DNA of 47,758 nucleotides, taken from a virus (lineage: Duplodnaviria > Caudoviricetes). The position numbers were made by a program, and so were the translations under genes. The DNA lies in IMG/VR virus record IMGVR_UViG_3300033076_000880, positions 1 through 47,758 of that record; one strand, written 5' to 3'. Within the stretch, counting starts at the first letter, position 1, and each line of letters opens with the position of its first letter. The notes beneath the pieces were generated by a model. That model was not told the DNA's origin. It did not search any database and saw nothing but the letters and a program-made list of their open reading frames with translations. Positions 1 to 47,758 of the stretch are shown here, one piece after another.

Positions 1-77
1 TGCCACGCTGCCACGCTGCCACGCTGCCACGCTGCCACGCTGCCACGCTGCCACGCTGCCACGCTGCCACGCTGCCA
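1..77. repeat. Tandem 8-bp repeat (TGCCACGC)n, left part
   Basis: 9 perfect units plus TGCCA; in phase with the array at the window end. Confidence 0.98.
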
Positions 78-180
78 ACCTATAAAATAGGCAACTCTCC
101 CCATGGGTAAATTTTCCCAGGGGGTGACCTTGCCCAATCGTGCCGAATGCATGACGCATTCGCCGAGACCCTATTTTTCT

Positions 181-414
181 ATGACCACCAATACCTACCC
201 GCCACCAGTACCACCAGAAGTAGCTGCCGCACGTCTTGCGATGTGGGAAGCCATCAGAGCGACGCAACGAGCCGGGACTGCGCTCAAGTGTGCCGAGATC
301 GAACGCACGCAGCCCGAACGCGCAGCCCTCGGCCGAGCTCGTGCCGAGGTCAAACGGACGCACGACGCCTACGACGCCGCCCTCGCGAAGCATTGCCGCA
401 CGCGTCAGGCTTGA
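181..414 (+). CDS. Hypothetical early protein (MTTNTYPPP...)
   Basis: ORF co-oriented with the early genes, helical Ala-rich product; start chosen at ATG 181. Confidence 0.5.
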   Translation: MTTNTYPPPVPPEVAAARLAMWEAIRATQRAGTALKCAEIERTQPERAALGRARAEVKRTHDAYDAALAKHCRTRQA

Positions 415-467
415 CATAACCCAGCGCTGGGTTACACATCTTGTGTCCGCAATAACCCAGCGCTCGC
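411..467 (+). promoter_or_regulatory. Putative early promoter/operator: TTGACA followed by perfect palindrome TAACCCAGCGCTGGGTTA and a second partial copy
   Basis: TTGACA at 411-416, 18-bp palindrome at 417-434, AATAACCCAGCGCTCGC at 451-467; the -10 element is poor. Confidence 0.6.
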
Positions 468-505
468 TTTTCCGTTAACCACTGAACCAGTAAACCCGAT
501 ACACC

Positions 506-772
506 ATGAACGCATCAGACATCACCGCAGAATCGCTCACTCAACTCCCCATCTGCCGCATCGGAGCCATCGTCCGTGCCCACTGGCCGAAGCCCTATTT
601 CGCCGCAGTGCCTTACCTCTCGGCACTGTCCGACCTTTACGACATGGACAGCAAGTGCGGCCACGACTCCGCTCGTGACATCGTGCTCCGCTTCCTTGGC
701 AACGCGCAGACGTGGCGCGGGCCCATCGCCAAATTGGTTAAGGCCGAGCTCAAGAGCCGCCTCGCCAAATAA
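506..772 (+). CDS. Conserved phage hypothetical protein
   Basis: W-x3-YF-x-AVPYL ... FL-x-NA-x2-WRG ... K-x-ELK pattern I recognise from small phage proteins; clean ORF. Confidence 0.85.
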   Translation: MNASDITAESLTQLPICRIGAIVRAHWPKPYFAAVPYLSALSDLYDMDSKCGHDSARDIVLRFLGNAQTWRGPIAKLVKAELKSRLAK

Positions 773-784
773 CCCAGCGCTCGC
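768..784 (+). promoter_or_regulatory. Third copy of AATAACCCAGCGCT motif
   Basis: Identical to 451-467, mostly intergenic, upstream of ORF 866. Confidence 0.6.
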
Positions 785-865
785 CTCTCACGAGGCGGGT
801 TAGCTGGAGCTTCCGACACCCGGCGGCTCCGTTTAACCAGCTGAAATCGAAAACCAGATACCATC

Positions 866-1321
866 ATGAACACGATCACTGAAATGTCCGCTCGCTCCAC
901 TAACTTGCTTCAGACCGAAGCACTCAACCTGCTCAAGGGGCTCGCTGCCCAGCACGGCATGACCCTCCGCGCCGCTGGCGGCACGTACGACATCACCAAG
1001 GCCACGCTCAAGTTCGAGTTTACGATCACGGGCGAGGACGCCGAAAAGAAACAATTCGAGAAGGACGCTCCGCACATCGGCTGCGAGGCTGCCGACTATG
1101 GCAAGCAGGCGGTCATCAACAAAGAACTTTGCACCCTCGTGGGCTTCGCGCTCAGTCGCCGCTCGTTCCCGGTCAAGGTCAAGAAACCCAGCGGTGACAT
1201 CGTGCTCCTGAAGGAGGACGTTCTCGCCAAGTATTTCAAAACGGGGTTCGAGGTTCGCTTCGCCGCTCAGAAGCCCGTCATCGAGTTCGTGCCTGCGCCC
1301 ACCAAGTCTGCCACCGTTTAA
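866..1321 (+). CDS. Hypothetical protein
   Basis: 151-aa ORF with genome-typical codon usage, in operon. Confidence 0.85.
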   Translation: MNTITEMSARSTNLLQTEALNLLKGLAAQHGMTLRAAGGTYDITKATLKFEFTITGEDAEKKQFEKDAPHIGCEAADYGKQAVINKELCTLVGFALSRRSFPVKVKKPSGDIVLLKEDVLAKYFKTGFEVRFAAQKPVIEFVPAPTKSATV

Positions 1322-1334
1322 GGAGATCATCACC

Positions 1335-1649
1335 ATGAGCCACATCACCAAAGTTGAAGACCGCCCCGCCACCCCAGCCTATGAGGAGGTCGGCATCATG
1401 CTCGGTGCGGCAGTGCATTGGGCAGAAGCCGAGGCCGACGATGAACACCCCGACCCGATGGGTGAGGTCTGTGATCTCGTGCGCGATGCCGCGTCAACCT
1501 ACGCCAAGGTGCAGGCTGACCTGCTCGCCGCCCGCGATGCCCTGCAGGCTGCCTACGATGAGCTAGGCAAGGTGTCCCGTTACGAGGTGTCTGACCTGCG
1601 TCTCAAGACCATCAAGTCCGCCCTGCGCGAGTTGGGAGGCAAGCTGTGA
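1335..1649 (+). CDS. Hypothetical protein
   Basis: TAAGGAG SD upstream; GTGA coupling to the next gene. Confidence 0.85.
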   Translation: MSHITKVEDRPATPAYEEVGIMLGAAVHWAEAEADDEHPDPMGEVCDLVRDAASTYAKVQADLLAARDALQAAYDELGKVSRYEVSDLRLKTIKSALRELGGKL

Positions 1650-2266
1650 GGATTCTCATCACCTTCGAGACATCGGGCCGCATTCGCGAGGCGATGCGCC
1701 GCAACGGGCATGAGGTGTGGTCGTGTGACGTCCTGCCCTCTGAGGACAACTCACCCTCCCACATCATCGCCGACGTCCGCACGCTCGACCTGACGCAATA
1801 CGACCTCGTGGGCATGCACCCGCCATGCACATACCTGACGGGCTCAGGCATCCATTGGAACGACCGAGGCCGAGGCTGGGAGCGCACCGAGGAGTCAATC
1901 GAGCTGGTGCGCTGGCTCATGGCCCACGAGGTGCCGTGGTATCTGGAGAACCCGGTCGGCATCATCTCCAGCCGCATCAGGAAGCCCGACCAGATCATCC
2001 AACCCTTCGAGTTTGGCGACGATGCCAGCAAGAAGACGTGTCTGTGGCTCAACAAGCTGACGCCCCTGCCTCGAGATCCTGCGAAACGCTGCCCCGGCCG
2101 CTGGGTCATGTGGAAGGGCAAATTAACCGAGCGCTGGGCTAACCAGACCGACAGCGGACAGAACCGGCTCGGGCCCAGCCCGACCCGTTGGAAAGAACGC
2201 AGCCGCACCTACGCAGGCATTGCTCAGGCGATGGCTGACCACTGGGCACCACCCTCAATCGTTTAA
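1646..2266 (+). CDS. Short phage DNA cytosine-methyltransferase-like protein
   Basis: N-terminal (C/F)E-x-SG ... GH-x-VWSCD, catalytic-type HPPCT, ENP motif, KKTCLW, RSRTY-x-GIA-x-AMA-x2-W. Confidence 0.8.
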   Translation: MRILITFETSGRIREAMRRNGHEVWSCDVLPSEDNSPSHIIADVRTLDLTQYDLVGMHPPCTYLTGSGIHWNDRGRGWERTEESIELVRWLMAHEVPWYLENPVGIISSRIRKPDQIIQPFEFGDDASKKTCLWLNKLTPLPRDPAKRCPGRWVMWKGKLTERWANQTDSGQNRLGPSPTRWKERSRTYAGIAQAMADHWAPPSIV

Positions 2267-2271
2267 TAATT

Positions 2272-2559
2272 ATGAAGACACCAACCGACGACCCTATCAC
2301 GCTGCCGACGATCCATCTCAACGGCACCTCACCCAGCACCCTGCTGCGCGACTACGCGGATGCAGGGTTTGCCATCAACGCAGCCGTCGAGCGGCTCCTT
2401 AAAGTCGAGTTTCACAGCCGCGACTATTACCCAGTCCCCGGCTCATGGGATCGAGCGTGCGACGAACGGCGCAAGATCCTGCAAGGGTTGCGCGAGGCGC
2501 AGCGTTATTGCGAAGCTCACGTCCAACACGCCAGCGAGCACGGCGGCAGACTCGATTAA
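2272..2559 (+). CDS. Conserved phage hypothetical protein
   Basis: PTIHLNGTS ... RDYYP pattern; clean ORF in operon. Confidence 0.8.
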   Translation: MKTPTDDPITLPTIHLNGTSPSTLLRDYADAGFAINAAVERLLKVEFHSRDYYPVPGSWDRACDERRKILQGLREAQRYCEAHVQHASEHGGRLD

Positions 2560-2669
2560 CTACCCTCTGGCCGACCACCCTTCTGCCCGTTCTTCTGCGC
2601 CGCTTGCGCCTTCGCTTTGCTGGTCATCTGACCCAGGGCGACGGCGTGAGGGTTCTTGTTCTCGCGCAT
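2556..2669 (-). CDS. Small basic protein (37 aa), possible DNA-binding peptide
   Basis: MRENKNPHAVALG..TSKAKAQAAQKNGQKGGRP resembles the KNPxAVALG / NGxKGGRP small phage proteins; fills an otherwise empty gap. Confidence 0.7.
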   Translation of the reverse strand: MRENKNPHAVALGQMTSKAKAQAAQKNGQKGGRPEGS

Positions 2670-2782
2670 GAAAGCGACGTTCGAGTTGTGACGGGGCTGC
2701 GGGCCCATCGGAACGGTCAAAGGCGTAACGGATCGGATCGGAGAGTTCATAACCACTCACTAGCACAGTCATCACCTCAGTC

Positions 2783-2799
2783 AATAACCCAGCGCTGGG
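2783..2799 (+). promoter_or_regulatory. Fourth copy of AATAACCCAGCGCT(GGG) motif
   Basis: In the divergent gap between ORF 2669(-) and ORF 2818(+). Confidence 0.6.
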
Positions 2800-2817
2800 C
2801 TCACGCCCTATACCACC

Positions 2818-3105
2818 ATGAAGCATATCAACTATCACTTCACTATCTCGACCTACGTCCCCGAGAACGCAGACATCAAACAGGTGTTTCGCGCTCTGAA
2901 CTTCGTAGCCGACAAAGCTGCCAAAGGGTTTGATCCTGCGAACACTCCACGCAATCGGCAGTCGTGCGCGAGCATCATCAAATGCCACAATGAGACTGCT
3001 CGCCGTCGTAAGAATCGACTTGCTTTAGCTAAACAAACACCGCACCTCTCGCGCCCCCAAGATGAAATCGAAAGCACCCGTGGCACCGACGCCACTTCCG
3101 TTTGA
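2818..3105 (+). CDS. Hypothetical protein
   Basis: ORF with ACCACC-ATG context like other genes; overlaps the next ORF by 44 nt. Confidence 0.6.
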   Translation: MKHINYHFTISTYVPENADIKQVFRALNFVADKAAKGFDPANTPRNRQSCASIIKCHNETARRRKNRLALAKQTPHLSRPQDEIESTRGTDATSV

Positions 3106-3271
3106 ACGTCGGAGAGCTGAAGGCATTCAATTGATCGAGATGGCCCTACTTATGGGCATCTCCGCGCCCTATTTGTACGACATGGAGCACGGCAATCGCC
3201 GCGTCTCCGACCAGCACCGGGCCAAGTATATGCTCGGTCTCACCACCCTCAAATCCCCAGCGAAAGTCTGA
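3062..3271 (+). CDS. XRE/Cro-like helix-turn-helix protein
   Basis: RR-x2-GI-x-L-x-EMA-x3-GIS-x2-YL-x2-ME-x-G-x-R pattern; directly upstream of the primase. Confidence 0.8.
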   Translation: MKSKAPVAPTPLPFERRRAEGIQLIEMALLMGISAPYLYDMEHGNRRVSDQHRAKYMLGLTTLKSPAKV

Positions 3272-3273
3272 CC

Positions 3274-5745
3274 ATGCCACAATATTTCTCCGGCCAAGCG
3301 CACGAGCTCGGGCTCGTCACCGCACTCCCTCAAGACACGTTTGTGGCTCTTTGCCACGAGGTCATCGCCACGGGTGTCCGCATTGCGCAGACCAAGGACG
3401 AGTTTTTTGCTCTCCCCAAGAAGGACAAGACCGCACCGCTCGACCAGTCGCGAGCGAAGCGGGTGGCATACATCACGCCCGCCTGCTTCGACTCGTCGCC
3501 CAGCAAGCGCACCACTGATCACGCCGTTCGGTGCAACTTGATCGCCCTCGACATCGACAACGCCGCCGATGCCTCGCGCCTCCTTACGCAAGATTGGGAG
3601 ACGTGTCTTGCGGGCTTCGGATTCATCGTGTGGCACACCGCCAGCTCGACCGAGGACGCACCCCGTCTGCGCGTCTTGGTGCGAGCCGAGGGCATCTCGC
3701 CTGACCGCTATTCCGCTGCCGTCCGCACCATCGCGGACATGATCGGCCTCAGCCAGATCACGCACGAGTCTCGAGTCGTGGTGCAACCCATGTTTTTGCC
3801 CACGCTTTTCGCTGACACTCAACACTCACCCATTCACGCCTACAACGCCGAGGGTGACGCCTTCACGATGGCCGACATCCTGGTGGGCGACGACAGTTCG
3901 TTCGCCGACGACTCGCGCCCGGTCGACGACACACTGGGCGACATCACTTTCCTCCGCACGCCTCTTGAGGGTCTCACGCTCGAAGACGCCGCCTCGGCAC
4001 TCGAGGTTCTCGACCCCGACATGGGGATGCAGAGCTGGGTCGAGATCGGCATGGCTCTGAAGCATCAGTTCAATTCTGACGAAGCATATCAACTCTGGGA
4101 TTCGTGGTCGGCCAAGGGCAAGAAGTACGAATCGTCTGAGGAAACCAAATACAGGTGGGACTCACTCAAGGCGAACCCGGTCGACCGTGCGCCCGTCACG
4201 ATCCGTTCGCTCTTCAAGGCAGCCACAGCTCTTGGCTGGAGCAATGGTACCCTGACAGCGAAGCAGACTGCCGCCGTCGCCGACTGGCTCAAGAACCCCG
4301 CCCGAAGCAGCGAGCAACTGCTGGACGAAGGCGCGAAGCGCATTGCCAAGGTGGGCCCACTTATCGGTCAGCTCGAGCGCAAGGTGCTCATCATGGCCAT
4401 GGCGCAGGCACTGGGCCAGCGAGGCACCAAGCTCCCGGTGCCGGACATCACGAAGGCAGTGCGCCAGCTCGAGCGCGATGCCGCCAAGCAGGCTGGCGTC
4501 GTGCAGTGGGCCAAGGGTCTGTGCTTCGTGACGAGCGAGAACGTGTTCTATCGCCACGGCAGCAACCGCAAGTTTACGCCCGAGGTGCTCGACCTCATGT
4601 ATCAGCAGATGCCTCTCGGTGATGAGAAGCCGATCCTTCCCCGGCATTACGCGATCCAAGTGGCCGAGGTGCCGCAGGTCGAGTCGCTGCGCTACGAGCC
4701 GGGACAGACCAGCAAACGGTTCTTTAACGTCGACGGCGTACCGTTCTGCAACACCTATCGCCCCGACTACGCTGCGCCCGACCCGCTGCGGGCCGACGAA
4801 GCGGCCGAGATCTACGTCGACCACTTGGCGAAGCTCATCAAGGAGCCCGAGCACCAACGCACGCTGACCGACTACTTCGCCTACCTCGTGCAGCATCCCG
4901 GCAAAAAGGTACGTTGGACACCTCTTATCCAGGGCGCGGAGGGTTGCGGCAAGTCCTCCTTGGCCGAGATCATGCGCGTCGTCCTTGGTCGCCGGAACAT
5001 CGGCAAGCTGAACGCGAAGGACGTAATGGATTCCCAATACAACGACTGGGCCTATGGCGTGCAGCTCGTGGTTCTTGAGGAGGTTCGCATCATCGGCCAG
5101 AACCGGCATGCCGTGATGGACAAGCTCAAGCCCTGCATCACCGACGACTTCATCGGCCTCAACTGCAAGTTCGAGCCCAAGCGCACCGTGCCGAACGTGA
5201 CGAATTATCTCATGTTCACGAACTACCACGACTCGCTCGCCATTCGCGAAGACGGTCGCCGCTACTTCGTATTGAGTTCACCGCTACAACGTCCCGAGCA
5301 GATCGCCGCCATCGGTGGCAAGGCCCACTTCGACCGTCTGTATTCGTGCATCAATGACAACGCGGGAGGTCTCCGCGCCTTCTTCGAGAGCTGGCCCATC
5401 AGCAAGGACTTCAACCCCGAAGGCCGCGCCCCCGTCACCCGCTACCTCAAAGAGTTGGCCGAGAACGCGGCGACGCCACTGACCACCGCAGTCAAGCAGT
5501 GCATCGAGGACGAGCCGCACGCCCTCGTGCGCAAGGACTTGCTCTCACTTGGCTGCCTGCGCGGCTCGCTCGACTCTTCGCACCTCACCGAGTTCAGCGA
5601 TCAGGCACTGGCCGCAGTGCTGCGCGAGCTGGGCTGGGAGAAGTTCGACCGGGTGATGATCGACGGAGGCAAACACCAGCTCTGGACGCATGGGTTCAGC
5701 GGTGACGTCAAAGCCGAGGCCAAGCTGCGTCTTGAATTTCTTTAA
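3274..5745 (+). CDS. Primase-helicase (AEP-like N-terminus, PriCT-2, SF3/D5-like NTPase)
   Basis: IALDID and HT motifs; W-x2-IGMALK ... W-x2-WS (PriCT-2); Walker A GAEGCGKS, Walker B VVLEE, MFTN, DGRRYFV. Confidence 0.93.
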   Translation: MPQYFSGQAHELGLVTALPQDTFVALCHEVIATGVRIAQTKDEFFALPKKDKTAPLDQSRAKRVAYITPACFDSSPSKRTTDHAVRCNLIALDIDNAADASRLLTQDWETCLAGFGFIVWHTASSTEDAPRLRVLVRAEGISPDRYSAAVRTIADMIGLSQITHESRVVVQPMFLPTLFADTQHSPIHAYNAEGDAFTMADILVGDDSSFADDSRPVDDTLGDITFLRTPLEGLTLEDAASALEVLDPDMGMQSWVEIGMALKHQFNSDEAYQLWDSWSAKGKKYESSEETKYRWDSLKANPVDRAPVTIRSLFKAATALGWSNGTLTAKQTAAVADWLKNPARSSEQLLDEGAKRIAKVGPLIGQLERKVLIMAMAQALGQRGTKLPVPDITKAVRQLERDAAKQAGVVQWAKGLCFVTSENVFYRHGSNRKFTPEVLDLMYQQMPLGDEKPILPRHYAIQVAEVPQVESLRYEPGQTSKRFFNVDGVPFCNTYRPDYAAPDPLRADEAAEIYVDHLAKLIKEPEHQRTLTDYFAYLVQHPGKKVRWTPLIQGAEGCGKSSLAEIMRVVLGRRNIGKLNAKDVMDSQYNDWAYGVQLVVLEEVRIIGQNRHAVMDKLKPCITDDFIGLNCKFEPKRTVPNVTNYLMFTNYHDSLAIREDGRRYFVLSSPLQRPEQIAAIGGKAHFDRLYSCINDNAGGLRAFFESWPISKDFNPEGRAPVTRYLKELAENAATPLTTAVKQCIEDEPHALVRKDLLSLGCLRGSLDSSHLTEFSDQALAAVLRELGWEKFDRVMIDGGKHQLWTHGFSGDVKAEAKLRLEFL

Positions 5746-5813
5746 AATAGTTATCGACACGAGAACAGAAAGTGTTCTCAGTAGTGGCTCAACCAGCTAA
5801 TCAGAAAAATCGA

Positions 5814-6077
5814 ATGAAAGATAAACACGGTTTGGAGTTCAAAGACCTCGTCGCGTTGCAGAATATGCACTTCGCGATTTGGCAAGATCGCCTCGTAATG
5901 CCACTGCTTAACGACGTCGTTGAGTATGCTCGCAAGCACAACGTCCCCGCCATTGACGCGACGAAAGCACATCAGGTCTTCCGAGGCCAAGACCTCGTCC
6001 AGATCATTATGGACTGGCCCGATCTCAAGCCGTGCTACCCGGCTGCCAACGCGCCTGCAGCGGAGGACGTCATTTGA
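5814..6077 (+). CDS. Hypothetical protein
   Basis: Clean ORF from ATG 5814, ends AAEDVI. Confidence 0.75.
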   Translation: MKDKHGLEFKDLVALQNMHFAIWQDRLVMPLLNDVVEYARKHNVPAIDATKAHQVFRGQDLVQIIMDWPDLKPCYPAANAPAAEDVI

Positions 6078-6172
6078 GCACCTTCTTCAAACACTGGGGC
6101 GACACCGAGCAGCTGTATGCCCCCAATCCTTTCCCGTCAGTAAACATCAACGTCAGTAAATCAGATCCCATC

Positions 6173-6721
<549 letters not shown>

Positions 6722-6724
6722 GCC

Positions 6725-6931
6725 ATGAGCATCGCATCCCGACTCCGTAATCCCAAGGCTCCGAGCCCGAACCGCGACCTCCCGCGCAAACTCGCGAAGG
6801 ACTGGGCTCCGCCACCGTTCAACGCCACGGACTTTGCTGACAAGGCCCACCGAGCGAACAAGCGAACCCTCGTGCCCCGTGGCGCGTTCGGTGGCAAACT
6901 CCGCTCGAAACGCCCCGTGGAGAAGGTGTGA
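6725..6931 (+). CDS. Small basic hypothetical protein
   Basis: Tightly packed; GTGA coupling to the next ORF. Confidence 0.65.
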   Translation: MSIASRLRNPKAPSPNRDLPRKLAKDWAPPPFNATDFADKAHRANKRTLVPRGAFGGKLRSKRPVEKV

Positions 6932-7107
6932 GCGGCATCACCGGCTCCAAAAACCCGAACAGCAAGTTGACTGAGGCCGACGTCGCCAAAATCCGCGCCC
7001 CCAAGAACGCGCATCGCAGCGACGCCGACCTCGGCAAGTTGTTCGGAGTCCACCGCACCAGAATCAACCGAATCAGAAATCAACGCACATGGCTAAAAAC
7101 ACCTTAG
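6928..7107 (+). CDS. Stand-alone HTH domain of the HNH homing-endonuclease C-terminal type (59 aa; not in the ORF track)
   Basis: My translation: MSGITGSKNPNSKLTEADVAKIRAPKNAHRSDADLGKLFGVHRTRINRIRNQRTWLKTP; G-x2-N-x2-SKLT-x3-V-x2-IR ... L-x3-FGV ... W. Confidence 0.8.
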   Translation: MSGITGSKNPNSKLTEADVAKIRAPKNAHRSDADLGKLFGVHRTRINRIRNQRTWLKTP

Positions 7108-8297
7108 AGCCAGCTCACGCCCGCCTCCCTCCGTCCTCGGCCTTTCGCTGGACGGTCTGCACCGCAAGCGTGCCGTTCATCGAGGCTCATCCTGAGCTGC
7201 CCAAAGACTCGTCCGTTTACGCTGACGAAGGTACGCGGGCCCACAGCGCCCTCACTGCCCTCCTCACCCGTCAGACGCCCGTCTACGACAACGACGAGAT
7301 GAAGCGCAACGTGGAAGACTGCGCCGCCTTCATTTGGTCGCAGATGCAGGGTCAGGACGGCGACCGACTGTTGGTCGACAAGCGGGTGCCGTTGTTCTAT
7401 CTGCCCAGTCAGAAGGGCACAATGGACGTCGGCATCGTCGGCAAGAAGCGTATCCTGATCCTGGATTTGAAGTACGGCGCTGGCGTCAGCGTCTACGCCG
7501 AGCGCAACAAGCAACTCGGCATCTACGGTGAATCCGCGATTCGCGAGCTGGAGATCATCGAGGAGTTCCCCGCTGATTTCCCAGTCGAACTCATCATCTG
7601 GCAACCACGCGACCGCAACGACCCCACGGTCAAGCGGGAGTGGAAGCTGACCCGTGGCGAGCTCCGCCTGTTCTGTGAGACCGAGGTCGGTGTCCCAGCG
7701 CAGCAGATCATTGCAGGCGACAAAGGCGTGTTCCGCCCCGGCGAAGCCTGCAAGTTCTGCCCAGCGACCGGCATCTGCATGAAGTACGCGACGCAGGGTC
7801 TCGAGGCGATCAGCGACGAGCCCGTGGACGTCGTCTTGGCGCAGGAGAAGATCGCGTTGCCGCAGCCCGAGGCTTTGACCCGTGAGCAGCGTCAGCGGGT
7901 CATCGCCAGCCGCAAGACGATGGAAGCGTGGCTCGAAGCCGTCGAGGATCAGGAGATGGCCGAGCTGATGGCGGGTGCGCCGCCGATGCAGTTCAAACTG
8001 GTCGAAGGTAAGTCCAATCGGCAATGGAAAGACGAGGAGGCAGCCAAACAGCTTCTGCGTAATCACCTTATCGCCGAGCAGACTAATCCGCCCGGTGCCC
8101 TCATCTCTCCGGCGCAAGCCGAGAAGCTGCTGAAGGGCATCGAGCTCTCGACCAAGTTCGAGAATCGGTTTGCCAATCTCATCGTCAAACCACCGGGGAA
8201 GCCTTCGCTCGTCCCCGTTACCGACAAGCGCCCCGCGCTCGTGCTCAACCCCACCGAGGGTCTGAGTGCCATCGTGGAGGCCGAAGAGATCATCTAA
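7089..8297 (+). CDS. DUF2800-type PD-(D/E)XK exonuclease
   Basis: HA-x-L-x-PSS-x2-RW-x2-C, EGT-x-AH, GT-x-D, D-x-KYG-x-GV, Q-x3-Y, C-x-FC-x5-C, KLVEG-x-S-x-R. Confidence 0.92.
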   Translation: MAKNTLEPAHARLPPSSAFRWTVCTASVPFIEAHPELPKDSSVYADEGTRAHSALTALLTRQTPVYDNDEMKRNVEDCAAFIWSQMQGQDGDRLLVDKRVPLFYLPSQKGTMDVGIVGKKRILILDLKYGAGVSVYAERNKQLGIYGESAIRELEIIEEFPADFPVELIIWQPRDRNDPTVKREWKLTRGELRLFCETEVGVPAQQIIAGDKGVFRPGEACKFCPATGICMKYATQGLEAISDEPVDVVLAQEKIALPQPEALTREQRQRVIASRKTMEAWLEAVEDQEMAELMAGAPPMQFKLVEGKSNRQWKDEEAAKQLLRNHLIAEQTNPPGALISPAQAEKLLKGIELSTKFENRFANLIVKPPGKPSLVPVTDKRPALVLNPTEGLSAIVEAEEII

Positions 8298-8314
8298 CAC
8301 CGGAGACCGAATCT

Positions 8315-8590
8315 ATGAATCCCCCACTAATCAAACTCGAGGTTGAGCATATGCGTCAGAGCATGGTTCACGCTTTCAGTGAGCACTGCCTAAAAATGGA
8401 CGGGCTTTTTCAGCATGCTATTGCTGAAGCCTGCAAACCAGACGCTATTCAAGCCGTCGTGACTGAGGCCGCCCAGCGCTATTTGAAGCAGGCACTCGAC
8501 GAAGAAGTGAAGAACTTCCTGACGTATGGCGAAGGCCGCAAGTTAGTCCGTGCGGAGGTCGAGAAGCGGTTGACGGTAGATTTTTCCTAA
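8315..8590 (+). CDS. Hypothetical protein
   Basis: Clean ORF between nuclease and SSB. Confidence 0.75.
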   Translation: MNPPLIKLEVEHMRQSMVHAFSEHCLKMDGLFQHAIAEACKPDAIQAVVTEAAQRYLKQALDEEVKNFLTYGEGRKLVRAEVEKRLTVDFS

Positions 8591-8652
8591 CCTTTCGATG
8601 CGCCGACTCTCGGCGTATCAAAACCACAACGACAGAAAAACAGTAAAACATC

Positions 8653-9216
8653 GTGAGCAATACCACCAAAGTCCAGAACCCGATCATTAAGCTCCAGAAC
8701 GTGCGTCTGAGCTTCCCGTCTCTCTTCGAGGCGAAAGCGGGAGATGACGCCAACAGCAAGCCGAAGTATGCGGCGACGTTCCTCCTGAACAAGGTCAAGA
8801 ACGCTGCCGAGATTAAGGCGATCCAAGCGGCGATCCAGCAGGTCAAGAATACCGCTGACGTCCTCAAGGGTAAGAAGAACGTCAAGAACCCGCTGCGCGA
8901 CGGCGCAGAGAAGGAAGACATGGACGGCTACTCCGCCGACGTGTATTTCATCTCGGCCCGTAACCACATCCGCCCTGGTGTGGTCGACCGTGACTTGTCC
9001 CCGCTGACGGCAGCGGACGGCAAGCCCTACGCGGGCTGCTACGTCAACGCCAGTGTCGAGTGCTACGGATACACTCATCCGAAGTCCGGCCCCGGCATCA
9101 CGTTCAGCCTGCGCAACGTCCAGTTCGTCAAGGACGGTGAGCCGTTTGGCGCGAAGGTTACTCCGCCCGAGAACGACTTCTCCGCTCTCCCCGATGACGA
9201 GTCTGGCGTGGTCTAA
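8653..9216 (+). CDS. ssb: Single-stranded DNA-binding protein (DUF2815 type)
   Basis: VRLSFPSLFE, PLRDG, YAGCYVNAS, L-x-NVQFVKDGEPFG, acidic tail. Confidence 0.92.
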   Translation: MSNTTKVQNPIIKLQNVRLSFPSLFEAKAGDDANSKPKYAATFLLNKVKNAAEIKAIQAAIQQVKNTADVLKGKKNVKNPLRDGAEKEDMDGYSADVYFISARNHIRPGVVDRDLSPLTAADGKPYAGCYVNASVECYGYTHPKSGPGITFSLRNVQFVKDGEPFGAKVTPPENDFSALPDDESGVV

Positions 9217-9275
9217 CCCTCAATCGCAGAAATCCTGTGTGGCCCCGAGCAGCGCAAGTCGGGGCACTTATTTCC

Positions 9276-9539
9276 ATGAGCCACCCCCTTAAACAATCTT
9301 TGGACATCGCCCGTTTGATCGAGATGGACCCTGTGTCCGCAGGCATGCTCAAAGAGCACATCAAACCCGAAGTCCTGCGCGATTTGCTTGGTATTAAGCA
9401 AAGCAACGAAGAGTTCTTCGAAGACGTCACCAACGAGCAACTATGGGAGGAGCTCGAAGCTCGCCTCAAGGCGACGTGTTATCGCTTGGACGACGACCTC
9501 CAACTCGCTCTCCGAGCTGTTAAGAAAGAACTCTTGTGA
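9276..9539 (+). CDS. Hypothetical protein
   Basis: ORF coupled by GTGA to the polymerase. Confidence 0.75.
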   Translation: MSHPLKQSLDIARLIEMDPVSAGMLKEHIKPEVLRDLLGIKQSNEEFFEDVTNEQLWEELEARLKATCYRLDDDLQLALRAVKKELL

Positions 9540-11533
9540 CATCTAAAATTGTCCACCTCGACTACGAGACCCGCAGCCGCTCCGACCTGACCGAAGTCGG
9601 AGCGCATCGCTACGCCATCGATCCCAGCACGGAGATTCTGATGTGCGGCGTCAGCGCCGAGGGCTCCGACGAAGTCCATCTGTGGATCAATCCTGCTTTT
9701 GGTATACCAAATCCAGAGAACGAAAAAGCCGAGGAGTTGTTGCGCGAAGCGACCGAGCTATACGCGCACAATGCCCCGTTCGAGCAGGCAGTGACGTGGG
9801 GCATCGCGCAGCAGCGCAAGGCGACGCCGTTTGTGATGGGCGAGCCTAACCTCTCCCTCTGGCGTTGCACGGCTGCCATGGCCCGTAAAGCCGGTTTGCC
9901 GTCATCGCTCGAGAAGTGTGGTGAAGCGCTGAATACCGACGCGCAAAAGGACTCCAAGGGCAAAGCCCTTATCAAGTTCTTCAGCATCCCGCAGGAGGAC
10001 GGCAGCTTCAACGAACCCCAAGACCACTCTGAGAAGTGGGCCCAGTTCTGCGAATACTGCCGACAAGATGTCCGCACCGAGAAGGCGATTCACAAGAAGA
10101 TCAAGCCGTTCGAGCTGGTGGGCGCACCACTGGCGACGTTCCAGTTCGACATGCGGATGAACCAGCGGGGCATCCCGATCAACGTCGCGGCTGCCCGCAA
10201 CGCGCAGGCGATCATCGACTCTGTCCAGAACGGTGTCACCGACGAGTTCCGCAAGCTGACCGGGCTCAACCCGACGCAGCGGGCCAAGGTGCTCGCACTG
10301 GTGCAGTCCCTCGGCGTGAAGATCGACAATATGCAGGCGGAGACGCTGGCGGCGTTGACAGTGGACGAGGTGATTGCCTCTCCCAAAGCAGCTCGTATCC
10401 TTGAGCTGTATTCTAAACTCTCTTACGCGGCGATTAAGAAGGTGAAGACGATGCTCAACTGCGTCTGCCCCGACGGCATGATCCGAGGCACGTTTCGTTA
10501 CTACGGCGCGGGCACAGGACGTTGGTCGGCGCAGGGTCTCCAGCCCCACAACTTCAAGAAGACTCCCGAGGAGCTGCGCCCCATCACCGACGAGGTCTAC
10601 CAGCGCATCTGCGAGGGCTGGACCGGGCCGATGCTCGAAGCCGTCTACGGCGAGCCGTTCGACCTGATTGCTGGATGCATCCGCAACTTCATCCAGCACC
10701 CAACACTGGAGATGCTGGACGGCGATTACTCGGGCATTGAGGCTCGGATCATCGCGTGGCTGGCGGGCCAGGATGACGTGGTCCAGCAGTGGCGCGAGTA
10801 TGACCAAGGCATCGGCCTCGGCCCCTACAAGCACATGGCTGCGCAGGTCTACGGCTGCCGCCCCGAGGCTGTGACCAAGGACCAGCGTGAGGTCGGCAAG
10901 CGGGTCGTGCTCGGGGCCGGGTTCGGCATGGGCCCGGACAAGTTCCAGAGCTCTTGCCGCGACTTGTATCAACTCGACCTGCCCTACGAACTGTGCGAAC
11001 TCGGCATCAAGACGTTCCGCGACAAGTGCCGCAAGATCGTGCAGTATTGGTATCAGTTGGACGCGCAGGCTCGCGACGCGATCTCGCACCCCGGCACGAC
11101 GTTCGGCCCGTTCGTAGTGCGCCGCATCGGCGGCATCCCGTTCCTGCTGGCCCGTCTGCCATCCGGCCGGTCGCTGTCGTATCCACATCCCAAGCTCGAG
11201 ATCATCCAAGGCGACGAGGGTTGGGGCGAGCAAATCACCTACTGGGGTCAGCTCCCGATGTCGCAGGCGTGGGGTCGGGTGAAGCTTTACGGTGGCAAGA
11301 TCGCCGAGAATTTCGCGCAGGCCACAGCCGCTGACTTCATGGCGAACGGGGCGATCAACGCCGAGCGTCGAGGGATGCCGCCCTTCATGCTGGTGCATGA
11401 CCAAGGTCTCTCCCTCCGCACCGACGGGCAGAGCGCCGACGAATACTCTGCCGCGTTGGCCGATCTGCCTCCGTGGGCGGCAGGCTTCCCGATGAAGGTC
11501 GAGAGCGACATTGCTCCCTATTTCAAGAAGTAG
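9536..11533 (+). CDS. Family A DNA polymerase with 3'-5' exonuclease (APSE-like)
   Basis: ExoI DYET, ExoII AHNA-x-FE, ExoIII YC-x-QDV; TGRW, motif A DYSGIEAR, motif B R-x3-K-x3-LG-x-GFG, motif C VHD. Confidence 0.96.
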   Translation: MTSKIVHLDYETRSRSDLTEVGAHRYAIDPSTEILMCGVSAEGSDEVHLWINPAFGIPNPENEKAEELLREATELYAHNAPFEQAVTWGIAQQRKATPFVMGEPNLSLWRCTAAMARKAGLPSSLEKCGEALNTDAQKDSKGKALIKFFSIPQEDGSFNEPQDHSEKWAQFCEYCRQDVRTEKAIHKKIKPFELVGAPLATFQFDMRMNQRGIPINVAAARNAQAIIDSVQNGVTDEFRKLTGLNPTQRAKVLALVQSLGVKIDNMQAETLAALTVDEVIASPKAARILELYSKLSYAAIKKVKTMLNCVCPDGMIRGTFRYYGAGTGRWSAQGLQPHNFKKTPEELRPITDEVYQRICEGWTGPMLEAVYGEPFDLIAGCIRNFIQHPTLEMLDGDYSGIEARIIAWLAGQDDVVQQWREYDQGIGLGPYKHMAAQVYGCRPEAVTKDQREVGKRVVLGAGFGMGPDKFQSSCRDLYQLDLPYELCELGIKTFRDKCRKIVQYWYQLDAQARDAISHPGTTFGPFVVRRIGGIPFLLARLPSGRSLSYPHPKLEIIQGDEGWGEQITYWGQLPMSQAWGRVKLYGGKIAENFAQATAADFMANGAINAERRGMPPFMLVHDQGLSLRTDGQSADEYSAALADLPPWAAGFPMKVESDIAPYFKK

Positions 11534-11567
11534 TTGACCGCAGCACAAAATCTGTTCTCTTCCGCAC

Positions 11568-11960
11568 ATGGGACGCATCCGACACTCAGCCATCATCGTA
11601 ACAGGCTCCGAAAAAGCCGACGCCGAACTTGCGCATAAGATTGCGACCGAGTTTGGTCTTATCGTAACCCCGGTTATCCCCGGACGAGCTAACGGGTACG
11701 CATCGTTCATGGTCTGTCCTGACGGCTCAAAAGAAGGTTGGGACACCTCTCGCAATTACGACGTCATTCGCCACGCTTTTGTGAACTGGTTGGTCGAACC
11801 CCACCAAGTCGAACGTCGAGGGTACGGCGCTGAAGCTTCGTATCTGGCGCAGGCTCATTTCGACTGGGTATACCTCGATTTCGGTGGCGACGATGACGAC
11901 GTCGTGGTCCGCGACCATGTCGACAATGATGACCGCAAAGAACAACTCGACTTTTCCTAA
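11568..11960 (+). CDS. Hypothetical protein (PDGSKEGW motif)
   Basis: H-x-AIIVT ... NGY-x-SF-x3-PDGSKEGW; TAATG coupling to the next gene. Confidence 0.8.
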   Translation: MGRIRHSAIIVTGSEKADAELAHKIATEFGLIVTPVIPGRANGYASFMVCPDGSKEGWDTSRNYDVIRHAFVNWLVEPHQVERRGYGAEASYLAQAHFDWVYLDFGGDDDDVVVRDHVDNDDRKEQLDFS

Positions 11961-12226
11961 TGCACATCCCGAAAAAATACGCCGTGTTCGACTCCCCAGT
12001 TTACCTTGATAGCAAAGAGGTCGAACGCTTGTCGCCGTTCCTATCAGGCTGGAAGCGTCTTGCGCCGCTGCTCAAACTCGGCGTCAACGAGCCAGATCTG
12101 GAGCGACTCATCACTCTCGAACTGCTGGGCAAACAGCGCTGGTTCATCCTGCAGCGTTTGCTCATGCGCCTCGGCCAAGTCCAGCGTGCCGCGTTGGAAA
12201 AGAAGATTCGGAGGATCATCTCGTGA
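11960..12226 (+). CDS. Hypothetical protein
   Basis: Coupled at both ends. Confidence 0.8.
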   Translation: MHIPKKYAVFDSPVYLDSKEVERLSPFLSGWKRLAPLLKLGVNEPDLERLITLELLGKQRWFILQRLLMRLGQVQRAALEKKIRRIIS

Positions 12227-12504
12227 ACGAAAAAATCCTTGAAGCCAAAGTCGTCGCATACTGCAACGAGCGCGGCCTGTACTGCCGCAAATTCTCGTCT
12301 CCCGCGCATTGCGGCGTGCCGGATCGCCTCATCGTGGGCGACGGCAAAGCAATGTTTCTTGAACTGAAATCGCCGGGTCAGAAGCCCACTGCTCTTCAAC
12401 TGCGCGAAATCCAGCTTATCAAAGCTCAGGGCGTGCTCGCCGTCTGGACAGACTCGTGGGAAGTCGCGAAATCCGAAATCGATTACTGCTTCTTTGGGAA
12501 ATGA
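12223..12504 (+). CDS. VRR-NUC domain nuclease
   Basis: EK-x-LE ... KF-x-SP-x3-GVPDR ... FLELK-x-PG-x-KP-x2-LQ. Confidence 0.93.
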   Translation: MNEKILEAKVVAYCNERGLYCRKFSSPAHCGVPDRLIVGDGKAMFLELKSPGQKPTALQLREIQLIKAQGVLAVWTDSWEVAKSEIDYCFFGK

Positions 12505-12680
12505 CCCCCATGACCAAACGCCGATTCGGCATTCTGATGTTCGGGGGTTTTGCCTCGGTGTGGGCCTTCCTCCTCGGTGGCTGTATCCGCGAGCAATACT
12601 GGCTCGGAGTCGTAGCGTGCGGGTTCTTCGAGGTGTCAGCTACGCTGGCACTATTCCGCGTCCTAGAGGAGACCAAGTGA
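12501..12680 (+). CDS. Small two-TM membrane protein
   Basis: Two hydrophobic segments; ATGA/GTGA coupling at both ends. Confidence 0.65.
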   Translation: MTPMTKRRFGILMFGGFASVWAFLLGGCIREQYWLGVVACGFFEVSATLALFRVLEETK

Positions 12681-13960
12681 ACCTCGTCCCTCGAGTCCAT
12701 CAGCACCTGATGCATGACTTCATGCTCGGCAACGAGCGTGCAGGCGTGTTCGCCGGGATGGGGTTGAGCAAGACAGCGTCGACGCTGTGGGCGATGAACG
12801 ACCTCATGGCCGACGGAGCCTGCCGCAAAGCGCTGGTCGTCGCCCCGCTGCGGGTGTCGAAAATTACTTGGCCGAACGAGATCAAAAAGTGGGACCAGTT
12901 CCGGGGCATGGAGCGCAACATCCGTTTTATCAACTATGAATCCCTACACAAACTTACCGACCTGTCGGGATACGACCTCGTGGTCTTTGATGAGCTTACC
13001 AAGGCCAAGAGTCCTTCTTCCAAACGGATCAACGGCTTGCGACCGCTGCTCCACCCCGGTATGCGACGATGGGGTCTTACAGGAACACCCCGCCCCAATT
13101 CTCTGCTTGAGCTGTTTGCGCAGGTTCGACTCTTGGACGACGGTAAGCGGCTCGGCAAAAGCTTCTCCATGTTCCAACAAACGTGGTTCACCTCGGACTA
13201 CATGGGCTATAAGTGGACTCCTCGGGAGGGTGCGGAGAACGCTATCTACGAGCGCATTCGGGATTTGGTTATCACGCTGCGGACGAGCGATTATTCGGAT
13301 GTGCCGGATACGGAAGTAGAGGACATCGAGATCGCCCTGCCTGAGGCTGCGCGTGGCATCTACGCCGAGCTCGAGAAAGATCTGCTGGCGATCATCCGCG
13401 ATTCTGAAGTGGTAGCGGTCAACTCCGCCGTCCTCGTCAACAAATTGCTGCAGGTCTGCGGAGGCGCGATTTATGATGCCGAGCGATCGGTTCTCGCGAT
13501 TCACGACACGAAGCTCCGCGCCCTGGAGGACTGCCTCAAAAAATTGAAGGGCGAGCGGGCTCTGATTTTTTGCAACTACATCCACGAGCGCGACCGCATC
13601 TGCGCGACGATCCCGGGCGCTGTAGACGCCAGCAAGTTCAAGGGAGACATCGAAGACGCATGGAACAGCGGACGCATCCAGAACCTCGTTGCCGACCCCC
13701 GCAGCATGGGCCACGGGCTAAATCTCCAAGAGGGAGGACGCAACACCGTCTGGTATTCGCACACCCACTCCCGCGAGCTCTACGACCAAGCGAATGCCCG
13801 CGTCGCCCGCACCGGGCAGAAGAACGTCCCACGCATTTACCGGCTCATCACCACTGGCACTATCGAGGAAGCCGTGATCGAGACCCTGCGCGAGCGGGGC
13901 GACGCTCAGGGTGAGATGATGGCGCTCCTCTCGAACTTCAAACAACTGAAAGCCGCATGA
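12677..13960 (+). CDS. SNF2-family (SF2) helicase
   Basis: MGLSKT, VVAP, VFDE, LTGTP, GHGLNLQ, Q-x-NAR-x2-R-x-GQ; GTG start at 12677 rather than 12494. Confidence 0.92.
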   Translation: MNLVPRVHQHLMHDFMLGNERAGVFAGMGLSKTASTLWAMNDLMADGACRKALVVAPLRVSKITWPNEIKKWDQFRGMERNIRFINYESLHKLTDLSGYDLVVFDELTKAKSPSSKRINGLRPLLHPGMRRWGLTGTPRPNSLLELFAQVRLLDDGKRLGKSFSMFQQTWFTSDYMGYKWTPREGAENAIYERIRDLVITLRTSDYSDVPDTEVEDIEIALPEAARGIYAELEKDLLAIIRDSEVVAVNSAVLVNKLLQVCGGAIYDAERSVLAIHDTKLRALEDCLKKLKGERALIFCNYIHERDRICATIPGAVDASKFKGDIEDAWNSGRIQNLVADPRSMGHGLNLQEGGRNTVWYSHTHSRELYDQANARVARTGQKNVPRIYRLITTGTIEEAVIETLRERGDAQGEMMALLSNFKQLKAA

Positions 13961-14211
13961 TCTGCCCCATCTGCAATTCGACCCCCAGTTATCCAAAGCT
14001 GCGAGCTACCGACCAAGAAAAGCTGCGGAAGCATGTGGAGGCTAATCACCCGAAACACTGGGAGGAGTTTCTTGCGATCCAGCTCGTAGCGCAGCAGCAG
14101 AAATTGATCCTGACCCGGTTAGACGCCAAGGCCCGAAAGCTAACCGGCATCACGATTCTTCAAGGCCACAAACTCACTACGGGCAAAACTGTTTTCGACC
14201 TCCTAGCATGA
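13957..14211 (+). CDS. C2H2 zinc-finger-like small protein
   Basis: CPIC ... L-x2-HV-x3-HP. Confidence 0.7.
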   Translation: MICPICNSTPSYPKLRATDQEKLRKHVEANHPKHWEEFLAIQLVAQQQKLILTRLDAKARKLTGITILQGHKLTTGKTVFDLLA

Positions 14212-14411
14212 CCCAAGCACGCTACCGTCTCAAGGAAGCCGCGAAGCGGCATATCTACGCTGGTCGACTGCTAAAGGAGTTCGTCCAGCCCGGATGCAAC
14301 CGGGACACCGTTGCCCGACTGGCAGACCGCTGCGGGTTCAAGAGATATTTCCTGACGCCGAAGGAGTTCGAGGAAGTTCTTGAGCGTCGCAAACAGAGGG
14401 GGCTGCTATGA
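14208..14411 (+). CDS. Hypothetical protein
   Basis: ATGA coupling at both ends. Confidence 0.7.
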   Translation: MTQARYRLKEAAKRHIYAGRLLKEFVQPGCNRDTVARLADRCGFKRYFLTPKEFEEVLERRKQRGLL

Positions 14412-14563
14412 AGCCAATCCAATTCGTCCATACCCTTAACCCAGTCCGCGTCACTTACTCACTGGAGGCATCTGACGGCATCACGATTGCGGTTACCCTG
14501 CTGGCTGCGGGAGTGCTTCTGTGGGGGCTTGCCAAATTCATCGAGGCATTCCGCCCCCGGTGA
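14408..14563 (+). CDS. Small single-TM protein (51 aa; not in the ORF track)
   Basis: MKPIQFVHTL...ITIAVTLLAAGVLLWGL...; ATGA coupling; ends 1 nt before the convergent gene. Confidence 0.6.
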   Translation: MKPIQFVHTLNPVRVTYSLEASDGITIAVTLLAAGVLLWGLAKFIEAFRPR

Positions 14564-14564
14564 C

Positions 14565-14930
14565 TCAGTCCCGCAGCGTAACGCGATCCAGTACGGTCTG
14601 CTGTCTGTCCAAGATGCGCTGCTGCCCCTCGAGGATCTGAAGGACGCGGGTATCGACTTCGTCCTTCTTGCTACGCCACGCCGACCACTCCTTTACGGAC
14701 TCTACTCGCTCTTTGGAGAGCGTCTGAACCTCGGCTCGAGTGGCTGCCAAAGCTGTCGAGGTGTTGTTCACCCACAGTGCCACCGTGATGAGCCCGCTCA
14801 CCGCCGCGACAACCATGCCGATGACGATCTGGGCGATTTTGACCAGTGACTCGACCCGGTCGAGCTGGGAAGCGAGCTTGTCAAGTTGTTCGGGTGGCAT
14901 GGAGTTGAGATATGATTTGGTATCCCTCAT
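14565..14930 (-). CDS. Single-TM coiled-coil protein (lysis-associated, holin/spanin-like candidate)
   Basis: One TM segment then a heptad-rich C-terminus; last gene of the late arm. Confidence 0.7.
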   Translation of the reverse strand: MRDTKSYLNSMPPEQLDKLASQLDRVESLVKIAQIVIGMVVAAVSGLITVALWVNNTSTALAATRAEVQTLSKERVESVKEWSAWRSKKDEVDTRVLQILEGQQRILDRQQTVLDRVTLRD

Positions 14931-15021
14931 GGGGATACTACTGAGTAGTATTACCGTAGCTGGAAAGCGAAAGAGTTACTTAGGATTTTAGGTAGGCGCA
15001 TACCTTTTAAAAGGTAGTCGG

Positions 15022-15228
15022 CTACTTGCCCTTCTGCACGGGCGTCTCAGGCAGCGAAATGTTTTTTGCGGCCGAGCCCGTGGCTAGGATCTCGACCTCG
15101 AGGGTGGATGGCCCCCAAGGGGTGTTGACCGTGGACTTCACGCCCTGACCGTAAGCGTCTTTGGGGAAGTTGTGGACGCAGCCCGTGAGGACCAGCGTCG
15201 GAAAGAGGAGGAAGGCGAGTTTCTTCAT
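15022..15228 (-). CDS. Small lipoprotein
   Basis: MKKLAFLLFPTLVLTG-C lipobox; ATGA coupling to the upstream gene. Confidence 0.8.
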   Translation of the reverse strand: MKKLAFLLFPTLVLTGCVHNFPKDAYGQGVKSTVNTPWGPSTLEVEILATGSAAKNISLPETPVQKGK

Positions 15229-15512
15229 TGGGCGAATGGTGCTTGGGTTTCGTTGGTCGGGAGTTTGGTGGGGATCGGGTGCTGCGCGAAGTAGGTGATC
15301 ACGCTCCTGGCAAATGTCGTGCCGAAGATGGCCAGTCCGGTCTTCCATGTCGGGGCGCTGATGTCTGGCGTTACGGCTGCGCCGACGGCGAGTCCGACGA
15401 CTCCGTCGAGCGTCGTGGTCGCGTTATTGAACGCGAAGGCGAACATCCCGAAGAAGTAGTGGGCGAGCCATATTTTGAGGCGGGACCAAGCGTCTTTGAT
15501 CGGCTGGGGCAT
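15225..15512 (-). CDS. Holin-like membrane protein
   Basis: 95 aa, 2-3 hydrophobic segments, C-terminal HP-x-P; position after the fibres. Confidence 0.7.
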   Translation of the reverse strand: MPQPIKDAWSRLKIWLAHYFFGMFAFAFNNATTTLDGVVGLAVGAAVTPDISAPTWKTGLAIFGTTFARSVITYFAQHPIPTKLPTNETQAPFAQ

Positions 15513-15518
15513 GGTGTG

Positions 15519-15623
15519 TCAGGGTTTGGAATACTCGACAGGTGGGAGCGTCGGAGGCGTGGCGCATCCGGCGAGAACGCTCAAGGTGAGCGCGGCGAGA
15601 ATCAGAATCGGACGAAGGCGCAT
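15519..15623 (-). CDS. Very short Pro-rich lipoprotein (34 aa), o-spanin-like candidate
   Basis: MRLRPILILAALTLSVLAG-C-ATPPTLPP lipobox; overlaps the upstream gene by 22 nt. Confidence 0.65.
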   Translation of the reverse strand: MRLRPILILAALTLSVLAGCATPPTLPPVEYSKP

Positions 15624-16000
15624 GACAGAATCTCGTTGATGGTGAGGTTGAGCGTCAAGCCGTCTTGGGGCTCGAGGTAAGTGACTTGGTCGTTGATGAC
15701 GGCGATGCAGATGGCGTGCCCTTCTCCGCTGTCCTTGGTGTAGAAAAACTCCCCGACGGCCAGTCCTTCGGCGTCGCTGCCTTTGCTCATCGCGTGGCAG
15801 TCCTGGGCGTGCTGGGCGTAGGCGCGGGCCCAGTTGTCGCAGTCGTTCTTGCGGGTGTAGCTTCCGACCTTGGCCCATCGGTCAGCCTTGAATGATTGCC
15901 AGAAGGCTCCCTGCAGCCATGCCAGCGTGGGCTGGGCGTAGGTGAGATCAGGCAGGATTGCCTGACGTGGCAGGAGTGCCTGGAGTTCGACGTTGGTCAC
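15602..16000 (-). CDS. Papain/transglutaminase-like Cys-His-Glu protein (agglutinin C-terminal-like)
   Basis: DCDNWA ... GHAIC ... YLEPQ motif order. Confidence 0.75.
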   Translation of the reverse strand: MTNVELQALLPRQAILPDLTYAQPTLAWLQGAFWQSFKADRWAKVGSYTRKNDCDNWARAYAQHAQDCHAMSKGSDAEGLAVGEFFYTKDSGEGHAICIAVINDQVTYLEPQDGLTLNLTINEILSCAFVRF

Positions 16001-16010
16001 GGGTTAGGGG

Positions 16011-19000
16011 TTAAAGCTTATTCCAGAAGGTTCCGTCAGAGATGAATTGCGCCGAGTCACCAACGGCGAGGGTCACGGTGTTGGCCGCTGCGGTCGTGAA
16101 GATTTCGTTGGCGGCTGCGGTCGTGACGACGTTGACGGTCACGCTGGCCCGGTTTTTGATTTGGTAGATGCGCCCGGTGGTGCCAGCCACAGCCGGGAGC
16201 GTGAGAGATTGTGATGCGGTAGAACCGCTGAACGATATAAACTGATCGGAAGTTGTTAGCGTGTAGCTCGCCGTTTTTGAAGCTGTCGTGAGGATTTGCC
16301 CACCGCTCAAGCCGGTAAGGGTTCCAGAATAGCTAACGGCATTCACCCGCATGTTGGCGTATGAAGCGGCGTCGCCAAGAACGACGCCGAGTGTTTGGTA
16401 GGAGTCTTTTCTGAGTAGGACGTCAGCGTTTGCTGTTCCAAACTTGACGTTGCCAGTGGTTCCCAGCGTGACGTTGCCGGAAGCCGTGAGGGCACCGAGT
16501 TGCAAGTCTCCCGTGCCTCCCGCATTGCCGGTGCTGATCTTGGCGACGCCAGCCGAGACGCGATCAAAGCCAACGTCTCCTATGGATGCGTTATTGGCCG
16601 CAAGCCAGATTCGGTTGGCGATGTAGCCGATTGCCGTGCTTCCGTTAATGATGAAACCTGGTGCCGAATTTACTCCGTTCGGTGTGTTTAGTTGCCCATC
16701 ATTTTGCAGGTAGAATGATCGGTTGTATTTCGTCGCGGTGACCTGGAAGGCGGCTGCGCTGTCAGCTCCGGTTCCCGTGGTGGGCGTAGTGATCTGAACA
16801 GTCCCCAACGAACTGTCGGCGCTTACGCCAATAGTGGCCCCGGCTGTGTTGCCGAGCTTGATCGTGTTGGTTCCCACCACCGTCGCGTTGGCTAGAAATG
16901 CGGTCCACGGGTTAGCGAGCAGGCCAAGCGTTTCACCACTAGAATTTGGGTAGAAGCTGGCAGAGATGAGTTTGATGCTTCCGCCCATTCCGCTCATGTT
17001 GATCGTGCTGTTTGCCGTCGTCGGCACTTGGAACAGATACGGGGACGAGGATACAAGCGGTGAACTATTGTTGCCGAGGGAGAGCGTGACAGTTCCTGCG
17101 GCGACTCCGGGGCCGTCGCTTTTGATGTGGAACAGGTTTTCTTCTGCGCCGGAATTTACGGAGCGGTAGAGCCCCCAAGAAGTGATGACGTCGGATGTTG
17201 ATGTGGTGCCCGATGCGTTGCTTCGCAGATCGGCGTAAACGTCAAACGTCTTGCTGGCTGCCCCACCCGTGAAGAATCCTGCTCCACGCCAACGAAGGCG
17301 GGGCGAGTAGCGAGCATTGCCAGAGGTGGCGGCGGCATCGTTGGAAATAACAAGTCCGTCCGCGCTTGTATTGGCAGCAATATCATAGCCGAAATAGCCT
17401 CCGCGAACGCGCCTGCCTGCGGCTCCGATGGTATGATTTGCGGCGGCGTCTCCCGGTAGAGGCGTAATTGCTCCGCCACTCCAAGAAAACACCCAGCCCG
17501 AAGTTTGTCCTCCGCTCTGACTTGTATCTAAATTTGCCGACCCGCCACCATCATACCAACGATATCCTTTGGCATACTGACCTCCCCCAAACCACAAACT
17601 CCAAGCGCGAGGCTCATCAAATCGAGTGCCGCTCCTGATCCAATTAACGCCGTCTGAAATCAGCGTGCTGTAATCTTTCTGCACGATCAGAGAGTTATTA
17701 GTCGCATCAGAAAAGAAGACTCTTCCCGTCCCGGTATCGGCTTTCATAACCGTGAAGTGATAGCCGATGCCAGCCGTGGCTGCGCTTGGCATTGTAACGG
17801 TGATGTCGCTGACTCCGGTGGTGACAGAGTAAAGAACTCCACGGTCTGCGGCATTTGCGATAGACGGCGTGAAGTTGGCGCTCTTTGCCGAGACCAACCC
17901 GACCATAGGGGAGTATGGTGCATTATTGATCGTCGTGGTCAGGGTTCCTGCTCCGGCTGAATTGATCGTTACGTTGGCGTCGATGCCGAGAGTGGTGTAT
18001 GCGCTCACGCCGTCGTTGATCGTGTCGAGCTGGATGCCGCTTCCGTTGCCGCTAATGTTCAGGTTCTTATTAACCCCTGCGCGGAACTTTGCGATGGTCG
18101 CGGTGGGGCCGGAAACTTCGGTCGTTCCGTTAGCTAGAAAGACTGCGCCTCGCGTGCCTCCCGGCGTAAAGATCATGGCCTCATTCGGTGCCGTGCCGCT
18201 CGCGGCGATGGTCGGGCCTGACGTGCCGCTACCGAAGCGGGCGGTGCCATTCAAGAATAGTGAGCCAAAAGGCACAGTTGATGAGCCGATATTCGGGACA
18301 TACCCGCCATTGGTTTTGAATTCATTAACCCCAAAATAGTAACTACCGACTCCGGCAAGCGATAGGACCATTTGACGATCCGCGGAGCCGATAGTTAGCG
18401 TTGTATTATTCGTTCCGCCGAGGGTCAGATCGTTGGCTGTTAATCCGCCCGAAAGAATTGTCGGACCCGTTGTGCCGCTGCCAACGATAGTTGTTCCGAC
18501 CAAATTAGTCTTTCCCGCGCTTGGCGGAGTGATGACGAGGTTGCTCGTGGTGAGGTTTCCGGTCGCTGCGATGCTCGCTCCGCCCGCTCCGCCACCTCCA
18601 AGCGTGATGCTGTTGGTGCCGTTCAGCGTGAGCGTGCCGGGGGCGATGATCGAGCTTGGCAAACTGAGCGTCACGTTGCCCGTCGCTGCGCTGGCGGTGA
18701 TCTGGTTTGCCGTCCCGAAGATGGAGGTAGACGGCGCAAGGGTGGTCGGGACGTAGCTCGTTCCATTGCTGGCGAGGACTTGTCCGTTTGTGCCGGTCGC
18801 GGCGGCGAGGGTAGTTGTCCAGCCGGAGCCAAAGCCAGAAAGGCCGGTCGAGATCGGGATCCCAGTGATGGTGTTGGTTGCTCCGCTGATCGACTTGTTC
18901 GTCAGCGTTTCGACCCCATCGAGCGTGGCGAGCGTCCCGCCGGTTGGCAGCGTGACAGTGGTGTTCCCGATAGTGGTCAGGACGAGGGAGAAGGCTCCCG

Positions 19001-19253
19001 AGGTCGTGACGTTGCCACCGATGGTGATCGTCTTCCCGGTGTTGGCGACTCCGGTGCCGCCGTTGGCTCCCGAGATAATGCCCCCTGGCGCGATACCTGT
19101 TGCGACGATGGTGCCGTTGCCCGAAGTCGTGATCGACGTGTTGTTGCCGACGACGATTGAGCCGTTGGACAGGACGTTGCCTGCGCCCTTTTGGACGTTG
19201 GTTTGAGCCAACGCGAGCGACGCAGTGAGGAGGAATGCGAGGAGTTTCTTCAT
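16011..19253 (-). CDS. Long tail fibre / receptor-binding protein with signal-peptide-like N-terminus
   Basis: 1080 aa G/T/S/N-rich; GGTG, TLTNK, GQVL motifs; start MKKLLAFLL at 19253. Confidence 0.85.
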   Translation of the reverse strand: MKKLLAFLLTASLALAQTNVQKGAGNVLSNGSIVVGNNTSITTSGNGTIVATGIAPGGIISGANGGTGVANTGKTITIGGNVTTSGAFSLVLTTIGNTTVTLPTGGTLATLDGVETLTNKSISGATNTITGIPISTGLSGFGSGWTTTLAAATGTNGQVLASNGTSYVPTTLAPSTSIFGTANQITASAATGNVTLSLPSSIIAPGTLTLNGTNSITLGGGGAGGASIAATGNLTTSNLVITPPSAGKTNLVGTTIVGSGTTGPTILSGGLTANDLTLGGTNNTTLTIGSADRQMVLSLAGVGSYYFGVNEFKTNGGYVPNIGSSTVPFGSLFLNGTARFGSGTSGPTIAASGTAPNEAMIFTPGGTRGAVFLANGTTEVSGPTATIAKFRAGVNKNLNISGNGSGIQLDTINDGVSAYTTLGIDANVTINSAGAGTLTTTINNAPYSPMVGLVSAKSANFTPSIANAADRGVLYSVTTGVSDITVTMPSAATAGIGYHFTVMKADTGTGRVFFSDATNNSLIVQKDYSTLISDGVNWIRSGTRFDEPRAWSLWFGGGQYAKGYRWYDGGGSANLDTSQSGGQTSGWVFSWSGGAITPLPGDAAANHTIGAAGRRVRGGYFGYDIAANTSADGLVISNDAAATSGNARYSPRLRWRGAGFFTGGAASKTFDVYADLRSNASGTTSTSDVITSWGLYRSVNSGAEENLFHIKSDGPGVAAGTVTLSLGNNSSPLVSSSPYLFQVPTTANSTINMSGMGGSIKLISASFYPNSSGETLGLLANPWTAFLANATVVGTNTIKLGNTAGATIGVSADSSLGTVQITTPTTGTGADSAAAFQVTATKYNRSFYLQNDGQLNTPNGVNSAPGFIINGSTAIGYIANRIWLAANNASIGDVGFDRVSAGVAKISTGNAGGTGDLQLGALTASGNVTLGTTGNVKFGTANADVLLRKDSYQTLGVVLGDAASYANMRVNAVSYSGTLTGLSGGQILTTASKTASYTLTTSDQFISFSGSTASQSLTLPAVAGTTGRIYQIKNRASVTVNVVTTAAANEIFTTAAANTVTLAVGDSAQFISDGTFWNKL

Positions 19254-19257
19254 GGGA

Positions 19258-20094
19258 TCAAGATTGCTGACCAAAGGCAGGCTGAACAAGGAAGTCGCGT
19301 TTGAGGTTTGTACCATCGAACCACAGCTCGACTCGAGAAGCAGGCGTGAATCCGTCCGCGTTGGACGATATGGTGGTCAATACCGTCCCGCCGACTGCTT
19401 GATCGCGAACGACGAGGTCGATGGCATCGGTCGCAGGGAGGATGAATCTCAGAGACACTCGAGCTCCAGCGATCAATCCGTCGGCCAGTACGATGATGTT
19501 CCGCAGCCCAGCCGCACCAGACACGGTGATCTCCTCGATGTGGAGTTGAGATTCGGGCGTAACAGTGAGGTCACCACTGACGCTGGTCGACTCGTGAGCC
19601 GAGACCAAACCCTGCGGGATGGGGGCAGGGAGAACATAGCTGGGATTGAGCAGCGTGATCGGGCCAGCTCCGTAGATGATCGTCGCGCCTGCGTTGGTCT
19701 TGCCGAGCAGCACGAGCCAGTAGGTTTGCTGCGTGTCACCACTCAGCGTCAGGTCGGTGTCAGCATTCGAAAGGATGATCGTCGCCTGCTGCGCTTCGCC
19801 AGCATTCCACTGGTCGACGGGGATCGTCGGGATGATGCTGTTAGCGTAGACGACCTTGTTGACGACGGCTACGATGGAGCTCTGCGTCTCTTGAATGAGG
19901 AGCTGGAGATACTGGAGATTCGACAGGTCGATGCTCGGGCCCGAAGGCGAGAAGATGCCGACGTCGATGGCGAGCGATTGAGCCCGCCACATCTGCGGAG
20001 CGAAGCCGGTGTTGGCGTCGATGGGCGCAACTGGCGGCGTCGAGACGATGGACAGTTGCAGACGAACCGGGACTTGCTCGTAGGTGGTGCTCAT
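19258..20094 (-). CDS. Tail/baseplate-associated structural protein
   Basis: Beta-rich 278 aa, coupled within the fibre cluster. Confidence 0.75.
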   Translation of the reverse strand: MSTTYEQVPVRLQLSIVSTPPVAPIDANTGFAPQMWRAQSLAIDVGIFSPSGPSIDLSNLQYLQLLIQETQSSIVAVVNKVVYANSIIPTIPVDQWNAGEAQQATIILSNADTDLTLSGDTQQTYWLVLLGKTNAGATIIYGAGPITLLNPSYVLPAPIPQGLVSAHESTSVSGDLTVTPESQLHIEEITVSGAAGLRNIIVLADGLIAGARVSLRFILPATDAIDLVVRDQAVGGTVLTTISSNADGFTPASRVELWFDGTNLKRDFLVQPAFGQQS

Positions 20095-20927
20095 GGGAGC
20101 TTTTGAATAGACCAGTCAGAGTTGGAGACGGACACGTTGCCAGAATTGACCGTGTCAGTGGCGGAGAGTTGGATCTCGAGAGTGTCTCCTGCGGCCAACA
20201 CAACGACTGTGTTGAGTTGGGGATACCACCGACTACCGGGGGGACTGGCTACCGACGTGCCTGCGGCGCGAGCGACCGTGCTGCCGTTCTTTACCGCCCG
20301 CAAGGACAGCTCCATCGTGCTGGCTTGGCCAGTGACGTTGTCGACTTGGAGGTTGGCGAGGACTTGGTATGCGCCAGGAACAGGGGCGGTGTATCGATAG
20401 GTGGATACGTTGTATCGACCTTGGGGGTCGTACTCGAGACCGTCGAACTGAATTGTCACACCAGAGCCCGTCACAGCCACGGTCTGCGAGCTCGAGGACG
20501 AAATGACCGAAGGATACGACGTGCCGCTGGCCGACCAGTTGTTCGTGTCGGTCGCCGGGTCGTTGCCGAGATTGTCGTCCGTGAGACTGGTGACAACGAG
20601 CGCGGTGCCGGGGATACGGGCGATGCCTCCTGCGAAGTAGTTCGTCTCCGCGTCCCACTCGGGGATGCCGCCCTGAAGGATGTAGGCGGTTTGCTGAGAC
20701 AGCACGAGCAACACGCCGTTCAAGTCCTCAAGAGCGGGGCTGCGGTTGCCGATGAGTGCCCCGTTGAGGCCGAGTAACCACTCGGCCGATTGGATCGCGG
20801 AGAGGTCGGTGATCGTAGGGGTGTAGGCTGCCGCGCCTGCCGCCAAGCTGCCGTAGACCGCGACGTTGCCTGCGGGAACGAGCGAGCCGCCGAAGATCTT
20901 TTGTGCGTAACGAGGGATGGCAGGCAT
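20091..20927 (-). CDS. Tail fibre attachment protein with C1q-like C-terminal domain
   Basis: AYILQ-x-GIPEWD-x3-NY fibre N-terminal motif; FD ... YN-x-ST-x2-YTAPV-x-G-x-Y and L-x-AGD-x-L C1q-like pattern; start MPAIPR. Confidence 0.8.
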   Translation of the reverse strand: MPAIPRYAQKIFGGSLVPAGNVAVYGSLAAGAAAYTPTITDLSAIQSAEWLLGLNGALIGNRSPALEDLNGVLLVLSQQTAYILQGGIPEWDAETNYFAGGIARIPGTALVVTSLTDDNLGNDPATDTNNWSASGTSYPSVISSSSSQTVAVTGSGVTIQFDGLEYDPQGRYNVSTYRYTAPVPGAYQVLANLQVDNVTGQASTMELSLRAVKNGSTVARAAGTSVASPPGSRWYPQLNTVVVLAAGDTLEIQLSATDTVNSGNVSVSNSDWSIQKLP

Positions 20928-20932
20928 GGCGA

Positions 20933-22687
20933 TTAAGGAGTGGTGGTGATGTTGAGGACCGTCGACCCGTCGATGCGGACTTTCAAACCGCCCGACCATT
21001 GGAACTCGATGGTGTTGTCGCCGTCGTAGAGCGGGGGAGTCCAGCCGTCGGAGATGCCTTTTTTGATCTGAGCGGCGGAGTTAATCGCGACTCCTGTGCT
21101 GTTGATGGTCACTTGATTGACTCCGCTGTTGTCGACGGCGAACAGGCTTGGTGGTGCAACTCCGTTCAGTCCGTTGATCTCGACTCGCGAGCTGGCAAAT
21201 GGGGAGGATCCGAAGACTCGGAACCACGGGTTGGTCCCGTCTCCTGCCATGCTGATCCGGCCAGAGCCGATCAAAAGGCCGGAGCTGCTCAGGCTCACGG
21301 CTCCGTTTCCGCTGCCGACAGTGACCGAGACGCTCGAGGTCAGAGTCCCAGAGGTGATGGTTCCGATGTTAGCGCTGATCGAACTGAGGTCGGAGACAGT
21401 GAGCTTGTCGGAGGTGATCGTCCCAGCTTGAATTTTGGCTGCCGTGATCGCGTTTGCCGCGAGAGCGTTGGTGTCGACTGCACCCGCGAAGAGTTTACTG
21501 GTAGTGATTGCCCCTGAGGCGATTTCGGTCGCGCTGACTGCGCCCGCTTGAATGGTGCCTGCGGTGACTGCGTTGGCCGCAATGGTGCCTGCGGTAACGG
21601 CATTTGAAGCGATCTTGCCTGCGGTGACTGCACCAGCGGTGACCTTGGCGGAGGTGATCGCGTTGTCCGTGATCTGCGTCGTGGTGATCTGACCAGTGAG
21701 GTCTGTTGTCGGAACAGCTGAGGTGAAATTGGATCCGTCGTAGCGATACAAAGTGCCGGTCGTTGTGAGGTAAACAGTGCGGCCAGCGAAGTTGCCGCTG
21801 CTCGGGAGCGTGCCTACGATCTCAACCGGCGTGAGGCCCGCAGCGAATTTGGCGGTGTTGATCGCCGAGTCTTGAATCTGCGCCGCGACGATCTGGCCAA
21901 GGATGTTCGACGCTTGAATCTGCGTCACCTGAGAGAACAAATTCCAAGTGATTGTGGAAGTGCCGATGGTGATGGTGCCAGGGGTGACCATCGTGTACGC
22001 GGCGTTGGCGTTGGTTGTGCCGCTCGTAATGAAGCAGTACGAGCCGGTGACGAGCTCCGCACCCGTATCAGCATCGGTGGTGCGCGTCCAAGTGCCGTTG
22101 CTGCCCGTGCCGAGCGTGGTGATGTAGTAGATACCGTTCTGTTTTCCGTCGGTCTGGTCTTTGACCAAGATGCGATCGTTTAACGCCAGAGTGAGTCCGT
22201 CGAGCGTCGTGGGAGCTCCGCCTGTGAGGCTGATGTTGCTACCCGTCGTCCCCGCTCGAGCGGGGCTCTTGATCACCAACCCAGCTGCGGCGGCGTCGAC
22301 GTAGGTCTTGTTGGCCGCATCCGAACCGTTAACTGGGGGAGCCAGCCCGGTAACTGAGGCTGCCGTGATAGTGCCAGCGGAGAAGTTGCCGCTCGCGTCG
22401 CGACGCACGATGGCGCTGGCGGTGTTGGCGTTGGTGGCAGCATCGAGCTTCGTCTTGTCTGCGGCCGACATGGTGCCGACGGTGCTCCCAGTTGCGACGG
22501 GCAGACCGTTGATCAGCTGGGTGACTGTGGCTTTCTTGGTGGTCGGTGTGCCAGAGACGTCGACAACAGGGAGAACTGTCGAAGTGCTGACCGTGCTGAT
22601 GGCGGGCAGAGCCGTGATCGTCGTGTCGGCAGCGGAGAGCGGCAGTACTACAGCCGCAAGGAGGAGGAGTCTCAGGAGGGTCTTCAT
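20933..22687 (-). CDS. Tail fibre-like protein with signal-peptide-like N-terminus
   Basis: DAANK-x-YVD, DRILVKDQ-x4-QNGIY, 10-residue A(V/I)TA-x-KI repeats, LSSISANIG. Confidence 0.85.
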   Translation of the reverse strand: MKTLLRLLLLAAVVLPLSAADTTITALPAISTVSTSTVLPVVDVSGTPTTKKATVTQLINGLPVATGSTVGTMSAADKTKLDAATNANTASAIVRRDASGNFSAGTITAASVTGLAPPVNGSDAANKTYVDAAAAGLVIKSPARAGTTGSNISLTGGAPTTLDGLTLALNDRILVKDQTDGKQNGIYYITTLGTGSNGTWTRTTDADTGAELVTGSYCFITSGTTNANAAYTMVTPGTITIGTSTITWNLFSQVTQIQASNILGQIVAAQIQDSAINTAKFAAGLTPVEIVGTLPSSGNFAGRTVYLTTTGTLYRYDGSNFTSAVPTTDLTGQITTTQITDNAITSAKVTAGAVTAGKIASNAVTAGTIAANAVTAGTIQAGAVSATEIASGAITTSKLFAGAVDTNALAANAITAAKIQAGTITSDKLTVSDLSSISANIGTITSGTLTSSVSVTVGSGNGAVSLSSSGLLIGSGRISMAGDGTNPWFRVFGSSPFASSRVEINGLNGVAPPSLFAVDNSGVNQVTINSTGVAINSAAQIKKGISDGWTPPLYDGDNTIEFQWSGGLKVRIDGSTVLNITTTP

Positions 22688-23577
22688 GTGGATTCTGTGG
22701 TGAGAGTCGAACCGTCTTCGGTCGTCAGCGTAAACCCATCTTCAGTCGTCAGGGTATCGCCGCCACCCGGTGCCGGGGATATAATGGTGACGCTGATACC
22801 TACGCCCATAGGTCGGGGCAAGTAGATTGCGAGCAGTTCCTGCGACAGGGCTACGGTCGAAAGCACTGTGTAACTCAGCGACATGTTCTTGTTGTCGACC
22901 AAGGAAATCTGGCCGGGGAAGAACGAGTTGAGATACGACATGATGCTCGCGAGCGTCCCGTCGCTGGCATTCAGGACAGCTTTGAGCTTGATGACCGTGC
23001 GGTATTGCGGGTCGGTGAGGTCGGTGTTCTGGCCAGTGGCAAACTCGTACTGGTAGAAAATGCCGTTGGCATTGATCGCGGGCGAAGCATATGAAGTCAG
23101 TCCGTTGCCGTTAGGCGTGCCATCGGCGAATCGGACGAAGCTGGAGACTCCGATTGCGAGTAACACCTCTCCACAGGCAAACGTATCGATCAACGGAGTC
23201 GTGGATGACCCCGCGTTACTCGTCACCCACCAGTCGCCAATCGACGCCGAGGAAATCACCGGGTCGTTGGTGAGCGGGTTCCAAGTGCCTTGATACTTCG
23301 CCGGGTCGAGCGTCGGCTGGTCGTAGTACCAGAGTCCGAAATACGGACGTACCTCGGGAGCTCCAATGTTGCGCGAGACGCCGACGTACTTCCCGATAAT
23401 GTCGAGCTGGGCACCGATAGCGGTCTCCAGATTGAAGCATTCTGCCACCGACGCAGGGAGCCCTTCACCAGTGAGCTGACTGGCCCACAGCTTAATCTGG
23501 CGTGTCGCGTTTGGCAGTCCCCGGTACTGGTAAGCCAGGAGGCGACTGTAGTAGTCGGTCAGGGTCGCGAGGCTCAT
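22684..23577 (-). CDS. Baseplate wedge protein (DUF2612 type)
   Basis: L-x2-QY, A-x-G-x-QLDIIGKYVGVSR, D-x2-YR-x2-IK-x-K, LPRPMGV. Confidence 0.9.
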   Translation of the reverse strand: MSLATLTDYYSRLLAYQYRGLPNATRQIKLWASQLTGEGLPASVAECFNLETAIGAQLDIIGKYVGVSRNIGAPEVRPYFGLWYYDQPTLDPAKYQGTWNPLTNDPVISSASIGDWWVTSNAGSSTTPLIDTFACGEVLLAIGVSSFVRFADGTPNGNGLTSYASPAINANGIFYQYEFATGQNTDLTDPQYRTVIKLKAVLNASDGTLASIMSYLNSFFPGQISLVDNKNMSLSYTVLSTVALSQELLAIYLPRPMGVGISVTIISPAPGGGDTLTTEDGFTLTTEDGSTLTTEST

Positions 23578-23580
23578 CGG

Positions 23581-24771
23581 TTAAACCTCTGTCACCGTGA
23601 TGCGGGCCGAGGCGATGGCGAATTGGTGTTGGACGCTCGTGGTCTCGAGATAGTCGGTGACGTAGGTGATATTGTCGTCTGAGATCTCCGCTCCCGAAAC
23701 AGCTGCGTTTGGTGCGATGGATTGGGTCAATGCGACGATCTCCGAAACTGTAGCCGTTTGCCCGATGACGTAAGACAAGCCCGCAAGAATTTGGGCCTTG
23801 ATGTAGGCAGTGTCGACGGAGCCGGTGACGGCGTGGACGTCCACATGAATCCACAGGTTCTCCGCAATCGGGCGATCAAACTCGACGGCGAAGATCGACC
23901 CGTCGACCTGCGTGACATTGACTGAGACCGCGCCTTTCATGCCGCAGCCCGCGTTGCGCTTGATATAGATCGCCTGAGCAATGTCGTCGTCTGTCCCACC
24001 AGCGACGATGGCCCAAATGGAGTGGCTGGGAATCCCATCGGCATCGGTCGTGTCGGTAGTGTTCTCCAACAGCTTAACCGAGGTGACGCCCTCGATGCCG
24101 ATCAGAGCTCCGTAAAGCCCGTCGAAAAACCCTTTACTTGGAAGGGCGACTGACCGAGCTCGGCGGATACGCAGAGCGTAGTCTGTTTCTTCCGCCTCGC
24201 CAGTTGAGGTGGCGACAGCGGGGTTGTTGACGGCACTGACGCCCAGCGTGACGGTGACGATAGTCGTGATTGTGTTGGGGACGGTCTCAACCGCACCGAG
24301 CACCTTGGCTCTAAAAGACAGCGTCGCAGTTCCGGCCGCTCCGAAGACGTGCTCGCCGACCAAGACGAACTGGTTGCCCGAGGCATCGGACACAGTGAAT
24401 GGTGCGTCTGGCGCAGTGTCCAATCCCGCGAGGGTCACCGCTTGGGTGACGGTGACCTCGACGTCGGTGTAGGTGTAAGTCCCAGCGTTACGGAAAACGC
24501 CGTTGATGGCGCAGCGTTCGTCCAGTGAGATGCCGACGGCTTGATCGGGGTCGAAGCTGGCGTAGACCTGTTGGACGAACTCCAGCATGTCCTGAGTCAT
24601 CTGCACCCCGATGTTAATGAACTGCCCGTCGGGGGAGTTGGGGGCGATGTTGATGTCTGCCCCGTAGATCGACAGCATGCCTGGATAATCCGCAGCCCCG
24701 TTCAGGAACTTGTCGAGAGTCTGAGCGGGAGTATCAATGGTGATCCCCGTAGATGATACTGCGTTGCTCAT
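23581..24771 (-). CDS. Baseplate J/gp47-like protein
   Basis: SPDGQ, FDP-x2-A-x-G-x2-LD, G-x3-ETD-x2-LR-x-R, EN-x-T, PSHSI. Confidence 0.92.
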   Translation of the reverse strand: MSNAVSSTGITIDTPAQTLDKFLNGAADYPGMLSIYGADINIAPNSPDGQFINIGVQMTQDMLEFVQQVYASFDPDQAVGISLDERCAINGVFRNAGTYTYTDVEVTVTQAVTLAGLDTAPDAPFTVSDASGNQFVLVGEHVFGAAGTATLSFRAKVLGAVETVPNTITTIVTVTLGVSAVNNPAVATSTGEAEETDYALRIRRARSVALPSKGFFDGLYGALIGIEGVTSVKLLENTTDTTDADGIPSHSIWAIVAGGTDDDIAQAIYIKRNAGCGMKGAVSVNVTQVDGSIFAVEFDRPIAENLWIHVDVHAVTGSVDTAYIKAQILAGLSYVIGQTATVSEIVALTQSIAPNAAVSGAEISDDNITYVTDYLETTSVQHQFAIASARITVTEV

Positions 24772-25136
24772 GGAGTGGTGACTGAACCGGAGACGTTGCG
24801 GGAGTAGATCGTGTCGATATTGTAGCGGATCGTGACGCGGCGTCTCGTAGTATCCACTACGGCATCGACCGAGTTGATACGCACTACGCCTTCACGCTGG
24901 ATGATCGCTTGGCGCGTCTGGAGCAAGATATTTTGCTGGGCGACTGGGTTCTTCGCCCCCAGTAGGTTCCACCAGTCGATGCCGGTCGACATGGCGAAGA
25001 AGCAGTCATTGAGGAAGAACAACAGCGACGTTTTGATGTCGGCGGCGATAGCTTTCTGTTTTCGGAAATACGAGTTGCGTCCTTGGCCGAAAGTCCAGTC
25101 GCCGGATGCGAGGATGCCTCGAAATGGTTGTGGCAT
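24768..25136 (-). CDS. Baseplate wedge/sheath initiator (gp25/gp46-like)
   Basis: GDWTFG-x-G, GIDW-x2-LLG, TIY; synteny. Confidence 0.85.
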   Translation of the reverse strand: MPQPFRGILASGDWTFGQGRNSYFRKQKAIAADIKTSLLFFLNDCFFAMSTGIDWWNLLGAKNPVAQQNILLQTRQAIIQREGVVRINSVDAVVDTTRRRVTIRYNIDTIYSRNVSGSVTTP

Positions 25137-25138
25137 GG

Positions 25139-25852
25139 TCAGGAAGTAAGGAGGGACCGCATGGTCGTTTTAGCTGCCGAAATAGCCGTCAGCGTTGCGG
25201 GATTGGGGGTCGACCCTCCGGTATTTACCCAGTTAGTCAGCACGGTGAATAGCTCATCCAACACCAGCTTTAAGTCGGTGGCGTTGTTAGCTAGGCGAAT
25301 CTTCGGGCCGAACACCACTGAGGAGTACACGCCTCCACCTATTGAGTATGCCACGGACACTTCTCCTGTTGGCTGGATGCGAATGAAGCTGCCGTTGTAC
25401 TGAAGCGACACCACGTCTTGCAGGCCGACGGTCGATCCTGGCAGCGGGCGAGCTAAGTTGCCGAGACCGACAAGAGCTATTCCGTCACTTAGGCTGTGGG
25501 CCCGCGCCGTATTCGGCACTGAGTCGCTGCCTTCTGCAAACCAAGTATCTAGGTCACGGTCGTTGAACAGCACCAAGCACAAATCCCCCGGCTTGATCGG
25601 GAAGGATAAGATAGCCCCACCACCAGCGGGGAACATCACGGGGCAGTCGGTCAAAAGAGGGTACGCCACTTCTCGATCCCCCAAAACGCGGAGCACCGAG
25701 ATCTGCACCGACGCTGTCCGCTTGGTGATGTCGTAGCTGACAATGCGCCCGACTTGGTGGCAGTTCAGTCCATAGAAAACCTCCGCCTTGAAGTTATCGA
25801 AAACGGCTCGGAGGTCTGGAGAGACCGGAGAAGCGATGGGTGTCGGGTTCAT
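25139..25852 (-). CDS. Baseplate spike (Gp138-like)
   Basis: PV-x-FP-x-GG, FPI-x2-GD-x-CLV-x-F-x-DRD-x-D-x-W, R-x-H-x-LSD. Confidence 0.9.
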   Translation of the reverse strand: MNPTPIASPVSPDLRAVFDNFKAEVFYGLNCHQVGRIVSYDITKRTASVQISVLRVLGDREVAYPLLTDCPVMFPAGGGAILSFPIKPGDLCLVLFNDRDLDTWFAEGSDSVPNTARAHSLSDGIALVGLGNLARPLPGSTVGLQDVVSLQYNGSFIRIQPTGEVSVAYSIGGGVYSSVVFGPKIRLANNATDLKLVLDELFTVLTNWVNTGGSTPNPATLTAISAAKTTMRSLLTS

Positions 25853-26763
25853 GCGACGAGGTTGGCTTGTATCACGGACAACTCCTCAAGAGTGAACCAG
25901 AGACGGACTTTCGTGAGACAGTCACCGGACACCGCAGCGGAGATGGTGCCCACATGGTCAAACCCAAGAACCTTCCAAAGTCGATTGAATTGCCGATTGG
26001 ATACGCTGCGGAGCTCGATGATCTGGCCGACCGACAGGCGGGGTTCGAAGATCATATCGAACTCCAGAGTTGAGGTCGTCCGCTTCGGACTGCCCAGCAA
26101 GCCGTTGTCTTGCGACAGCACTGGCAGCACTCCTTGGAAGACTTCGTTGTAGTTCAGAGCTTTCACTTGGCCGTTGTCGATAGTCGCCAACCCGTTCGAT
26201 TTCTCGAGGATGAGGTTCCAGATGTTGCCGAATAACACCTCGCCGCGTTTGTTCGTGGTCGGAAAGTTCCCAATGATCGGCACGCCGGAAATGCGCGGAA
26301 GCTGCCTCGAGAGCTGGTTCAGGATCTCGGCAGCCGAGATGCCGGGGGAGAGCGTGAGGGCGACGTTGTTACCATTCGCCATCTGCCAACCGCCGTCGAA
26401 TGCCTCGATCTCGGTGATCCAGTCTTTGTCTACGCGGAAGCTGTAAGCCCGCGACACCGTGCCGTTGAAGACCAAGGGGAGGAAGCGTTCGCCGTCCGGT
26501 TGGTACCCGGCACGAAATTGGATAGCCCGGAATTGGGTGAACTGGAAGATGTCTTTCTGGACGGCGTTGCGGACTTCCTCCGCCAAGTTGTAAACGCGGA
26601 ATGTCGCTGTTTGCGCCGAGCTCAGATTGCGACGAGAGATGGTGAACTCGAGCGTGTTCGGCAGCGTGATCTCGATGTTGTTTGAGGTACGCAGCAACGG
26701 AGCCGGGGCGGTGTCAGCCACGACCTCGACCTTGAGCGAGTAGATGCGGTTGAATTTCTCCAC
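25849..26763 (-). CDS. Baseplate hub protein
   Basis: YNL, AGY, F-x-G, GLLGSP motifs; synteny. Confidence 0.85.
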   Translation of the reverse strand: MEKFNRIYSLKVEVVADTAPAPLLRTSNNIEITLPNTLEFTISRRNLSSAQTATFRVYNLAEEVRNAVQKDIFQFTQFRAIQFRAGYQPDGERFLPLVFNGTVSRAYSFRVDKDWITEIEAFDGGWQMANGNNVALTLSPGISAAEILNQLSRQLPRISGVPIIGNFPTTNKRGEVLFGNIWNLILEKSNGLATIDNGQVKALNYNEVFQGVLPVLSQDNGLLGSPKRTTSTLEFDMIFEPRLSVGQIIELRSVSNRQFNRLWKVLGFDHVGTISAAVSGDCLTKVRLWFTLEELSVIQANLVA

Positions 26764-26764
26764 T

Positions 26765-27109
26765 TCAATTTCCCGAGTAGGTTACCTCATTGACCGAGGC
26801 GACATCTGCGGCGTTGAGCACGATCAGTCGAGCTGTCAAGTCGGCGAAGTCTGTCGGATTGAGTGGTTCGACGTTGCCGGTCGTAAGGAGAGCCAAACCG
26901 AAGGGGATGAGGTTTTGCCACTGCTTGAGGATGTTCGGCGCAGCCGTGAGCCGCAGCCCGTAGACTGCCCAATCTTGCCACGCAAAGTTGGCGAACCACC
27001 CGCGCTGCTGCGGACGGTATTCGATGTAGCAGGACACTTGCGATCCGTCATCCAGCACGAAGGAGAACGTCTGCTTGGGCTGAGAAGAAAGTCCAGAGAT
27101 AGTGGTCAT
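26765..27109 (-). CDS. Baseplate plug-like protein
   Basis: P-x-QTF, W, N-x-L-x-Q, FG motifs; synteny. Confidence 0.8.
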   Translation of the reverse strand: MTTISGLSSQPKQTFSFVLDDGSQVSCYIEYRPQQRGWFANFAWQDWAVYGLRLTAAPNILKQWQNLIPFGLALLTTGNVEPLNPTDFADLTARLIVLNAADVASVNEVTYSGN

Positions 27110-27906
27110 GTTCTCGGCGGGTTGGTCTGATAGGAGAACTGCTGCATTTGGACGGACGTGAACGGCACTTGGCCGACGACTCCGTTGCGGGTCTCGGGCG
27201 CTTGCTGGAACACTGCGCGACCGGCCAGCAGACCGGGCTGGATGGTGATGGCACGGGCAACGCGGATCTTTTTGAACGTGATCGAGAAGTCTGTGACCGA
27301 TCGACTTTCAGCCCCTTGTTTCGCTGACATGGACAGGATCGCCATGTTCTCAAAAATGCCCCACGGCGTCTCAACTGAGAACAGCTGACGACCTTTCCAA
27401 AGCTGATAAAAGTAACCGTAGATGAAGCTCTGCTTCGTCTGGCCGGGTTGCTGGCGCGAGTTGTTCTGGTAGTAGCCGAAAAGACTCTGAGGGGAAGCGT
27501 CGGCCGCTTCGGTCTGATCCTCTGTCTCTTGGTCTGCCTGCTCTTGCTCCTCCGCCCCTGGGGACAGCACCGGCTGCAATTCCGGCAGCAACGGAAGCGG
27601 GTCGGTCACTTGAGTCGTCTTGGGCAGCACCGGGGCCGCACGGACCAGCTCGGCCACTTTCCCGGTGATCGAGACAGCCTCGGGACGGAGCGCGATGTGG
27701 TCCTGAATCGCGGTGTTGTCCTCGATGTAGTGGTCGGTGATGTCGCTCTCAAGATCTGAGCCGTCGTCCTCGACCACATCCAGCAGGAAGCCCGCGATGC
27801 CTGGAGGCGGGTTGTTGGGGCGCACCAAGGCCAGCCTCGACTGGCTCGTGACGAGCGTGTTGAGGGCGGCGAAGATGCTGGCGGAGTCGGTAGGGACGAT
27901 GTTCAT
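27106..27906 (-). CDS. Dit-like baseplate/tail tube initiator
   Basis: ITDHYIEDN-x2-IQDH-x3-P, V-x-TPW-x3-ENMAI. Confidence 0.88.
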   Translation of the reverse strand: MNIVPTDSASIFAALNTLVTSQSRLALVRPNNPPPGIAGFLLDVVEDDGSDLESDITDHYIEDNTAIQDHIALRPEAVSITGKVAELVRAAPVLPKTTQVTDPLPLLPELQPVLSPGAEEQEQADQETEDQTEAADASPQSLFGYYQNNSRQQPGQTKQSFIYGYFYQLWKGRQLFSVETPWGIFENMAILSMSAKQGAESRSVTDFSITFKKIRVARAITIQPGLLAGRAVFQQAPETRNGVVGQVPFTSVQMQQFSYQTNPPRT

Positions 27907-29108
27907 CGGTTGTTCAGGGCTGGCTGACGACCGTAGTAATCGTCGCCGAGCACGTCCTTCAAGGCGTCTTTCGTCGCCCGCTTCACGTCGTTGGCATTCT
28001 CAACTCCGTTGATCTCCACCTTGACGTTGTTGGTGGTGTTGACCGGCGCAGCACTCGAACGAACCCCCGGCTGGTTTTGCAATGCCTGCAGCAGCATCGC
28101 TTCCGAGTCGGGTAATCGGCCAGAGGCGAGGGTACCAAACAGTTTTATGAACCCGTTCTTGATGTCGAAAATCGTCCCAGAGATGATCTCGCCGATGCGC
28201 ATGGTCGCCCGGTCTTCCTCGACGGTGGTAGCCATCTCAGAAACGCCATCGTTGAGCCTGTCGATGTTGCGCAGGGCGCGAACAAACCCGTCCGAGAGGC
28301 CCAACGTGTCAGCGAAGAACGCTTGGGTGGCTGCGTTCATGTTCTGCGTCACCTTGGCGAATTGCTTGGCCTGTTCGTCGGGGGACAAGCGGGCGTCGAT
28401 CCCGAGCCTAGAGTATGCGGCTGCCGCTTCGTCGTCGGTGCCCATGCGAACCCGCTCACTCTGCTTACGCAGGTTGACCAAGTTTGATCGCATCTCCTCC
28501 TCGCTAACGCCGCTGATTTGCCCGAGGCGGCGAAACCTGAGATCTTGGCCTTGAGACAGACCAGTCAGTTGGACGAACCGACTGCGGTCTCGAGCTCCGT
28601 CGACAATCGCTTTGGTGAGTTGGTTGATGGCGCTGACGAGCTTCATCAAGATCGCCGTGATGCCGCCGAGCGCGAGGAACCGGCGGATGTCGCGAAAGAC
28701 GCCCAAAAGCTGCGCACCGTTGTTGGCGGCTGCCGGGGCGGCTGCTGCAGGCGCGAGAGGACCAATGAACGCGGGGTTGCCGGGGACCGGAGCCGGATTC
28801 CCCATCATGCGGTTGAAGGGTCCGTAGCCGGTGACCGGAGGAACGACTGGCCCACCTCCGCCTCCGCCTCCGCCCCCGGCATTGCCCCCTCCACCTCCAG
28901 CATTGCCCCCTCCGCCTCCGCCTCCGCCTCCGCCTCCGCCTCCGCCTCGAGGGGCGCGAGGGAACCGCATCCCTTGGAGTTGCCGCATGGATGACAACAG
29001 GTCTCGAGCCTGCGCAGCCATGTTCGTCAACGACGTCTCAACCGCCGTGATGGCGGCTTGGTCGTTAACGCGGAATCCGAGGGCGACGAAGAGTTCAGCA
29101 ATTTGCAT
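27903..29108 (-). CDS. Tape measure protein (short, with poly-Gly tract)
   Basis: IAELFVALGF N-terminus, position after the chaperones. Confidence 0.8.
   Translation of the reverse strand: MQIAELFVALGFRVNDQAAITAVETSLTNMAAQARDLLSSMRQLQGMRFPRAPRGGGGGGGGGGGGGGNAGGGGGNAGGGGGGGGGPVVPPVTGYGPFNRMMGNPAPVPGNPAFIGPLAPAAAAPAAANNGAQLLGVFRDIRRFLALGGITAILMKLVSAINQLTKAIVDGARDRSRFVQLTGLSQGQDLRFRRLGQISGVSEEEMRSNLVNLRKQSERVRMGTDDEAAAAYSRLGIDARLSPDEQAKQFAKVTQNMNAATQAFFADTLGLSDGFVRALRNIDRLNDGVSEMATTVEEDRATMRIGEIISGTIFDIKNGFIKLFGTLASGRLPDSEAMLLQALQNQPGVRSSAAPVNTTNNVKVEINGVENANDVKRATKDALKDVLGDDYYGRQPALNNR
28853..28948 (-). repeat. (GGAGGC)n low-complexity repeat encoding poly-Gly with two NA interruptions
   Basis: Directly visible. 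Confidence 0.9.
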
Positions 29109-29110
29109 GG

Positions 29111-29357
29111 TCAGGCGCGGTTCATCTCTCGAACCGTCTCCTCGTATTCACTTTGAAAATTCACAAATTCCCAAGCTTCGAATACGGTGTTGGTCGGCAT
29201 GGACATCACCTTCGCGGGATCTCCGCCCCCGAATCCCTCGCGAGCGAGCCGCAGAGACATGAGGGTGGCAGAGTCCATGGTTACTCGGATTTCGGGGCGT
29301 CGGATGTCGGCTTTGCGTTTGTCGACCACGACAAGCCGAGGCTTTTGAAAAAAGGGG
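29111..29357 (-). CDS. Tail assembly chaperone frameshift extension (gpT-like)
   Basis: Open -1 frame from the slippery CCCCTTTTTTC to the stop 2 nt before the tape measure start. Confidence 0.75.
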
Positions 29358-29700
29358 AAAGGTTTGCCTGCATCACCTCCCACACGACGGGCAGATAATC
29401 TTGGCGGGCCTCTTCGGGCTCGAAGGTCTGCGGTGTGATTCGCTGTCCATTGTAGAGGCATCGTTTCGCGCACTCCATGACTGCGGTCTCGACCGCTTCG
29501 GATTGCACGAGCTGGAAGATTGCGTTCTTCAGCACGTTGATGTCCTGCCCCGAGAGGCTGGACAAGTTGGAGGCGTCGAGGTCGAACTGGACCGTCGCGA
29601 GTTCGCGGGCAATCGTCTTCATCAAACGATTGCCTGCGGAGAAAGGAGCGATCCCGATTTCCAAGGTCGAGCCGCTCTTGAGGGTGATGGGATCTTGCAT
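29281..29700 (-). CDS. Tail assembly chaperone (gpG-like)
   Basis: Between tube and tape measure; start MQDPITL; ends ANLSPFFKSL... Confidence 0.85.
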   Translation of the reverse strand: MQDPITLKSGSTLEIGIAPFSAGNRLMKTIARELATVQFDLDASNLSSLSGQDINVLKNAIFQLVQSEAVETAVMECAKRCLYNGQRITPQTFEPEEARQDYLPVVWEVMQANLSPFFKSLGLSWSTNAKPTSDAPKSE

Positions 29701-29705
29701 AAAAA

Positions 29706-29800
29706 GTCTCGGGGTCAGGGACACCGGGCAAGCCCGCACTTGGCGTTACGGTATGAGAGGACGAGACCCCAAGAAGCGCCCTCCCTACTTGCCCGGTGTC
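29706..29800 (-). ncRNA. Structured intercistronic RNA element (13-bp closing stem, possible pseudoknot)
   Basis: GACACCGGGCAAG 29720-29732 / CTTGCCCGGTGTC 29788-29800 perfect inverted repeat. Confidence 0.55.
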
Positions 29801-29805
29801 AGTTG

Positions 29806-30258
29806 TTAAAAGAGGCGACGGTCGACAGACGCGAACTCGAAGCGATACACGACCACGCTTTGTTCTGTATCTCCCTCGGCATTGGACTTGGCGTCGACGG
29901 CACGTTTGAAGATGCCTCCAATCAAGTCGTAGGTATCGGGCGTCACGTTGCCCTGACCATCGCCTACTTGCTTGGTAAAATTGCCTTCAAGGAGGACGAA
30001 AGACGCGAAATCTTGACGCTGCTGTTGGAGCAAAGCGTCCAGCATCTTGTCATTCGGCGAACCACGGATGAGTCGCAGCGTCGCCGAAGCGACCGGACCC
30101 ATCGAGTTCTCAGCGTAAATCGCGTTGCCGTTCTTGCCACGCTTGAGGTTGGCGAGATCGTTGTCGTAGGTGACTGTGAACCAGTCGCCGTCGGCGACGT
30201 CCACGATGGAGTCCCCGAGAACCAAGGTGTCGTTACCTGTGAGGGAGACAGTAGGCAT
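29806..30258 (-). CDS. Tail tube protein
   Basis: 150 aa after the sheath; ADGD, GKNGN, GDG-x-GN. Confidence 0.87.
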   Translation of the reverse strand: MPTVSLTGNDTLVLGDSIVDVADGDWFTVTYDNDLANLKRGKNGNAIYAENSMGPVASATLRLIRGSPNDKMLDALLQQQRQDFASFVLLEGNFTKQVGDGQGNVTPDTYDLIGGIFKRAVDAKSNAEGDTEQSVVVYRFEFASVDRRLF

Positions 30259-30270
30259 GATAGGAATGGA

Positions 30271-31452
30271 TTAGCGGTTGATGCTGACGAGCACTTCGCT
30301 GCTCTGGATCGCGCCTGCGAACTTGATCGCGATACGAACCAGAGGAGCCTGACGGGCTTCTCGGGCAGCCTGCGCCTGCTGATTGACCGGCGCACTGTAG
30401 ATGTAGAAGCCTTGGTTGAGGACGCAGCGACGGAGGTCGGCCGGACTTCCGAATAGTTCAGGCGAATTCCAAGTGCCGGGAGCTACGAAACCATTGTCCC
30501 TAGCTTGGGTGCAAACACCGATGTACGCGCCCTTGAGGACTGCCATACCTGGCTCAGTCTGGGGCAACTTGGTGCTGGTAGTCGCGAGGGCGTTGAACCC
30601 GGCGACTTGCAACGAGAACACGAACCAGTCGAGGTTGTAGACGTTGTCGAAGTAGTCGTTCGCACCAGTGCAGAACACCTTGCCGACGTACTGCGCCCCG
30701 CCACCGACGGACGGGTACGTGTCGACGCCGACCGTCTCGCACGAGTTGAGGATCGTCTGCGTGATGTTGGTGTCTGCGTTGATACCCACGAGGGACTTGA
30801 GGTGCATCGTGGACGTGGTCGCCGGACCATCGAAGTTCGTCGACATCGCCCGACCAGCGTAGGCCGCAGCGAACAGACGAGCCGACTTTGCGGAAGCTGC
30901 CACTTCGGATCCTTGTGGTACGAGGCAGAGCAAGCAGCGAGTGTGCGTTTCGGTCGCGTTGGTGATGATCCAGAAGAGGCCGGTCGTCGTGGTCAACGAG
31001 GACGAAAGGTACGAGCTCGCGAACAGCTTCACGCGCAAAGATTGGCACGCCGTCGAGGCAGCCAAGACCGCAGCGTCATTCGGCGTGAGGCCAGCCCACA
31101 TAGCCCCACCAAAGAAATTGGTCTTGATCGCATTCGGGATCGCCTCGGCCAAGGTCGAATTCGTTCCGCTTGCGGGCATCGGGACGATGATGAGCGTGCC
31201 GCCACCATCGAGGATGTTGGGCGACTGGGAGAACACCAGCACCGCTTGGGCGTAGGCTTCGCTGTTGGCACCCCAGTCATCGAGCACGTCACCGGGGCTG
31301 ACGTAGATGCCGGGGGACGCGAAGGTGATCGCGCCGTTCGCCGGGGTCTCGTTGGTGAAGATGGCGAGGTTGTTCACCGCATACTGCTGCAAGCCAGTGG
31401 GCGGGGAAGAAACGCTGACGCTGACGAAGTTGCTGGCCGGGATGAAGCTCAT
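30271..31452 (-). CDS. Tail sheath protein (DUF3383 type)
   Basis: K-x-L-x-G, FD-x3-NLDW, K-x-PQT-x2-G, NG-x2-APG-x-W, R-x2-R-x-AP, AGAI. Confidence 0.92.
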   Translation of the reverse strand: MSFIPASNFVSVSVSSPPTGLQQYAVNNLAIFTNETPANGAITFASPGIYVSPGDVLDDWGANSEAYAQAVLVFSQSPNILDGGGTLIIVPMPASGTNSTLAEAIPNAIKTNFFGGAMWAGLTPNDAAVLAASTACQSLRVKLFASSYLSSSLTTTTGLFWIITNATETHTRCLLCLVPQGSEVAASAKSARLFAAAYAGRAMSTNFDGPATTSTMHLKSLVGINADTNITQTILNSCETVGVDTYPSVGGGAQYVGKVFCTGANDYFDNVYNLDWFVFSLQVAGFNALATTSTKLPQTEPGMAVLKGAYIGVCTQARDNGFVAPGTWNSPELFGSPADLRRCVLNQGFYIYSAPVNQQAQAAREARQAPLVRIAIKFAGAIQSSEVLVSINR

Positions 31453-31458
31453 GGTCGG

Positions 31459-31992
31459 TTATTGGTTCGTGATGACAGACGGTTGAGAGAACTGGTCGTA
31501 GTAGTCCACCGGCTTCGTCTTTCGGTATGCGACGAGCGCGGCAAAGGTCAAACTGTATCGGTTAACAATGGACGTTCCGTCCTGTTCGGACACGTCAAGC
31601 ATCTTTGGAAGGTATCCGATCTTGAACGAATACTTCTCCTGCTGCTGTTGAGAGTAGGTGCTGGTCAACGCAGCCGTGACTTCCCAATTCCGAGTCCGTG
31701 CCTCGGACGTGAGGCTGTACATCAAGACCGAATACATCTCTTGCACGTTCACGCCCTGTTGCTCGGTCAGCACATCGTTGACCGGGTCGTTCACGTATTG
31801 GGTTTTTGCGCCGAACGGTCGACTACCTACGACTGCCACGTCCAAGTACAATCGATCGTCTGGTGGGATATTGAACTTCTGATTGTACAAGACGACTTGG
31901 TCGTTCTCCAAGGAGAGCTCCGTTTTCAGAATGTCCGCGATGACTTTGATGTATTCAACCGACATGGGGAGGTCTGGTGTAGTCTTGGACAA
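31459..31992 (-). CDS. Neck/tail terminator protein
   Basis: Synteny before the sheath; start could be 31965. Confidence 0.78.
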   Translation of the reverse strand: MSKTTPDLPMSVEYIKVIADILKTELSLENDQVVLYNQKFNIPPDDRLYLDVAVVGSRPFGAKTQYVNDPVNDVLTEQQGVNVQEMYSVLMYSLTSEARTRNWEVTAALTSTYSQQQQEKYSFKIGYLPKMLDVSEQDGTSIVNRYSLTFAALVAYRKTKPVDYYDQFSQPSVITNQ

Positions 31993-32365
31993 GTTCGTAC
32001 TGCATGTAGCCGTACTCCGAAAAATCTTGGTTCTTCATCACTCGATACGGCACGCCACCCAAGGTAAAACGCTCGTCGTTCTCGAGGTGGATGTCCGGCG
32101 TCGTGTGCAGCAGCTTCCACTCCCACGAGCGTTGGCCTTCGGGCTTGAGCCGCAGCAGGGATGGGCCGAACGGCTGGATGACGCCCATGCAGCTCGTCTC
32201 CTTGAAAACTTCTTTGGTTTCGAAATTAACCACCGTCTTCGTCACGCGCCCTACGACCAAGGGACGGAACCACCCAGTGATGGTGCTCTGCACCGTGGGC
32301 AAGCAAAGCGCCGTCGAGTAGACGTCTCGGTCGGCCGCGCTGGAGATGCCGTTTTGCGGGATCAT
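31955..32365 (-). CDS. Head closure protein
   Basis: G-x2-QP ... PEGQRSW-x-W ... YRV ... YG. Confidence 0.82.
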   Translation of the reverse strand: MIPQNGISSAADRDVYSTALCLPTVQSTITGWFRPLVVGRVTKTVVNFETKEVFKETSCMGVIQPFGPSLLRLKPEGQRSWEWKLLHTTPDIHLENDERFTLGGVPYRVMKNQDFSEYGYMQYELVQDYTRPPHVG

Positions 32366-32865
32366 CAGATTACGCGGGACGAAACTGATTTCCTGAGTTG
32401 AGCACTCTCAATCAGGATACGGGACGAGCCTTTGCGACGGATGGTCTCGGCGGCGAGCGGCTGCCACTGGCCAAATCCGCCAGTGCTGAATGCCTCCTGC
32501 ACCACGTCCTCACCTACAACGCCAAGGAGAGCGACCATGCGTCCTGCGCCACGCTGCACCAGGGCTTGGGCCCAACGGGCACCGAAGCGAAGGATTTCCG
32601 GCCCCAAGAACAGGGTCAGGGGCATTTGCAGGAACGACCTGCGCGGGATCGTCGTAGTGGCCCGGTCGCGACGTCGGCTGAAAGATAGCCCGAACTCGTG
32701 GACCGCTCCCAAGCTCGGGTTGTCGGGGATGGGGTTCTGACGAGAGTCGTCTGGGCGACGGGCTGCGTGGTCTGCGAAGATCCCGACATGGGCACGATAC
32801 CTCGGCAACTCCGCCAGCGAAGTGCGGAGCCGACGTAGCAGGCGCGTGTCCAAGGTGACGGGCAT
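32365..32865 (-). CDS. Tail completion / virion morphogenesis protein
   Basis: VGI, HEFG, IP-x-RSFL, TI-x-RKGS-x3-LI-x-S-x-QLR-x-S. Confidence 0.87.
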   Translation of the reverse strand: MPVTLDTRLLRRLRTSLAELPRYRAHVGIFADHAARRPDDSRQNPIPDNPSLGAVHEFGLSFSRRRDRATTTIPRRSFLQMPLTLFLGPEILRFGARWAQALVQRGAGRMVALLGVVGEDVVQEAFSTGGFGQWQPLAAETIRRKGSSRILIESAQLRKSVSSRVI

Positions 32866-33569
32866 CAGGGGAGCGTCGGTCGATAGAAAGCAGACATGTT
32901 CCCGACCAGTTGAGGTGAGAACAGCTCTAAGAATTGCGCCCCGTAGGTGGTGCGGGACAGCTTCGCGAGGAAGGGACTGTTGAGCACCCGAGGAGGGATC
33001 TGGTAGGACTCACTGACGTTGCCGACCATCTTGGACTGGGTCAGCCATTCGGCTTTGCCGCCCAACCCAGTCATGCTCGCTTGGAGCGTCTCGCAAAGGT
33101 AGTGGGCAGCGAGGAGATTGTAGGCGTAGGTGAACGCGGACTGAGACCCGGACAGATTGCGGGTCATGTTAAAAGCTTCGGCGGCGTTGAACGCTCGAGC
33201 TATGTCGAAATCCGACACCTTCTTCGTGTTGGTGTTGTCGCCGCCTAGAGCGACATAGACCAGGGGAGCGGTTGTGTATCCATACCCGCCATTCGTGACG
33301 GCGATGGCTGTGACGGCTCCTCCTACGACGGTCACTGACAAAAGTGCCCCAATACCCCCACCACCGTAGACGACGGCGGCAGGGGTTGGTTGACTGGGGA
33401 GACCAGAGCCAGCCGTATCGACGGCGACTCCGGTTACGCTACCACTGTCATCGATCGATGCCGTGGCCGTCGCTCCTACCACACCAGCGGTCGCAGACGG
33501 AGTCGCGAACGGGAAATCCCGAACGAACTGCGCCTTGAAGTCCGCAATGGTGGGTAGGAGGTAGGCCAC
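32865..33569 (-). CDS. Head-tail adaptor (DUF4054 type) with inserted beta-rich domain
   Basis: FK-x2-F-x-RDFP, L-x-AHYL, S-x2-VG-x-VS-x-SY, T-x-YG-x2-FL; GTG start. Confidence 0.87.
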   Translation of the reverse strand: MAYLLPTIADFKAQFVRDFPFATPSATAGVVGATATASIDDSGSVTGVAVDTAGSGLPSQPTPAAVVYGGGGIGALLSVTVVGGAVTAIAVTNGGYGYTTAPLVYVALGGDNTNTKKVSDFDIARAFNAAEAFNMTRNLSGSQSAFTYAYNLLAAHYLCETLQASMTGLGGKAEWLTQSKMVGNVSESYQIPPRVLNSPFLAKLSRTTYGAQFLELFSPQLVGNMSAFYRPTLP

Positions 33570-33575
33570 GGGGGG

Positions 33576-33890
33576 TCAAACGACTTCGGTGGCGGCTGCT
33601 TTGGCGTCAGCTTTCGGGTCGGTTTTGACTTTACCCTTGGCTGCAGCCGCTTCGAGTTCGGCGATGCGGGCTTTGGCGGCAGCAAGCTCGGCTTGCACGC
33701 CACCAAGTTCCTTCTGGGCAACGCCCGCCTCCACGACGTCGTTCGGCCAGCCTTCCAGCCAAACCTTGGCCACGTCCGCGGGGACGAAGAGGAAGGAGCT
33801 GGGGGCGAGCACGAGCTTGTCGTGGATGTACGAGCGGGACGTGCTGCGGTTGTAGACGCGCACGGGTGAGGGGGTCTCTTTATCTGCCAT
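33576..33890 (-). CDS. Hypothetical head-associated protein
   Basis: Directly after the major capsid gene; coiled-coil C-terminus. Confidence 0.8.
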   Translation of the reverse strand: MADKETPSPVRVYNRSTSRSYIHDKLVLAPSSFLFVPADVAKVWLEGWPNDVVEAGVAQKELGGVQAELAAAKARIAELEAAAAKGKVKTDPKADAKAAATEVV

Positions 33891-33914
33891 GATATGTGAT
33901 CTCCGAGTTGAGGA

Positions 33915-35039
33915 TTAGTATTGGAACAGGAGGGTCTCGAGCGGCTTGTAGAAACCAACGCCCGTGAGTTGCGCGTAGGCAACGTCCTCGAACTGCCAAT
34001 TGTTGATGGTCTGGGGCTGCGTGACGGTGTAGTCCACCGGGATGTCCATGCGCAGCGACTTCGGGTCGTAGCGATAGAGAGCGTAGGTGTTCTTGTTGAT
34101 GCCACGGAGACTGTTGCTGACGGCGGCGTCGCCGTACGCAACGGGGAGGATCTTGAAGTTCGGCCCGCAGAGCGTCTTGAACGCATTCTCGAGGTAGGTC
34201 ATCATCGGGACCGGGAAGGTGCCAGCGGAGCCGGGGACCAGCGTCATCATGCCGAGGTAGTCGGTCATGGGGAGCGCGAAGTGCGTCGGGAGCACGGTGC
34301 TGCCAGAGTTCGTCCAGTAGTCCGCGATGATGTTCTGCACGAACGTGAGGAAGCTCGCCGCATTGAGACCGCTGATGGGGGCGGTGATGCGCGAGGTATT
34401 GATGTTGGTCTTGGTGTTGTTGAACAGACCTTCCATGTTGCCCGACTTGGTGCCGAGGAACGTGATAGCTTGCACACCGAGCTGCCACTTCTTCATGCGA
34501 GCTTCGTGCTTGGAAGCGATGATGTCCCAATTGGAAGCCATCAGCGCTTGCTCAATCTCGGCGAGGGAGTACTCGACGCCGTCGTTCCAGATGAACGTCG
34601 GGAGGGACACAGAGTCCATCGAGACATCGGACTGGGTGCTGCGGGCGTTATGCGAGCCCTGGCGAACGAGGCCAGCTTCAAAGTCGCCGCCGTTCGAATA
34701 CACCCGGCGAGTGAGGATGGACTGGGCCCACGAACCGTCGCCAACAGCGACCGGCACGAAGCTGGAGGGCGTGAGGCCAAACGAGCCGAGCTCGTAGAAG
34801 GTCTGCTCGCTCTGCTGCTGCTTGATGTAGGTCAGCGTGTCGATGAGGATCTGATAACCCGTGGCGGCTTCAGCGGTGGCGGCAGCCGCATTGAAGCGGG
34901 TGTCTAGACCGTTGTTGCGCTCGCCACCGATGTAGAGCGACTTGCTCGCGGTGGCACGGTTGTTGAGGAAAACCGGCTCGCGAACCTCGCGACCTGCGGT
35001 GTCGAGTTTGCCCGTTGGACGAAGAAAAACGCTTTTCAT
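33915..35039 (-). CDS. Major capsid protein (DUF2184 / HK97-fold type)
   Basis: 374 aa; YS-x2-E-x3-A, F-x-G ... GL-x-N, Y-x2-D-x5-M-x-IP, GV-x2-YKP; synteny. Confidence 0.9.
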   Translation of the reverse strand: MKSVFLRPTGKLDTAGREVREPVFLNNRATASKSLYIGGERNNGLDTRFNAAAATAEAATGYQILIDTLTYIKQQQSEQTFYELGSFGLTPSSFVPVAVGDGSWAQSILTRRVYSNGGDFEAGLVRQGSHNARSTQSDVSMDSVSLPTFIWNDGVEYSLAEIEQALMASNWDIIASKHEARMKKWQLGVQAITFLGTKSGNMEGLFNNTKTNINTSRITAPISGLNAASFLTFVQNIIADYWTNSGSTVLPTHFALPMTDYLGMMTLVPGSAGTFPVPMMTYLENAFKTLCGPNFKILPVAYGDAAVSNSLRGINKNTYALYRYDPKSLRMDIPVDYTVTQPQTINNWQFEDVAYAQLTGVGFYKPLETLLFQY

Positions 35040-35063
35040 GGTGCGTAGTGTTTGAGTTATGGC

Positions 35064-35558
35064 TTAGACGCCGAGGTTGAGGGACGGATAGATGCGGACG
35101 CGGATGAGTTGGTCCGCAGCAGTCGCCTTGTCGATAGCGACGCCGGTGACGTACTGGGAAGCCGGGACCGACACGGTCGTGACGAGCGGGTCGGTGGTGG
35201 TCGTGGATGCAGTGGTCGTGACCTTGGCACCACGGGCAATCGCCGCAGACGAGCGGAGGTAGACGTAGCTGTCGAGGCAGGCGACTTCCACGATGTCGTT
35301 GGCGACGTACGTGTTTTTGCGGGCGTTGTACGGAATCACTCCATACACCGGACCGTCGGTCGGGCCGGAGCACTTGTCGACCAAGATGGCACCAGAAGCG
35401 CCATCGATGAGTTTAACGGCGTCGCCCACTTGGATGGTGGTAGCAGAGGTGCCGGGATTGATCTGAGCCGAGACTACGCTCGGAGTGGGAATCATGTCCA
35501 CTAGGCCGAGGATCGCAGCCTGCGTGAACTGATTCATAGCTTGCGTGATGAATGCCAT
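35064..35558 (-). CDS. Capsid decoration/cement protein
   Basis: 164 aa between protease and MCP; G-x-AVK, G-x-A-x-D-x-A. Confidence 0.8.
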   Translation of the reverse strand: MAFITQAMNQFTQAAILGLVDMIPTPSVVSAQINPGTSATTIQVGDAVKLIDGASGAILVDKCSGPTDGPVYGVIPYNARKNTYVANDIVEVACLDSYVYLRSSAAIARGAKVTTTASTTTTDPLVTTVSVPASQYVTGVAIDKATAADQLIRVRIYPSLNLGV

Positions 35559-35596
35559 GACGGGTGTTGGTTATTGGTTGTTGGACTGCGATGCAA

Positions 35597-36655
35597 TTAG
35601 TAGCGCTTCGACCCGCGAGCGCAGCGCTCGGCGAGTGAATCGGAGGTGGTGGAGAAGTCGCCGGGAACGGCGGCACTGAGAGAAGCCGCTTGGAGCTTCT
35701 CGAACGCGGCGTTGTCACGAGTGGCCGGAGCAGCGGGGGCCGCAGCCGGAGCAGCAGGAGGGACGGATATAACGGGGGCAGCCGGAGCTACGACGGTAGC
35801 AGCCGGGGCGGCAGGAGCGGCTGCGTTGTTGCGCTTGCGATACGCATCAACCAGCTCGTTGACCTTGACGTTCTTGCCGTCGATCTCGACTTCATCGTCG
35901 CCGGAAGCGGTGCGAACCACGGCAGCCTTGGTCTGCTCCATGAAGGTTTCAGCGAGCGTGTTGAGCTTGATCATCTTGCCGTCGACTTCGATTTCAGTCT
36001 CACCGGAGACTTCGTGCGATTCCACTTTCGTGGTCTCCACGGGTTTGCCGTCAGCACCATTTTCGCGGGTGACGAGCTTCTTGAGGAACTTGAATACGTT
36101 CATGGTTTGGTTGCTGACAGTTGCGATTGCGTTCAGACGAAATTCGGCGTGCTCGTAGCGGGGGCGATCCACGACGGCGAGGTGGTTGAACTCAATGTCG
36201 ATGATCTCGGCGTCGTAGCGGATACCGTGATATACGCCACCGGGCCCGAGCTCTTTGACCCGGTAGCCGCAAGAGGGACGTTCGCCTCGGCGCATCCGCT
36301 CTTGAACCTCGTGGGAGTCCGCAGTGCCAGACACGTAGTACCAGCCGTCTTCGGAATTGTAGGACCACTCGTTGACGATGCCCTGCTCGAGATCCGTGCG
36401 ATTGGCTGCTGTGATGTAGGTGTGCCCTACGATTAGTGGGTTGCCGACGACCGACGCCATGCAGCGATCAATCGTCTCCTTGCGGAGCAACTCGATGCCG
36501 CCGCCTTGGTCCTTGTAGGACACGATCCCGGGCTCGATGAACTTGCAGTCGAACTTCTTCGACTCGGCGGCGATGTTGAACCGCACGCCTTCAGCGTAGC
36601 GCAGGTTGGCTTGCTCTGCGAGTCCGATAATAGCGATGTCGGGAGTGGTGCTCAC
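35597..36655 (-). CDS. Prohead protease/scaffold (DUF2213 type)
   Basis: GH, SCGY, NHLAVV-x2-PR; Ala/Pro-rich scaffold tail; GTG start coupled to the upstream stop. Confidence 0.9.
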   Translation of the reverse strand: MSTTPDIAIIGLAEQANLRYAEGVRFNIAAESKKFDCKFIEPGIVSYKDQGGGIELLRKETIDRCMASVVGNPLIVGHTYITAANRTDLEQGIVNEWSYNSEDGWYYVSGTADSHEVQERMRRGERPSCGYRVKELGPGGVYHGIRYDAEIIDIEFNHLAVVDRPRYEHAEFRLNAIATVSNQTMNVFKFLKKLVTRENGADGKPVETTKVESHEVSGETEIEVDGKMIKLNTLAETFMEQTKAAVVRTASGDDEVEIDGKNVKVNELVDAYRKRNNAAAPAAPAATVVAPAAPVISVPPAAPAAAPAAPATRDNAAFEKLQAASLSAAVPGDFSTTSDSLAERCARGSKRY

Positions 36656-37620
36656 GAGAAGTTGATTACGGGGCGAGCGACACAGCGACAATTCGCCGCG
36701 TCCCCTGGGTGTCCACGGAAGCCGGTAGCTTGGTCGACAATGGGAGGCGATGCCCAAGCGAACGTGCGTCCGTTAAGCGCACGGTGATCGGCGCGGACCC
36801 GCTCATCTTGGCTGGTTTCCCAGACGTATTGAGTCGCGCCGACATCGAGGTAACGCTGGCGGCGAAACTCCGAGACGAGTGCAGCGGTTTCATTTTCAGC
36901 AATCGAACGCGCCCTCCGTTTGGCGATGCCAAAGTCGGCTTCGAGAACTCGGGTGAGTTTGTCGATGCGTCCTCCTTCAGAGAGATTGTCGCGGACTTTG
37001 GCACGGATGGCAGAGATTTGTTCGAGGCTGAAACCCTTGATCGATCGATCGGTCTGCCGGGTCAGGTCTGTCCTCAGTTCCTCGGAAAGACTCGGCGGAG
37101 TCTCCGAAGGGGGTGGAAGTCCTTCCTCGGCGGATACGGTTTCGACTAACTGCTCCTGTAAGTCTTCGGTGATGTTGTCAACAGTATCCGTGAAAGTGAG
37201 TCCCGTAGGAGCGATCTCGATATGCTCCTGCATCGCGTCGAGAGTTGAGACAATCGATCGATGTAGCTCGGCGCTGGTCGCGATGGACGTTGCGATAGCC
37301 CCGCGCAGGACCAGGGGCACGTCGCCGATGGGCAAGGCAAAATTGTCACCTCTGCGCGTCGCACCCATCGCCCGCAGTTCGCGACTGATCGCCGCGTTGA
37401 ACGTACCCATGAACAGTCCTGAGGCATACCAGATGACTCCTGCCAGCAGGGCATCCCACACAGCGGGGTGCTCCTTGTTCTCGTTCACACGGACGTTGTC
37501 GGCCCGCAGGAGGTTGAACAGCGGGTCGTAGATCGACTGCTCGAGATACGCGATCAACTCTTTCGCCACCTCGTCGGTGTAGCGGTCACGGTGCAGGATC
37601 GGCGCAAGCGTCTTTTTCAC
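36652..37620 (-). CDS. Head morphogenesis protein (SPP1 gp7 / Mu gpF family)
   Basis: RA-x2-IA-x2-ET, Y-x-W-x-TS-x-DERVR-x2-H-x2-L-x-G, HPG-x3-NCRC. Confidence 0.94.
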   Translation of the reverse strand: MKKTLAPILHRDRYTDEVAKELIAYLEQSIYDPLFNLLRADNVRVNENKEHPAVWDALLAGVIWYASGLFMGTFNAAISRELRAMGATRRGDNFALPIGDVPLVLRGAIATSIATSAELHRSIVSTLDAMQEHIEIAPTGLTFTDTVDNITEDLQEQLVETVSAEEGLPPPSETPPSLSEELRTDLTRQTDRSIKGFSLEQISAIRAKVRDNLSEGGRIDKLTRVLEADFGIAKRRARSIAENETAALVSEFRRQRYLDVGATQYVWETSQDERVRADHRALNGRTFAWASPPIVDQATGFRGHPGDAANCRCVARPVINFS

Positions 37621-39089
37621 TCGTCCTTCTTCGCCGGTTCTTTGCCCTTCGCAGCTTTCTCTGGCTTACCAGCGGCAACTGGATCCGTCGCCGTGTCCAT
37701 CATCGGCTCGACGTCACGTTCGCCTCGAGAAACTTCCGTCTCGATGTCCAGCAGGTTCTCGCGACGGAGGATCGTGGATGCCTCGATGCCGGTGACCAGA
37801 CGCTGCTGGAAGAGCTCCATGACTCGAGTCTGCTTCTTGCTCTTGACTTCCTCCTCCTGCACTCCGTCGAGGAGTTTGAGGGGCTTCCATTGGATCGTGT
37901 ACTCGGGGACGAACCCGAAAAGTTGCTGGCAGCGCAAGTCGACCACCTCGATGACGACGGGCTCGGCATTAACTCGAACCTGCTCGACCACGGAATTGTA
38001 ATTCTCGATGGAGTCCTGCCCACTACCAAAACCGCTGGCGCTCTGGCCAAACAGCTTATTCATCGGTATCTTCAAGTCGGCCGACAAATTCAGGCGAATC
38101 TCGTTCCACATCTCAGCAAGGCCCGACCAAGTGAGCTGCTTCTGCTGGTAGGTATCTTCCTTGTCCATCACCAGAGCGTTCTGGAAATTCTTCATCCGGT
38201 TGGCTAAATCAACTCGGCGTTGAGTGTTCGCGGTGCCCTCGTCGGTGAGGAGGGCGTCGTTGAATCCCATGATCGAGAAGACGTCGATCTTGGCCTCGTC
38301 CAGAAGCTCGAAGACCAAGTTCTCGAACTTGATGAACGAGTTGATGGCGCGGATACAGCGCTCGATCTCGCTCATGCCCCAGCCCTGCAGGCGCAGGCGG
38401 ATGTAGCTGGGAGCCTCGAGGCCGAGCACCTTGACCACCCGGGAGGTGTGCAGGGGCAGTCCGTAGTAGCTGAAGGGGGTCGGGTTGCCGACGGCGTAGA
38501 TGTTCGTCTGCGACAGGATCAACTCCCACCGATCTGCGGCCAAAAACTCGAGTGGGGAGTCGGGCTGGATCTTTTCGATGTCGAGCGGTTGGCTGAAATT
38601 CTGGTCGGTATTGATGATGAGCCCCGCGCCACCGTAGAGGCGAGACCAGTTGAGGACGTCCATCATCACGCGGATGTCCGAATTGCCCAAGTTGACGGCG
38701 GCATTCGGGTTCACTCGGCGATTGAATTTGTTCAGCTTGCCACTGCGGGCGCGGCGACGAGGGCGTCGAATCGCGTTCTGGAGTTGAGCCAGTTCGTCGT
38801 CGTTCAGCTCATTGCTCTTGATGTCAAAGCCGCCTCGAAAAGCATCATTCACCGGCTGAGTGACGAGCGTCTGCACGAGACCCTGCGTCATGTACGAATA
38901 CGACAGGACGATCCGGTTTAGCGTGAGCGGTACCCCGGCATTGCCCATCGCCAAGGTGTAAGGTTGTGCAATCGTCTGCGTACCGTAGGTGCCAAGCCCG
39001 CCTGTGGTCTGCGCCACGAGGTCGGACAAGCTATTTAGCCGGGTGCCAGCCTTGTCCTCGAGGCCGGTTTTGGGTTCGGTCGCAGTCAT
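37617..39089 (-). CDS. Portal protein (DUF1073 type)
   Basis: RLYGG, H-x-SRV, GWG-x-S, IP-x2-KLFGQS-x2-GF, NY; position between terminase and head genes. Confidence 0.92.
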   Translation of the reverse strand: MTATEPKTGLEDKAGTRLNSLSDLVAQTTGGLGTYGTQTIAQPYTLAMGNAGVPLTLNRIVLSYSYMTQGLVQTLVTQPVNDAFRGGFDIKSNELNDDELAQLQNAIRRPRRRARSGKLNKFNRRVNPNAAVNLGNSDIRVMMDVLNWSRLYGGAGLIINTDQNFSQPLDIEKIQPDSPLEFLAADRWELILSQTNIYAVGNPTPFSYYGLPLHTSRVVKVLGLEAPSYIRLRLQGWGMSEIERCIRAINSFIKFENLVFELLDEAKIDVFSIMGFNDALLTDEGTANTQRRVDLANRMKNFQNALVMDKEDTYQQKQLTWSGLAEMWNEIRLNLSADLKIPMNKLFGQSASGFGSGQDSIENYNSVVEQVRVNAEPVVIEVVDLRCQQLFGFVPEYTIQWKPLKLLDGVQEEEVKSKKQTRVMELFQQRLVTGIEASTILRRENLLDIETEVSRGERDVEPMMDTATDPVAAGKPEKAAKGKEPAKKDE

Positions 39090-39196
39090 CGGTAATTGCG
39101 TATTGCATCACCCACGACATTAGGGCAAGTCCAATCCAGTGCTGCGGGTTCCGATCCTTTTTCTGGAGCAATACCGCATCCAGATAAATCAAAACC

Positions 39197-39457
39197 ATGA
39201 GCCAAGTAACTAGAGCAAAAATGCAGGTCCAAACGGTCATTCCCTATGACCCGGCACTGAACCGAAACTGCGAAGAGGTTAAATTGTTCGCTGTGTGCGG
39301 CAATCAACCCTTCGGCCCCAATGGCGAATCTGAGGATAACTCGTTCGCTCGTTGGACCCCCACAGGCAGTATGCAAATGACCATTACAAATCCAAGTCTG
39401 TTCGGGGTGTTCCAGCCCGGTCAGAAATTCTACGTCGACCTGACTCCCGCAGACTGA
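39197..39457 (+). CDS. Conserved small hypothetical protein, lone + strand gene in the late arm
   Basis: RAK ... F-x2-WTP-x-GS-x2-M-x-I-x-NP ... F-x-PG-x2-FYVD-x-TP pattern; has its own terminator. Confidence 0.85.
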   Translation: MSQVTRAKMQVQTVIPYDPALNRNCEEVKLFAVCGNQPFGPNGESEDNSFARWTPTGSMQMTITNPSLFGVFQPGQKFYVDLTPAD

Positions 39458-39492
39458 CCCCAAAAACCTGTTTTCAAGCTCTCTTAAGAGCC

Positions 39493-39536
39493 GAGCCCCG
39501 GTTGCCCGCAAGGGAGGTCGGGGTCTTTTTATTTTT
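39493..39536 (+). terminator. Intrinsic terminator for 39197-39457
   Basis: GC-rich hairpin with GCAA tetraloop followed by TTTTTATTTTT. Confidence 0.75.
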
Positions 39537-39612
39537 GGAGCTGTTACCAGGGGGCGAGCGACCGAGGAGTCCGTCCTCAGTCTGTTTTGTCCCGCCCGCT
39601 GGTAGCAGTCCC
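39537..39612. ncRNA. Stem-closed structured unit
   Basis: CTGTTACCAG/CTGGTAGCAG, then GGGCG/CGCCC and an inner GACCGAGGA/TCCTCAGTC hairpin; strand ambiguous. Confidence 0.5.
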
Positions 39613-39692
39613 TAACTCGGTTTCCCGATCTGCGCTATTAAGCATGGGACTCGACCGACCACGTTCGTCGGAGCGGAACCCTCTTACCCTAA

Positions 39693-39733
39693 GAAAACAA
39701 AGAACCCACATCCGCTTAAAGATGTGGGTTTTT
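39693..39733. terminator. Bidirectional intrinsic terminator-like hairpin
   Basis: AACCCACATC/GATGTGGGTT 10-bp stem with A-rich left and T-rich right flank. Confidence 0.75.
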
Positions 39734-39820
39734 CCGTCTAGCTGACCCTGCTTCCTCCGCTATCGGGTCACTCTCAGCGGCAGTTGAGTGAGTTACTTCA
39801 TTGGTGGTGAGGGAAAGGTG

Positions 39821-39910
39821 TCACGGCAGCGAGGCGTCCCGAGTTACCTTTGGGACCGGCCCCCGTTACTCTTGCGAGTGGGGATACCGAGAAAAGTATC
39901 GCTGCCGTGA
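39821..39910 (-). ncRNA. Four-way-junction structured RNA unit (90 nt)
   Basis: 12-bp inverted repeat TCACGGCAGCGA/TCGCTGCCGTGA enclosing three hairpins; GCAA and GTAA tetraloops on the - strand. Confidence 0.7.
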
Positions 39911-39917
39911 AAATGAA

Positions 39918-39982
39918 AGACGCCGAGCGGGTTGGATTGCTAGTTAGTTTGCTTTAGTGTAACCGGCAAGTGCTCGGCGTCT
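39918..39982 (-). ncRNA. Stem-closed RNA unit (65 nt)
   Basis: 11-bp inverted repeat AGACGCCGAGC/GCTCGGCGTCT; strand inferred from neighbours. Confidence 0.6.
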
Positions 39983-39985
39983 AAT

Positions 39986-40028
39986 TGGTGCGGGCCAGTG
40001 ACAAGGTCGCTAAACCATACCAGCCCGC
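39986..40028 (-). ncRNA. tRNA-acceptor-like minihelix ending in ACCA (43 nt)
   Basis: GCGGGCUGGU pairs with ACUGGCCCGC (two G-U pairs that form only on the - strand), followed by ACCA. Confidence 0.65.
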
Positions 40029-40091
40029 CGAGTTTCGTCGCAGTCGATCTTGGACTACGCCCGCTAAGGCGCAGTTTCTCCAAGTTTGCAA

Positions 40092-40156
40092 TCCCCACGA
40101 CTACCTCGAAATTGAATTGCTCCTGACACAGCAGGCTCCGCAAACCAGTCGTGGGA
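40092..40156 (-). ncRNA. Stem-closed RNA unit (65 nt)
   Basis: CCCACGACT/AGTCGTGGG 9-bp inverted repeat, inner CCTG/CAGG hairpin. Confidence 0.58.
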
Positions 40157-40159
40157 AAG

Positions 40160-40223
40160 TGATACTTTCGACGTGCTGGCGATGAGCTTAATCCTGCCAA
40201 GAACTCATATCTCGGATGTATCA
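40160..40223 (-). ncRNA. Stem-closed RNA unit (64 nt)
   Basis: TGATAC/GTATCA outer stem, ATGAG/CTCAT inner stem. Confidence 0.45.
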
Positions 40224-40232
40224 GAAGCAAAT

Positions 40233-40532
40233 TGGTGGATGTGGCGGGAGTCGAACCCGCGTGCTTCAAATTTCGCCCGTCACCTCGACATGCTTAAAGG
40301 GTGCCTGAGATCAGGCACCTCCACCATCTAGCTGTTTAGACCGTCGCTAGAACCGGCTTTTCGCTGTATCCAAAGCGGGCAAGAATCTCGTCCGCTTGCT
40401 CCAGACTGGGAGCTTCAGTGAGGCTAATGTTAGTGTTAGCTTTTATGGTTTGGCACGAAGTTTACGAGTATCAGTGCCATCCTCGGCATGCAGTTCGGAG
40501 CTACGTTGGAAGTAGAATCCATGAACACACCC
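40233..40532 (-). ncRNA. ssrA: tmRNA (one-piece, 300 nt), tag ANTNISLTEAPSLEQADEILARFGYSEKPVLATV*
   Basis: Acceptor GGGUGUG/CACAUCC with G3-U wobble and encoded ACCA; T-arm GCGGG-UUCGACU-CCCGC; 5' GGAUUCUAC; GCAUGC/GCAUGU helix; AUAAAA-GCU resume context; tag ORF 40440-40336. Confidence 0.95.
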
Positions 40533-40541
40533 AAAAGTTTC

Positions 40542-40598
40542 GCCACCACCTCAACGTGCTTTCCTGTTTTCTCTTACCCCACTCGCAGAGGTGGTGGC
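40542..40598 (-). ncRNA. Stem-closed RNA unit (57 nt) immediately upstream of the tmRNA
   Basis: 11-bp inverted repeat GCCACCACCTC/GAGGTGGTGGC with purine-rich interior on the - strand. Confidence 0.6.
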
Positions 40599-40670
40599 TT
40601 GTTAAAGAACATCGGTTGAGCCGACGGATGAGAAGAGAACAACTCTTGTGCTGTCGCGCAAGAACTAATT

Positions 40671-42227
40671 TCAAATAATCGACGCCTCACTGAACTTGGA
40701 TGCCTCGACCTCTTTTTTCTCAACCTTGGCGTCGATGATCTTCTTGAACACCGCCACCAGCGGGTCTCGCATTGCCTCGTCCAGCTCCGCATCCAATTCC
40801 TTCTTACGTCGCTCGGCTTCCTCCTTCTTGAATGCCTCGGTCTGCGCAGGCGTCATGCGCCGCCCACCAATGACACTGAGGATCGAAGTGCCCTTGCCGA
40901 GGCAGAGAAACACCCCGTCGGCGAATGCGTCGACTTGGTCATCCTTGGTGCTCTTGCCGTCCTCGCGGAACGCAGCGCACTCCTGCTCGAACGCAGGCAG
41001 CCACGTCGCGTCCTTTGGCAGCCAGACCATGCCGGTCGCTTGGTAAGCCAAGATCTGCTTCACGCGGGTCACCTTGTCCTTCACGCGAATGACGCCCTTC
41101 GTGGGGATGCCTTTCTTGCGGAGGTCTTGGATGAGCGTCAGACCAGCGGCGGCTTCCTCGACACTCATGTAGGCGACGGGCGAAGCAGACTTGTGGTGCT
41201 TCTCGTAGAAAGCCCTGGCGATGCGGAGCAGGTCAGCAGGTGCCCATTTGCCGCGCATCTGGTCGATCAGGTAGGCTTTCTTCTGATACCGACCCCAGCA
41301 CTGGAGAACCGAGTGGTCGTTCGCTTCCTTGGTCTTCATGGCGGTGTCGGCCACGATGATCTTGAACTCGAACTTGGGTGCGTATTCGGCGGTGTAATAC
41401 CTAAAGTCCTCCGTCTTGATGAGGTTGCCGCCGATGACGGTCGGCTCTTGAAGATACTGCGCAGCGAAGGCGAAGGGATTCACCCGTTGCGTGTCCAGCA
41501 GGGACTTCGTGCTGACGGTCTCGGGGATCGCCGACTCGCCGTTCGGGGCGAGGGCGGAGAACTTGATATGGTGAACGTCGTCGGGATACTCGCGCAGCAC
41601 GAAGCCGGACAAGTCCTCCGTATCAAGCCGCTGCATACAAATGATGATCGGAGTCCACTGCGAACTGTTGCGGCGGGACTTGAGGGTATTCTCGAACCAA
41701 AACCGCAGTTTCTCCGACTCCACCCTCGAGAGTGCCTCATCGGGCTTGCTGGGATCGTCCAGCACGATGAACCCGCCAGCGCGACGCTTGAGCCCCGCAC
41801 CAAGGCCGGTCAGCGATCCACCGACGCCGTCGCCGTAGACCTTGCCGCCGTTCTCCGTCGTGAAGTGGTCGGCTTGACGAATCTGGCCCAGCCGGGTCGG
41901 AAACAGCTCGGCATACCACGGCGTCGCCATGACCTGCTGAATGTAGCGCACCGACGTCTTCGCCAGCTCGTTCGAGTAGCTGAGATAGATCATCTGCGCG
42001 TCGGGAAAATACCCCAACATCCAAGAGTTCAGTGCCTCCATGATCTTCGTCTTACCCACGCGAGGCGGGATGTTGACCACGACGAAGCTCTTGTTCAGCT
42101 GGCCCAGCACGGCGCGTTGCAGGGTCTCGCACGACGAACGGTGCAGATCTTTGATGGGTAGCTCCAGCCCCATCAAGGGCACGAAGGCTTTCTCGAAATA
42201 GTCGGCGAATGAAAGGAAGTCGCTCAT
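40671..42227 (-). CDS. terL: Terminase large subunit
   Basis: NIPPRVGKT Walker A, LTG-x-GA, IVLDDP Walker B, MQRL, F-x-AQY-x-QEP, DTA-x-K-x4-ND-x-S, DDQVDA. Confidence 0.96.
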   Translation of the reverse strand: MSDFLSFADYFEKAFVPLMGLELPIKDLHRSSCETLQRAVLGQLNKSFVVVNIPPRVGKTKIMEALNSWMLGYFPDAQMIYLSYSNELAKTSVRYIQQVMATPWYAELFPTRLGQIRQADHFTTENGGKVYGDGVGGSLTGLGAGLKRRAGGFIVLDDPSKPDEALSRVESEKLRFWFENTLKSRRNSSQWTPIIICMQRLDTEDLSGFVLREYPDDVHHIKFSALAPNGESAIPETVSTKSLLDTQRVNPFAFAAQYLQEPTVIGGNLIKTEDFRYYTAEYAPKFEFKIIVADTAMKTKEANDHSVLQCWGRYQKKAYLIDQMRGKWAPADLLRIARAFYEKHHKSASPVAYMSVEEAAAGLTLIQDLRKKGIPTKGVIRVKDKVTRVKQILAYQATGMVWLPKDATWLPAFEQECAAFREDGKSTKDDQVDAFADGVFLCLGKGTSILSVIGGRRMTPAQTEAFKKEEAERRKKELDAELDEAMRDPLVAVFKKIIDAKVEKKEVEASKFSEASII

Positions 42228-42425
42228 CTAGCCGAGCACTAAAAACGGAATTGCCGTCATTTCAATGCTGCCCTGCCACCCTGCGGGACGCAGCCGCAAG
42301 ACCTCCTGCGCGGCTTGGGCCGCAGTCATGGGCTGCGTGAAGGTAAACCCGTCGGCAGCTTGCGGCTTGCCCTCGGGCACGTAGCCGACGACCCACAGGA
42401 ACAACTCGGGTTCAGGACTCGACAC
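42228..42425 (-). CDS. Hypothetical protein
   Basis: Abuts terL; in operon. Confidence 0.6.
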   Translation of the reverse strand: MSSPEPELFLWVVGYVPEGKPQAADGFTFTQPMTAAQAAQEVLRLRPAGWQGSIEMTAIPFLVLG

Positions 42426-42699
42426 GGAAGTGCGGGATCTCGCGGTCGACGTAGGTCGGCCACAGCCACCACAGCAACGGGCGTTTGACTGGCGTCAGCG
42501 TGTGCGTGGCGGGCGATAGCCAAAAGTCACCCGGCTTGCGTCGTTCGCCAGGTAGGAGACGACGCAGGCGGAGCTTCATGGTGGTCTCCTTGTCGCGAAG
42601 GAGCACCGTCTGTCGGTGGGCCTCCACGAGCGCGGGGACGTAGGCAGGAGCCTCACGCAAAGCGTGCAGGCGCAGGATTTGGTCTTGGGCGAGTTTCAT
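42412..42699 (-). CDS. Hypothetical protein
   Basis: ATGA coupling. Confidence 0.6.
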   Translation of the reverse strand: MKLAQDQILRLHALREAPAYVPALVEAHRQTVLLRDKETTMKLRLRRLLPGERRKPGDFWLSPATHTLTPVKRPLLWWLWPTYVDREIPHFRVES

Positions 42700-42884
42700 T
42701 CGGCGTGGTCGTCAAGGACTCCGAGGCGGGGTTCGGGCTTAAACACGGCGTCGTGGTCGCTCTTGCGCCACAAATCCAACACGAGGTTGCGACCGTAGTT
42801 GAAACCGAAAAAGTAGCCAACGGTCAGGCCGAGCGTGAAAGTGAGGACGGCGGTGATCAGAATTTCTGAAGGGGTGAGGTTCAT
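42696..42884 (-). CDS. Small single-TM protein
   Basis: Hydrophobic N-terminus; coupled at both ends. Confidence 0.7.
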   Translation of the reverse strand: MNLTPSEILITAVLTFTLGLTVGYFFGFNYGRNLVLDLWRKSDHDAVFKPEPRLGVLDDHAE

Positions 42885-43303
42885 GGGTGCCAACCTTGGT
42901 TAAGAGCTGATTTGTAGTAGGGGAATGCGCGAGCGACGAGGAACCAGAACTGGCGGGCAGCTTCGTCTTGTTTGAAATTCTTGGAGAATGTGATCACCCC
43001 GGTGGTCATGTTGATCGTCATGCTTCCGCCTTCTTTGAAGGTAAATATGACGTTGGGCGTAGGGGTTATCTCTATGATCGAGCCGATGGATCGTCCTCCT
43101 ATCGTAGCGATCTGAAACATCATAGCAGGTTTCAGAAGCCCGAAGTATCCTCGAATATTTGCGGTTCTTTTCTCCAACATCTGTCTCTCCCACATCGGCA
43201 GAGGGGGTGTGGTGAAAGCCGTCGCTCTGAACGCAGTCGGCTCGGCGTCAGGCATCGTCGGCGCGGGCAGCAGTGCGAGGGAGAAGATGAGTTCGGCGAT
43301 CAT
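42881..43303 (-). CDS. Hypothetical protein, hydrophobic N-terminus
   Basis: ATGA coupling at both ends. Confidence 0.7.
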   Translation of the reverse strand: MIAELIFSLALLPAPTMPDAEPTAFRATAFTTPPLPMWERQMLEKRTANIRGYFGLLKPAMMFQIATIGGRSIGSIIEITPTPNVIFTFKEGGSMTINMTTGVITFSKNFKQDEAARQFWFLVARAFPYYKSALNQGWHP

Positions 43304-43779
43304 GTGGTCTCCTTCATGGCCGCGTCGATGGCGGAGCGAAGATTAACGTCTTCGCATTGCATAAAGTGCGTCAGAACGTCGCCAACGCGGACGGTATCGG
43401 ATTGCAGCCAATCCAACCGCGCCCGTTCCTTGGCGAGTTCGGTCTCGGCACGCATCGCACGCTCCCGCAGGTCTGCGACGGCATATTGCGAATAATGTAG
43501 CTCGGTGAGCGAAGGGTTGCCCGTTTTGATTGCTACCGCTAAGTCATGCTTAATTTGAAAAGCTATGCGGTTCTCGTCTTTCAACCGCTCCATCTCTGCT
43601 CGAAGATTAGTGTTTTCGGTTTCCTTTTCCTCAAGGTTGATAGCTGCAAGTTCCACCGACCGCGCCTCGGACTCGGCGATGAGTTGGGCGGACGGTTGAA
43701 GTCCTCGACACTGTGCTTCGTTGAACAGGACTTCTCTGACGAGTTTCTTGTGCGCCTCGGTCGGGACTACTGCGTTCAT
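43300..43779 (-). CDS. Coiled-coil hypothetical protein (RLDWL ... LR-x-AIDAAM)
   Basis: C-terminal motif common in small phage accessory proteins; coupled. Confidence 0.8.
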   Translation of the reverse strand: MNAVVPTEAHKKLVREVLFNEAQCRGLQPSAQLIAESEARSVELAAINLEEKETENTNLRAEMERLKDENRIAFQIKHDLAVAIKTGNPSLTELHYSQYAVADLRERAMRAETELAKERARLDWLQSDTVRVGDVLTHFMQCEDVNLRSAIDAAMKETT

Positions 43780-43970
43780 GTGCGCTTCCCTCCCTTCTCA
43801 GGCTGGTCAACCAGCGAGACGCGGACCCGCACGGTCTTGACGTCACCTTTACTCGCCATCGCCTCGGCCTCTCCCTTTGTCTGATGCAAAAAGAATCGAC
43901 CGGATGGATACACGTTGGCCCATCGTGCGGCGGGGAACACGCTGAAGCGGTTGATGAGTGGCTTGGTCAT
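43776..43970 (-). CDS. Hypothetical protein (WANVY motif)
   Basis: Coupled at both ends. Confidence 0.7.
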   Translation of the reverse strand: MTKPLINRFSVFPAARWANVYPSGRFFLHQTKGEAEAMASKGDVKTVRVRVSLVDQPEKGGKRT

Positions 43971-44278
43971 TTGCGGCCTCCATCCTTGCGCTGCTTCGGG
44001 AGCACGCCGATGGCGGTTAGGGCTTGGCGGATGCAGTCTCCGTTTGAAACCGGAATGCGATTAACTTTCGCGTGATACTCAAAATCGTATAGCGCGTTTG
44101 CAGCCTTAACGATTAAGTCCTCCACATCATCTAGCGGAATGACGACGACGGGGATGGAGTAATTCCAACAGGTATTCGCGGTGCGCACTCGGCTGATATG
44201 CTGGATCGCGCACCTGGTGTCGCGCAGGTCGAGGGGGTTCGCCCACATGCGGCGGGCTTTCAGTTTCTTGGTCTTCAT
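43967..44278 (-). CDS. Hypothetical protein
   Basis: Coupled at both ends. Confidence 0.7.
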   Translation of the reverse strand: MKTKKLKARRMWANPLDLRDTRCAIQHISRVRTANTCWNYSIPVVVIPLDDVEDLIVKAANALYDFEYHAKVNRIPVSNGDCIRQALTAIGVLPKQRKDGGRK

Positions 44279-44829
44279 ATGATGTCCTCTGGTTCGATGT
44301 TTCGATTGATGGTTTTCGGAATGCTCATGGGGGTGACGGTGATCGTCTCCCCTGACGAGGGCACATGGAAAGACTTGGGCCCGGAGTTGTCGAGAACAAT
44401 TTCTGTGCTCTGGTGATTCTCTTCTGTGACGTCGGCCTCCTGCAGCTCGGATGCCTCGAGGTCCACGGTCGAGCCTTGGTTCTCGCGAGCGGCGATGAGC
44501 CCCTTGATGCGGTCTAGGATGGGCAAACCATGCACGCCGTTCGCGACGGACGACTCGTCCTTCACGAGCACTGCCTGCGGTGCCTTGCCGTAACCGCGCT
44601 CCAGGATCAGCTCGGCCGCTTTGAGCCGCATCGCGATGGGCGTGGCGGTGAGGTTGCCCTTGCCGTCGTCGTGCATGATCTTGCCGTCAAGGATGTCGGC
44701 CAAGAGCTGCACGGCGCGGACTGTGTGCTTGCGAGCCTCCACGACGACGGCGATGGGGTCGGTGCCCTGCGGACCACGACGACGGATGCTGGCTGGTGAA
44801 GCCCGAAGGGCGTGTTGGTCTGAGCGCAT
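44275..44829 (-). CDS. Putative terminase small subunit
   Basis: AR-x-HT-x2-A-x3-L ... R-x2-AA-x2-IL-x-RG-x-GK-x-PQ helical pattern; upstream of terL; TGATG coupling, start MRSDQH. Confidence 0.65.
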   Translation of the reverse strand: MRSDQHALRASPASIRRRGPQGTDPIAVVVEARKHTVRAVQLLADILDGKIMHDDGKGNLTATPIAMRLKAAELILERGYGKAPQAVLVKDESSVANGVHGLPILDRIKGLIAARENQGSTVDLEASELQEADVTEENHQSTEIVLDNSGPKSFHVPSSGETITVTPMSIPKTINRNIEPEDII

Positions 44830-45038
44830 CAGATGATGTCCTCCGCCGCGACGGGGGTGGCAGGCTTGGCGCGCCCGTAGCCGAGCTGTCTCTCGTAATG
44901 CTTCTGGCAATACGGCTTGCCAGCGACGACAGCCGACCCGCACAGGCGGCAGAGGCCACGCTTCTCACGCCGGAGTTGATAACGCCGCTGGTCGCTGATG
45001 TTGAGTGCGGAGAACTCGTCTTGGATGAGCTTAGGCAT
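44829..45038 (-). CDS. Small zinc-binding protein
   Basis: GLC-x2-CG ... YC-x2-H; start MPKLIQ. Confidence 0.75.
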   Translation of the reverse strand: MPKLIQDEFSALNISDQRRYQLRREKRGLCRLCGSAVVAGKPYCQKHYERQLGYGRAKPATPVAAEDII

Positions 45039-45309
45039 GGTCGTAGGAGAAAACCGGGATGATCCAGCAGACACACCAAGTCGTGCGCTCACAACGGACC
45101 TCCGAGGTAGCCAGGTATGCGTATTGCTTCGTGATGCTGTCGTAAACTTTCCGAGGCTCAGACCAGACGAAACAGGTGCGTCGATTGATGAACGCAGGGC
45201 TGGTCACGAACCGGCCCCACAGCTCGCGGACGACCAGACGGAGTCGTGTGAGTCCTTTGACCTGCGTCCGAGGGTCACGTTGCGACGCGATAAATTCTTC
45301 GCAGGTCAT
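45031..45309 (-). CDS. Hypothetical protein
   Basis: ATGA coupling; start MTCEEF. Confidence 0.6.
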   Translation of the reverse strand: MTCEEFIASQRDPRTQVKGLTRLRLVVRELWGRFVTSPAFINRRTCFVWSEPRKVYDSITKQYAYLATSEVRCERTTWCVCWIIPVFSYDHA

Positions 45310-45563
45310 GTGGTGGGGCAAACTCCTTTTGCGCGCTCCACAATTGCCCATCTATCTACCTCTCTGTCTTCAGGCATAACGGACGGGCCAGCGACTTTGT
45401 ATAAGTAACTTGAGCCGCCCGTTGAGCCATTTACGCGAGCCATGTTAATGCAATCAACTGCGGTTTCTCGGTCAGATGCAGTTATGATCTTGAAACCAAA
45501 AAGGATGATGCCGGAAAGCTCGGTGTTTTTAGGGACTACTGGCTCTTGATTTCTGTTTTTCAT
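45306..45563 (-). CDS. Hypothetical protein
   Basis: ATGA coupling; start MKNRNQ. Confidence 0.65.
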   Translation of the reverse strand: MKNRNQEPVVPKNTELSGIILFGFKIITASDRETAVDCINMARVNGSTGGSSYLYKVAGPSVMPEDREVDRWAIVERAKGVCPTT

Positions 45564-45817
45564 GGCGCAGGAGGAGTTGAGATTGGGGTGGCTGGCTTCT
45601 CGACAACCGGAGCGGGTCGATAACCAGCCTCGTAGGCTTTCTTCAGCTCCACGATGAGGGCGACTTTCTCTTGGGCCAGGGCGCAGACGATCTGGTCCAT
45701 GGGCGTATTCGCCATCCAGAGACGGTGGATGGTCGGATCGAGCCGCGCCCACTGGAGGAACGGCACGGACTTGGGCAGGGTGGGTTTCTTGGCGGGGGTC
45801 TGATCAGGCGGGTTCAT
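45560..45817 (-). CDS. Hypothetical protein, first gene of the - strand arm
   Basis: Start MNPPDQ with CCC-ATG context. Confidence 0.65.
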   Translation of the reverse strand: MNPPDQTPAKKPTLPKSVPFLQWARLDPTIHRLWMANTPMDQIVCALAQEKVALIVELKKAYEAGYRPAPVVEKPATPISTPPAP

Positions 45818-45842
45818 GGGCAGCACCGGATCAGCTTGGTCG

Positions 45843-46011
45843 TGAGTTGACAATAGCAAAGTTGAGAAATCTTTCGTGGGTGCGTGGGGTAGCGGTTTCC
45901 GAGTTGAGATAAGCTTTTCTTGAGCGATTTTGTGAGTGGGAGGTAGCCGATCAAGCTCTTTCGAGTTGAGATAAGCTTTTCTTGAGCGGTTTTGTGGGTG
46001 GGAGGTTGTCG
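45843..46011. repeat. 62-bp-period direct repeat (two close copies plus one degenerate)
   Basis: CGAGTTGAGATAAGCTTTTCTTGAGCG identical at 45900 and 45962; weaker copy near 45843. Confidence 0.9.
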
Positions 46012-46693
46012 GGGTGTCGGCGCGTCTGGATGGGACCACTTTTCTAGGGTAAACACCCTACCTCTGCGACGTTGCGACTCGGTCTCATTCGGCATCTCAA
46101 CTCTGCTCGATCGCAACTTAACATAATGACTCTTGTGCGTTAGAAGAGCCTGGGGTCATTACCCTATGGGTAAAATTCCCCAGTTGGCGCGTCGGTGCGT
46201 GGGCTACTGGGCTGTTTTGGTATACCAAACCACTCCTATGGTATACCAGTGCCTTGGCAGACAAGCGCTTGTCTCGAGTTTTTTGAATGATCAGCAAAGA
46301 GGCACATTTATGCCAAGGGTGACGCGGCGAAAAAGCGCTTTGCCAAATTTGCCACATTATTTGCAGTTGCCACACTTTCACCCCTGTTTTTTTTACTAGT
46401 TTAAATTTTTCTAATTATTATTTTTCTCTCTCTCTCTCTTTATTGATAGAGGAATGTGGTAGTGTGTAAAATAGGGGATGGGCTCAGAGGTAAATCGGGC
46501 TGACACACTAGCTGCCACACTATGCCACAATCCGAAAAATGTGCAAAAAAAAGTTTGACGGTGGCGGGTTTTCTCAACTCACTCTCTACCTCAACTCTTC
46601 TTTCCTATGAATTCACGTCAATTTCCCGTCTGTGATGTCCTTTGCTTTGTCGCTCTTTGCCTTCTTCTGGGCATCGGGCTAGCTTATTCGTTC

Positions 46694-46748
46694 TAACCAG
46701 AAAACCAGAAAACCAGCAAACCAGAAAACCAGAAAACTAGAAAACCAG
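46694..46748 (+). repeat. Tandem 8-bp repeat (AAAACCAG)n in the leader of ORF 46757
   Basis: About 6-7 near-perfect units. Confidence 0.9.
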
Positions 46749-46756
46749 TTAAACCT

Positions 46757-47431
46757 ATGACAACGCTAACCCACCTCACGCCCGTCTCATCTAATGCCAA
46801 GACTGGCCCGATTCCGGTCTCAACTTCTAGCGCTGACACTTGCCCACCGTCTTGCCCATTTAAATCGCAGGGATGTTACGCCAAATCTGGCCCACTTGCG
46901 TTGCACTGGGCAAAGGTCACATCCGGCGGACGCGGCATGAACTGGGAAACCTTTTGCGCCACCGTGGCCAAATTTCCCGTTGGTCAGTTGTGGCGTCACA
47001 ACCAAGCGGGCGACTTACCCGGCATCGGCGAAGCGATCGATCATCACGCACTGGGCCAGCTGACCAAAGCAAACCGCAATCGGCGTGGCTACACGTACAC
47101 CCACAAGCACACCACAGAAGCGAATCGCGAGGCGATTCGCAGCGCCAACGCGAACGGCTTTACGGTCAATCTGTCAGCCAACACACTCGCGCACGCTGAC
47201 ACACTGGCGGACACTAATTGCGGACCAGTTTGCGTTGTTTTGCCTGCAGACCAGAAAACTAACACCGTCACTCCCGCTGGCCGGAAAGTAGTAGTTTGTC
47301 CGGCCACCGTTCGCGACGATGTGACGTGCGCGTCTTGCAAGCTTTGCGCCGTTTCGAAACGGTCTGTCATTATCGGTTTTCCTGCTCACGGTACCGGGGC
47401 GAAGAAGGCCAGTGCCGTTGCCAGCGCATAA
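46757..47431 (+). CDS. Cys-rich Fe-S / radical-SAM-like phage protein (DUF7227/gp88-like)
   Basis: N-x-KTG, TCPPSCPF-x3-GCYA, R-x3-AGD, YTYTH, NLS, CPA ... TC-x2-C-x-LC, F-x2-HG. Confidence 0.82.
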   Translation: MTTLTHLTPVSSNAKTGPIPVSTSSADTCPPSCPFKSQGCYAKSGPLALHWAKVTSGGRGMNWETFCATVAKFPVGQLWRHNQAGDLPGIGEAIDHHALGQLTKANRNRRGYTYTHKHTTEANREAIRSANANGFTVNLSANTLAHADTLADTNCGPVCVVLPADQKTNTVTPAGRKVVVCPATVRDDVTCASCKLCAVSKRSVIIGFPAHGTGAKKASAVASA

Positions 47432-47486
47432 GGGGAAATAGAGCGCTGCGCAGCTTACCCGCTGCGCAGCTTTCCGTTTTCCTCTT

Positions 47487-47690
47487 ATGCCCAAAACATC
47501 ACTCGTCCCTGCTCTTTGGCAGGTTACCTTTCGCAAGGAAGGGAAAAAACTAGGCTGTCTATTCTTGACCGCATGCAATCGGCGTTTCGCTCTGTGGAAT
47601 GCTCGCGAGCGTGCGGAATATTGGCGTTTTTATCGCGAAGGAGCGGACACTGTGACGGCTAGCAAGTTGCCGAATCAAACCGCACGTTAA
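47487..47690 (+). CDS. Hypothetical protein
   Basis: 67-aa ORF ending immediately before the 8-bp array. Confidence 0.55.
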   Translation: MPKTSLVPALWQVTFRKEGKKLGCLFLTACNRRFALWNARERAEYWRFYREGADTVTASKLPNQTAR

Positions 47691-47691
47691 G

Positions 47692-47758
47692 CGCTGCCAC
47701 GCTGCCACGCTGCCACGCTGCCACGCTGCCACGCTGCCACGCTGCCACGCTGCCACGC
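47692..47758. repeat. Tandem 8-bp repeat (TGCCACGC)n, right part
   Basis: About 8.4 units running to the window end. Confidence 0.98.

What the first reader, a model, noticed from the sequence alone, without database searches (positions are those of the whole stretch)
39537..40670. Array of small stem-closed RNA units surrounding a phage tmRNA between terminase and portal
Seen: ~1.1 kb with no credible ORF in an otherwise gene-dense genome, tiled almost end to end by 40-90 nt units. Each unit is closed by its own inverted repeat: 40542-40598 (11 bp), tmRNA, 40160-40223 (6 bp plus inner stem), 40092-40156 (9 bp), 39986-40028 (10 bp plus ACCA), 39918-39982 (11 bp), 39821-39910 (12 bp, four-way) and 39537-39612. 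Most units are separated by 3-10 nt linkers that are U-rich on the - strand, and a terminator hairpin sits at 39693-39733. The units share architecture but not sequence, so this is neither CRISPR nor a repeat family. Known: phage tRNA/tmRNA clusters have this layout and are processed from one transcript. Inference: a polycistronic cassette of undescribed small RNAs (decoys for anti-phage RNases or RNA-binding defence proteins, antitoxin mimics, tRNA mimics, or packaging-associated RNAs). This is my best candidate for a new system in the window.
Basis: partly seen in the sequence, partly recalled or inferred. Interest (0 to 1): 0.9.

Follow-up and report, generated by a model that had tools for sequence, protein, structure and literature searches.

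The report
Swappable phage stable-RNA operon with tmRNA
Between two packaging genes, an uncultured phage carries a ribosome-rescue RNA (tmRNA) and about seven uncatalogued RNA-like units predicted to fold separately behind a ribosomal-RNA-type signal; its closest relatives lack the block, so it is likely optional cargo that helps keep the host's protein synthesis working for the phage.

Summary
Mostly real. The interval holds an intact tmRNA (Rfam 96 bits) and units closed by 10-14-bp stems that match no Rfam family. A missed boxA element (40599-40610) heads the block. In four related phages a stem-closed, G/A-rich unit starts at the same offset from boxA with different stem sequences, the only comparative support for a unit of this window. 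No homologue was found for the other units, and no RNA data exist. The closest relatives (terminase 85-87%) have terminase abutting portal, so this is variable cargo, not packaging RNA. Two unit pairs are complementary to each other (18 and 15 bp), unlike 65 control pairs. The tmRNA tag is 34 residues, of a family seen in 59 other loci. Best reading: a Nus-dependent stable-RNA operon, cut into tmRNA plus small RNAs that likely protect translation from host defences; function is inferred only. Closest known: T4 RNAC/RNAD. This scan has reported the same layout, and the long tag, in other phages.

The parts
40671..42227 (-). Terminase large subunit (upstream flank)
   Evidence: phrog_38, E 4e-88
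40610..40626 (-). Hairpin directly before boxA (boxB-like; also scores as terminator-like)
   Evidence: a related contig in run X1 shares 22 nt at 40604-40625
40599..40610 (-). boxA-like antitermination element
   Evidence: Same 7-nt core in 10 of 10 fetched Verrucomicrobiota 16S-23S spacers and, allowing C/T at position 2, 10 of 19 16S leaders; same place in L008, L009, L017, L299
40542..40598 (-). U1: 11-bp stem closing a 35-nt purine-rich loop; leader unit conserved as a frame in the clade
   Evidence: z -5.7; 10-12-bp stem at the same offset from boxA in four relatives, null 1.1% per site
40233..40532 (-). One-piece tmRNA with G3-U acceptor pair and encoded CCA
   Evidence: RF00023 96.2 bits; missed by ARAGORN
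40336..40440 (-). 34-residue tag frame (P0001), ending in Val rather than Ala-Ala
   Evidence: family alignment A7; 57 viral and 2 metagenome loci
40117..40230 (-).
40033..40111 (-). Unit B: ~80-nt interrupted hairpin, outer stem uncertain
   Evidence: z -3.5 alone; outer-stem probability 0.06 in context
39986..40028 (-). U5: 43-nt minihelix-like hairpin ending in ACCA; 40001-40015 complementary to 39736-39751
39918..39982 (-). U6: 11-bp closing stem with A/C-rich interior
   Evidence: z -5.6
39821..39910 (-). U7: 12-bp closing stem with internal hairpins; 39873-39895 complementary to the U1 loop 40567-40587
39735..39818 (-). Weakly folding segment whose 3' end is complementary to U5
   Evidence: z +1.3; duplex -22.4 kcal/mol, 2 of 5000 shuffles
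39693..39733 (-). Intrinsic-terminator-like hairpin; its tail contains a second boxA core (39699-39705)
39537..39612 (-). U9: stable branched hairpin beyond the terminator; strand and membership uncertain
   Evidence: z -5.7 on -, -6.2 on +
39490..39533 (+). Hairpin plus T-run on the + strand, likely terminator of the convergent ORF
   Evidence: sequence; 84% match over ~42 nt to a terminator in L299
39197..39457 (+). Convergent 86-aa ORF, matches the C-terminus of an unknown family
   Evidence: phrog_6978, E 5e-11
37617..39089 (-). Portal protein (downstream flank)
   Evidence: phrog_146, E 9e-70

Best explanation
The block is an optional non-coding insert holding a boxA element, an intact tmRNA and stem-closed units, and it is likely transcribed as one rRNA-type (Nus-antiterminated) precursor that host nucleases would cut into tmRNA plus about seven stable small RNAs, whose likely job is to keep translation running against host RNA-targeting defences. 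Shown: tmRNA anatomy, boxA match, predicted stems, absence from the nearest relatives, turnover of content at this site. Inferred steps: (1) NusB/NusE bind boxA so the untranslated transcript escapes Rho; (2) RNase P and RNase E-type cuts at the U-rich linkers plus 3' trimming release the units, and the closing stems stop exonucleases; (3) the U1 loop pairs with U7, like the leader-trailer helix of pre-rRNA, and may give an RNase III site or join the two RNAs; (4) the tmRNA uses host SmpB and writes a phage-type 34-residue tag; (5) the small RNAs act as tRNA-/stable-RNA-shaped decoys. Odds: processed stable-RNA operon about 0.8; counter-defence role given that, about 0.5.
For: tmRNA intact; no smpB in the complete phage genome. 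boxA core matches likely-host rrn spacers and boxA is necessary and sufficient for rrnTAC (PMC10250234, passages). Leader-unit frame at one offset in window, L008, L009, L017 and, found afterwards, L299, where it ends in ACCA and is followed by a terminator; the five stems differ in sequence yet pair, with two compensatory changes between window and L008. Linker words are the most enriched 7-mers across 11 arrays, though not above the shuffled maximum. Terminase-portal gaps in 31 distinct loci run from 91 to 2518 nt with unrelated content. Arrays beside other long-tag tmRNAs contain tRNA-shaped units (L120, L008), pistol ribozymes, tRNAs and weak YrlA hits. A sibling unit family after tmRNA has 8 of 11 closing-stem pairs with two-sided changes, 0 of 500 shuffles (7 related sequences). 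Phage tRNAs as counters to host tRNA nucleases: PMC10264068 (passages); defences predicted to bind tmRNA: PMC11090510 (passages).
Against: No homologue of A, B, U5, U6, U7 or U9 in 175 loci or 74 further loci, so no covariation for them. The sibling-family model does not recognise any window unit beyond a bare stem. No sigma-70 promoter found. Genome-wide folding contrast is modest. Of the 48 distinct portal loci only 10 have the boxA core and 4 the frame, three of which defined it; 0 of 20 core sites in long-tag loci have it. MAFFT/RNAalifold does not recover a clean consensus for the five leader units. No shared interior motif across arrays. Inter-unit pairing is not seen in five other arrays (0 of 65 pairs). 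Nothing ties the units to a defence system.
Confidence: 0.5

Rival explanations
1. The units assemble by base pairing (U1 with U7, U5 with 39736-39751) into one higher-order RNA or one large folded RNA, rather than acting separately.
For: U1:U7 duplex of 11+7 bp, -30.7 kcal/mol, 3 of 5000 shuffles, best minus-strand partner among 4336 genome windows (arms). U5 pair of 7+8 bp, 2 of 5000. 2 of 45 pairs here at z near -4 or lower, versus 0 of 65 below -3 elsewhere. Large ornate phage RNAs occur in tRNA regions (PMC12286853, search listing only).
Against: After correcting for 45 pairs each is only about p 0.02-0.03. The segments sit inside local hairpins, and the net energy after opening them is unknown. 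The two pairings cross each other. L009 has the loop motif but no significant partner. Linkers and ACCA ends favour separate RNAs.
Confidence: 0.2
2. Only the tmRNA (and its boxA/leader-trailer processing frame, captured from a host rRNA operon) is functional; the other units are decaying relics of a tRNA operon.
For: L009's leader loop shares 13 identical nt with a host pre-23S spacer (0 of 300 shuffles); that host segment lies in the 23S leader-trailer helix. No homologues for most units.
Against: Perfect 11-14-bp stems are unlikely to survive without selection. L017, L299 and L008 keep boxA and the leader unit with no tmRNA, so that unit is itself a product. The window's own resemblance to the host spacer is marginal (12 of 300 and 68 of 300), and absent in L008 and L299.
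Confidence: 0.15
3. Packaging RNAs (pRNA-like) serving the flanking terminase and portal.
For: Position between the two genes; complementary loops recall phi29 pRNA (recalled, not tested).
Against: Relatives with 85-87% terminase and 80% portal identity have a 92-nt gap and no cassette; content of the site is unrelated among relatives.
Confidence: 0.04
4. Y RNAs or other ligands of a Ro60-type protein.
For: L177 has a long-tag tmRNA next to weak YrlA hits and a Ro60-like ORF (protein named from recalled sequence features).
Against: No TROVE domain in this genome; no YrlA hit in the window at E up to 10; YrlA genes lie within 4 kb of Ro60 (PMC4201824, first part read).
Confidence: 0.05
5. Chance hairpins and terminators in a spacer.
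Against: z -6.1 for the stretch; conserved boxA-stem frame; 14-bp stem 2 nt after the tmRNA CCA, null 0.13%.
Confidence: 0.06

Closest known systems
Phage T4 RNAC and RNAD (small RNAs of the T4 tRNA region)
   Same: Small RNAs of unknown role transcribed with a phage's stable-RNA genes (PMC3014915 and PMC9697503, passages).
   Different: Here there are about seven units and no canonical tRNA, the anchor is a tmRNA, the block is optional cargo between terminase and portal, and it carries boxA. Sequence relationship to RNAC/RNAD was not tested beyond Rfam.
Bacterial rrn operon leader/spacer: boxB-boxA-boxC and leader-trailer helix
   Same: Hairpin, boxA, then a G-rich segment complementary to a far-downstream segment (PMC10250234, passages; host examples).
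   Different: No rRNA is enclosed; the helix is 18 bp with an internal loop rather than 25-40 bp; both arms sit inside separately closed units; seen in this genome only.
Phage-encoded one-piece tmRNA (RF00023)
   Same: All landmarks present; phage ssrA genes are known (PMC4131195, passages).
   Different: 300 nt, 34-residue tag with a conserved central block and a Val end; sampled Verrucomicrobiota tags are 8-16 residues ending in Ala-Ala.
Polycistrons of irregular tRNAs (allo-tRNA paper) and YrlA tRNA mimics
   Same: Co-transcribed tRNA-like small RNAs not used in translation (PMC5389517, passages; PMC4201824).
   Different: The window's units lack T-arm and anticodon-arm signatures; no Ro60 or toxin-antitoxin genes recognised nearby.

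Membership tests
tmRNA (RF00023) | Full-length covariance match above the gathering score | tested here: met
   96.2 bits vs 47, model 1-374
tmRNA (RF00023) | Alanine acceptor stem with G3-U pair and CCA; open tag frame after the first pseudoknot | tested here: met
   alignment; translation
tmRNA (RF00023) | Tag ending in Ala-Ala degron (recalled as typical) | tested here: not met
   ends Ala-Thr-Val; most family members end Ala-Ala
Phage stable small RNAs of tRNA regions (T4 RNAC/RNAD type) | Non-coding units inside a phage stable-RNA gene cluster | tested here: met
   adjacent to tmRNA with U-rich linkers; but no tRNA gene
Phage stable small RNAs of tRNA regions (T4 RNAC/RNAD type) | Accumulate as discrete processed RNAs in infection | not testable with these tools
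   no RNA holder listed
rrn-type antitermination (boxA/rrnTAC) | boxA consensus at the 5' end of an untranslated operon | tested here: met
   the 7-nt core alone occurs 19 times in the genome, so position carries the argument
rrn-type antitermination (boxA/rrnTAC) | boxC-like segment forming a leader-trailer helix | tested here: inconclusive
   18-bp complement in the window; none in relatives; marginal likeness to host spacer
rrn-type antitermination (boxA/rrnTAC) | NusB-NusE binding and read-through | not testable with these tools
   needs experiment
Y RNA (YrlA, RF02553) | Ro60 gene nearby and match to the YrlA model | tested here: not met
tRNA | Cloverleaf with T-arm and anticodon arm | tested here: not met
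   ARAGORN and Rfam negative
Packaging RNA | Conserved with the packaging motor | tested here: not met
   absent from nearest relatives
CRISPR or repeat array | Repeated sequence units | tested here: not met
   only two short weak direct-repeat families
Catalogued ribozymes and riboswitches | Rfam match | tested here: not met
   the same kind of search finds pistol ribozymes in four other long-tag loci

The most novel reading that the evidence does not exclude
A phage has borrowed the host's pre-rRNA transcription and processing signals to make a set of small RNAs that lock onto each other by built-in complementarity (U1:U7, U5:3' segment), forming a multi-RNA device, together with a tmRNA that re-labels stalled proteins with a phage-specific helix; the boxA-leader unit is the minimal, exchangeable core of a clade-wide RNA cargo system.
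Probability: 0.15. Interest if true: 0.85.

Novelty: new variant of a known kind. Interest (0 to 1): 0.55.

Why it matters
The roles of small stable RNAs in phage tRNA regions are still unknown even in T4. This clade offers a natural series at one site: no cassette (L003), boxA plus one or two units (L017, L299, L009), four to five units (L008), and the full block with tmRNA (window). That makes the minimal unit definable and cheap to test by synthesis. If the units are decoys they add an RNA class to phage counter-defence; if the pairings are real they show designed RNA-RNA assembly; the long tag would show phages redirecting trans-translation products.

Tried and rejected
Rfam at E up to 10: only tmRNA. 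Cultured phages: only ~30-nt T-arm matches; tag peptide no match. Pattern scans for the U1 loop (21 hits, only L009's own contig stem-closed) and for boxA plus U1 stem (5 hits, only L008's own contig). Metagenome scan with the tag gave 2 loci, neither with window-like units. Model R1 of the sibling cloverleaf family: no hit in 41 sources, stem-only scores in the window. A second small unit shared by L010/L015 and perhaps L017 looked like 39613-39690 by eye but aligned poorly and was not modelled. SRP, hammerhead, cobalamin and c-di-GMP likenesses seen by eye were dropped for lack of Rfam support. Shared k-mers not above shuffled maxima. Tag profile against PDB: best E 0.99; no Pfam. Portal not found in 401 genomes of the likely host phylum. 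No RNA holder listed; contigs of run X1 cover the stretch in one piece and may be its source. Literature searches found no description of this cassette type in this clade; the library lacks most subscription papers, and the supplementary models of PMC10690425 (about 8,500 candidate RNAs from IMG/VR; passages read) were not checked and may contain some units. The net stability of the two inter-unit duplexes after opening the local hairpins was not computed and is open.

Full report
Setting. The window is a complete 47,758-bp virus record with direct terminal repeats, with tail-sheath and baseplate genes. The finding lies between terminase (40671-42227) and portal (37617-39089), both on the minus strand. 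The host is unknown. A pattern from the first part of the tmRNA hit 7 genomes in the genome collection, 6 titled Verrucomicrobia and 1 titled Limnocylindria, all with short tags of one type; no portal relative was found in 401 genomes of that phylum. Verrucomicrobiota is therefore a likely, inferred host group.

Observation. The tmRNA is real. The units 40160-40223 and 40092-40156 do not survive context: the fold forms a 114-nt unit A with a 14-bp stem starting 2 nt after the tmRNA CCA, and an 80-nt unit B. The tmRNA-free stretch folds at z -6.1, but in fixed windows the contrast with the rest of the genome is modest and one coding stretch scores lower. No unit matches Rfam.

The site is variable cargo. 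Contigs with 85-87% terminase identity (L002-L004, near-identical to each other) have a 92-nt gap between the matches. In 31 distinct loci with both genes the gap is 91-2518 nt, filled with protein genes, small RNA-like units or both. None of 74 portal loci has a tRNA or tmRNA by ARAGORN, which however also misses the window's tmRNA; Rfam found none in the ten clade loci scanned. This removes a packaging role.

A conserved head. Twelve bases before U1 begins a boxA-like element. Its 7-nt core is in the 16S-23S spacer of 10 of 10 host-group operons fetched (these were 10 of the 19 genomes with a 16S hit, chosen, and one genome with a variant core was not among them). In the window, L008, L009 and L017 an uninterrupted 10-12-bp stem begins at the same offset, against 1.1% of random positions and 0 of the other 18 core sites in the window. 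L299, found later, repeats this, ends in ACCA and is followed by a terminator. Of 48 distinct portal loci 10 have the core and 4 the frame; three of the four defined it, so one of eight other sites is new. The five stems differ in sequence and all pair; window and L008 differ by two compensatory changes. Loops are 65-76% purine in the four measured and share a run of four G followed by A-rich sequence, but they do not align cleanly. A second related contig in run X1 shares 22 nt over the hairpin and boxA.

Likeness to pre-rRNA. In 8 of 10 host spacers a G-run plus UA motif follows boxA, and in the 4 of 10 operons where both 23S ends were located the spacer pairs with the trailer (no shuffle control). 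L009's loop shares 13 identical bases with one host spacer (0 of 300 shuffles); the window's loop is marginal (12 and 68 of 300), L017 borderline, L008 and L299 negative. In the window the U1 loop (40567-40587) is complementary to U7 (39873-39895), 11+7 bp, 3 of 5000 shuffles, which mirrors the boxC leader-trailer arrangement described in PMC10250234 (passages). A second pair joins U5 (40001-40015) and 39736-39751, 2 of 5000. These are 2 of 45 pairs tested; none of 65 pairs in five other arrays reached z -3 (unit borders there were set by eye). That makes the pairs unusual but also unreplicated, and their net stability is not known.

The tmRNA tag. The frame gives 34 residues ending Ala-Thr-Val. 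A two-sequence profile found 57 viral and 2 metagenome loci with an invariant central block (15 aligned). It was not found in 401 genomes of the likely host phylum (four weak hits inside longer frames); the 30 best-scoring cellular tmRNAs of 93 genomes have 8-16-residue tags (choosing by score favours ordinary tags). The phage has no smpB.

The layout recurs. A stem of 10+ bp follows the CCA within 8 nt in 7 of 40 distinct long-tag loci (null 3.4%; five belong to one family, one is a tRNA). That family's closing stem covaries, but its model does not recognise the window's units. L120 and L008 carry several closed units with T-arm-like or CCA ends. No sequence homologue of A, B, U5, U6, U7 or U9 was found in 175 plus 74 loci.

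Mechanism. The anatomy is that of a stable-RNA operon: boxA, tmRNA, U-rich linkers, protected ends, terminator. Processing by RNase P, RNase E and exonucleases follows from established tRNA-operon biology (recalled) and is inferred. For function I favour protection of translation: phage tRNAs are proposed to counter host tRNA nucleases (PMC10264068, passages), some defences are predicted to bind tmRNA (PMC11090510, passages), and fast turnover of cargo fits an arms race. No result here shows it.

Comparison and verdict. T4 RNAC and RNAD are the precedent, roles unknown (PMC3014915, PMC9697503, passages). Earlier notes of this scan describe the same layout, boxA and long tags in other phages; they are unchecked and not support. 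What this locus adds is a definable minimal unit in a natural series, no tRNAs, and two inter-unit pairings. New variant of a known kind; interest 0.55.

Noticed in passing
L120-L178: 59 loci, 57 of them viral, share a ~30-43-residue tmRNA tag with an invariant central block; several end in residues other than Ala-Ala.
   Followed up: partly
L121:2121-2200, L130, L132, L141, L143, L144, L149: An ~80-nt cloverleaf-like RNA without CCA directly after the tmRNA, closing stem strongly covarying; no Rfam match in the three scanned.
   Followed up: partly
L153:2805-3460, L160:2824-3480: The tmRNA T-arm is interrupted by ~650 nt that looks like a group I intron with a reversed ORF (by eye).
   Followed up: no
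L152:1180-1248, L153:1939-2006, L158:1950-2017, L160:1191-1259: Pistol ribozymes upstream of long-tag tmRNAs inside long non-coding stretches.
   Followed up: no
L177:1650-3140 and 3657-5090; L178: Long-tag tmRNA within a cluster of tRNAs, Y-RNA-like units and three boxA-like elements, followed by a Ro60-like ORF.
   Followed up: partly
L120:2760-3720: Seven or more closed units after the tmRNA, three with T-arms and greatly expanded middles.
   Followed up: partly
L010:5631-5706, L015:2435-2510, L017:1609-1668: A second small closed RNA with its own promoter-like site in the terminase-portal interval; hairpins differ by compensatory changes between L010 and L015 (by eye).
   Followed up: partly
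L008:3319-4092 and equivalents in L001, L009, L010, L015, L045: A convergent ~230-aa gene resembling a glycosyltransferase by eye occupies the same interval; no Pfam hit.
   Followed up: no
L001:493-1062: The first half of the terminase gene is inverted relative to the second half; may be an assembly artefact.
   Followed up: no
window 33040-34460: Coding stretch around the capsid and head genes has the lowest folding z-scores in the genome.
   Followed up: no
window 16011-19316: 1101-aa ORF with no PHROG or Pfam match at the end of the virion module.
   Followed up: no
window 40060-40065 and 40007-40012: Units B and U5 end in the same predicted four-base loop closed by a U-G pair.
   Followed up: no

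Follow-up and report, generated by a model that had tools for sequence, protein, structure and literature searches.

What kind of RNA is specified by a 43-nt hairpin that carries an encoded ACCA end and lies between the terminase and portal genes of a phage? The window, that is, the whole 47,758-nt stretch of DNA analyzed here, is a complete phage genome with direct terminal repeats. Both record ends (1–76 and 47703–47758) carry a tandem array of the 9-nt unit GCTGCCAC-G. The hairpin is contained in the 1.6-kb terminase-portal gap, and both flanking genes are on the minus strand. The same gap holds, on the opposite strand, an 86-residue gene (39197–39457, plus strand; PHROG phrog_6978, function unknown) with relatives in six viral contigs at 41–75% identity. 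Folding of the minus strand places in order a boxA-like motif, a helix-closed unit, a tmRNA gene, five more units and a terminator. The features are:

40671–42227, minus strand: terminase large subunit gene, upstream neighbour of the run
40604–40610, minus strand: boxA-like motif GTTCTTT, exactly 5 nt before the first helix-closed unit
40542–40598, minus strand: first helix-closed unit by folding, 11 bp, purine-rich loop; slot also filled in relatives
40233–40532, minus strand: tmRNA gene ending in ACCA (Rfam RF00023, 96 bits)
40117–40230, minus strand: helix-closed unit after the tmRNA, 14 bp, z −4.58; its 12-nt motif is also in a 165-nt unit of L260
40050–40064, minus strand: 14/15-nt match to the 5′ end of a tRNA-Gly; it precedes the CCA end by 79 nt, about a tRNA length
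40029–40108, minus strand: long-hairpin unit, 80 nt, 4-bp closing helix, z −3.39, with the second UUAGCG loop
39986–40028, minus strand: the 43-nt hairpin with ACCA studied here, by folding, z −2.79
39918–39982, minus strand: helix-closed unit, 11 bp, A/C-rich loop, z −5.99; counterparts in L041 and L009
39821–39910, minus strand: helix-closed multi-branch (four-way) unit, 12 bp, z −4.53
39802–39805, minus strand: third ACCA, away from any helix end
39693–39730, minus strand: intrinsic-terminator-like hairpin (39703–39730) with a T tail, closing the run
37617–39089, minus strand: portal protein gene, downstream neighbour of the run

The GTTCTTT motif is one that we take to resemble the boxA of rRNA operons. 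Apart from the tmRNA, Rfam at gathering level returned no family in the whole window, and at E values up to 10 nothing accounted for 39690–40232; a sigma-70 scan found no promoter for the run. We read the run as an optional, modular stable-RNA operon that would be transcribed as such. Other units of the window end in GAAA, AATT, TTCA and ACAC. An encoded CCA is not a rule of the operon, since most units in these runs are without it (none in L041, L260, L010 and L018). A 12-bp complementarity between the post-tmRNA unit and the next one is found within 40092–40157 on the minus strand, with a second 7-bp match adjoining, and may represent a switch or a pseudoknot.

The sequence of the 43-mer, with the ACCA encoded at its 3′ end (40028–39986, minus strand), is as described in an earlier note on this DNA, which saw a minihelix RNA here. 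It is predicted to fold into a 10-bp helix, a 2×5 internal loop, a 4-bp hairpin and a free ACCA, at −20.9 kcal/mol; 3 of 200 shuffles fold equally well. All 10 helix pairs have a probability of at least 0.88 in each of five sequence contexts of up to 916 nt. That two G·U pairs favour the minus strand is borne out by the z value of −2.79 versus −1.54 on the plus strand. These G·U pairs are pairs 7 and 8 of the stem, and hence the G3·U70 mark of alanine is absent. The ACCAAT flank proposed to be common to the tmRNA (40236) and the 43-nt unit (39989) is present in both, and TTAGCG begins at 40013 and again at 40067, both within predicted hairpin loops. A third ACCAAT (39805) had been pointed out after the four-way unit. 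The letters are there, yet the motif gives no support: 16 nt separate it from the end of that unit's 12-bp helix and its neighbours are weakly paired (best partner ≤0.58), so that it is not a stem plus CCA.

As the earlier note held, no D arm, anticodon arm or T loop is recognized: ARAGORN called 0 genes in the window, and RF00005 gave no match at E up to 10 in 39000–40700. Compared with a canonical tRNA, the 43-mer has the acceptor helix, the discriminator and the CCA, and the cloverleaf arms are absent. It also departs from the classical minihelix, with 10 bp rather than 12 stacked, a 2×5 internal loop and no T-loop consensus.

By its sequence, the end of the 43-mer is a glycine-type acceptor; the first six helix pairs are as in tRNA-Gly. 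tRNAs with a GCGGGC/GCCCGC stem were collected by a pattern that ignores the anticodon. In the phylum of G019, an Opitutae bin that carries a related portal gene, 26 matches occur in 19 of 61 genomes; all 26 have glycine anticodons and 7 of the 26 end in ACCA. The phylum of G020 has 18 matches in 14 of 41 genomes, 18/18 being glycine and 0/18 having ACCA. Across both phyla, therefore, 44/44 tRNAs with this stem are tRNA-Gly and 7 have an ACCA end. The last 10 nt of tRNA-Gly(CCC) in G083, a complete genome, are identical to those of the 43-mer, and a match to the start of one or another of the 30 tRNAs recovered from G083 (30/45) is found for only 2.4% of the G-started 6-mers in the phage. Relatives also occur in Fimbriimonas, gammaproteobacterial and other bins, so the Opitutae are no more than candidate hosts. 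Leucine identity was considered and rejected, the acceptor being glycine-type in the sampled genomes of both phyla.

The tRNA-Gly identity pairs G1-C72 and C2-G71 are present in the 43-mer. The discriminator is A73, which tRNA-Gly has in 7/26 cases in the G019 phylum and in 0/18 in the G020 phylum. C35 and C36 of the glycine anticodon are absent, as there is no anticodon arm and the inner loop is UUAGCG. Glycine identity in model bacteria is described as residing in U73, the anticodon, G1-C72 and C2-G71 (PMC9976931). Since model bacteria read U73 and the anticodon, efficient glycine charging of the 43-mer is doubtful unless the host has A73. The proposal of an acceptor-stem mimic is supported, and made more specific, by the glycine-type end and the base pairs read by the toxin FaRel2; it draws nothing from the third ACCA.

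A candidate source for this acceptor lies just upstream. Scored with a tRNA-Gly 5′ weight matrix, position 40064 ranks first in the window (18.4 bits; the next scores 12.7), and related records have no such match among 523,600 positions. A wider comparison with 65 tRNA 5′ ends, a set glycine-rich by construction, agrees: no other stretch of the window matches any of them at 14/15, and elsewhere 5 do so in 524,140 nt. The match was noticed post hoc. Over its interior, the 79-nt stretch is no nearer to tRNA-Gly than shuffles are (82/300), and under a full tRNA-Gly profile the relic scores only E 9.3. The old 5′ strand is now predicted to pair inside the hairpin upstream, its place opposite the 3′ end being taken by a second GCGGGC at 40028. 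A 79-nt fold that uses the old tRNA 5′ strand is disfavoured: the pairing has a probability of 0.039 when the 79-mer is folded by itself, and of 0.0 in longer contexts. Judged from these letters, 40050–40064 is likely a relic of the parent tRNA gene, and the simplest history would be a tRNA-Gly gene rebuilt via internal duplication.

The tmRNA gene of the run (40233–40532, minus strand) is short, 300 nt, and was missed by ARAGORN. Its frame from the likely resume codon yields a 34-residue tag ending in VLATV, which is far longer than the cellular tags examined and is without the usual ALAA end. The tmRNA may rescue ribosomes without tagging proteins for degradation. The tmRNA did not point to a host, because the matches are restricted to the T arm and acceptor and the tag is unlike the cellular tags examined. 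The sole match of the tmRNA 3′ pattern is a permuted tmRNA in an unrelated viral contig (L008, 361–803, minus strand).

How far the run extends beyond this genome can be followed at its head. The boxA-like motif, exactly 5 nt and a G-started helix occur directly after terminase in the window and in L009, L010, L018, L044, L041 and L260. The table of motif plus helix has 15 rows, 7 after terminase with the window included and the other 8 elsewhere; L018 and L044 are near-identical. On sequence comparison the head of the run recurs in five related lineages, with putative compensatory changes. The six positions of motif plus first unit are:

window 40542–40610, minus strand
L009, 2922–2998
L010, 3903–3984
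L018, 1437–1533
L041, 684–755
L260, 409–484

In the six aligned first helices 60/60 cells pair and the pair type differs at 9/10 positions, a pairing count that leans towards structure since the helices were picked for pairing. The first unit is a helix-closed, purine-rich RNA of 57–85 nt with a G-C start and then a G after it in 6/6, and it has no Rfam match at gathering level. This boxA-led unit is probably a better-supported new RNA family than the 43-mer. A search with the boxA-plus-stem pattern gave 7 matches, genuine only in the record of L009. No RNA run is present at the site in the closest relatives by terminase (L002–L004, 85–87%), nor in L046/L259, L261, L017 and L129–L131.

The unit next to the 43-mer also has counterparts. 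A helix-closed A/C-rich unit with AAGCA in an unpaired loop is found at 39918–39982 (minus strand) of the window, 764–825 of L041 and 3093–3157 of L009, and the L009 counterpart ends in ACCA. The stem of the window unit matches the acceptor of the G083 tRNA-Val(TAC) at positions 2–7; the stems of the counterparts differ. A pattern for this unit gave 63 matches, none convincing by eye. L009 has, at 3009–3237 on the plus strand, three consecutive units ending in GCCA, ACCA and GCCA: a degenerate cloverleaf missed by ARAGORN and Rfam, followed by two helix-closed RNAs. A 7-nt loop caps the inner hairpin of the last one, whose acceptor presumably recalls tRNA-Asp, a likeness whose pattern matches are at control level. 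TRNA-sized units closed by GAGGG/CCCTC, with a T-arm-like last hairpin, occupy the equivalent genomic slot in L011 (7632–7704), L016 (2437–2509) and L018 (1612–1666), and ARAGORN made no call on them. Inspection by eye also found an in-frame insertion near the terminase 3′ end in L259 (3170–4130), L017 (7310–7635) and L059 (after 2538), which resembles an intein, in some cases with an HNH-like domain and in others not.

Searches for the 43-mer itself returned no homologue. Blastn against 50,697 phage records gave just 3′ ends of tmRNAs and tRNAs plus noise at E=5, and blastn against plasmids and against related loci gave none; the exact pattern had 0 matches in viral contigs. The best of 18 related virus records, mostly fragments, had an E of 0.024, and none was convincing. 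A one-sequence covariance model found only the 43-mer itself in 41 sources (457,973 bases) and had hits in 0/151 genomes, the latter scan being run without a positive control. In sequencing runs, 39200–40200 is covered by the probable source contig alone, and the pieces of a relative in run X2 stop short of the unit. The literature, with limited coverage of subscription papers, yielded no paper on a natural phage minihelix or on this operon; three contig ids and a 3′ motif are absent from six supplementary files of PMC10690425.

We favour, at a probability of about 0.45, the reading in which the hairpin is a tRNA-Gly-type acceptor end, likely remodelled from a captured tRNA-Gly gene, and provides a non-decoding RNA of a phage stable-RNA operon with its tRNA-like 3′ end. 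The RNA would not decode, because it has no anticodon arm. A promoter after terminase, together with the boxA-like motif, would give a single long transcript that starts near 40600 and ends with the terminator near 39700. Host tRNA-processing nucleases would then separate the helix-closed units, and the 43-nt unit would be trimmed to the CCA at 39986. A cut by RNase P at the base of the helix would put the 5′ end at 40028 (43 nt); failing that, it would be at about 40108 (about 125 nt). The helix and the CCA could shield the RNA from exonucleases, and the glycine acceptor end would be presented to GlyRS, the CCA enzyme and acceptor-stem toxins.

Where the 5′ end would lie depends on the junction with the upstream unit. 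Bacterial RNase P is reported to cleave phage RNAs in which a long helix and RCCA occur without a T loop, such as C4 RNA, and to favour U(−1) (PMC10731613). The 43-mer has the 3′ RCCA and the G at +1. An unpaired U(−1) leader is absent, and C(−2)G(−1) are predicted to be paired in the 4-bp helix of the upstream unit; the leaders of the other units are U/A-rich, unlike that of the 43-mer. The unit abuts the 80-nt upstream unit without a spacer. Since there is no spacer and the −1 base is G rather than U, the 43-mer may cap the 3′ end of a longer RNA of about 125 nt, whose body would then possibly be the 80-nt unit.

Several other readings compete with a 3′ end of this kind. It is improbable that this is one of many hairpins in a hairpin-rich region with an ACCA next to it by accident. 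A loose filter (stem of at least 9 bp plus NCCA) has 15 occurrences in the window, and a strict one, applied to 619,656 nt from this phage and related ones, has 16 matches, of which 12 fall outside RNA runs; the z value of only −2.79 points the same way. On the other side, a stem plus NCCA arises in 14 of 2000 dinucleotide shuffles of the 498-nt run (only 0.7%), genuine tRNA-Gly genes have the same last 10 nt as the 43-mer, and the likely 5′ relic of a tRNA-Gly is found upstream. From the strict-filter and shuffle counts, the hairpin is unremarkable genome-wide and unlikely by chance in its place; such a hairpin alone is common in phage DNA, and its position within the run is what makes it credible. 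An armless decoding tRNA, with the inner loop as a UAG leucine anticodon in the manner of the 44-nt nematode mitochondrial tRNAs, is hardly believable. The loop does contain U-UAG, yet it is predicted to be of 4 or 6 nt with a C after UAG, and the acceptor is of glycine rather than leucine type in the sampled genomes; we know of no armless tRNA working on bacterial ribosomes. The length is similar to that of armless mitochondrial tRNAs, for which a 7-nt anticodon loop is described as mandatory (PMC9976931).

Two further alternatives share the glycine origin. A tRNA-Gly gene at 40064–39986 may have undergone internal duplication and decay, leaving the hairpin as a functionless by-product. This is unlikely but serious: the 5′ relic is at tRNA distance from the CCA, the D, anticodon and T arms are unrecognizable to Rfam and ARAGORN, and the 43-mer is found in one genome only, no homologue having turned up in the searches. 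Decay, however, does not readily fit a helix that at 10 bp exceeds a tRNA acceptor and uses a new 5′ strand, an old 5′ strand locked in a stable hairpin, an intact CCA and neighbours that are conserved folded units. It is decidedly unlikely that the glycine acceptor end acts as a decoy, soaking up anti-phage enzymes that attack acceptor stems (toxSAS such as FaRel2; GNAT acetyltransferases) and thereby sparing host tRNA-Gly. FaRel2 is reported to read G1-C72, C2-G71, G4-C69, purine5-pyrimidine68 and the 3′ CCA, and to modify bare minihelices (bioRxiv 10.1101/2024.07.05.602228). The 43-mer has the four pairs (G1-C72, C2-G71, G4-C69 and G5-C68) and the CCA, and a boxA-led operon would yield high copy numbers. 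These determinants nevertheless come free with descent from tRNA-Gly and occur by chance at about 5% of the G-started sites of the phage; no toxin is known for the host, and none of the other operons read has the 43-nt unit. In addition, the neighbouring unit has counterparts whose stem sequence varies freely, which suggests that the stems are structural rather than identity signals. About as unlikely is the broader proposal of a natural phage glycine microhelix made in bulk from a boxA-led cassette operon as a decoy against acceptor-stem toxins, the operon being a modular rack of helix-capped small RNAs that this phage group would swap between terminase and portal.

Taken as a tRNA-type 3′ end, the hairpin can be compared with known RNAs. 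T4 RNAC and RNAD have tRNA-like ends and processing. These RNAs (species 1 and 2) are described as small, non-decoding and of unknown role, in a stable-RNA (tRNA) region of the phage (PMC3014915, PMC9697503). The 43-mer likewise sits in a tmRNA-bearing run; here, in contrast, a 48-kb phage that has a tmRNA and no standard tRNA carries the run between its terminase and portal genes. In C4 antisense RNA a long helix is reported to replace the T arm at a consensus RNase P site, and the M3 RNA of phi80 is among the listed RNase P substrates (PMC10731613, PMC11143913). The 43-mer differs from both in having no Rfam match or identified antisense target, and in its suboptimal leader with G at −1. The synthetic tRNA-Gly minihelix used as a FaRel2 substrate is reported with the same four determinant pairs and CCA and without an anticodon, whereas the 43-mer is natural and phage-encoded, with discriminator A, a 10-bp helix, an internal loop and no T loop.

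Plant mitochondrial t-elements and acceptor-stem-like stem-loops are described as tRNA-derived or tRNA-like sequences by which RNA ends are marked for RNase P or RNase Z (PMC1920247). The t-elements were found by a conserved T arm (PMC1920247), which the 43-mer does not have, and it sits in a phage non-coding operon. YrlA Y RNAs are non-coding with a tRNA-like module, and that of M. smegmatis is reported to be cut by RNase P and to gain CCA (PMC4201824). A Y RNA was rejected, as the 43-mer is without a D/T arm mimic or the GNCGAAN0-1G motif; none of the 57 window proteins scanned belongs to the Ro60/TROVE family. Prokaryotic tRNA gene fragments, too, hold partial tRNA sequence, and they are attributed to integration or CRISPR activity (PMC9897764), whereas the 3′ end of the 43-mer has a new, longer partner and lies in an RNA operon. 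The 43-mer thus fails membership of the tRNAs, classical minihelices, Y RNAs and armless tRNAs. By analogy, it would resemble in its working the small stable phage RNAs with tRNA-type ends (T4 RNAC/RNAD, C4 and M3) and the t-elements.

Phages are reported to counter tRNA-attacking defences with whole replacement tRNAs (10.1101/2024.07.05.602228). If the decoy proposal were true, a 43-nt acceptor end without a decoding arm would represent a different strategy, a sink rather than a substitute. Even if the hairpin is a cap or a remnant, the surrounding run has several conserved, uncatalogued RNAs in a small phage, and it bears on an old question, the role of the T4-type stable phage RNAs.

What the first reader, a model, noticed from the sequence alone, without database searches (positions are those of the whole stretch)
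40233..40532. Streamlined 300-nt tmRNA: long tag ORF, pseudoknots 2-4 apparently replaced by one hairpin
Seen: intact alanyl-tRNA-like domain (G3-U pair, ACCA, T-arm) and a PK1-like region (GGCAC/GUGCC and CGAG/CUCG pairings). After the tag stop only ~40 nt, containing a single GGUGCCUGA/UCAGGCACC hairpin, precede the closing AAGCAUGU helix strand. Known: typical bacterial tmRNAs are ~350-380 nt with PK2-PK4 in this position, and phage tmRNAs are mostly reported from larger genomes that also carry tRNAs. Here it sits in a 48-kb genome where I see no tRNA and no smpB. Inference: the long reading frame replaces the pseudoknot ring and the RNA uses host SmpB.
Basis: partly seen in the sequence, partly recalled or inferred. 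Interest (0 to 1): 0.75.

Follow-up and report, generated by a model that had tools for sequence, protein, structure and literature searches.

The report
Phage tmRNA with tRNA-end trap
A small uncultured phage carries a shortened ribosome-rescue RNA (tmRNA) in which three of the four usual pseudoknots are replaced by a hairpin module that recurs in many phage tmRNAs and exactly complements the alanine-charging end of tmRNA, so it likely serves to trap the host's own tmRNA while the phage RNA would add its own long peptide tag.

Summary
The 300-nt one-piece tmRNA is real (Rfam 96 bits; ARAGORN misses it). It sits between terminase and portal in a complete 47.8-kb myovirus with no tRNA and no smpB. 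PK1 is intact and the 34-codon tag has a core conserved as peptide in 14 of 200 viral or metagenomic tmRNAs. What replaces PK2-4 is more than one hairpin: it is hairpin-UGGUGGA-hairpin, one unit of the orphan wcaG RNA motif. UGGUGGA complements the alanine acceptor end UCCACCA. It is the top ring 7-mer in viral tmRNAs (17 of 50), against 2 of 93 bacterial ones, neither in this fold. Published wcaG heads likewise complement common tRNA-Leu and tRNA-Pro ends. Best reading (0.42): the unit traps uncharged host tmRNA while the phage RNA tags stalled proteins. Against: this copy has U at the SmpB-contacting G19, modelled binding is weak, and no RNA data exist. It is not a captured host gene. Compact phage tmRNAs are already annotated (295 and 305 nt). 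This scan noted compact long-tag tmRNAs, and wcaG arrays beside tmRNAs, on other DNA; a unit inside the tmRNA ring was not among the notes returned.

The parts
40233..40532 (-). One-piece tmRNA gene, 300 nt
   Evidence: Rfam RF00023 96.2 bits
40526..40532 (-). 5' acceptor strand with G3
   Evidence: sequence; pairs 7 of 7 with 40237-40243
40514..40514 (-). U in place of the conserved SmpB-contacting G19
   Evidence: UCUAC in 1 of 146 viral/metagenomic and 0 of 93 bacterial tmRNAs; no difference listed at this place in the sister contig of run X2; role of G19 from PMC8363625
40486..40491 (-). 5' strand of the ring-closing helix H2 (GCAUGC)
40451..40485 (-). Pseudoknot 1 (4-bp and 6-bp stems)
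   Evidence: compensatory changes in relatives
40336..40440 (-). Tag reading frame, 34 codons plus UAA, ending ATV
   Evidence: resume context matches U85/A86 (PMC2481249)
40363..40413 (-). Conserved tag core APSxxEADxILAxxG[YFW], predicted N-capped amphipathic helix
   Evidence: 14 of 200 viral/metagenomic tmRNAs; codon-position identity 0.77/0.76/0.36
40327..40351 (-). Hairpin A of the wcaG-type unit (6 bp, encloses the stop codon, ends exactly before the motif)
40320..40326 (-). UGGUGGA, reverse complement of the alanine acceptor end U70-A76; with the next 4 nt (to 40316) the exact complement of CACCUCCACCA
40296..40319 (-). Hairpin B (8 bp, AUCU loop) and the CUUU strand loosely opposite the motif
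40288..40295 (-). 3' strand of H2 (AAGCAUGU)
40233..40260 (-). T-arm, 3' acceptor strand, discriminator A and encoded CCA
40542..40598 (-). Leader hairpin, 11 bp, in which a UGGUGGC is paired to its own GCCACCA; not conserved in relatives
   Evidence: z -3.25 for 40535-40630; UGGUGG upstream in 4 of 71 carriers, CCACCA in 1 of 71
40671..42227 (-). Terminase large subunit, upstream neighbour
   Evidence: phrog_38, E 4e-88
37617..39089 (-). Portal protein, downstream neighbour beyond about 1.1 kb of non-coding, hairpin-rich DNA
   Evidence: phrog_146, E 9e-70

Best explanation
This is a phage tmRNA whose pseudoknots 2-4 are replaced by one wcaG-type hairpin-UGGUGGA-hairpin unit, which likely base-pairs with the uncharged 3' end of the host's tmRNA and would block its charging, while the phage RNA would likely rescue stalled ribosomes with host SmpB and add its own long tag. 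Shown: the tmRNA anatomy, the unit and its fold across the family, its enrichment in viral tmRNAs, its exact complementarity to U70-A76, and amino-acid-level conservation of the tag core. Inferred: UGGU acts as a toehold on the free ACCA and stacks on hairpin A, as the T-box UGGN stacks on helix A1. GGA then displaces G1-G2-G3, turning the G3-U70 wobble, which is the alanine identity pair, into an A-U pair; the freed G's could pair with the C/U strand after hairpin B. Only uncharged, EF-Tu-free ends would be caught, and tRNA-Ala would be caught too. Here hairpin A overlaps the stop codon, so the unit would work in the free RNA and be melted during tag translation. The tag's helix likely binds a host protein, such as a protease or adaptor, and changes the fate of the tagged product; the partner is unidentified.
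For: (1) Pattern scan blind to the ring: UGGUGGA in 19 of 70 unique full-length viral tmRNAs, 0 of 14 with tags of 12 aa or less. It is the top ring 7-mer, in 17 of 50 non-redundant RNAs, against 2 of 93 bacterial tmRNAs, neither of which shows the unit. (2) The motif starts at the base opposite A76 and conservation stops at the base opposite U70 (next base G8/U5/A3/C3). With its 4th base left free, 132 of 149 unique 3' domains read UGGUGGA with own end UCC-A. It reads GGA, the complement of the 3' strand, not GGG, a copy of the 5' strand. (3) Fold: a stem of 6 bp or more ends exactly before the motif in 59 of 89 representatives (shuffle mean 8.3, max 17), with varied pair types. CCC follows within 12-50 nt in 75 of 89 (shuffle mean 30, max 42). 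(4) Trans rather than cis: four RNAs with deviant own ends keep UGGUGGA uncompensated (L152, L481, L460, L198), and 0 of 89 heads match their own end over 11 nt. In the window the 11-nt head matches CACCUCCACCA exactly and its own end with one mismatch; 9 of the 10 nearest sampled bacterial tmRNAs end that way. (5) Address logic: the wcaG seed heads UGGUGCGGAUG and UGGUCGGGAUG (PMC2864571 supplement) complement T-arm-preceded ends that ARAGORN calls Leu in 82 of 90 and Pro in 88 of 99 tRNAs. (6) Precedent: T-box UGGN is fixed next to helix A1 and selects uncharged tRNA ends (PMC7583486). (7) Tag: window against 13 relatives, pS 0.54-0.99 versus pN 0.20-0.46.
Against: No binding, charging or tagging data. 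Nearest-neighbour cofolding gives only about -2 kcal/mol and the MFE keeps both RNAs separate; the Ala preference it shows (0.62 vs 0.19) follows trivially from complementarity. Family-wide, 11-nt matches to common bacterial ends (12 of 89) do not exceed a column shuffle (mean 9.1, p=0.15). Seven bases cannot tell host tmRNA from tRNA-Ala or from the phage RNA's own end. The second-unit wcaG heads found no match above 8 of 11 among 101 tRNA ends. In the window UGGU is predicted paired to upstream GCCG, the U-tract typical of the family is short, and Rfam wcaG does not hit. This copy has U at G19, a modest H2 (TLD+H2 -38 kcal/mol; relatives -36 to -51) and an ATV end seen in 1 of 100 long tags. 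Tags were picked by a motif, which favours low pN. The host is not established.
Confidence: 0.42

Rival explanations
1. An accessory tmRNA that supplements host ribosome rescue. The unit is a structural or protein-binding stand-in for H5/PK2 on the 30S beak, and its complementarity to the CCA end is incidental.
For: H5 and PK2 are the ring parts that contact uS3-uS5 (PMC8363625), and hairpin A encloses the stop codon as H5 does. [quoted passage not shown] G5-G6 can pair internally with the downstream CC.
Against: The unit's position varies from 9 to 220 nt after the stop and it occurs in different tmRNA backbones, including Phass-1. Internal pairing would allow covariation, yet the 7-mer is invariant. 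Other wcaG heads switch to Leu and Pro complements.
Confidence: 0.18
2. The unit binds the phage tmRNA's own uncharged end, in cis or as a dimer, to shield it from nucleases or CCA-modifying defence enzymes, or to time its recharging.
For: Most carriers end in UCCA themselves (132 of 149). The window's end matches 10 of 11 bases. Cofold energies for own and host ends are alike.
Against: Four own-end variants are uncompensated. Bases +1 to +4 pair with own positions 69-66 only at chance level (23, 15, 21 and 25 of 86). In this RNA the motif is tethered near the base of H2, far from the CCA end (inference).
Confidence: 0.15
3. This copy no longer tags. It is a decaying or repurposed tmRNA that acts, if at all, as a decoy for host tmRNA, AlaRS or EF-Tu.
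For: U at G19 is unique among 146 viral/metagenomic and 93 bacterial tmRNAs, and G19C prevents SmpB binding. ATV end; irregular H2; absent from 13 of 13 close terminase relatives. A TLD-only tmRNA in phage DS6A is described as inhibiting host tmRNA (PMC11915505).
Against: Acceptor, T-arm, PK1, resume context and the open 34-codon frame are all intact. A sister contig differs at 2 of 107 covered tmRNA bases, one keeping the H2 pair as a wobble, against 7 listed changes and a deletion in the 163 bases upstream. G19U has not been tested in what I read.
Confidence: 0.17
4. The GGAGGUG stretch is a Shine-Dalgarno-like element that pairs with 16S rRNA.
For: The window reads GGAGGUG at 40322-40316 (sequence); the SD consensus is recalled.
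Against: The base after GGA is not conserved, while the 5' UGGU is. No start codon and frame follow it inside the RNA.
Confidence: 0.05
5. A host tmRNA of the same reduced layout, simply captured.
For: The 10 nearest of 93 sampled bacterial tmRNAs are all Verrucomicrobiota, so the backbone has a bacterial source.
Against: The 93 bacterial tmRNAs are 345-431 nt and lack the unit. A GTDB-wide pattern scan gave 41 hits, of which one is a tmRNA: a second copy beside a phage portal gene. The same copy is the only hit in 401 Bacteroidota genomes. The anchor used sees only 15 of 93 bacterial tmRNAs, and the true host is unknown.
Confidence: 0.03

Closest known systems
Standard one-piece tmRNA (SsrA, Rfam RF00023)
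   Same: Ala acceptor with G3-U70, T-arm, H2, PK1, resume signal, internal frame with stop. The tag length is at the top of the 8-35 aa range quoted in PMC8012679.
   Different: 300 nt, no PK2-4, a 42-nt ring holding a wcaG-type unit, U at G19, a tag with a conserved internal helix and an ATV end.
wcaG RNA motif (Rfam RF01761; Weinberg 2010, PMC2864571)
   Same: Unit of U-rich flank, hairpin, UGGY head and second hairpin whose 3' strand pairs back to the head. Seed rows include a UGGUGGAG head. The model scores 37, 26 and 24 bits inside related phage tmRNA rings.
   Different: Described as a two-unit cis-regulatory or riboswitch candidate in 5' UTRs of marine phages. Here there is one unit, inside a tmRNA, fixed on the alanine end; no Rfam hit in the window.
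T-box riboswitch discriminator (antiterminator UGGN bulge; PMC7583486)
   Same: UGGN placed directly after a helix, 7 nt between two helices, complementary to NCCA.
   Different: No Stem I or specifier and no expression platform. The flanking helices are separate hairpins. Pairing would extend three bases into the acceptor stem. Binding is untested.
Annotated compact phage tmRNAs (Streptomyces phage Blueeyedbeauty 295 nt; crAss-like cr106_1 305 nt; TLD-only DS6A)
   Same: Phage-borne and reduced. cr106_1 is 98.7% identical to unit-bearing L455.
   Different: Blueeyedbeauty has a 13-aa tag and no UGGUGGA. Both are in genomes of 100-130 kb; this one is alone in 48 kb with no tRNA.

Membership tests
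tmRNA (RF00023) | Covariance-model match above gathering score, full length | tested here: met
   96.2 bits vs 47, model 1-374
tmRNA (RF00023) | Ala acceptor stem with G3-U70, A73, CCA, T-arm | tested here: met
   sequence
tmRNA (RF00023) | PK1, resume signal, open tag frame with stop | tested here: met
tmRNA (RF00023) | PK2-PK4 ring (typical; replaceable according to PMC2481249) | tested here: not met
   42 nt between stop and H2
tmRNA (RF00023) | SmpB contact base G19 | tested here: not met
   U19
tmRNA (RF00023) | Alanylation and trans-translation | not testable with these tools
   needs bench work; no RNA run was listed
wcaG (RF01761) | Rfam score of 42 bits or more | tested here: not met
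   no match at E<=10 in the window; best 37 bits in Phass-1
wcaG (RF01761) | Unit: hairpin ending directly before UGGY, then second hairpin | tested here: met
   against seed rows
wcaG (RF01761) | Two units in tandem, with pseudoknot | tested here: not met
   one unit in the window's ring; two units in 7 of 89 carriers
wcaG (RF01761) | Location in a 5' UTR | tested here: not met
   inside a tmRNA
T-box riboswitch | Stem I with specifier, antiterminator/terminator switch | tested here: not met
   no T-box match in Rfam scans
T-box riboswitch | UGGN adjacent to a helix, complementary to NCCA | tested here: met
T-box riboswitch | Selective binding of uncharged tRNA ends | not testable with these tools
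   cofold weak and without stacking terms

The most novel reading that the evidence does not exclude
wcaG units are an address-coded family of phage RNA traps for tRNA 3' ends (Leu, Pro and Ala versions). Diverse phages have built the alanine-addressed unit into their own tmRNA, making one RNA that both disables host tmRNA and takes over ribosome rescue with a phage-chosen, helix-bearing tag.
Probability: 0.35. Interest if true: 0.92.

Novelty: new variant of a known kind. Interest (0 to 1): 0.74.

Why it matters
Why phages carry tmRNA is unresolved in the papers I read, which offer speculation, and wcaG is still listed there as a cis-regulatory candidate of unknown function. The unit ties both questions to one cheap test: does hairpin-UGGUGGA-hairpin bind an uncharged alanine acceptor end, and do the Leu and Pro heads bind their own tRNAs? 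If so, it is a trans-acting, T-box-like antisense device against translation RNAs, widespread in phages. This RNA is also one of the most stripped one-piece rings sampled (42 nt after the stop), a natural test of what trans-translation needs, and ARAGORN misses it, so such genes are under-counted.

Tried and rejected
ARAGORN missed the gene at default and at -ps95 and -ps90; lower settings gave spurious hits. The tag found nothing in cultured phages by tblastn, was too short for the search for related loci, and its 13-sequence profile gave no Pfam hit and only E 0.3 and 1.5 PDB matches. No sigma-70-type promoter in 39050-40750; the RNA is probably read from the late operon (inference). No RNA holder listed among sequencing runs, which is no evidence either way; run X1 may be the window's own source. 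Host search by capsid homologues and cluster names gave nothing usable; terminase relatives among cultured phages are at most 38% identical. Extended 11-nt host specificity across the family was tested and is not significant. Leader-hairpin conservation was tested and not found. Kehishuvirus 'tikkala', the one cultured carrier found, has a disrupted 3' end, so it is a poor test system. Tag calling was heuristic; some calls were wrong (L239 and L247, corrected). Of 119 loci, 42 lacked a recoverable 5' end and were dropped. No structure or complex prediction was run, as no partner for the tag could be named. PMC11662646 (passages) proved irrelevant.

Full report
Observation. Rfam RF00023 covers window 40532-40233 (minus strand) end to end at 96.2 bits. 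ARAGORN misses it at default and at two relaxed settings. The acceptor (7 bp, G3-U70, encoded ACCA), T-arm, H2 core and both PK1 stems are present, and PK1 shows compensatory changes in an alignment with 11 relatives. The tag frame is 40440-40336, ANTNISLTEAPSLEQADEILARFGYSEKPVLATV*. It starts 10 nt after PK1 with U and A at -5 and -4, as in E. coli U85/A86 (PMC2481249, passages). Forty-two bases separate the stop from the closing GCAUG. G19 stacks on SmpB and G19C prevents binding (PMC8363625, passages).

Setting. The window is a complete 47,758-bp virus record with direct terminal repeats. It encodes DNA polymerase, primase, helicases, sheath and baseplate, and has no tRNA and no SmpB. The tmRNA lies between terminase and portal. 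All 13 close terminase relatives in IMG/VR (67-87% identity) span that interval, and none has an Rfam match there. The three closest have about 90 bp there; the others inspected carry unrelated ORFs. The gene is therefore a lineage-restricted insert in a variable slot. A 272-base contig from a lake metagenome of another study covers its 5' third at about 96% identity, with 2 changes in 107 tmRNA bases and none listed at position 19. The host is unknown. The 10 nearest of 93 sampled bacterial tmRNAs, drawn mainly from three phyla, are Verrucomicrobiota; this is a hint only.

Not a captured host gene. The 93 bacterial tmRNAs (30 Verrucomicrobiota, 31 Bacteroidota, 30 Planctomycetota, 2 other; the top-scoring loci) are 345-431 nt. 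A GTDB-wide scan for the ring motif gave 41 hits, 40 of them chance. The one tmRNA is a second copy beside a phage portal gene in a Mucilaginibacter MAG, and it is also the only hit in 401 Bacteroidota genomes. These patterns use an anchor present in only 15 of 93 bacterial tmRNAs, so they sample rather than exclude.

The tag. Long tags are common in viral tmRNAs (41 of 70 at 20 aa or more). Fourteen of 200 unique viral or metagenomic tmRNAs share the core APSxxEADxILAxxG. Pairwise identity is 0.77, 0.76 and 0.36 at codon positions 1-3, and against the window pS is 0.54-0.99 while pN is 0.20-0.46. Picking them by motif biases this, but near-saturated third positions argue that the frame is or was translated and selected as peptide. 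The pattern fits an N-capped amphipathic helix (inference); Pfam and PDB give nothing. All 5 of 190 RNAs with rings under 70 nt have 33-35-codon tags, which fits a minimum loop size, but 34 of 47 long tags sit in rings of 120 nt or more. The tag is therefore not just filler. The ATV end occurs in 1 of 100 long tags; 77 end in AA.

The unit in the ring. It is the top-ranked ring 7-mer (17 of 50 non-redundant RNAs), against 2 of 93 bacterial tmRNAs, where it lies in H2 or lacks the hairpin. It is the reverse complement of U70-A76 of tmRNA and tRNA-Ala, and the next base is free. With the fourth base open, 132 of 149 unique 3' domains from 214 loci read UGGUGGA over an own end UCC-A; several of the variants are overlapping reads of the same motif or not tmRNAs. 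In 89 representatives a stem of 6 bp or more ends exactly before the motif in 59 (shuffles: mean 8.3, max 17), with varied pair types and a U-tract in front. A second hairpin follows, then CCC in 75 of 89 (shuffles: mean 30, max 42). In the window, hairpin A is 40351-40346/40332-40327 and encloses the stop codon, the motif is 40326-40320, and hairpin B is 40319-40300. The unit also sits in the differently built tmRNA of phage Phass-1.

What it is. I found the unit from the data; notes of this scan then pointed me to wcaG, which I checked. The published seed rows (PMC2864571: main-text passages, supplement file 5 excerpt and part 182, file 6 text) show the same unit in tandem. The Rfam model scores 37, 26 and 24 bits in 3 of 16 loci tested (gathering score 42) and nothing in the window. 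So this is a wcaG-type unit, not a formal member. The commonest first-unit head in the rows I saw, UGGUGCGGAUG, complements an end found behind a T-arm in an estimated 290 viral stretches; ARAGORN called 90 such tRNAs in 122 loci, 82 of them Leu. The variant UGGUCGGGAUG complements an end called Pro in 88 of 99. The second-unit heads matched no tRNA end above 8 of 11 among 101, and no arbitrary-11-mer control scan was run. The tmRNA-embedded head reads GGA, the complement of the 3' strand, where a copy of the 5' strand would read GGG.

Mechanism. By analogy with the T-box, where UGGN is fixed next to helix A1, stacks on it and selects uncharged ends (PMC7583486, passages), UGGU would seize a free ACCA and GGA would invade the top three pairs, destroying the G3-U70 identity pair. 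A trans target is favoured. Four RNAs with deviant own ends keep the motif unchanged. Bases +1 to +4 pair with own positions 69-66 only at chance level. The window's 11-nt head matches CACCUCCACCA exactly and its own end with one mismatch, and 9 of the 10 nearest bacterial tmRNAs have that end (the nearness score includes these bases). Against this: family-wide 11-nt host matches are not significant (12 of 89, p=0.15), cofolding gives about -2 kcal/mol without stacking terms, tRNA-Ala would be hit too, and U19 casts doubt on tagging by this copy. I put the full mechanism at 0.42, pairing to some alanine acceptor end at about 0.6, and tagging by this exact RNA at about 0.6.

Prior knowledge. 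Phage tmRNAs are known: 79 unique sequences in PMC11915505 (parts 1-3 of 5 read), 402 of 18,146 phage genomes in PMC9004378 (passages), and the TLD-only DS6A form (PMC4131195, passages). Compact ones are annotated in GenBank. Bacterial tags reach 35 aa (PMC8012679, passages). wcaG is still described as cis-regulatory in 2023 (PMC9964418, passages). Ten literature searches, seen as listings except for the papers named, showed no report of a CCA-complementary unit inside tmRNA or of the conserved tag helix. The library lacks most subscription papers, and the per-motif discussion file of PMC2864571 was not among the supplements in which 'wcaG' was found, so a remark there could have been missed. 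This scan had noted compact long-tag phage tmRNAs, a hairpin antisense to host tmRNA ends and wcaG arrays beside tmRNAs on other DNA. These are unchecked notes, not support.

Verdict. A real feature and a new variant of a known kind. Compactness alone is modest; the embedded alanine-addressed wcaG-type unit and the peptide-level tag conservation make two open questions directly testable. Interest 0.74.

Noticed in passing
window 39495-40030 (-): Several strongly folding non-coding elements between tmRNA and portal (39815-39915 z -5.8; 39495-39620 z -4.0; 39920-40030 z -3.1) and a two-way terminator-like hairpin at 39703-39730; no Rfam match and no blastn match outside the tmRNA in fetched loci.
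   Followed up: partly
window 40542-40598 (-): Leader hairpin in which UGGUGGC is locked by its own GCCACCA, a cis mimic of the proposed head-to-CCA pairing; not conserved in relatives.
   Followed up: partly
window 1-76 and 47695-47758: Tandem array of the 7-mer TGCCACG across the genome ends (64-base terminal repeat); a possible origin or packaging signal.
   Followed up: no
window 40671-40850 (-): The terminase carries a C-terminal extension of about 40-55 charged residues beyond where relatives stop.
   Followed up: no
L153 / L158 (one 31-kb viral contig): Two compact long-tag tmRNAs (320 and 312 nt), each with the unit, lie 1.3 kb apart among tRNA genes.
   Followed up: no
L571:1500-1810 (OQ198717, Kehishuvirus 'tikkala'): Unannotated unit-bearing tmRNA in a cultured crAss-like phage whose T-arm 3' side and acceptor strand are replaced, apparently broken.
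   Followed up: partly
L567:294-732 (OQ749652, Phass-1): Unannotated 439-nt tmRNA with two wcaG-type units; the first head reads UGGUACCGC, which resembles the T-box consensus as I recall it.
   Followed up: partly
wcaG seed rows (PMC2864571 supplement): Many rows end in GUGCAUG, resembling the tmRNA H2 3' strand GCAUG; some wcaG RNAs may border tmRNA pieces.
   Followed up: no
L059, L064, L083, L092, L099, L100 and others: A second long-tag family, [ST]xTF[ED]DxMxFVGA, with the same N-capped amphipathic pattern, often together with the unit.
   Followed up: no
L001, L004, L008, L010, L011 terminase-portal intervals: Variable cargo read by eye from translations, not scanned: HNH-like, radical-SAM-like and reverse-strand glycosyltransferase-like ORFs, and an intein-like insert in the L011 terminase.
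   Followed up: no
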